From the IMG/VR virus record IMGVR_UViG_3300044733_004146: a DNA stretch of 20,000 nt; one strand, written 5' to 3'. Shown here in pieces: positions 1 to 20,000 of the stretch. The stretch is from an uncultured virus (IMG/VR IMGVR_UViG_3300044733_004146) (Duplodnaviria; Heunggongvirae; Uroviricota; Caudoviricetes). Each line of letters starts with the position of its first letter. The first letter of the stretch is position 1. A model generated the notes under the pieces. That model was not told where the DNA came from. It saw nothing but the letters and a program-made list of their open reading frames with translations, and did not search any database. Position numbers and translations under genes: made by a program.

Positions 1-199
1 AGTGAGAAGCATTGTTTGAAGAGCGAGAAAACAAGCCCATAGAGAGCCAAACAAGAATTGCGGCAGGCCAAAAGGGCACAGACGGCCAGATTGACTGGAC
101 CGCCCATGCCCCTAAACAAGCCGCTCCAAAACTAATGCCTAAAACAATGGCCACTGCCAAAAGGTAGATGGGCCAATCAATAGGCTCGGAGCGCTTCAT
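1..199 (-). CDS. small membrane protein, truncated by window edge (MKRSEPIDWPIYLLAVAIVLG...)
   Basis: Hand-translated. ATG at 199 lies directly after the stop of the upstream gene, and the product has two hydrophobic stretches. Confidence 0.6.
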   Translation of the reverse strand, partial: MKRSEPIDWPIYLLAVAIVLGISFGAACLGAWAVQSIWPSVPFWPAAILVWLSMGLFSRSSNNASH

Positions 200-201
200 G
201 A

Positions 202-486
202 TCAGAACAGATCGTCAGAAGACGAGGAGCGGCTGCTGCTGCCAGCGCCGTTGCCATCGTTCTTCCAGAAGCTGGAATAAGCCTTAGGGCTGTTCTCCAT
301 CTTGTTGACGGTCACTTGCCCTTTGAAATGAGGGGAGGTGTCCTTATCGCGCTTGTCGTTGTCCCACAGCGCCACGCGGAAGCTGTAGTTACCCTGGGCG
401 TTAGGGCCGGCTTTTTTAGCAGCATTAAGAATGTCGGGGGTGAGATCGACAGTGCCGCTAAACACGGGAAGGTTGCCAGAGGGCAT
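202..486 (-). CDS. putative single-stranded DNA-binding protein (small, acidic C-tail)
   Basis: Beta-rich 94-aa protein with a Ser/Gly linker and a DDLF tail typical of SSBs; in an operon with an exonuclease and an annealase. Confidence 0.55.
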   Translation of the reverse strand: MPSGNLPVFSGTVDLTPDILNAAKKAGPNAQGNYSFRVALWDNDKRDKDTSPHFKGQVTVNKMENSPKAYSSFWKNDGNGAGSSSRSSSSDDLF

Positions 487-557
487 TGTTTGTTCCTCAA
501 AGGAGTGTAGTGGGCCCTGGACGGGCTGCTCCAGCTTAAGCCCGTTTCACCAAAAGA

Positions 558-1325
558 CTATGTCCCGCGATCTATAGAAATTGTTAAGGGCATCCCGCCT
601 GGATAGTGGTCGAAGAAATACTGTTGCGTCTTTTGCACCATCAGCCCCGCTTGCATGGCAAGCTCCCCTGCCGACAAGCTCACCACTTGCGCTTCCTGAC
701 CTTTCTCCGTGTCGGGATCATAAATGGCGATGGCGCAATGCGCTTCATTAATTTCAATGTCATACATCTGCTCAATGGCCTGCACATAGGCTCCGAGCTG
801 CATGCGATAATCGGCTAGCTGTGTATCAGGCTTTTGCTTGTAGCTGGTCTTCCAATCGAGCAGCGCATAGTCACCATTATTCATCTTGGCGAGCATGTCA
901 AACGTGCCTGAATAGCCAATTTGTCTGGCATTGTCATACCAAGCGATGGCGCTTTCAATGAGAAGAGGACTATCTACTTTCTCAAGGAACGATGAAATGG
1001 AAGTGAAATAGGGCACGTAGTTTGGATGGGAATCAAGATGACAATTCACATCCTCTCCATTCCATAGATCCTCCAACACGCCATGCAGCCAATTGCCACG
1101 ATCTACGGCATTACGAGTGCGGCGATTCGCTTCCGCATCGCCCACTTTCTTGCGCCAGTTCATGAGCGCCGCAATTTTGCCAGGGGGCGAACACGCGCTC
1201 GCAATAGTCGTCACAGAGGGCAAAACACACCCTCCGGGGACATTGGGAAAATCGTCGCAAACGTAGTATCTCTTTTTGTTGATCTGCAGCCGGTTGGGTT
1301 CGTATCGTGCGAGCTTGGGCATCAT
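558..1325 (-). CDS. PD-(D/E)XK exonuclease (Cas4/MGME1-like phage recombination exonuclease)
   Basis: Motifs LPSVTTI, RGNWLH, YSGTFD, LLDWKTS and QLGAY. The start is probably MMPKL at 1325 (the ORF is open to 1385). Confidence 0.85.
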   Translation of the reverse strand: MMPKLARYEPNRLQINKKRYYVCDDFPNVPGGCVLPSVTTIASACSPPGKIAALMNWRKKVGDAEANRRTRNAVDRGNWLHGVLEDLWNGEDVNCHLDSHPNYVPYFTSISSFLEKVDSPLLIESAIAWYDNARQIGYSGTFDMLAKMNNGDYALLDWKTSYKQKPDTQLADYRMQLGAYVQAIEQMYDIEINEAHCAIAIYDPDTEKGQEAQVVSLSAGELAMQAGLMVQKTQQYFFDHYPGGMPLTISIDRGT

Positions 1326-1357
1326 GAGCCTGTTTAGACACAGATCGTAACAGGCCA

Positions 1358-1600
1358 TCAGCGGCTGCCATAGCTCTTCGTGCAATAATTTCCATTTTGG
1401 TACGTATTAAGCGGACAGCTTGCACCCGGCGATGCTGGTATCGACCATTTGGTGCGATTACCGTAGCTTGGCACGCAATATCCAGACGAGGAATAGTAGC
1501 CAAGAGGGCAACTATTGCCACTTTGCTGAATAGGAAATGTTTGCGCCAATGCGGAGAATGGCGCTGCTGCAATGCAGCAAATGGCGAGAATAGTTTTCAT
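1358..1600 (-). CDS. secreted Cys-rich small protein with duplicated CPxxYxxxxxYC motif
   Basis: Signal peptide MKTILAICCIAAAPFSALA, followed by SCPLGYYSSSGYC and SCPLNTYQNGNYC. Confidence 0.7.
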   Translation of the reverse strand: MKTILAICCIAAAPFSALAQTFPIQQSGNSCPLGYYSSSGYCVPSYGNRTKWSIPASPGASCPLNTYQNGNYCTKSYGSR

Positions 1601-1917
1601 TTTTCGTTTACGTCCCAAAAGTAATCGCAGCCTTCTTCAGTGAATGGCGGCGTGCCGAAATAGCTTTGCCAACGATCAGCAGGCGCGAGATAACGCCAAC
1701 AATTTTCGCGGACAGGACATTCGCCCCCTTCGCACATTGCAATGTCAGGCATGAGGATTTTGTTTGAAATTTGAGCAAGGTATTGGCGATCCACAAGAGG
1801 ATCGTCAGCAAGAACTTTGAAAACAGCAGCAATGCGAAGATCGCTACTGAGGCCATCGTCAGGCCAATTCCAAAATGCCTCGTGGCATTTGTCAAGGAGG
1901 GCTTCATGATTCTTCAT
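1597..1917 (-). CDS. hypothetical phage protein with C-terminal Cys-rich domain (DIAMC..CP..CWRY..QSYF..C.YFW)
   Basis: ORF track; overlaps its neighbours by a few bases in the operon; Cys pattern familiar from phage hypothetical proteins. Confidence 0.7.
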   Translation of the reverse strand: MKNHEALLDKCHEAFWNWPDDGLSSDLRIAAVFKVLADDPLVDRQYLAQISNKILMPDIAMCEGGECPVRENCWRYLAPADRWQSYFGTPPFTEEGCDYFWDVNEK

Positions 1918-2131
1918 GAACGATGGTTGATGGGCGAATACTTTCCATTTCTTCTAGAACGGCAGCAAAACCATCAATAATGTTGCTGTCGCAAAAGCCA
2001 GCCCCACGGAGGAAGTGGGAAAAGTTTTCAATCACTTCACGACAAAAATTAGTGTCGGAAGTCATGGTTAAATGGAGATCGCCTTCGCGATAGCCATAAG
2101 TCCATTTTCCTATCGGGAAATCATGGTCCAT
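1904..2131 (-). CDS. hypothetical phage protein (F..FLRGAGF motif)
   Basis: ORF track; fits the operon packing. Confidence 0.65.
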   Translation of the reverse strand: MDHDFPIGKWTYGYREGDLHLTMTSDTNFCREVIENFSHFLRGAGFCDSNIIDGFAAVLEEMESIRPSTIVHEES

Positions 2132-2244
2132 AGCAAATAAACGAGGAGGGCAACGATAAGGGCAATGAGAAAAACCAAAAGGAAAAGTCCTAATGGGTCA
2201 TGAGCCAAATAAGGCGGAAGGAGATTCAGAAATGGGAAGTCCAT
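2110..2244 (-). CDS. 44-aa single-pass membrane protein (MDFPFLNLLPPYLAHDPLGLFLLVFLIALIVALLVYLLWTMISR)
   Basis: Hand-translated and below the ORF-track cutoff. It fills the operon gap and has a long hydrophobic helix. Confidence 0.55.
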   Translation of the reverse strand: MDFPFLNLLPPYLAHDPLGLFLLVFLIALIVALLVYLLWTMISR

Positions 2245-2301
2245 CGCTGTCTAAGCACAAGGATCCAGCAAAGGCCCGCGCAAGGCGGGCCGCTGCCAGG
2301 T

Positions 2302-3243
2302 CTATTGCTTTTTTGCGACGAACGCTGCCACTTTGGCTGCCATCTCGTCCACTGTTGTGGCCGCAATGATGATGTCCAGCTCAGCTCGCATATCGGCCTT
2401 AGTAATGCGAATTTGCTGGTCCTTCGCCCAGAGGGTGACCATGGCAGAAACAACATTGCCAAAATGCTGCCAGCTCTTGATTTCCGTGGCGCGGGTCATG
2501 CCAAGTGTGTCAAGGGCAGCTTTGCCAGCAGTGAGGCTGCGCTGTTCATCTTGGTAGCCCAGCGGATCGGCTTTGCAGAAGCTTGTCAGGGCCTCTTTGG
2601 CATCGAAAGCGGCGGCAGGAGCTGCCTCTGCTCCAGCATCAGCAGCATCTGCTGCAACTGGCGCTTCCTTCTTGCTTCCCCGCGTTGCAGGCTTCGGAGT
2701 TTCCTGTTGGAGCGCGAGTTTGGTCGTTGCTTTTTCATCTTCCTTGGGAATGTCCTCGCCTGCATAAAGACGCAGGCCGAGGCCAGTGAAGGTGGCAATA
2801 CACTTAACGGCAGCACGCTGGCAGTTGTCGCTGATAGCGCGACCATCAAGCTGTTGGATGGCATTGTGCTTGCGGTCCATCACGGGAAAGATCAGCGCCA
2901 CTGTGCGCTTGATGCCGTCCGTCAAATAAGGGCGCAGATAATAGTAGCCAGGTCCGCCAAACACCACTTCGCCAATGGTCTTTTCTTCAAAAGCCACGAA
3001 GAGGGCGGGGAAATGCTCCTTGAGGTAGCGGTAGGCAAATGGCCACGACAGATAGGACAGGCCCTTGTAATCCTTTTCGATGTGGGGGCCAATGTCAGGG
3101 GTGTCGTAAGCCTTCTTGAATTCACCAGCAGTGATTTCCAGAGGGGCGAACACACCGTTGTAGCGATCCATCATTGCTTGTTTGGAAAAGTCGTCCATTT
3201 GGGAAAAGTCGGAAGGAGAATAAAGCGTAAAGGAACTGGTCAT
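2302..3243 (-). CDS. single-strand annealing protein, DUF1071/Sak3-like (Rad52 superfamily)
   Basis: YLSWPFAYRYLKEHFP, PVMDRKHNAI and QRAAVKCIA..GLGLRLYAGEDIP motifs, followed by an Ala/Pro linker and a C-terminal extension. Confidence 0.85.
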   Translation of the reverse strand: MTSSFTLYSPSDFSQMDDFSKQAMMDRYNGVFAPLEITAGEFKKAYDTPDIGPHIEKDYKGLSYLSWPFAYRYLKEHFPALFVAFEEKTIGEVVFGGPGYYYLRPYLTDGIKRTVALIFPVMDRKHNAIQQLDGRAISDNCQRAAVKCIATFTGLGLRLYAGEDIPKEDEKATTKLALQQETPKPATRGSKKEAPVAADAADAGAEAAPAAAFDAKEALTSFCKADPLGYQDEQRSLTAGKAALDTLGMTRATEIKSWQHFGNVVSAMVTLWAKDQQIRITKADMRAELDIIIAATTVDEMAAKVAAFVAKKQ

Positions 3244-3500
3244 TCGTAAATAGTGCGTTTCTCTTTGGCGTCATCGCCATAGAACAGGACAAACTTCTGT
3301 TCTATTTCTTCGTTGGGGAAAACGAGAGAGCATCCTGGCAAAGGCCAATCCGGCACCACGCGAACATCATTAATGGGCTCTTCGTAGTCGGGGTTGTAGC
3401 CCTCTTCAAAGCAACCAAGCTCCCAAACTAGTTTGACTTCTCCATCGCCATGGGAAATCAAAAACTGTTCGGCTGCGTTTTTAAGCTGAGAAACTTTCAT
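3240..3500 (-). CDS. hypothetical protein (MKVSQLKNAAEQF...)
   Basis: ATG at 3500 overlaps the end of the upstream ORF; the stop overlaps the annealase start (ATGA). Confidence 0.65.
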   Translation of the reverse strand: MKVSQLKNAAEQFLISHGDGEVKLVWELGCFEEGYNPDYEEPINDVRVVPDWPLPGCSLVFPNEEIEQKFVLFYGDDAKEKRTIYE

Positions 3501-3810
3501 CGTCAGCAAGCAGAGAATCAGGGGAGTTGTTGAGGGAGACGGCATAGTCCTCAATCAAAGAGAACGCACCATCCGCGAGAGTGGCGCTGCCTTCCCAAAC
3601 GGGGGTGGAACGCACAAGACGCTCCATGGTTTCGCTCAGGGACAGACGCGCCTCATGGGCGATGTTGGTGAGATGGAGAAAGGCGGTGTCAGTCATCGTG
3701 AAATGACGCCCTTTCTTGGTCTCCCCGTAGCCAGGTGGTTTTACGGGCAATGCAATCATGGCCAGCATGGACAACGTGGCCATGTTAGCCATAGTTCCCT
3801 GGGGCGTCAA
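3481..3810 (-). CDS. ribbon-helix-helix (CopG-like) DNA-binding protein; true start likely nearer 3759-3768
   Basis: KKGRHFTMTDTAFLHLTNIAHEARLSLSETMERLVR fits the strand-helix-helix RHH pattern; first gene of the leftward operon. Confidence 0.6.
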   Translation of the reverse strand: MTPQGTMANMATLSMLAMIALPVKPPGYGETKKGRHFTMTDTAFLHLTNIAHEARLSLSETMERLVRSTPVWEGSATLADGAFSLIEDYAVSLNNSPDSLLADDESFSA

Positions 3811-3901
3811 CCACGGGCTTTCTGAAGCTCGCCTTAAGAAACAGCAGGGGGCTTACAGGACGGCTTTTTCCTGCTAGAACCGCCCTATCTCTTGCTACGC
3901 C

Positions 3902-5866
3902 ATGGCATTTTCTATTCTGGAGCACCTCGGCAAACTGGAGCCCAGCGATCACGCAGGCAAATATATCTGCCCAGCATGCGACGGAAACGACTTTTCCGTC
4001 AACGAAGAAACCGGCGCATACAACTGTTTCAACGACACCTCTGCCAAACATCGCGCTGAAATACGCAACGCCATCGCGCCATTAGAACGATGGGAGCGTC
4101 CGCAGCGCCCCTATCAAAGATATACTTTTCCCTACGCAAACCGTGACGGCGCAACGGTTCTGGAGGTGGTGCGCGACGATTCGTCGGGCAAGAAAAGCAT
4201 TCGCCAGCAATATCCAACCATTCCCTCTGATGTACAAAAACGCAAGAAAGTAATTGATGAAATTAGAACAAACATACTGCCCTATCGCTATCAAGAAGCC
4301 CTTGATTTTTCTAAGGCAAATAGTCTTCCAATCTTTGTTGTTGAAGGCGAATTGTGTTGTGACAGGCTTTGGGAAGTAGGGCTTCCTGCTGTTACTTTTC
4401 TTGGTGGCAGTGGGCAATATCGAAGCAACGGTGACTATTCTTTACTGTTTCGCCAGCACCAATTAGTTCTTTGCCCAGATCGTGATGAGCCTGGCGTTGC
4501 GCTCATGCGCGAAGTGGCGGCTGATAATCCTGGCTCACAGTGGCTCTATGCGGAGCCGGACAGTTTTGAATGGGAAAGCCTGCCACAAAACGGCGGCTAT
4601 GACATGGCCGATTGGTTGGATGACGGTGCCGACCAAGAACTGATTCTTGCCTCCATCGTCTTTAAAGACCGGCACGAAGGCCGCGACGGGCGGCCCTCTT
4701 TTGAGGAGATTATCGCCACATTTGAACGCATGGTTGGCCTTTACAACAACGATGCGAGAGTAATTTTTGAAGCGAGAGAGTGGCTAACGCTTCATGAAGT
4801 GAAGATGCCAGCCACGGAAGTGGAGAAGCTCCTGGCTGAAGCAAGGTCTCGCGTGCATGGCCGCGAGGAGATGGAAGTGATGGACGCCAAGACCATCGCC
4901 ATGTCTGAAGATTCTCGCGCTTGGACCATTGCAGGCATCCTGCCGGAGAGCAGCGTCATGCTGCTGGCTGCAGCGCCTGGTAGCGGCAAGAGCACGCTTC
5001 TGTACAACTGGGCATTGCACGTTGCCACTGGCTCTCCATGGAGCCGTCGCCGTTGCAAGAAAGGCAAATCTCTCATCATTCAATGCGACGAGCCAGTGGT
5101 CGATGCTGCAGAAAAGATGCAAATTATTGGCTACGACGACAACGAAAATTTAGACAAGGGCGACATTGGTTTTATTGACCGCTGGCGCTTCAATAACATC
5201 CCTCAGCTTTTGTCTTATATCAAAAAGCATCGCCCGCAGCTCATCATGATTGACAGTCTCACCTCCTGCCTTGCTGGCATGGACGTGGATTTGATTCGCT
5301 CTGACGCTGGTAATTGCATTTACGAACTCCGTGACATTGCCAATGAATATGAATGCAGCATTGTCATCCTTCACCACTTAAACAAAAGTGGTGGCATTCG
5401 TGACAGTTCCAGTTTTGAGGCCAACGTCAGCGAAGTGGTCAAACTGTATCGGCAGGACAACAATTACGACACGACGCAGTTCATCTTTGAATGGACGAAG
5501 AGCCGAAGTGGCCTGGCTGGGAAGCATTTCCTACGGCGAGACCCAGCTACGTATGGTTGGTTTTATGAAGGGCCAGTCAATGGCGGCAGGGATGATCTTG
5601 ATCGTTTGGTGCAGGCCGTTGACACGCAGAACACGCGACGGTTTGACCGCATGGCATTGTCCCGGCACGTAAGCAGCTTTGATAGCAATTTGGCTGGCCG
5701 TCTTGCTGAACAGGCCCGCCGTCAAGGGCTGTTAACTAGCAGCTTTAACGTGGGTCCGAATGGTGAGCGCACCCGCCTCTACCAATCATGGAACTATAAA
5801 GAAGAAGATTTCACTGTTGCCGCTGCTCCTGAACCTATCGTTGAAGACGACGATATCTGGTTCTAG
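3902..5866 (+). CDS. primase-helicase: Zn-finger + TOPRIM + RecA-like AAA_25 ATPase
   Basis: CPACD..C Zn-binding region, VVEGE and CPDRD TOPRIM motifs, Walker A AAPGSGKS, Walker B IMIDS, ILHHLNK, and an acidic tail DDDIWF. Confidence 0.9.
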   Translation: MAFSILEHLGKLEPSDHAGKYICPACDGNDFSVNEETGAYNCFNDTSAKHRAEIRNAIAPLERWERPQRPYQRYTFPYANRDGATVLEVVRDDSSGKKSIRQQYPTIPSDVQKRKKVIDEIRTNILPYRYQEALDFSKANSLPIFVVEGELCCDRLWEVGLPAVTFLGGSGQYRSNGDYSLLFRQHQLVLCPDRDEPGVALMREVAADNPGSQWLYAEPDSFEWESLPQNGGYDMADWLDDGADQELILASIVFKDRHEGRDGRPSFEEIIATFERMVGLYNNDARVIFEAREWLTLHEVKMPATEVEKLLAEARSRVHGREEMEVMDAKTIAMSEDSRAWTIAGILPESSVMLLAAAPGSGKSTLLYNWALHVATGSPWSRRRCKKGKSLIIQCDEPVVDAAEKMQIIGYDDNENLDKGDIGFIDRWRFNNIPQLLSYIKKHRPQLIMIDSLTSCLAGMDVDLIRSDAGNCIYELRDIANEYECSIVILHHLNKSGGIRDSSSFEANVSEVVKLYRQDNNYDTTQFIFEWTKSRSGLAGKHFLRRDPATYGWFYEGPVNGGRDDLDRLVQAVDTQNTRRFDRMALSRHVSSFDSNLAGRLAEQARRQGLLTSSFNVGPNGERTRLYQSWNYKEEDFTVAAAPEPIVEDDDIWF

Positions 5867-5876
5867 TCAATAGTGA

Positions 5877-5900
5877 GGGAGGCTCTGTAGCTAGCCTCCC
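5877..5900 (+). terminator. stem-loop after primase-helicase
   Basis: GGGAGGCT-8nt-AGCCTCCC. There is no U-tract, so terminator function is uncertain. Confidence 0.4.
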
Positions 5901-5955
5901 CGCCGTCTACCGCAGCGGACGACTTATTAGATTGTAAGAAATATTTGTCATTGCC

Positions 5956-6114
5956 ATGAAGATTACTTGGAACGATGAGCCAACGGCGCCTGAAGCGCCG
6001 TTTTTTGCTGCACCTCAAGCGGAAGAAGAACTAGAGCCTCTCGATGAAGAGGAAGAGGAGGAAGAGGAGGATTCGCCAGCGTGCTCCTGGCGGGGACAGG
6101 GCTTTGGCTCTTGA
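5956..6114 (+). CDS. 52-aa highly acidic protein (MKITWNDEP...LDEEEEEEEEDS...QGFGS)
   Basis: Hand-translated. GCC-ATG start; the poly-Glu run uses mixed GAA/GAG codons. Confidence 0.6.
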   Translation: MKITWNDEPTAPEAPFFAAPQAEEELEPLDEEEEEEEEDSPACSWRGQGFGS

Positions 6115-6244
6115 GCGTGTGCCATTCTGAGCACTGGCACAATTGCGCTTGGCCGGTGTGCTTATAGTGGTTCCGGAAAGTCCCGCGAGTAACCACTCAC
6201 CAAAGCGAGCTTCTCCAGCCTCCCTGGCCTTCTAGACCAAGCGT

Positions 6245-6362
6245 AGCCCCCAAGGGCGGAGCGCTCCAGACCCAGGCCAAAACTCCCTAAAAACAACGGG
6301 CTAGACGAGGCCATAAACCTCCGCCAGGCCGGTCAAGACATAGTGGAGCCCCCAAGGGCGGA
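6245..6362 (+). repeat. two exact 16-bp copies AGCCCCCAAGGGCGGA (6245-6260, 6347-6362)
   Basis: Read directly in an intergenic region; each copy contains a GCCC-CCAA-GGGC hairpin. Confidence 0.85.
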
Positions 6363-6437
6363 ACGTGCAGGACAAAGGCCAAAGAAGCCTTCAAACAAAA
6401 ATCCTGCTACTAGCATTGCAACGATTAATTCCAAACA

Positions 6438-6671
6438 ATGCTTAACGCTCCGCGCTCTGTTGACCACTTGCCCTTGCTAGTGCATAACGGAGTGGAAATT
6501 CAGCCAATTATTCATTACGGCTTTTCATCGCCTAATAAAGGGCCACGTCCAGCTTCTCGCACTCTCTATGGAGCACGCGATAACAATGGAGAGCGCCATT
6601 GGCGCTCTAGTCTTGACGAAATTCAACAATTAATAGATAAAGGCTTTGCTATTGACAATGCTGAGCAATGA
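6438..6671 (+). CDS. hypothetical protein
   Basis: ORF track; ATG start; the stop overlaps the next ATG. Confidence 0.7.
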   Translation: MLNAPRSVDHLPLLVHNGVEIQPIIHYGFSSPNKGPRPASRTLYGARDNNGERHWRSSLDEIQQLIDKGFAIDNAEQ

Positions 6672-6826
6672 CCAAGCTTTCTGCTGATGAAATTAATCGT
6701 CTCATTGACGAAAAAATTCGCCAGCACGAAATTAGAGTGGCTCTGACAAGCGGCGCTATTGGCGCCGCTCTTTTTCTAGGCATCTTTCATGCCATTGGTT
6801 TATTGAATCATGACCTTCGCCCCTGA
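6668..6826 (+). CDS. 52-aa membrane protein (MTKLSADEINRLIDEKIRQHEIRVALTSGAIGAALFLG...)
   Basis: Hand-translated; ATGA overlap; C-terminal transmembrane helix. Confidence 0.65.
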   Translation: MTKLSADEINRLIDEKIRQHEIRVALTSGAIGAALFLGIFHAIGLLNHDLRP

Positions 6827-6992
6827 ATTTCCGGCATCCCAAGAGTTGTCTGATAATGAATGGCAAGAACTTTGCAAATTGAAAGCTGCCATTGATGAAG
6901 CTCCGGCCACTGTCGTGGCCTCGCAAATGGAACGTTTCACTGAGCTATTCGTGCGTACTCTCCATGGAAAGGGAGATACAATGCATGGATGA
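6810..6992 (+). CDS. hypothetical protein
   Basis: ORF track; fits the operon packing. Confidence 0.65.
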   Translation: MTFAPEFPASQELSDNEWQELCKLKAAIDEAPATVVASQMERFTELFVRTLHGKGDTMHG

Positions 6993-7004
6993 ATAGAAAA
7001 GCGT

Positions 7005-7754
7005 ATGGCACGGCCTGAGATTACGTTTGGCAGTCCAGAAGAGGAGCTTGAATATGCTTCCAATGCATTGAAGAAAGCTGGTATTTCTGAAAGCCAGTTT
7101 GAAGCAGTTCGTGACACGCAAGTGCATGGTGGTACTGGTGCAGCAGGCTATAGCAAAGATATGCTTGGCCTTAGGCGATGGATGGTGCAAGAATTATTGG
7201 CGGCGTCAATGAGCAATCGCCAGATTGCGAATGTTCTGAAGCTAAGTAAAGAAACAGTCAATGGTGACAGGAAGTTTAATCGCCTGCTTTATACAGAAGA
7301 AATTTTGAAGAATCAAGACGTGCATCGAGCACGTCTTCTTAAAGAGCAAATGGACCTTAAGGACATGGCCCTACAAAGCTTTGAGAATAGTAAAAAGAAA
7401 CGAATTATTACAATGTCTGACAATAACGGGCAAAGTAATGAAACAGTGAGGCTTGAGGAAACTGCTGGTGATTCAGCATTTTTGACAGTGGCAAAAAATA
7501 GTCTCGTAGAACAGGCCAAGCTATTGGGCCTCCATGAGGCCCGGCCAGCAGAACAGCAAGACACCAGCTACAGAAAATTCCTCCAGGATTTGTCCACAAC
7601 CATTCAAAAAGAAAAAGAATCTAAAGCTACAGAGGAACGCAGGGAGAATGCCCTGCCCGCCAGTGCAGAGGCTATCAGTTTCGACCCATCGCCAGAAAAC
7701 GAGCCATGGCCCGAGACGATGCCTTTACAAACAATTAATGAAGATGACTATTGA
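7005..7754 (+). CDS. HTH DNA-binding protein, possibly terminase small subunit-like
   Basis: HTH MSNRQIANVLKLSKETVNGD, a coiled-coil middle, AKLLGL motif and disordered acidic tail. Confidence 0.55.
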   Translation: MARPEITFGSPEEELEYASNALKKAGISESQFEAVRDTQVHGGTGAAGYSKDMLGLRRWMVQELLAASMSNRQIANVLKLSKETVNGDRKFNRLLYTEEILKNQDVHRARLLKEQMDLKDMALQSFENSKKKRIITMSDNNGQSNETVRLEETAGDSAFLTVAKNSLVEQAKLLGLHEARPAEQQDTSYRKFLQDLSTTIQKEKESKATEERRENALPASAEAISFDPSPENEPWPETMPLQTINEDDY

Positions 7755-7779
7755 CAGGCATGGCTAGCCTGTGCATACT
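7751..7779 (+). promoter_or_regulatory. sigma70 promoter
   Basis: TTGACA-17nt-CATACT upstream of the ORF at 7800. Confidence 0.7.
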
Positions 7780-7799
7780 GCCATAGTTGCCAGATCCTC

Positions 7800-8225
7800 T
7801 TGGACTCTTCCTTCTCCACCGTCAATGACTTCCTGCGCCAGGCAACCGATGCCAAGGCCAGTAAAAAGGAGGCTATCGCCTCCTCCATCTCCCCTCACCT
7901 ACAGGATCCTGGTACTGTTGGCGTGCCTCCTAAGTTTGCCAGGAGCATTGACCATCTTGTTAGTAACTATGGCGATGAAGCCTATCGGCAAATTGCGTTA
8001 TTTGCCCTTGGTAAGTGGTTTGAGGCCCATACTGAAGCAGCAGAGGATCTCTTTGACAATAGTCAGCTTTCCGAAGCCTGTGCTTGCTTGATGGACGCCA
8101 CGCGCATCAGCGACAGTCTTCATCTTGTTTGTGAAGTGGGCAGTCTTGGCGGCAGTGAAGACTGGAAGGAAATGCTGGAGAAAGAAATCAGTCAGGCCAT
8201 TTTGGAAGACATTGAAGAGCGATGA
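7800..8225 (+). CDS. hypothetical helical protein (TTG start)
   Basis: ORF track; promoter just upstream; ATGA overlap with the next gene. Confidence 0.7.
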   Translation: MDSSFSTVNDFLRQATDAKASKKEAIASSISPHLQDPGTVGVPPKFARSIDHLVSNYGDEAYRQIALFALGKWFEAHTEAAEDLFDNSQLSEACACLMDATRISDSLHLVCEVGSLGGSEDWKEMLEKEISQAILEDIEER

Positions 8226-8386
8226 ACGTCTGTCGCACCTTCCTGATCATCACTGCTGACGGCCAGCGCATTGCCCTTGGAGCCATTTCTCCTAAACAGG
8301 CAGAGCACTTCCTGGCCGTTATACGGCCTGATTTGAAGGTGGCATTGGTGGAAGAAATTAAACCATTGCCAGAGCCTGAGCTGTGA
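8222..8386 (+). CDS. 54-aa hypothetical (MNVCRTFLIITADGQRIALG...)
   Basis: Hand-translated; start and stop overlap neighbours on both sides. Confidence 0.65.
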   Translation: MNVCRTFLIITADGQRIALGAISPKQAEHFLAVIRPDLKVALVEEIKPLPEPEL

Positions 8387-8568
8387 TGCGCCTTTCTTTT
8401 CATTGCAACAGCACAACTGGCCATCTCCGTATTGGCAAGCTATGCATGGTCTGGCGAAATGCAGTGCCTAGCGGCACTTTCATCTATGGGAATGGTTATG
8501 AGCATCTTTACAATTGTTTTGGCGAAACTTCCCTATCCTGGGGCAATCGTTCTTTTCTTTTCCATTGA
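8386..8568 (+). CDS. hypothetical protein
   Basis: TGATG overlap; fills the operon gap. Confidence 0.55.
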   Translation: MRLSFHCNSTTGHLRIGKLCMVWRNAVPSGTFIYGNGYEHLYNCFGETSLSWGNRSFLFH

Positions 8569-8571
8569 ACA

Positions 8572-8973
8572 ATGGACGGGCAACTAGCGCTCCTGACGGA
8601 GCTTGTTCCAACAGTGCATATATGCATCCCTCCTGAACTGGAAGAAGATGCTAGGGCATTAGCTGCAGAAAACCCGCCCATTCATCCTGCATGGGCTAAG
8701 GCCAAGCGTCGTGGCCGGCATTTTGTCATCAGCACCAACAATCTCGATGACATTTCGGAGATCGCAGACTTTGCTCGCTGCTGCATCGAGGAACCGGCTG
8801 CTCCCCTAACGAAGGCTAAGCGGCAGGCCCTCCAGATCCTCCTAGACAGGGCTTATAGACATGCTGAGCTGGAGCCTATGGGGCATTGCCATTGCATGGC
8901 CGTGAAGTGGCGGGAGAAGCCGCTGAGCACTGGCGTAGTGGCTAAACACTTGCGGAGCAATAAGAAACGCTAA
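8572..8973 (+). CDS. hypothetical protein
   Basis: ORF track, 133 aa. Confidence 0.7.
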   Translation: MDGQLALLTELVPTVHICIPPELEEDARALAAENPPIHPAWAKAKRRGRHFVISTNNLDDISEIADFARCCIEEPAAPLTKAKRQALQILLDRAYRHAELEPMGHCHCMAVKWREKPLSTGVVAKHLRSNKKR

Positions 8974-9014
8974 TCATTGCAGGGCTTGACGAGGAAATGG
9001 CTGGCCTGTAAATT
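8960..9014 (+). promoter_or_regulatory. LysR-type box + sigma70 promoter
   Basis: ATAAG-AAACG-CTAAT (8960-8974), an 11-nt gap, then TTGACG-17nt-TAAATT. Confidence 0.7.
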
Positions 9015-9053
9015 GCCAGCAAGCAAGACCGATCTTGCCTCGTTTTTCAAACC

Positions 9054-9389
9054 ATGACTGCTTCCTCTTTTTATCGACCATTGGCTAAGGAAGGCATTAG
9101 CGCCTTCAATGTCAGAGGCCAAATGATCATGAGCATGGGCGAGCCCTTGGTTCAGCGCCATTTCACTGTTAATGAACTGCAGGAATTTACCTGCACATTA
9201 GAAAAGGCTATTGAAGAAGAGCCTAATTTCACGCAACGTCTGGCATTGCAACGTATTCTCTGCTGCTTTGTCGTGAGCATTGACACGCTTAAGGAAAACC
9301 ACGAAGAATTCATACAATATGCTCCCACTGGCGCTGATCTTGAAGAATATCTGACCAGCTATTGCAAAGCAATCAAAGGCACCTTCTAA
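9054..9389 (+). CDS. hypothetical protein
   Basis: ORF track; AAACC-ATG start after the promoter. Confidence 0.75.
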   Translation: MTASSFYRPLAKEGISAFNVRGQMIMSMGEPLVQRHFTVNELQEFTCTLEKAIEEEPNFTQRLALQRILCCFVVSIDTLKENHEEFIQYAPTGADLEEYLTSYCKAIKGTF

Positions 9390-9568
9390 TGGCAAATATT
9401 AATCATTTGCATGATGTGGTGTTTGACTACATCGAAGATGGAAAAGCCCATCAGCTCTTGCCTGACTTTATGCAAGTAGTTAATGAGCTTTATGATTGCT
9501 ATCGAACCAAGGAGCAAGCATTAGCTCCCGTGGTCAGTCGTCTTTCTTCTCTTGCTTTTGAACCATGA
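9389..9568 (+). CDS. hypothetical protein (MANINHLHDVV...)
   Basis: TAATG overlap with the previous gene. Confidence 0.65.
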   Translation: MANINHLHDVVFDYIEDGKAHQLLPDFMQVVNELYDCYRTKEQALAPVVSRLSSLAFEP

Positions 9569-9918
9569 ACATTCCTGCATTTAAAAACGATGGTCATGAG
9601 GCTGAATATTGGCACATCTTTGACCATTACAAAAGCCGCTACCTTGACTGTCTTCAAGATGTGAAGGAGGCCATGTTTCCTGGCTATTCCTACACGCAGC
9701 TCAGCGGCCCTCTCGTTGATTGCATTCGCCATGTTGCCGATGAAATTATTTATGCAGCGACAGACGACTTTGAACGGGCTCATCCTGAATACAAGGGCGA
9801 CGACGCTGGCTTCTATGTAAGACCAGGCAGTCTTAAGGACAGCATGCAAGAAGCCCTAAAAGACTTTTGGCATGGAGACATCAATGACAATGGAGGCAAG
9901 AATAATGATAATTCCTGA
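9565..9918 (+). CDS. hypothetical acidic protein
   Basis: ORF track; AACC-ATG start. Confidence 0.75.
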   Translation: MNIPAFKNDGHEAEYWHIFDHYKSRYLDCLQDVKEAMFPGYSYTQLSGPLVDCIRHVADEIIYAATDDFERAHPEYKGDDAGFYVRPGSLKDSMQEALKDFWHGDINDNGGKNNDNS

Positions 9919-10072
9919 AGACTACGAAAACGATCCGCTGCTGGATTGGGACTATGAGCAACGGAAACAACGTCCGCTTACGTTGCAACAATTGGAAGAT
10001 CGTCTTGCTTTTTGGCGAGAGCGACAAAACACTCTTTACCTGGAGCTTTACCGTGCCGCCACTTCCATATAG
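9905..10072 (+). CDS. hypothetical protein (MIIPEDYEND...)
   Basis: In-frame ATG at 9905 within the track ORF. Confidence 0.6.
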   Translation: MIIPEDYENDPLLDWDYEQRKQRPLTLQQLEDRLAFWRERQNTLYLELYRAATSI

Positions 10073-10310
10073 TTATAAGCTGCAACGATTCAATGGCAAA
10101 AGTAAAACGTGGGAAGATATCAATATTGTTGATGGCATTCCAGACCTTCGCGAAACAATCGAAGCTTTAGAAGCCACTGTTGACATGCAGCGCATCAAAA
10201 TGCTGCATATGGCCAATGCCGTTGCCAATCAACTGCCGGACAGGGATAAATTCTTTGCTGACTTTTTAGGCCCTGACGAAAATTCTCCATCCGAGCCTCC
10301 CCTTCCATAG
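10053..10310 (+). CDS. hypothetical protein (GTG start inferred)
   Basis: 3' part of the track ORF 9954-10310; ends just before a terminator. Confidence 0.6.
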   Translation: MPPLPYSYKLQRFNGKSKTWEDINIVDGIPDLRETIEALEATVDMQRIKMLHMANAVANQLPDRDKFFADFLGPDENSPSEPPLP

Positions 10311-10463
10311 TCAATCCTCTAAAGCCCCATCAGGGGCTTTTTCTTTTGTCCATGAATGGTCGCCAGGGATGGGCTCAGTGCCATATTCCCAATCGTCATA
10401 TTCCTCCCCGTTCCTCAGCCATCGCGCTAAACGCTCACAATCTTGCTCAGGCGACAGTTTCAT
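10311..10463 (-). CDS. 50-aa hypothetical (MKLSPEQDCERLARWLRNGEEYDDWEYGTEPIPG...)
   Basis: 3' part of the track ORF 10311-10652; converges on the rightward operon. Confidence 0.55.
   Translation of the reverse strand: MKLSPEQDCERLARWLRNGEEYDDWEYGTEPIPGDHSWTKEKAPDGALED
10321..10348 (+). terminator. intrinsic terminator, possibly bidirectional
   Basis: AAAGCCCC-ATCA-GGGGCTTT followed by TTCTTTT. Confidence 0.75.
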
Positions 10464-10511
10464 GCCCCGGCCAGCAATGTATAGGCCGAGTCTAGCTGGC
10501 TTCGTATAGGC

Positions 10512-10739
10512 AAAAAGAAAGGAGGGCTTTCGCCCTCCTTTCCCTTTGTGTGGCCTCCGATACGACGGCTCCCATCGAGCCCTCCTCCAGAAGATCAGCA
10601 ATGGGGACAATGCGCCTCGCAGGGAACCATGATAGACCCTTGGCCGAACCATACAGTCTGGCCCGCATTGTCAGTCGCGCTTGTCCTTACGGCCCGCCTT
10701 GCGACGGGAGCAGCGATTAAGCCGCCTAAGCCGACCACT
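10512..10739 (-). ncRNA. candidate structured ncRNA (~228 nt)
   Basis: TATAGT -10 at 10745-10750 (minus), 5'/3' closing helix, GCAA and GUAA tetraloops, and a strong terminator GGAGGGC-GAAA-GCCCUCC-UUUCUUUUU. Confidence 0.65.
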
Positions 10740-10857
10740 TCCTTACTATACACCCCCATTGGCCGTTTGGTTCACAGGGAGCTTGACAAGCGTGTCACAA
10801 TAGTCAGAACGCCTGCAGCGATGCTTGCGTTCCTCGCTAGCCACTCTCTCTGTTTTG

Positions 10858-11208
10858 ATGCTACGTTTCATTTTCCCCCTTCTGCTGCTTGGCAGCGCTC
10901 CTGTCCAAGCGGCGGCTTTGTCGTGCGGACAAGCCAGTCACTATGGCATTGGCGATGGCTATCACGGCCAAACCACTGCCAGCGGCGCTCGCTTCAATGC
11001 CTACGGTCTCACTGCTGCCCACCCCTCGCTTCCTATGGGCACCAAAGTGCAAGTGAAGAATCGTGACAATGGCAAGACCGTAGTGGTGACAATTAATGAT
11101 CGCGGCCCATACTCTGGCGGACGCATCCTTGATTTGTCCTACGGAAGCTTCTCTCGCATTGCTTCCCCCGGCCAGGGCGTTGCCCGCATCTGCCTTTCTC
11201 GCCTTTAA
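10858..11208 (+). CDS. rlpA: RlpA-like double-psi beta-barrel lytic transglycosylase, secreted
   Basis: GQASHYG, G.TTASGARFN, LTAAHPSLPMGT, VTINDRGPY and ILDLS motifs; N-terminal signal peptide. Confidence 0.92.
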   Translation: MLRFIFPLLLLGSAPVQAAALSCGQASHYGIGDGYHGQTTASGARFNAYGLTAAHPSLPMGTKVQVKNRDNGKTVVVTINDRGPYSGGRILDLSYGSFSRIASPGQGVARICLSRL

Positions 11209-11211
11209 ACC

Positions 11212-11388
11212 ATGAAAGACTTCGCTTCGTTTTTTCTCACCACCATCGTCTTCTCGGCTGCTGCCATGGCAATCATGAAGGCGCCAGATCCGGCTGCTGA
11301 TCATCAGGGGCTGGCTAAGTGCCTGAAGCTTCACCCTGAGCGCTACTGCCGCATTGCTAACGGTTTTCCCGTGAGCATCAAGCCTTAG
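11212..11388 (+). CDS. 58-aa membrane/secreted protein (C..LHP..YC motif)
   Basis: Hand-translated; AAACC-ATG start; hydrophobic N-terminus. Confidence 0.7.
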   Translation: MKDFASFFLTTIVFSAAAMAIMKAPDPAADHQGLAKCLKLHPERYCRIANGFPVSIKP

Positions 11389-11403
11389 TCAAGCTTTCCT
11401 GAC

Positions 11404-11439
11404 AGCCCCCTTGACAGGGGGCTTTTCCTCCTTCATACT
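11404..11439 (+). promoter_or_regulatory. fused terminator/promoter with -35 in the hairpin loop
   Basis: AGCCCCC-TTGACA-GGGGGCT-TTT, with CATACT 17 nt after TTGACA. Confidence 0.75.
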
Positions 11440-11471
11440 TCCTCTGTTCACTGCTGGCGACAGCTCAAACC

Positions 11472-11738
11472 ATGACGCAAACTCCTTTTCTCACCAACAC
11501 GCAACGTGCCATTTCCCGCATGGTTACGGACACGGTTGGTTTTAAACTTACTTCCTACAACACTGCTGATCGTGCCATTGCACGCTCCGTTCTCCTGGAG
11601 CACATGGCTAAAGCCCCCGAGCAACTTTCTCCAAAGGAATTTGTAAAAGCAATGGAAGGAAAGAAGCATAAGCGCACGAAAGATTTTGTCCGCACGCTTG
11701 CTGATGCAATGAAAGACGAAATCTGGCGCACGTTGTAA
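11472..11738 (+). CDS. hypothetical basic protein
   Basis: ORF track; AAACC-ATG start. Confidence 0.75.
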   Translation: MTQTPFLTNTQRAISRMVTDTVGFKLTSYNTADRAIARSVLLEHMAKAPEQLSPKEFVKAMEGKKHKRTKDFVRTLADAMKDEIWRTL

Positions 11739-11743
11739 TTAAT

Positions 11744-11956
11744 GGGGCAGAGCGGAATTTGCATGTGGTTCCACATTGCGCTCCCTAAACATGCTGGCCA
11801 CTGCTTGGGCTAAGTGGTGGGGAAAAACAATTGATTGGCGTCAATTGATAATCTAGCCTCTGTTTTGTAACCAAGGGTGTCATCGAACAGTGCAGGGAGT
11901 TCCAGCGGCTTCATCCCGCGATTGACCCTGCATCAAGCGCATGCTCGTAAGTCCCC
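11744..11956 (+). ncRNA. candidate multi-branch structured RNA (~213 nt)
   Basis: Seven mutually compatible nested helices; no credible ORF. Confidence 0.55.
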
Positions 11957-12048
11957 AGCCTTTTGTTTCTTTTTGTTACAGAAGGGGCCATCAGGCCCCT
12001 TTTTTCGTACTATTAGCTCAAGCCGCGAGGCCCTCTCTCTTCTTAACC

Positions 12049-12327
12049 ATGGACAAAACCTCCTTCATCCGCCAGTTCATCTTCAACGCTGGCCCCTCCA
12101 TCGTTGGCGTGAGCTTTGTTAAGCAAGACGGCTCCGTCCGCACGCTTCGCTTCAACCCTCGCGACAGTAAGGAGATCAAAGGAACTGGCAAGCCCAGCAC
12201 CAAGCCCTCCATCATCCGCTGCCGCGATTTCTCCATCGCCCGCAACGAAGGTCAAGGCGCTTGGCGCAGCTTTGATTGCGAGCGCGTGACTAAGATCACG
12301 GCCAATGGCCAAACTGTAATCTTCTGA
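12049..12327 (+). CDS. WYL_2/Sm-like SH3-fold phage protein
   Basis: VSFVKQDGSVRTL...WRSFDCERV pattern; AACC-ATG start at 12049. Confidence 0.7.
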   Translation: MDKTSFIRQFIFNAGPSIVGVSFVKQDGSVRTLRFNPRDSKEIKGTGKPSTKPSIIRCRDFSIARNEGQGAWRSFDCERVTKITANGQTVIF

Positions 12328-12330
12328 ACC

Positions 12331-12385
12331 ATAAGCAGCGCTGATGGCCAAAAGGCTTGACGCTCTGCTCGCTTCCATCTAATTT
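12331..12385 (+). promoter_or_regulatory. LysR-type box + sigma70 promoter
   Basis: ATAAG-CAGCG-CTGAT, an 11-nt gap, then TTGACG-17nt-TAATTT. Confidence 0.75.
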
Positions 12386-12427
12386 CTTTTTCAAGCGGCA
12401 CCTCCGCCTCATCCTCTCTTCAAAACC

Positions 12428-13429
12428 ATGAGCCACCAATTCACCTCCGGCGCTTTCTTCCACGGCCAAGCCGCCTGGCACAAACTGGGCACTGTCCTCG
12501 ACGGCACCCTCCTCGCCCGTGAAGCTTTCAAAATGGCCAATGCTGATTGGCAAGTGAAAGCCTCGCCCATCTTCACCAGCGACATGCTGGAAATTCCCGG
12601 CCACAAGGCCATCACCCGCGCTGACAACGGCACCGTCCTCTCCATTCAGAAAGACTCCTACAGCATCGTTCAGAACGAACAGCTCATCCGCATTGCAGAG
12701 GCCCTGCACGAAGATGCCACGATGGATGCAGTGGTGGTGCTGGCAGAGGGTCGCCGCGTGGCATTCACTGCAAAGGTGAACAATGCGGAAGGTGAGGTGG
12801 TGAAGGGCGACACTGTTCACCAATATCTCGTTGGCTGCACCAGCCACGACGGCACCGTTGCCTTCCAAGTTATGTTCAGCCCCGTGCGCGTTGTTTGCCA
12901 GAACACGCTCTCGGCTGCCCTTGGTCGTGCTGCTGCTGGTAGCAAGGCGAAGAAATTTGCCATTCGCCACACCACCAACGCCAACACGCTTATCAGCAAG
13001 CTTCCTCAGCTCATCGACATGCAACGCCAGCAGTTCACCGGCGGCATGGAAGAACTGAAGGCCATGGCTAGCAAGCCCTGCACTGCTGCTCAGTTCCGGG
13101 CCTATTGCGAGGAAGTGTTTACTGATCAGCTTGCGGGCATGACCAACGACAAGCGTGGCGACACCACCACCGCCCGCCCCAAGAAGCTGGAAGATCTTGC
13201 TGCATGGGACAGCGTGGCCAACAAATTCGCTGGTGAAGGTATTGGCTTCAACATCCCTGGTGTGGAAGGGACCATGTGGGGCGCCTATCAGGCCATCACG
13301 GAGTATTTCACTCACGATGCAGGCCGCGCTAAGGATTCTACGGAAGCCGCTCGCCAGCGCTTGGAAAGCCTCTACTGGGGTAGTGCTGGCGCCACGATCA
13401 CCCGCGCTCATGCCTTGGCGCTGGCTTGA
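12428..13429 (+). CDS. DUF932 / LGT_TIGR03299 family phage-plasmid protein
   Basis: AWHKLG, ADWQV, YSIVQN, SHDG, PVRVVCQNTL, IRHT and GTMWGAYQAITEY motifs. Confidence 0.9.
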   Translation: MSHQFTSGAFFHGQAAWHKLGTVLDGTLLAREAFKMANADWQVKASPIFTSDMLEIPGHKAITRADNGTVLSIQKDSYSIVQNEQLIRIAEALHEDATMDAVVVLAEGRRVAFTAKVNNAEGEVVKGDTVHQYLVGCTSHDGTVAFQVMFSPVRVVCQNTLSAALGRAAAGSKAKKFAIRHTTNANTLISKLPQLIDMQRQQFTGGMEELKAMASKPCTAAQFRAYCEEVFTDQLAGMTNDKRGDTTTARPKKLEDLAAWDSVANKFAGEGIGFNIPGVEGTMWGAYQAITEYFTHDAGRAKDSTEAARQRLESLYWGSAGATITRAHALALA

Positions 13430-13484
13430 TAAGCCATGCTGATGGTCAGGGGGCTTTACAGCCCCCTTTGTCATGAACTAACTT
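13429..13484 (+). promoter_or_regulatory. LysR-type box + hairpin-embedded -35 promoter
   Basis: ATAAG-CCATG-CTGAT, an 11-nt gap, TTTACA in the loop of GGGGGC/GCCCCC, 18 nt, then TAACTT. Confidence 0.65.
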
Positions 13485-13525
13485 TAGTTTCGTTGAGGGG
13501 CGCGAGTCCCACTGCTCTCCAAGCC

Positions 13526-13900
13526 ATGACCGCCAAAGTCTTCACCGCCTCCTGCCAATGTCCCAATTGCGGCGGCACCGGCAAGCTTCCCCACTACAGC
13601 CACATTGCCAACGGCGACTGCTTCGCCTGCCAGGGCACTGGCACCCTCCAGCTCCGCGACTTCATCGGCTCCAATAAAGACGTTGTGCTGGATGTGGAAA
13701 TGTTTCGTGGCAAGTTCTACCAGGCTTCGCTCCGTTGCCGCACCTGGACTAACGATTCTTCCACTATCAATGGCGTGAAGCAGAACTATCACAACTGGGG
13801 CCGCGATCTGTGGTGCATCCGCATTGATGACGTGGATCAGGCTCGTGCCCTGTGGAAGAAAGCCAAGGCCATGGGCATCCAGGCCACCATCCTGGACTAA
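13526..13900 (+). CDS. DnaJ-like CxxCxGxG zinc-finger protein
   Basis: CPNCGGTG...CFACQGTG; GCC-ATG start at 13526. Confidence 0.8.
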   Translation: MTAKVFTASCQCPNCGGTGKLPHYSHIANGDCFACQGTGTLQLRDFIGSNKDVVLDVEMFRGKFYQASLRCRTWTNDSSTINGVKQNYHNWGRDLWCIRIDDVDQARALWKKAKAMGIQATILD

Positions 13901-13976
13901 TTGTTTCGTTTTATAAACAAGGGGGCGCAAGCCCCCGCTTTCCAGCTAATTTCTATTTCGTACACGCCCTCCTTCC

Positions 13977-14237
13977 ATGACCTCCATCAATATGAGCCAG
14001 CACAGTGGCCCCTCTGGCCGCTTCATCGTCAAAGAAATGCTCCATTTCCAAGACGGCACTGTGGCTGAGCATTGCACCAAAGAAACCACTGCCCTGCTCA
14101 CCAAATTCCACGACCTCCCGCCTGTCAATAACTTCGGCATCTGGGTGGTGCCTGCCTCTGCCTACTACCTCTCCTCCTGGCAAGACATCAACCCCTCCAT
14201 CCGTAACGTCACCTTCGCTTACCGTCGCATCTCCTGA
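13977..14237 (+). CDS. hypothetical protein
   Basis: ORF track; follows a promoter cassette. Confidence 0.7.
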   Translation: MTSINMSQHSGPSGRFIVKEMLHFQDGTVAEHCTKETTALLTKFHDLPPVNNFGIWVVPASAYYLSSWQDINPSIRNVTFAYRRIS

Positions 14238-14239
14238 TC

Positions 14240-14515
14240 ATGCCCGCCTCCATCGTCCCCCACATCCCCACCGTCCATCTCAACGGCACTGGAGCCACAA
14301 CGCTCCGCCTTGAATACGAGAAGCTTTACTACGCAGTGCAGGATGCCATCGACGCACTTAGCGAAGCCACGCTCAATGGCCGCGACTTTTACCCCCAAGG
14401 GCCTGATGCATACTATGAGGCCCGTGATCAACGCAATGAAGCCTTCTCCTGCCTCTATGCCGTTCGCGACTATGCAGGCCGCATCGTTGAAGGCATCGAC
14501 GCCCAAGGAGCATGA
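14240..14515 (+). CDS. hypothetical phage protein (PTVHLNGT...NGRDFYPQG motif)
   Basis: ORF track; fits the operon packing. Confidence 0.75.
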   Translation: MPASIVPHIPTVHLNGTGATTLRLEYEKLYYAVQDAIDALSEATLNGRDFYPQGPDAYYEARDQRNEAFSCLYAVRDYAGRIVEGIDAQGA

Positions 14516-14790
14516 CCATGCAAGCTCATGGCCTTTCCATCAACCAACGCAATCTGTTTTCTTATTTCCTGGCCCATAAGAAACGCCACAAGCACGCTCC
14601 CTGCTTTGTACCTAAGCTTCCCCTAGCAGGCTCCAATCTTCCCCTCTATCTCAATGCCCTAGAGGCTCTAGAAGTCAAGGGGCTCATCAGCGTGGATCGC
14701 TCAGCGCCGCATTACAGGGGCTGGATCATGAACCATGCCAAGGGCGTTTGTGAAGAAACGCAACAAGGCTTGACAGCCTCCTGGAAATGA
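14512..14790 (+). CDS. hypothetical protein, possibly winged-HTH-like
   Basis: LSINQRNLFSYF...LEALEVKGLI pattern; ATGA overlap. Confidence 0.6.
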   Translation: MTMQAHGLSINQRNLFSYFLAHKKRHKHAPCFVPKLPLAGSNLPLYLNALEALEVKGLISVDRSAPHYRGWIMNHAKGVCEETQQGLTASWK

Positions 14791-14798
14791 ACTAATTT
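14770..14798 (+). promoter_or_regulatory. sigma70 promoter
   Basis: TTGACA-17nt-TAATTT. The -10 region CTAATTTCTATTTCGTACA is identical to 13946-13964. Confidence 0.8.
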
Positions 14799-14840
14799 CT
14801 ATTTCGTACAGGGCCGCGAGGCCCGTCCTCCTTCGAAACC

Positions 14841-15143
14841 ATGACTGCTCCCGTTCTCTTCTTCACCCTCGACAGCTTCCGCCCCACTCAAGGCCAGTGG
14901 TGGCGCCACGACACTTCGCGCAACATCGAACGCCGCGTGAAGCTGGTTGCAGCTCACCTTGGCTTCTGGCTCTGGACTGCAGACTTCCGTGATGCCCACT
15001 CTGGCCGCATCATCACGCAGCGCTTCTTCTGCACCAAGACCAGCAGCGAAGAGCCCGTGGCTCTCTTTGAAAGCCCCGATGATCGCCAGCGTTGGATGGA
15101 AAAGCAATGGAAAGCACAGGAGGAGGCCAATGGAAACCGTTAA
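14841..15143 (+). CDS. hypothetical protein
   Basis: ORF track; AAACC-ATG start. Confidence 0.7.
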   Translation: MTAPVLFFTLDSFRPTQGQWWRHDTSRNIERRVKLVAAHLGFWLWTADFRDAHSGRIITQRFFCTKTSSEEPVALFESPDDRQRWMEKQWKAQEEANGNR

Positions 15144-15315
15144 CATCCTCGCAATCAGCAGCAAGGGCCGCAGCCGTATCGGCAAGGCCCTCACCACTGC
15201 CATTGTTGAGCAAAACCATCACGACAAGCTTTTCATTGTCATTCCTGGCATGAATCAATGTCGATGGATAAAGAAAGACAACGACCCTGATTTTCGCATT
15301 GTTTCTGAGGATTGA
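15130..15315 (+). CDS. hypothetical protein (METVNILAISSKGRSRIG...RWIKKDNDPDF)
   Basis: Internal ATG of the track ORF, preceded by GGAGG. Confidence 0.7.
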   Translation: METVNILAISSKGRSRIGKALTTAIVEQNHHDKLFIVIPGMNQCRWIKKDNDPDFRIVSED

Positions 15316-15317
15316 TT

Positions 15318-15623
15318 ATGCATTATGTTTGCAACTACAGCGAAAACGGCCCGTATTGGCCCGCCACACAGGGCCGCTACCAAGCGGCCCGCCTCAAAGA
15401 ACTAATTATGCACGTTCGCGTGTGTATGGAAGATGGGGACTATCAAATAGGCATCTTTGATGAAAACAATGAATGTAAGGGCATGTGGTTAGATGAAGCC
15501 GAACCAGAGCCCGATGGCGAAGGTGGAATGGTTCTGCAAAAGCCTTGCTATGTGCTATATCGGCCTGGCAGCATGAGTGCAGGCATGTGGAACCTTCATC
15601 TTTCTAAATTCAAGAAACGTTAA
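15318..15623 (+). CDS. hypothetical protein
   Basis: ORF track, with ATG at 15318. Confidence 0.7.
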   Translation: MHYVCNYSENGPYWPATQGRYQAARLKELIMHVRVCMEDGDYQIGIFDENNECKGMWLDEAEPEPDGEGGMVLQKPCYVLYRPGSMSAGMWNLHLSKFKKR

Positions 15624-15625
15624 TC

Positions 15626-15784
15626 ATGATTCTCATTGATTTCTTTAGCGAAGATTGCTGCAAAGGCACTGAATTAATCGAAGGGTGGTATTTCTATTCC
15701 GATAGCGATGATTCCATCATTGGGGGACCGTTTGAAAGTGAAGAGGCCGCCATTCAGGCGGCCTTTGATGGCCATGGTTGGTGA
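15626..15784 (+). CDS. 52-aa acidic protein (GWYF...GPFESEEAA motif)
   Basis: Hand-translated; starts 2 nt after the previous stop. Confidence 0.7.
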   Translation: MILIDFFSEDCCKGTELIEGWYFYSDSDDSIIGGPFESEEAAIQAAFDGHGW

Positions 15785-15870
15785 GACCCGGCTGAAAATG
15801 TATAAGACCCGGCTGGCATCGTATAAGACCCGGCTAGGTTCGTATCTAGGGTCCGGCTGGCTGCGTATCA
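15784..15870. repeat. 21-bp tandem repeats (AGACCCGGCT-N5-YGTATA), 3 good plus 1-2 degenerate copies
   Basis: AGACCCGGCT at 15784, 15805 and 15826; CGTAT at 15820, 15841 and 15864. Confidence 0.85.
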
Positions 15871-15902
15871 GGCTCCCTGCCCGATTTTCCCGCCGCCTTG
15901 TT

Positions 15903-15921
15903 GATAATGATTCTCATTTTC
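15903..15921. promoter_or_regulatory. Fur box-like site
   Basis: GATAATGATTCTCATTTTC is a 16/19 match to GATAATGATAATCATTATC. Confidence 0.65.
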
Positions 15922-15926
15922 ACCGG

Positions 15927-15944
15927 GTAGTACATTTGTACTAC
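15927..15944. promoter_or_regulatory. cyanobacterial LexA box-like palindrome
   Basis: GTAGTACATTTGTACTAC; the core AGTACATTTGTACT fits RGTACNNNDGTWCB. Confidence 0.65.
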
Positions 15945-15956
15945 TTTTGGCCATTG

Positions 15957-16070
15957 ATAAGCTGAGCTGATCATTCCGGGCCGATCCATCAGCATCCCTT
16001 ATCATATCAGGCATCCTGATCATTCCCCGGCCCTCCCATCAGCTCCGCTTATCTGATAAGCGCAGTTGAT
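15957..16070. promoter_or_regulatory. array of five LysR-type (T-N11-A) boxes ATMAG-N5-YTKAT
   Basis: Boxes at 15957, 15988, 16006, 16038 and 16056. Confidence 0.7.
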
Positions 16071-16501
16071 GTAAAGAATTGCACGCGATAAAATATTCTC
16101 ATCGTTGCATCTTGCGCCACTAAATGTAGCTAACTGCCACTCGGCAGGATGTAGCCTACTGTTTCGCGCTAAATATAAATATTTCAGAATGTAACGCGAC
16201 GCCGTAGTCTCGCCGGTCTCGTGGTATGGGCGCCAAATGTTGCCAAATGTTGCGCTAGTGGTTGACCGTTCGGGGGGTGCCATGGTATCCGCGCACGCGC
16301 GCGTTCTTTCTTTCTTCTATGGTGCCGATCCTGTAGGTTCCCGGACAACGCACCAACCACACAAACCGCCATAGCCTCCCGGAGATTGTGCCACCTATGG
16401 GAGTGTCCTAACTTCCTGGATTGTGGGCCAGTTTGGGCCCATACTTCTACCAACGGCAAGCGAGGCGACTCGCCAGCCGCCACCCTCCGCAACTTTCACC
16501 C

Positions 16502-16738
16502 ATGGCCTATTCTTTCACCCGCAGCCCGCTAGATGGCTGCTTGATTGTTGACTCTACCGGCACTGTCCTAGATGCTGCTACATGCTATCTGGTGGACGCA
16601 GAAACGATGCCCGATGCAACGTATCGGCAGTTCATAGAAGAAAGTTCAGACGCCGAAACTTTCGCCATGGCGAAACAATGGGGCCGCAAACTTTCTGCAG
16701 TTGTTGTAACGTCCGCCAAACTTCCCGGCGAACGTTGA
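16502..16738 (+). CDS. hypothetical protein (MAYSFTRSPLDG...)
   Basis: Internal ATG of the track ORF, after a promoter and leader hairpin. Confidence 0.7.
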   Translation: MAYSFTRSPLDGCLIVDSTGTVLDAATCYLVDAETMPDATYRQFIEESSDAETFAMAKQWGRKLSAVVVTSAKLPGER

Positions 16739-16787
16739 TTCTTTCTTAGTCTTTCTTTCCTTTCCTTTCCTTTCTTTCCTTTCAACC

Positions 16788-17489
16788 ATGCAACTTTCTG
16801 CCCTTTCCTTTCATCTTTCCGTAAAAAGCAACAATGCTAAGACTGGCCCAATGGCAGTCTCTACATCTTCAAAGTCCACTTGCGCTCCATCGTGTCCTTT
16901 TCTGCCCGAGAATGGCGGGGGATGCTACGCTCAGTCCGGGCCGCTTAATCTACACTGGCTGAAAGTTACAAGCGGCGAACGTGGCACAAACTTTCAAACT
17001 TTCCTCTCAAAGTTAGAAGAACTTCCCGCAGGTTCAGCCTTTCGTCACAATCAGGCGGGGGATCTTCCGCATAATAATGGCAAGATTTCAGAAACTTTCA
17101 TCCGGAAGATGATAAAGGCAGTCTCGCATCTTAAAGCCTACACCTATTCTCACCACAACATCACACTAGGTGAGAATCTTTCCTTAATTAGAAAGGCTAA
17201 CCGTGCGGGCTTCACTATCAACGTGAGCTGCGAAAGTGAAGTACAAGTTGATGCAGCCATTGCGGCAGATCTTCCCGCTGTTGTAGTGGCAAAGTCTGAC
17301 GAACAACGCACACAATGGAGAACAAACGATGGGAACATTGTTCTAGTTTGTCCCGCACAACGTAGTGACACTGTAACCTGCAACGATTGCATGCTATGTC
17401 ACAGACGGGGGAAGAAAGTAGCCATTGCTTTCTTAGCCCACGGCGTTGGTAAGCGTAAAGCTGAAGCGCAACTTTCGGAGGCTCAGTGA
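16788..17489 (+). CDS. Cys-rich Gp88-like phage protein (putative Fe-S/metal-binding)
   Basis: SNNAKTGP, TCAPSCPF..GGCYA, FRHNQAGD, YTYSH, INVSCE, CPAQ..TCNDCMLC and FLAHG motifs. Confidence 0.7.
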   Translation: MQLSALSFHLSVKSNNAKTGPMAVSTSSKSTCAPSCPFLPENGGGCYAQSGPLNLHWLKVTSGERGTNFQTFLSKLEELPAGSAFRHNQAGDLPHNNGKISETFIRKMIKAVSHLKAYTYSHHNITLGENLSLIRKANRAGFTINVSCESEVQVDAAIAADLPAVVVAKSDEQRTQWRTNDGNIVLVCPAQRSDTVTCNDCMLCHRRGKKVAIAFLAHGVGKRKAEAQLSEAQ

Positions 17490-17695
17490 TGATAAAGTTT
17501 GAAACTTTCGCCATAGACGAGTATGGCGTGGGCTATTCTCCCGAGACTTTCTACACTGTAGAAGATGCGGAAAGTTTCATCACAACGCTAGAAGATAGCC
17601 TAGAAGATGCAACAATCAGCCAAGCCCATTCCATCCGCCAAACTATACTAGACCTAGAAGATCAGCTCAGAAACTATAAAGAAACAGCAGACTAG
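17489..17695 (+). CDS. small acidic hypothetical protein
   Basis: TGATG overlap; ORF track. Confidence 0.65.
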   Translation: MIKFETFAIDEYGVGYSPETFYTVEDAESFITTLEDSLEDATISQAHSIRQTILDLEDQLRNYKETAD

Positions 17696-17698
17696 CCT

Positions 17699-17726
17699 AG
17701 GGGCCCCTATAGGGCCCCTTCTTTCT
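17699..17726 (+). terminator. intrinsic terminator
   Basis: GGGGCCC-CTATA-GGGCCCC followed by TTCTTTCT. Confidence 0.7.
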
Positions 17727-18026
17727 GTCTGGCTATCTTCCCCCATAGCCTGCCCATAGGATAGGGTGGCGGGGCTTCTAGGGGGCCATTTCGAGCTGCG
17801 GTGCAATGGGAGGCTGAAAATGGGGAGCATCGCCACATCAGAGAAACACCGACCTGCCAGGTCGGGATTGTTTCAATACGTTACAACTGTTTACCGTGAA
17901 CAGACACGGGCGAGACGCCAGTGTAGGGAGCAGTAGAAAGCCTCCCTACGGTTTTGGGCTCGCGGTACTCCCCGCGAAATGTGGCGCCAATTTTCATCGA
18001 AAATGGCAGGCAATAAGTACAAATAC

Positions 18027-18524
18027 CTACCAATCAATGGAATTAGCAATAGCGCGTCCCACCGCTTCAGTGAGAGTTTTTAATTCTTCATGCGTGGCAT
18101 AACTTTTAAACATATTTGCTTTATGGCTAATTATCCATACATTGCCTTTGACATAGCCACGAGTAGGATCAATGCGATCTAGGGAAGGGCTATTGGGAAG
18201 GGGGAGTCTTTCATTGCCTCGGTAAGCAGACCATTCAAGAGGCATATTGAACACTGGACAACGAGAAACAACCAGGGAACGAACGTAATCAATATCAAGA
18301 TCGAACAAAAGCTTTTTCTTGATAGCTCGATTACGAGCATTAACTAACATTTTTGTAGTTTGCGTTGTAATGGGATTATTTTTTTTGGAATTTACGGCCA
18401 TAGCACTAGAGCATTGCTTGCATTCATAGCTATAGCCATCTTTTTTGCTGCAATTTTTAAAAAAATCGCTTAATGGTTTTACAGTTTTACAAGAGTAGCA
18501 TCGTTTTTCTTGAGAAGAGTCCAT
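18027..18524 (-). CDS. HNH homing-type endonuclease with N-terminal CxxC..CxxC Zn finger
   Basis: KRCYSCK...ECKQC and RCPVF..PSLDRIDPTRGYVKGNVWIISHKAN; visibly more AT-rich than the flanks. Confidence 0.85.
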   Translation of the reverse strand: MDSSQEKRCYSCKTVKPLSDFFKNCSKKDGYSYECKQCSSAMAVNSKKNNPITTQTTKMLVNARNRAIKKKLLFDLDIDYVRSLVVSRCPVFNMPLEWSAYRGNERLPLPNSPSLDRIDPTRGYVKGNVWIISHKANMFKSYATHEELKTLTEAVGRAIANSIDW

Positions 18525-18770
18525 GCGAGGGCCGTCATTGCCACAAATCTTAACCAGCAAAAACCTAGTTAACACACGCTGAATCAAGCCCTCGCAGAGG
18601 GCGCAGATGAAGCGTTCTCCTCCCTGCTTCTCTAATGGAGGCGCCCAAAGCGCCGTAATGATGCACCAGGAAGCTGGCAGTTTCTAAATTCGCGCATTCT
18701 CCCTTGCATCGTTTATTGCTTAAAGCGGCCCATTAAAGGGCCGCTGTTCTAGACAATATTGCTTTTTCTT

Positions 18771-19034
18771 AAAAAAACAGCCTGTTCTGGCTGCTGAGCA
18801 TAGTTTCCCAAGACCATTACTTAGGAGCTGGTCCAGCCTTTTTGTATTTCGCCACTCGTCAGTAGCTCCGTCCTTTGGGGACTCCGCATTGCTGAGAGCA
18901 CCGTGGCTTATCTAGCCTTTTTAGCCCGTCACTCCGCGCTTTAGGCGCTTCGTTAGAGGAGAAGGTGCTCGGGAGAGGCTAGCGAGGAGCGTCTAATTGC
19001 TCTGGAGGGGCGAAATTTAGACGCTGCTGCGCTT
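18771..19034 (-). ncRNA. candidate non-coding transcript (~265 nt), possibly origin-associated
   Basis: Promoter TTGACA(19064-19069)-17nt-TACGAT(19041-19046) on minus; terminator CAGCC-AGAACA-GGCTG-T7; no ORF. Confidence 0.6.
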
Positions 19035-19248
19035 ACGCATATCGTAAATGCTCTGTCAAGCTTTGTCAAGAGGCTCACTTCCCTTGCTACCACTAGAAAG
19101 GGGCCTAAAAGGCCCCGAAAACCATGGAAAAATTGCCCGTTTCTTAAGAATGTCTTCCGTTTTGTCAGGCAATGAAGAAGAATGTATTAAAAACTACCAG
19201 TCAAATTGTTGATAGTGACTAGCCTGAAATGATCGCCGCTAATTAATT

Positions 19249-19440
19249 ATGTGGGGCCTGCCAGAACGTCAACCATTTAACATTGGCCCCTATAAGCTTT
19301 GGCCTTGTTTTAGTAGGCCAGAATTTCAATGGTTTGCAGCAGTAGATGGCAAGCCTCTTTATTTCCGCACGTCCAATGAAGCGAAATTATTTTTCAATGA
19401 TCTGCTGGCAGTGGAAGACCCGGAGGGGCTATGCGATTAA
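19249..19440 (+). CDS. hypothetical phage protein
   Basis: ORF track, 63 aa. Confidence 0.65.
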   Translation: MWGLPERQPFNIGPYKLWPCFSRPEFQWFAAVDGKPLYFRTSNEAKLFFNDLLAVEDPEGLCD

Positions 19441-19531
19441 AGGAAGTTTTCCATTCCTGCATGGGAAAAATTGGCTAGCCTGCCTGTTGTAAGTTTTGGG
19501 GCCGTAAGGCCCTTTCTTGTCTCTGGAACCA

Positions 19532-20000
19532 ATGGTTGAAAAAATTGCCCGCACTGGTAGGGTGCAAAGCTGGATGGAAAGCCCGAATGGACGGCTGCCG
19601 GTTAGCTGCACGGTCTTTAACGTGCAAGATTCAATGGAAGGAGAGGACGGCATTGAAGCGTCTTGGCGCTTTGTTAGCCATGGCCTGCGTAATGGTGCAG
19701 GAGTGGCGGTGCATCTTTCTGAGCTTCGCCCCAAGGGCGAAGAAAATGGCAAAGGCTTGGTTGCTAGCGGGCCTATTAGCTTCGGCAAAATCTATTCGAC
19801 GCTCAATGAAATTCTGAGGCGTGGTGGTTTATACAAAAACGGAGCCGTGGTCCTGCATTTGGACTACACGCATCCTGACGCCATGGAATTTGTCAATGTT
19901 TCCAGACAGGACCTGCCCTGGACGAAGCGTTGCCTTAATGTGGACGAGCAGTTTCTGGACAAGGCTTCGCCTGAGCTGATTAATGCCGCTCTTCGTGCCA
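19532..20000 (+). CDS. nrdA: ribonucleotide reductase large subunit, cyanopodovirus (P-SSP7/Syn5-like) type, truncated by window end
   Basis: Hand-translated (not in the ORF track): MVEKIARTGRVQSW...RLPVSCTVF...GAGVAVHLSELRPKG..GLVASGPISF...LRRGGLYKNGAVVLHLDYTHPD. Confidence 0.9.
   Translation, partial: MVEKIARTGRVQSWMESPNGRLPVSCTVFNVQDSMEGEDGIEASWRFVSHGLRNGAGVAVHLSELRPKGEENGKGLVASGPISFGKIYSTLNEILRRGGLYKNGAVVLHLDYTHPDAMEFVNVSRQDLPWTKRCLNVDEQFLDKASPELINAALRA

Follow-up and report, generated by a model that had tools for sequence, protein, structure and literature searches.

A conserved non-coding hub of host-type operator boxes and predicted promoters in a freshwater cyanosiphovirus

Why should a virus line up, within a few hundred non-coding base pairs, sequences that look like operators for the SOS, metal and light regulators of its host? 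Field work has tied UV, metals and light to induction or altered infection, and host-state sensing by cyanophages of Synechococcus and Cyanobium is poorly understood. The locus described here is a concrete 400-bp object on which such sensing could be tested. It lies in an uncultured virus (IMG/VR record IMGVR_UViG_3300044733_004146), of which a stretch of 20,000 nucleotides, the window, was analyzed.

A sequence-only reading had offered two functions for the boxes at 15900–16260: a sponge for host regulators or a sensor of host state. The sensor is the best reading, because the boxes exceed chance, are conserved while their spacers drift, recur in other phages and include an exact LexA match. 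We put at roughly 55% the probability that 15900–16260 is the core of a cis-acting operator and promoter hub, in which host LexA, probably a Fur-family protein and an RpaB-like activator, and a dyad-binding factor would gate rightward promoters. Since conserved look-alikes of host regulator sites stand beside phage promoters, the virus probably times a gene block by the condition of its host.

Genome setting

The boxes form the core of a 717-bp non-coding hub (15785–16501). Early replication and recombination genes flank it on one side, and on the other a rightward block leads from a 78-aa ORF through a DUF7227 gene to ribonucleotide reductase. The first two downstream genes are:

16502–16738, plus strand: 78-aa ORF, the first downstream gene (41–54% amino-acid identity in L010, L012, L013 and L018)
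16788–17489, plus strand: DUF7227 gene with a (CTTTC)7 tract ahead of it at 16750–16783 (profile match and repeat search)

A PDB sequence search and NCBIfam yielded no function for the neighboring proteins. The virus is a freshwater S-CBS4-like cyanosiphovirus with, we infer, a cyanobacterial host. The sole match of the whole window was the Sak gene of Synechococcus phage S-CBS4; the hub DNA matched none of 50,697 phage records. The signs of lysogeny are mixed: G001 encodes an integrase, but the complete genome G007 (92–95% identical) gave no match to any integrase family. The DUF7227 profile, run against 185,579 species genomes, found no cyanobacterial prophage.

The stretch with the boxes was said to be non-coding, and this holds: ORFs overlapping the boxes have no Pfam or PHROG match and are not retained in diverged relatives. 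Two minus-strand ORFs (16184–16492 and 16020–16283) were rejected as genes, their products being arginine-rich and family-less and their conservation confined to the DNA level. Neither Rfam, at E values up to 1, nor a tRNA search found anything in the window. Among 24 lake-water runs, none of RNA is listed with this region. Contigs from four runs over 13500–18500 continue across the hub without consistently ending or joining in it, and hence give no sign of a genome terminus or integration junction. We also rejected the hub as attP (the G001 integrase is about 26 kb off) and as a packaging site (the large terminase gene is about 7 kb off, on the opposite strand).

LexA-type and Fur-type boxes

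Two boxes adjoin each other at the left of the array; neither has an assigned strand:

15902–15922: Fur-family (Fur/Zur-type) 7-1-7 box, TGATAAT-G-ATTCTCA (consensus matches and conservation)
15928–15943: LexA-type box TAGTACATTTGTACTA, an exact match to TAGTACA-N2-TGTACTA (AGTACWNWTGTACT)

Like every other box that had been proposed, these lie where they were first placed. The second is a candidate host-type LexA site, judged by its exact consensus match. It is the only match in the window even when up to three mismatches are allowed, and an exact match occurred in 0 of 200 shuffles, so the claim of a cyanobacterial LexA box stands. This consensus has been published for Prochlorococcus, upstream of recA, umuCD and lexA (PMC2921402), and for cyanobacteria in general (PMC3091678). 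A LexA-like box, followed by 2–10 dyads, is found in the hub of 14 of the 18 compared sequences. Its half-sites are invariant across those hubs and the 4-nt spacer varies (ATTT, AAAT, GTTT, AGGC, ATGC, AAGC, ACTT). Eight records related to the window were searched, including complete genomes of 68.5 kb and 74 kb, and in all six that bear the box it is confined to the hub.

The neighboring box had been called a Fur box. That it is real and exceeds chance is borne out, but the Zur consensus fits equally well. The classical 19-mer Fur consensus that served as query has its only window match at 15903–15921, with three mismatches on the plus strand and two on the minus strand (17/19), and matched in 0 of 200 shuffles. 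No picocyanobacterial Fur consensus was found in the literature searched. The cyanobacterial Zur consensus of RegPrecise, in the form quoted in PMC9337993, fits 15902–15922 with one mismatch (15 of 16 specified positions); one of 200 shuffles matched it at two or fewer mismatches. From its sequence, the "Fur" box may thus be a Zur site. It is kept in L004–L007, where the sole change, in L006, perfects the palindrome. Variants occur in L015 and L023, and the box is absent from L010–L012 and L019.

The LexA and Fur-type boxes stand 122 bp upstream of the −35 element of the nearest clear promoter (P1, below) in this phage and 13 bp upstream of it in L010, so that neither lies over a convincing core promoter. 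The promoter candidates that do overlap them are weak.

Dyad boxes

Next to the LexA box begins a series of five 15-bp dyads, and two more copies lie near a DUF932 gene; none has an assigned strand:

15957–15971: dyad B1, ATAAGCTGAGCTGAT (motif scan, relatives)
15988–16002: dyad B2, ATCAGCATCCCTTAT (motif scan, inverted repeats, relatives)
16006–16020: dyad B3, ATCAGGCATCCTGAT (motif scan, relatives)
16038–16052: dyad B4, ATCAGCTCCGCTTAT, centered at about −56 from the predicted P1 start (motif scan, inverted repeats; position inferred from the promoter scan)
16056–16070: dyad B5, ATAAGCGCAGTTGAT, its right half forming the P1 −35, centered at about −38 from the predicted P1 start (relatives)
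12331–12345: extra dyad, 12 bp upstream of a promoter-like site TTGACG-17-TAATTT before the DUF932 gene (promoter read from the sequence)
13429–13443: extra dyad at the DUF932 gene end, followed by a hairpin and a T run (motif scan)

The claim of five ATMAG-N5-YTKAT boxes at 15957–16070 is confirmed, and their number is beyond chance. The stricter pattern ATMAG-N5-CTKAT occurs six times in the window against 0.04 expected, a count reached in 0 of 200 shuffles; four of the copies are in the hub (15957, 15988, 16006, 16038) and two outside it (12331, 13429). The fifth hub dyad ends in TTGAT and fits only through the Y of the wider pattern. Across 78 distinct boxes the logo is g-ATAAGC-NNN-GCTTAT-c. 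We know of no motif that matches it, and none was found in the literature searched, which leaves the dyad a well-defined orphan operator.

The dyads had also been named CbbR/RbcR-like LysR-type (LTTR) sites. That name is not borne out: all five hub dyads fit T-N11-A in an interrupted dyad (ATC-N9-GAT type), but this pattern is generic for LysR-type proteins, and no LTTR gene was found in the window or in G007. The LTTR layout of paired sites near −65 and −35 may be compared with B4 and B5 at about −56 and −38 and with the DUF932 dyad about 54 bp upstream, all counted from predicted starts. Since one dyad supplies the −35 of the conserved promoter P1 and another lies at about −54 from a second start predicted elsewhere in this phage, the layout is that of cis-regulation.

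Promoters, HLR1-like repeats and leader

The nearest promoter had been placed about 180 bp beyond the array. This is wrong, because promoter-like elements stand inside the array itself, with rightward starts predicted at about 16101, 16237 and 16298:

16066–16094, plus strand: P1, sigma-70-like promoter TTGATG-17-TAAAAT (the only promoter-like match in a scan of 15500–16900)
16120–16161, no assigned strand: second direct-repeat family of CTAAATGTAGCYWACTG type, units of about 24 bp (2 to at least 6 copies in relatives)
16178–16195, minus strand: HLR1-like direct repeat A, GTTACATT-CT-GAAATATT, centered at about −50 from the predicted P2a start (HLR1 score 13/16)
16222–16230, plus strand: P2a, a poor −10-like TG-n-TATGGG (repeat unit; conserved in the alignment; start predicted)
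16236–16253, minus strand: HLR1-like direct repeat B, reading AATGTTGC-CA-AATGTTGC on the plus strand, centered at about −53 from the predicted P2b start (HLR1 score 12/16, read from the sequence)
16262–16291, plus strand: P2b, TTGACC, 18-nt spacer, TG-n-TATCCG (read from a 15-row alignment)
16290–16303, plus strand: GC hairpin then a T-rich run, terminator-like or attenuator-like (pairs kept in 12–15 of 15 sequences)
16304–16501, plus strand: conserved 5' leader with a hairpin at 16454–16479 (relatives, alignment)

The −10 of P1 is TAAAAT or TAAAGT in L004–L007, L010–L012 and L019, and by blastn 16067–16106 is 82.5% identical to L010. For P2b, a TTGAC or TTGAT and a TATNNN at 17–18 nt are present in 13 of the 15 rows by count, L011 and L012 aligning differently there. 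Both P2 hexamers, TATGGG and TATCCG, lack the usual final T. In the leader hairpin compensatory changes occur, with the A2 pairs 198–209, 200–207 and 201–206 altered on both sides in 4–5 sequences. The second repeat family was seen in L006, L010, L011, L019 and L022, and a lake contig carries a copy-number variant of it.

We tested HLR1 as two (G/T)TTACA(T/A)(T/A) octamers with a 2-nt gap. The repeats claimed as HLR1-like are present as written and conserved in position, but they are weak by score. The window contains 12 matches of 13/16 where 2.77 would be expected, and 16178–16195 therefore does not stand out by score alone. Repeat A sits in a block conserved among the aligned relatives; repeat B, whose AAATGTTGC at 16235 and 16245 forms an exact 10-bp tandem repeat, is kept in 13 of 15. 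HLR1 matches in relatives reach 15–16 of 16. At two or fewer mismatches HLR1 is found in 10 of 41 LexA-plus-dyad contexts (one 16/16, in L093, and three 15/16), and HLR1-like matches near hubs are enriched only 2.6–2.7-fold. According to PMC6525291, HLR1 activates with a peak near −51 on either strand and represses near −5. The centers of our two repeats lie at about −50.5 and −53.5 from the predicted starts.

Conservation and recurrence

The sequence-only reading had named shuffled controls and an alignment of relatives as checks. In the first, the LexA, Fur-type and dyad boxes exceed chance. In the second, boxes are conserved while spacers drift; the boxes also turn up in distant relatives and in further phage groups. 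Among the window and its close relatives L004–L007, substitutions avoid the boxes: of the 120 positions that the boxes specify 1 varies, compared with 16 of the 180 remaining positions (Fisher p = 0.002); within 15896–16074 the figures are 1 of 67 and 12 of 112 (p = 0.03). Relatives down to 67% protein identity have the same box types in the same order. In 17 sequences, LexA-like boxes number 17 in the hubs (21.6 kb) against 3 in the rest (113.6 kb), and dyads 38 against 7, counts that are not independent events because the compared relatives share ancestry. In 4 of 18 relatives (L008, L013, L018, L022) other repeat arrays replace the LexA/dyad cassette; the hub can therefore do without these inputs.

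A collection-wide scan for a LexA box with dyads returned 52 stretches in 41 distinct contexts, where a rough estimate expects about one by chance. Fur-like and HLR1 partners recurred in these contexts even though they were outside the query; in 15 of the 41, a Fur-like box precedes the LexA box by 16–58 bp, at fixed offsets. Since the combination recurs in at least 41 viral contexts from many samples, the box logic seems general for this phage group, of which no cultured member carries the hub.

Iterons

Directly after the stop of a 52-aa ORF, and outside the stretch originally singled out, lies a further repeat block:

15784–15876, no assigned strand: four direct repeats (iterons) of 21–23 bp, AGACCCGGCTG-N5-GTATA type

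A tandem-repeat search gave period 21 ×3.0 and period 23 ×3.1. The relatives read have 3–5 copies of the core CCGGCT(G/A)G...GTAT. Between the window and L004–L007 identity across the block is 100%, and GACCCGGCTRG is found nowhere else in the 40-kb record G001. One frame would give a 7-residue repeat, but coding was rejected for the 21-bp iterons, the spacing in relatives being 22, 23 or 27–40 bp. On the preferred reading of the hub the iterons are a separate element. They may mark a replication origin, a role we consider doubtful.

Proposed function and alternatives

Under the sensor reading, a dimeric factor, phage-coded or host LysR-like, would bind B5 and B4 (about −38 and −56) as well as the dyads upstream of them and so set the activity of P1, whose −35 lies inside the last of the five dyads. 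Host LexA would occupy the SOS box, and either Fur or Zur of the host the adjoining 7-1-7 box. If both bind as proposed, P1, or a weak promoter overlapping the two boxes, would answer to DNA damage and metals. P2a and P2b each have an HLR1-like repeat about 50–53 bp upstream of the predicted start, the position from which RpaB would activate in response to light or redox state. All inputs would feed the conserved structured leader and the genes downstream. Against this reading count the distance of the LexA and Fur-type boxes from P1, the atypical P2 −10 hexamers, the low scores and modest enrichment of the HLR1-like repeats, the relatives that have exchanged the cassette, and the rows of 3–5 LexA-like boxes in some phage groups.

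One could also argue that the boxes are operators of phage-encoded regulators only, in which case mimicry or coincidence would account for their resemblance to the LexA and Fur sites of the host. In some phage groups 3–5 LexA-like boxes stand in a row and up to 10 dyads are arrayed, resembling the operator set of a phage repressor; dyads flank another phage gene (DUF932); the cassette is swapped in some relatives as in heteroimmune phages; and an early protein at 7005–7754 has a weak GerE-type helix-turn-helix. However, the exact match is to a consensus from host SOS genes. The LexA half-sites stay invariant at 67% neighbor-protein identity while the dyads vary in form, and HLR1, a cyanobacteria-specific motif, recurs beside the boxes. 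Furthermore, no LexA-like, S24 or XRE-type repressor lies above threshold in the complete genome G007, and no LexA-like or S24 protein was found in 100 of its 103 ORFs or in G001–G005. We therefore think purely phage-encoded control unlikely. Much the least probable is a sponge, an array with no cis target whose boxes, multiplied by phage DNA replication, would draw LexA, Fur/Zur, RpaB and a LysR-type protein away from host regulons and thereby de-repress them. Multicopy Fur boxes do titrate Fur in the laboratory, clustered sites of high-affinity appearance would multiply with the phage DNA, and boxes are multiplied in some lineages (L023 has 3 LexA-like boxes, 10 dyads and 4 HLR1-type half-sites). 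Yet in this phage the module is single-copy, with one LexA and one Fur-type box per genome, box order and spacing are fixed relative to promoter-like elements, and one dyad forms a −35 element. Cis-regulation explains all that a sponge explains, and the decoy claim thus finds no specific support. A broader scheme, to which we give very little credence, would make the hub of a repressor-less picocyanobacterial siphovirus a multi-signal switch. It would read LexA (DNA damage), Fur/Zur (metals) and RpaB (light/redox) together and time nucleotide metabolism and the late program, or the exit from a carrier or lysogenic state, while its multiplying boxes also drain regulators and re-program the SOS, metal and high-light regulons of the host.

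The hub could instead be a replication origin, in which iterons, second repeats and dyads bind a phage initiator (for example the primase-helicase at 3902–5866) and host factors, with LexA and Fur-type proteins modulating initiation and not transcription. Four direct repeats phased at 21–23 bp compare well with a criterion of at least three phased repeats of about 20 bp, and their core is kept in all relatives read and unique within G001. The hub holds three repeat families of variable copy number, and long AT-rich or 8-bp repeat blocks lie beside the iterons in L018, L022 and L008. The cumulative GC-skew minimum falls about 0.4–2.5 kb from the hub in 7 of 7 records, and is the global minimum in two complete genomes; but it is offset from the hub, may reflect shared gene-block composition, and the seven records are mutually related. 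Against an origin, the 12 least stable stretches of the window, whether of 40 or 80 bp, all lie outside 15785–16500, so no unwinding element is seen, and DnaA boxes and GATC sites are about as frequent as chance predicts. The neighboring DUF7227 protein, when modelled, has the fold of a TIM-barrel-like enzyme and not that of an initiator that binds DNA, and the LexA/HLR1/dyad module also occurs in another phage group with no visible iterons (L098, L102, L107). An origin thus seems rather unlikely, and we retain the cis-acting hub as our preferred reading.

Comparison with known systems

Iteron-type origins are known from lambda ori, P1 oriR and the plasmids pSC101 and R6K. The resemblance lies in 3–5 direct repeats, each about 20 bp long and with a phase of about 22 bp, near other protein-binding sites; this phage differs in having no AT-rich unwinding element, DnaA boxes or adjacent initiator gene.

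The literature searched contained no cis-element tying a cyanosiphovirus to host SOS, metal or light regulators, and among the titles and abstracts matched there was no report of a LexA box in a cyanophage. Elsewhere, phage promoters under host LexA are reported for CTX-phi and for the antirepressors of coliphage 186 and of the Gifsy phages. The Bacillus thuringiensis phage GIL01 is reported to have promoters under direct host LexA control (PMC4551915). The hub shares with such systems host-type SOS boxes in a phage control region, and no CI-type self-cleaving repressor is detectable here. In GIL01, LexA has the help of a small phage protein, to which a dyad-binding partner in the hub would correspond. 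The systems differ in host phylum and box type. In addition, the box here is joined to Fur-type and HLR1-like elements, and instead of covering the promoter it precedes the nearest clear −35 by 13–122 bp.

In Synechocystis, the isiA promoter combines HLR1 with a Fur box, the lexA promoter itself has an HLR1, and HLR1 motifs are reported in cyanophage genomes, all according to PMC6525291. With these host promoters the hub would share the regulator set and, counted from predicted starts, an HLR1-like repeat near −51 combined with a Fur-type box; HLR1 works on either strand. The host promoters have mapped starts and shown binding, whereas the phage repeats deviate from HLR1 at 3–4 of 16 positions and their starts are predicted.

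Cyanophage genes are also said to be under host regulators, with PhoB controlling phage pstS and NtcA sites in T4-like cyanophages. These cases and the hub have in common that borrowed host transcription factors couple, or in the hub would couple, cyanophage genes to host physiology. There, a single factor serves an auxiliary metabolic gene, whereas here several factor types are stacked in a non-coding hub of a siphovirus.

The phage and its host

The window is phage DNA. Besides many small plus-strand ORFs it carries the following genes.

Genes named in the window
558-1385, minus strand, exonuclease
2302-3243, minus strand, Sak-type annealing protein
3902-5866, plus strand, primase-helicase
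12428-13429, plus strand, DUF932
15626-15784, plus strand, 52-aa ORF
16502-16738, plus strand, 78-aa ORF
16788-17489, plus strand, DUF7227
19517 onward, plus strand, ribonucleotide reductase (start of gene)

Among 50,697 phage records the sole DNA match of the window is to the Sak gene of Synechococcus phage S-CBS4 (81.6%). G001, the nearest viral record (40 kb, 56% complete), extends the gene content to an integrase, tail-fibre genes, an endolysin, thymidylate synthase, dCTP deaminase, the RNR small subunit, the large terminase and the portal. G007, a complete relative of 68.5 kb with 92-95% identity across most of the window, encodes a CP12-domain ORF, and such ORFs are typical of cyanophages. 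The stretch is present in 24 runs, all 24 of them lake-water metagenomes. Because of the S-CBS4 match, the CP12-domain ORF and the lake-water origin, the host is most likely a freshwater picocyanobacterium.

The integrase gene of G001 lies among the tail-fibre genes at window-relative -10747..-9893 (PHROG 1, E 4.5e-42), and no integrase family was found in G007. The ability to integrate seems to be an accessory trait. Between 10000 and 17000 the plus-strand genes of the window have a strongly negative GC skew (to -0.29), unlike the remaining genome; the same skew is seen upstream of the corresponding non-coding region in relatives. A second apparently non-coding stretch (6100-6440) repeats the motif CCCCCAAGGGCGGA(G/A)CG at about 6247 and 6350.

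A non-coding hub of putative regulatory boxes

The sequence-only reading had placed a Fur box, a LexA box, five ATMAG-N5-YTKAT dyads (B1-B5) and repeats resembling HLR1, the site of the light/redox regulator RpaB, in a non-coding array. All elements were found where it had put them. The array is indeed non-coding, the overlapping ORFs having neither a family match nor protein-level conservation, and the entire non-coding region, which we call the hub, extends from 15785 to 16501.

Shuffled controls, proposed as a check, bear out most of these boxes. The 19-mer that we take to be the classical Fur consensus matches the window only once, at 15903-15921 (three mismatches on the plus strand, two on the minus strand), and in 0 of 200 shuffles. 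The cyanobacterial Zur consensus of RegPrecise, as quoted in PMC9337993, also fits, with one mismatch at 15902-15922 and a match in 1 of 200 shuffles; the safe name is Fur-family box. The LexA box, TAGTACATTTGTACTA at 15928-15943, is identical to the picocyanobacterial consensus TAGTACA-N2-TGTACTA (PMC2921402), with no exact match in any shuffle, and it fits AGTACWNWTGTACT (PMC3091678) as well. ATMAG-N5-CTKAT dyads occur six times in the window against 0.04 expected; four are in the array, where the fifth dyad is a variant with TTGAT. The HLR1-like element at 16178-16195 exists, but its score of 13/16 is unremarkable, with 12 such matches in the window against 2.77 expected. AAATGTTGC occurs twice, as an exact tandem repeat with a 10-bp period.

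The hub holds further elements that the earlier reading did not mention.

Further elements of the hub
15784-15876, four direct repeats (iterons) of 21-23 bp
16066-16094, rightward, P1, predicted sigma-70-like promoter; the right half of the fifth dyad forms its -35
16120-16161, second repeat family with units of about 24 bp

There are also two tandem modules, each made of an HLR1-like repeat and, 26-29 nt further along, a TG-n-TAT element, and the right part of the hub forms a conserved leader (16206-16504). In this leader, 4-5 of 15 relatives have compensatory changes in a hairpin at 16454-16479, and TCCCGGA / TCCTGGA repeats at about 16377-16430 could pair. A pyrimidine tract, (CTTTC)7 at 16750-16783 (see also 16303-16318), stops 5 nt short of the DUF7227 start codon. 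It is the only one of its kind in the 20-kb window, precedes the homologous gene and inserted small ORFs in every relative read, and may be a translation or RNA-binding signal.

Conservation of the hub

With the DUF7227 protein as query we retrieved 23 viral contigs and compared the window with 17 of them, leaving out L001-L003, which are identical to it, and the duplicates L014, L017 and L021 (of L013, L016 and L019). The 52-aa ORF is kept upstream, with 0.9-2.2 kb between, in all contigs except the most distant. One check proposed for the array was whether boxes are kept while spacers drift, and this is what the relatives show. When the window is compared with L004-L007, variation falls on 1 of the 120 positions specified by boxes and on 16 of the other 180 (Fisher p=0.002). 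Within 15896-16074 it falls on 1 of 67 and on 12 of 112, respectively (p=0.03). The box masks were drawn after the sequences were seen. The single in-box change creates a perfect 7-1-7 palindrome. TAGTAC-N4-GTACTA (at most two mismatches) is present in one to three copies in the hubs of 14 of 18 sequences; in diverged relatives its half-sites are fixed, its spacer varies, and 2-10 dyads follow. The most distant relative, L023 (67% protein identity), keeps the order of elements: the iterons come first, then a Fur-like box and four tandem GT(T/A)ACATT octamers spaced by 10 bp, and after these three LexA-like boxes and ten dyads.

Four contigs (L008, L013, L018 and L022) have neither LexA-like box nor dyads, and other repeat arrays take their place. 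In L008 (2990-3330) about 35 tandem copies of the 8-bp CATATNNN replace the Fur/LexA cassette, and in L018 and L022 repeated AT-rich ATAAAGAATTAATTGCAC units do so. At the hub edge, between the 52-aa ORF and the iterons, L013, L018 and L022 carry an ORF resembling an HNH/AP2-type homing endonuclease, as do the scan stretches L089 and L099 at their hub edges (HNH_3 matches). A mosaic breakpoint falls within the hub (window 16233, G007 30814). To its right in G007 a 555-aa GP88-family ORF replaces the promoter-like module P2b, the leader, the 78-aa ORF and DUF7227; one HLR1-like/CATGGTA module is retained, some tens of bases ahead of the next ORF.

The boxes are concentrated in hubs. Across 17 sequences, 17 LexA-like boxes lie in hubs (21.6 kb) and three elsewhere (113.6 kb), each of the three with two mismatches and inside an ORF; for dyads the counts are 38 and 7. 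We also searched eight window-related records whole, namely G001-G007 and G009, of which two are complete genomes (68.5 and 74 kb). The LexA-like box is confined to the hub in all six that carry it, and none was found in G003 and G005. G008 and G010, which came from a wider scan, likewise have the box at one site only; in G011 there are two clusters.

The wider scan looked through the whole of IMG/VR for LexA-like boxes with a dyad in the next 30 nt. It gave 52 stretches, against a rough chance estimate of about one, and these fall into 41 distinct contexts; one context (L075) is an apparent chance match inside a gene. Many contexts belong to new lineages in which the layout recurs: the iterons come first, a second LexA-like box follows in some, and then come TGAAAATGAGAATCATTCTCAA, the LexA box and the dyads. 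Other flanks occur in a second group (L091, L094, L098, L102, L107, L125) and an AT-rich group (L097, L104, L109). Fur-like and HLR1 motifs were not part of the query. Even so, 15 of the 41 contexts have a Fur-like box, in every case placed 16-58 bp upstream of the LexA box (1.06 per kb near vs 0.076 far), and 10 of 41 have HLR1 with at most two mismatches (0.71 vs 0.26 per kb), reaching 16/16 in L093 and 15/16 in L097, L102 and L109. The logo from 78 distinct dyads reads g-ATAAGC-NNN-GCTTAT-c. Of 12 annotated scan loci, eight have a GP88/DUF7227-family gene and two a DUF7178 gene no more than about 1.1 kb away, so that genes of these families adjoin the LexA+dyad module in 10 of the 12.

Proposed control of transcription

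From the observed sites, their statistics and their conservation we infer binding and control of transcription. P1 is the best promoter candidate, with a predicted -10 of TAAAAT or TAAAGT throughout L004-L007, L010-L012 and L019. Measured from its predicted start (about 16101), the centre of dyad B5 is at about -38 and that of B4 at about -56. Before the DUF932 gene a lone dyad (12331-12345), 12 bp upstream of a TTGACG-17-TAATTT site, is centred at about -54 of that site. These positions suggest a dyad factor that acts close to promoters, as activator or repressor, and has several targets in the phage. They would suit a LysR-type protein; no such protein or published motif matching the dyad could be named. 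Another dyad, at 13429-13443, sits at the stop codon of the DUF932 gene directly before a hairpin with a T run, and the two dyads flank this gene.

LexA and a protein of the Fur type would exert their effect either from boxes upstream of P1 (122 bp from its -35 here, 13 bp in L010) or through a weak promoter that these boxes overlap. Host LexA is the most economical candidate for binding the SOS box, since scans of G007 (100 of 103 ORFs) and of G001-G005 found no protein of the LexA-like, S24 or XRE type. P2a and P2b, conserved promoter-like modules read from the alignment, have poor -10 hexamers. Relative to their predicted starts, the centres of their HLR1-like repeats fall at about -50.5 and -53.5. 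These repeats would be near the position from which RpaB activates, given as a peak at -51 on either strand in PMC6525291.

Alternative explanations

One could also argue that the iterons mark a replication origin. This is plausible, as the cumulative GC-skew minimum falls 0.4-2.5 kb from the hub in all seven records examined. However, the hub of the window phage has no low-stability element, DnaA boxes and GATC sites are no more frequent there than expected, and the LexA/HLR1/dyad module is also found without iterons. The neighbouring DUF7227 points the same way: its predicted structure is a TIM-barrel-like fold (pLDDT 94.7), for which Foldseek returned only weak matches (best E 4e-3), all of them enzymes. 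A radical-SAM maturase is among these matches, and seven cysteines are nearly invariant (C32, C36, C46, C188, C198, C201, C204).

It is possible that the boxes, above all the dyads, are operators of the phage's own. The sequence-only reading had offered a regulator sponge or a host-state sensor. For the sponge there is no evidence: it makes no prediction beyond cis-regulation and has no support of its own. The host-state sensor is the best reading of the sequence data. As far as sequence can tell, the hub is a phage regulatory region using host transcription factors, a kind already known. What is unusual is that SOS, metal and light-type sites are stacked together, and that the hub is widely conserved among uncultured cyanosiphoviruses.
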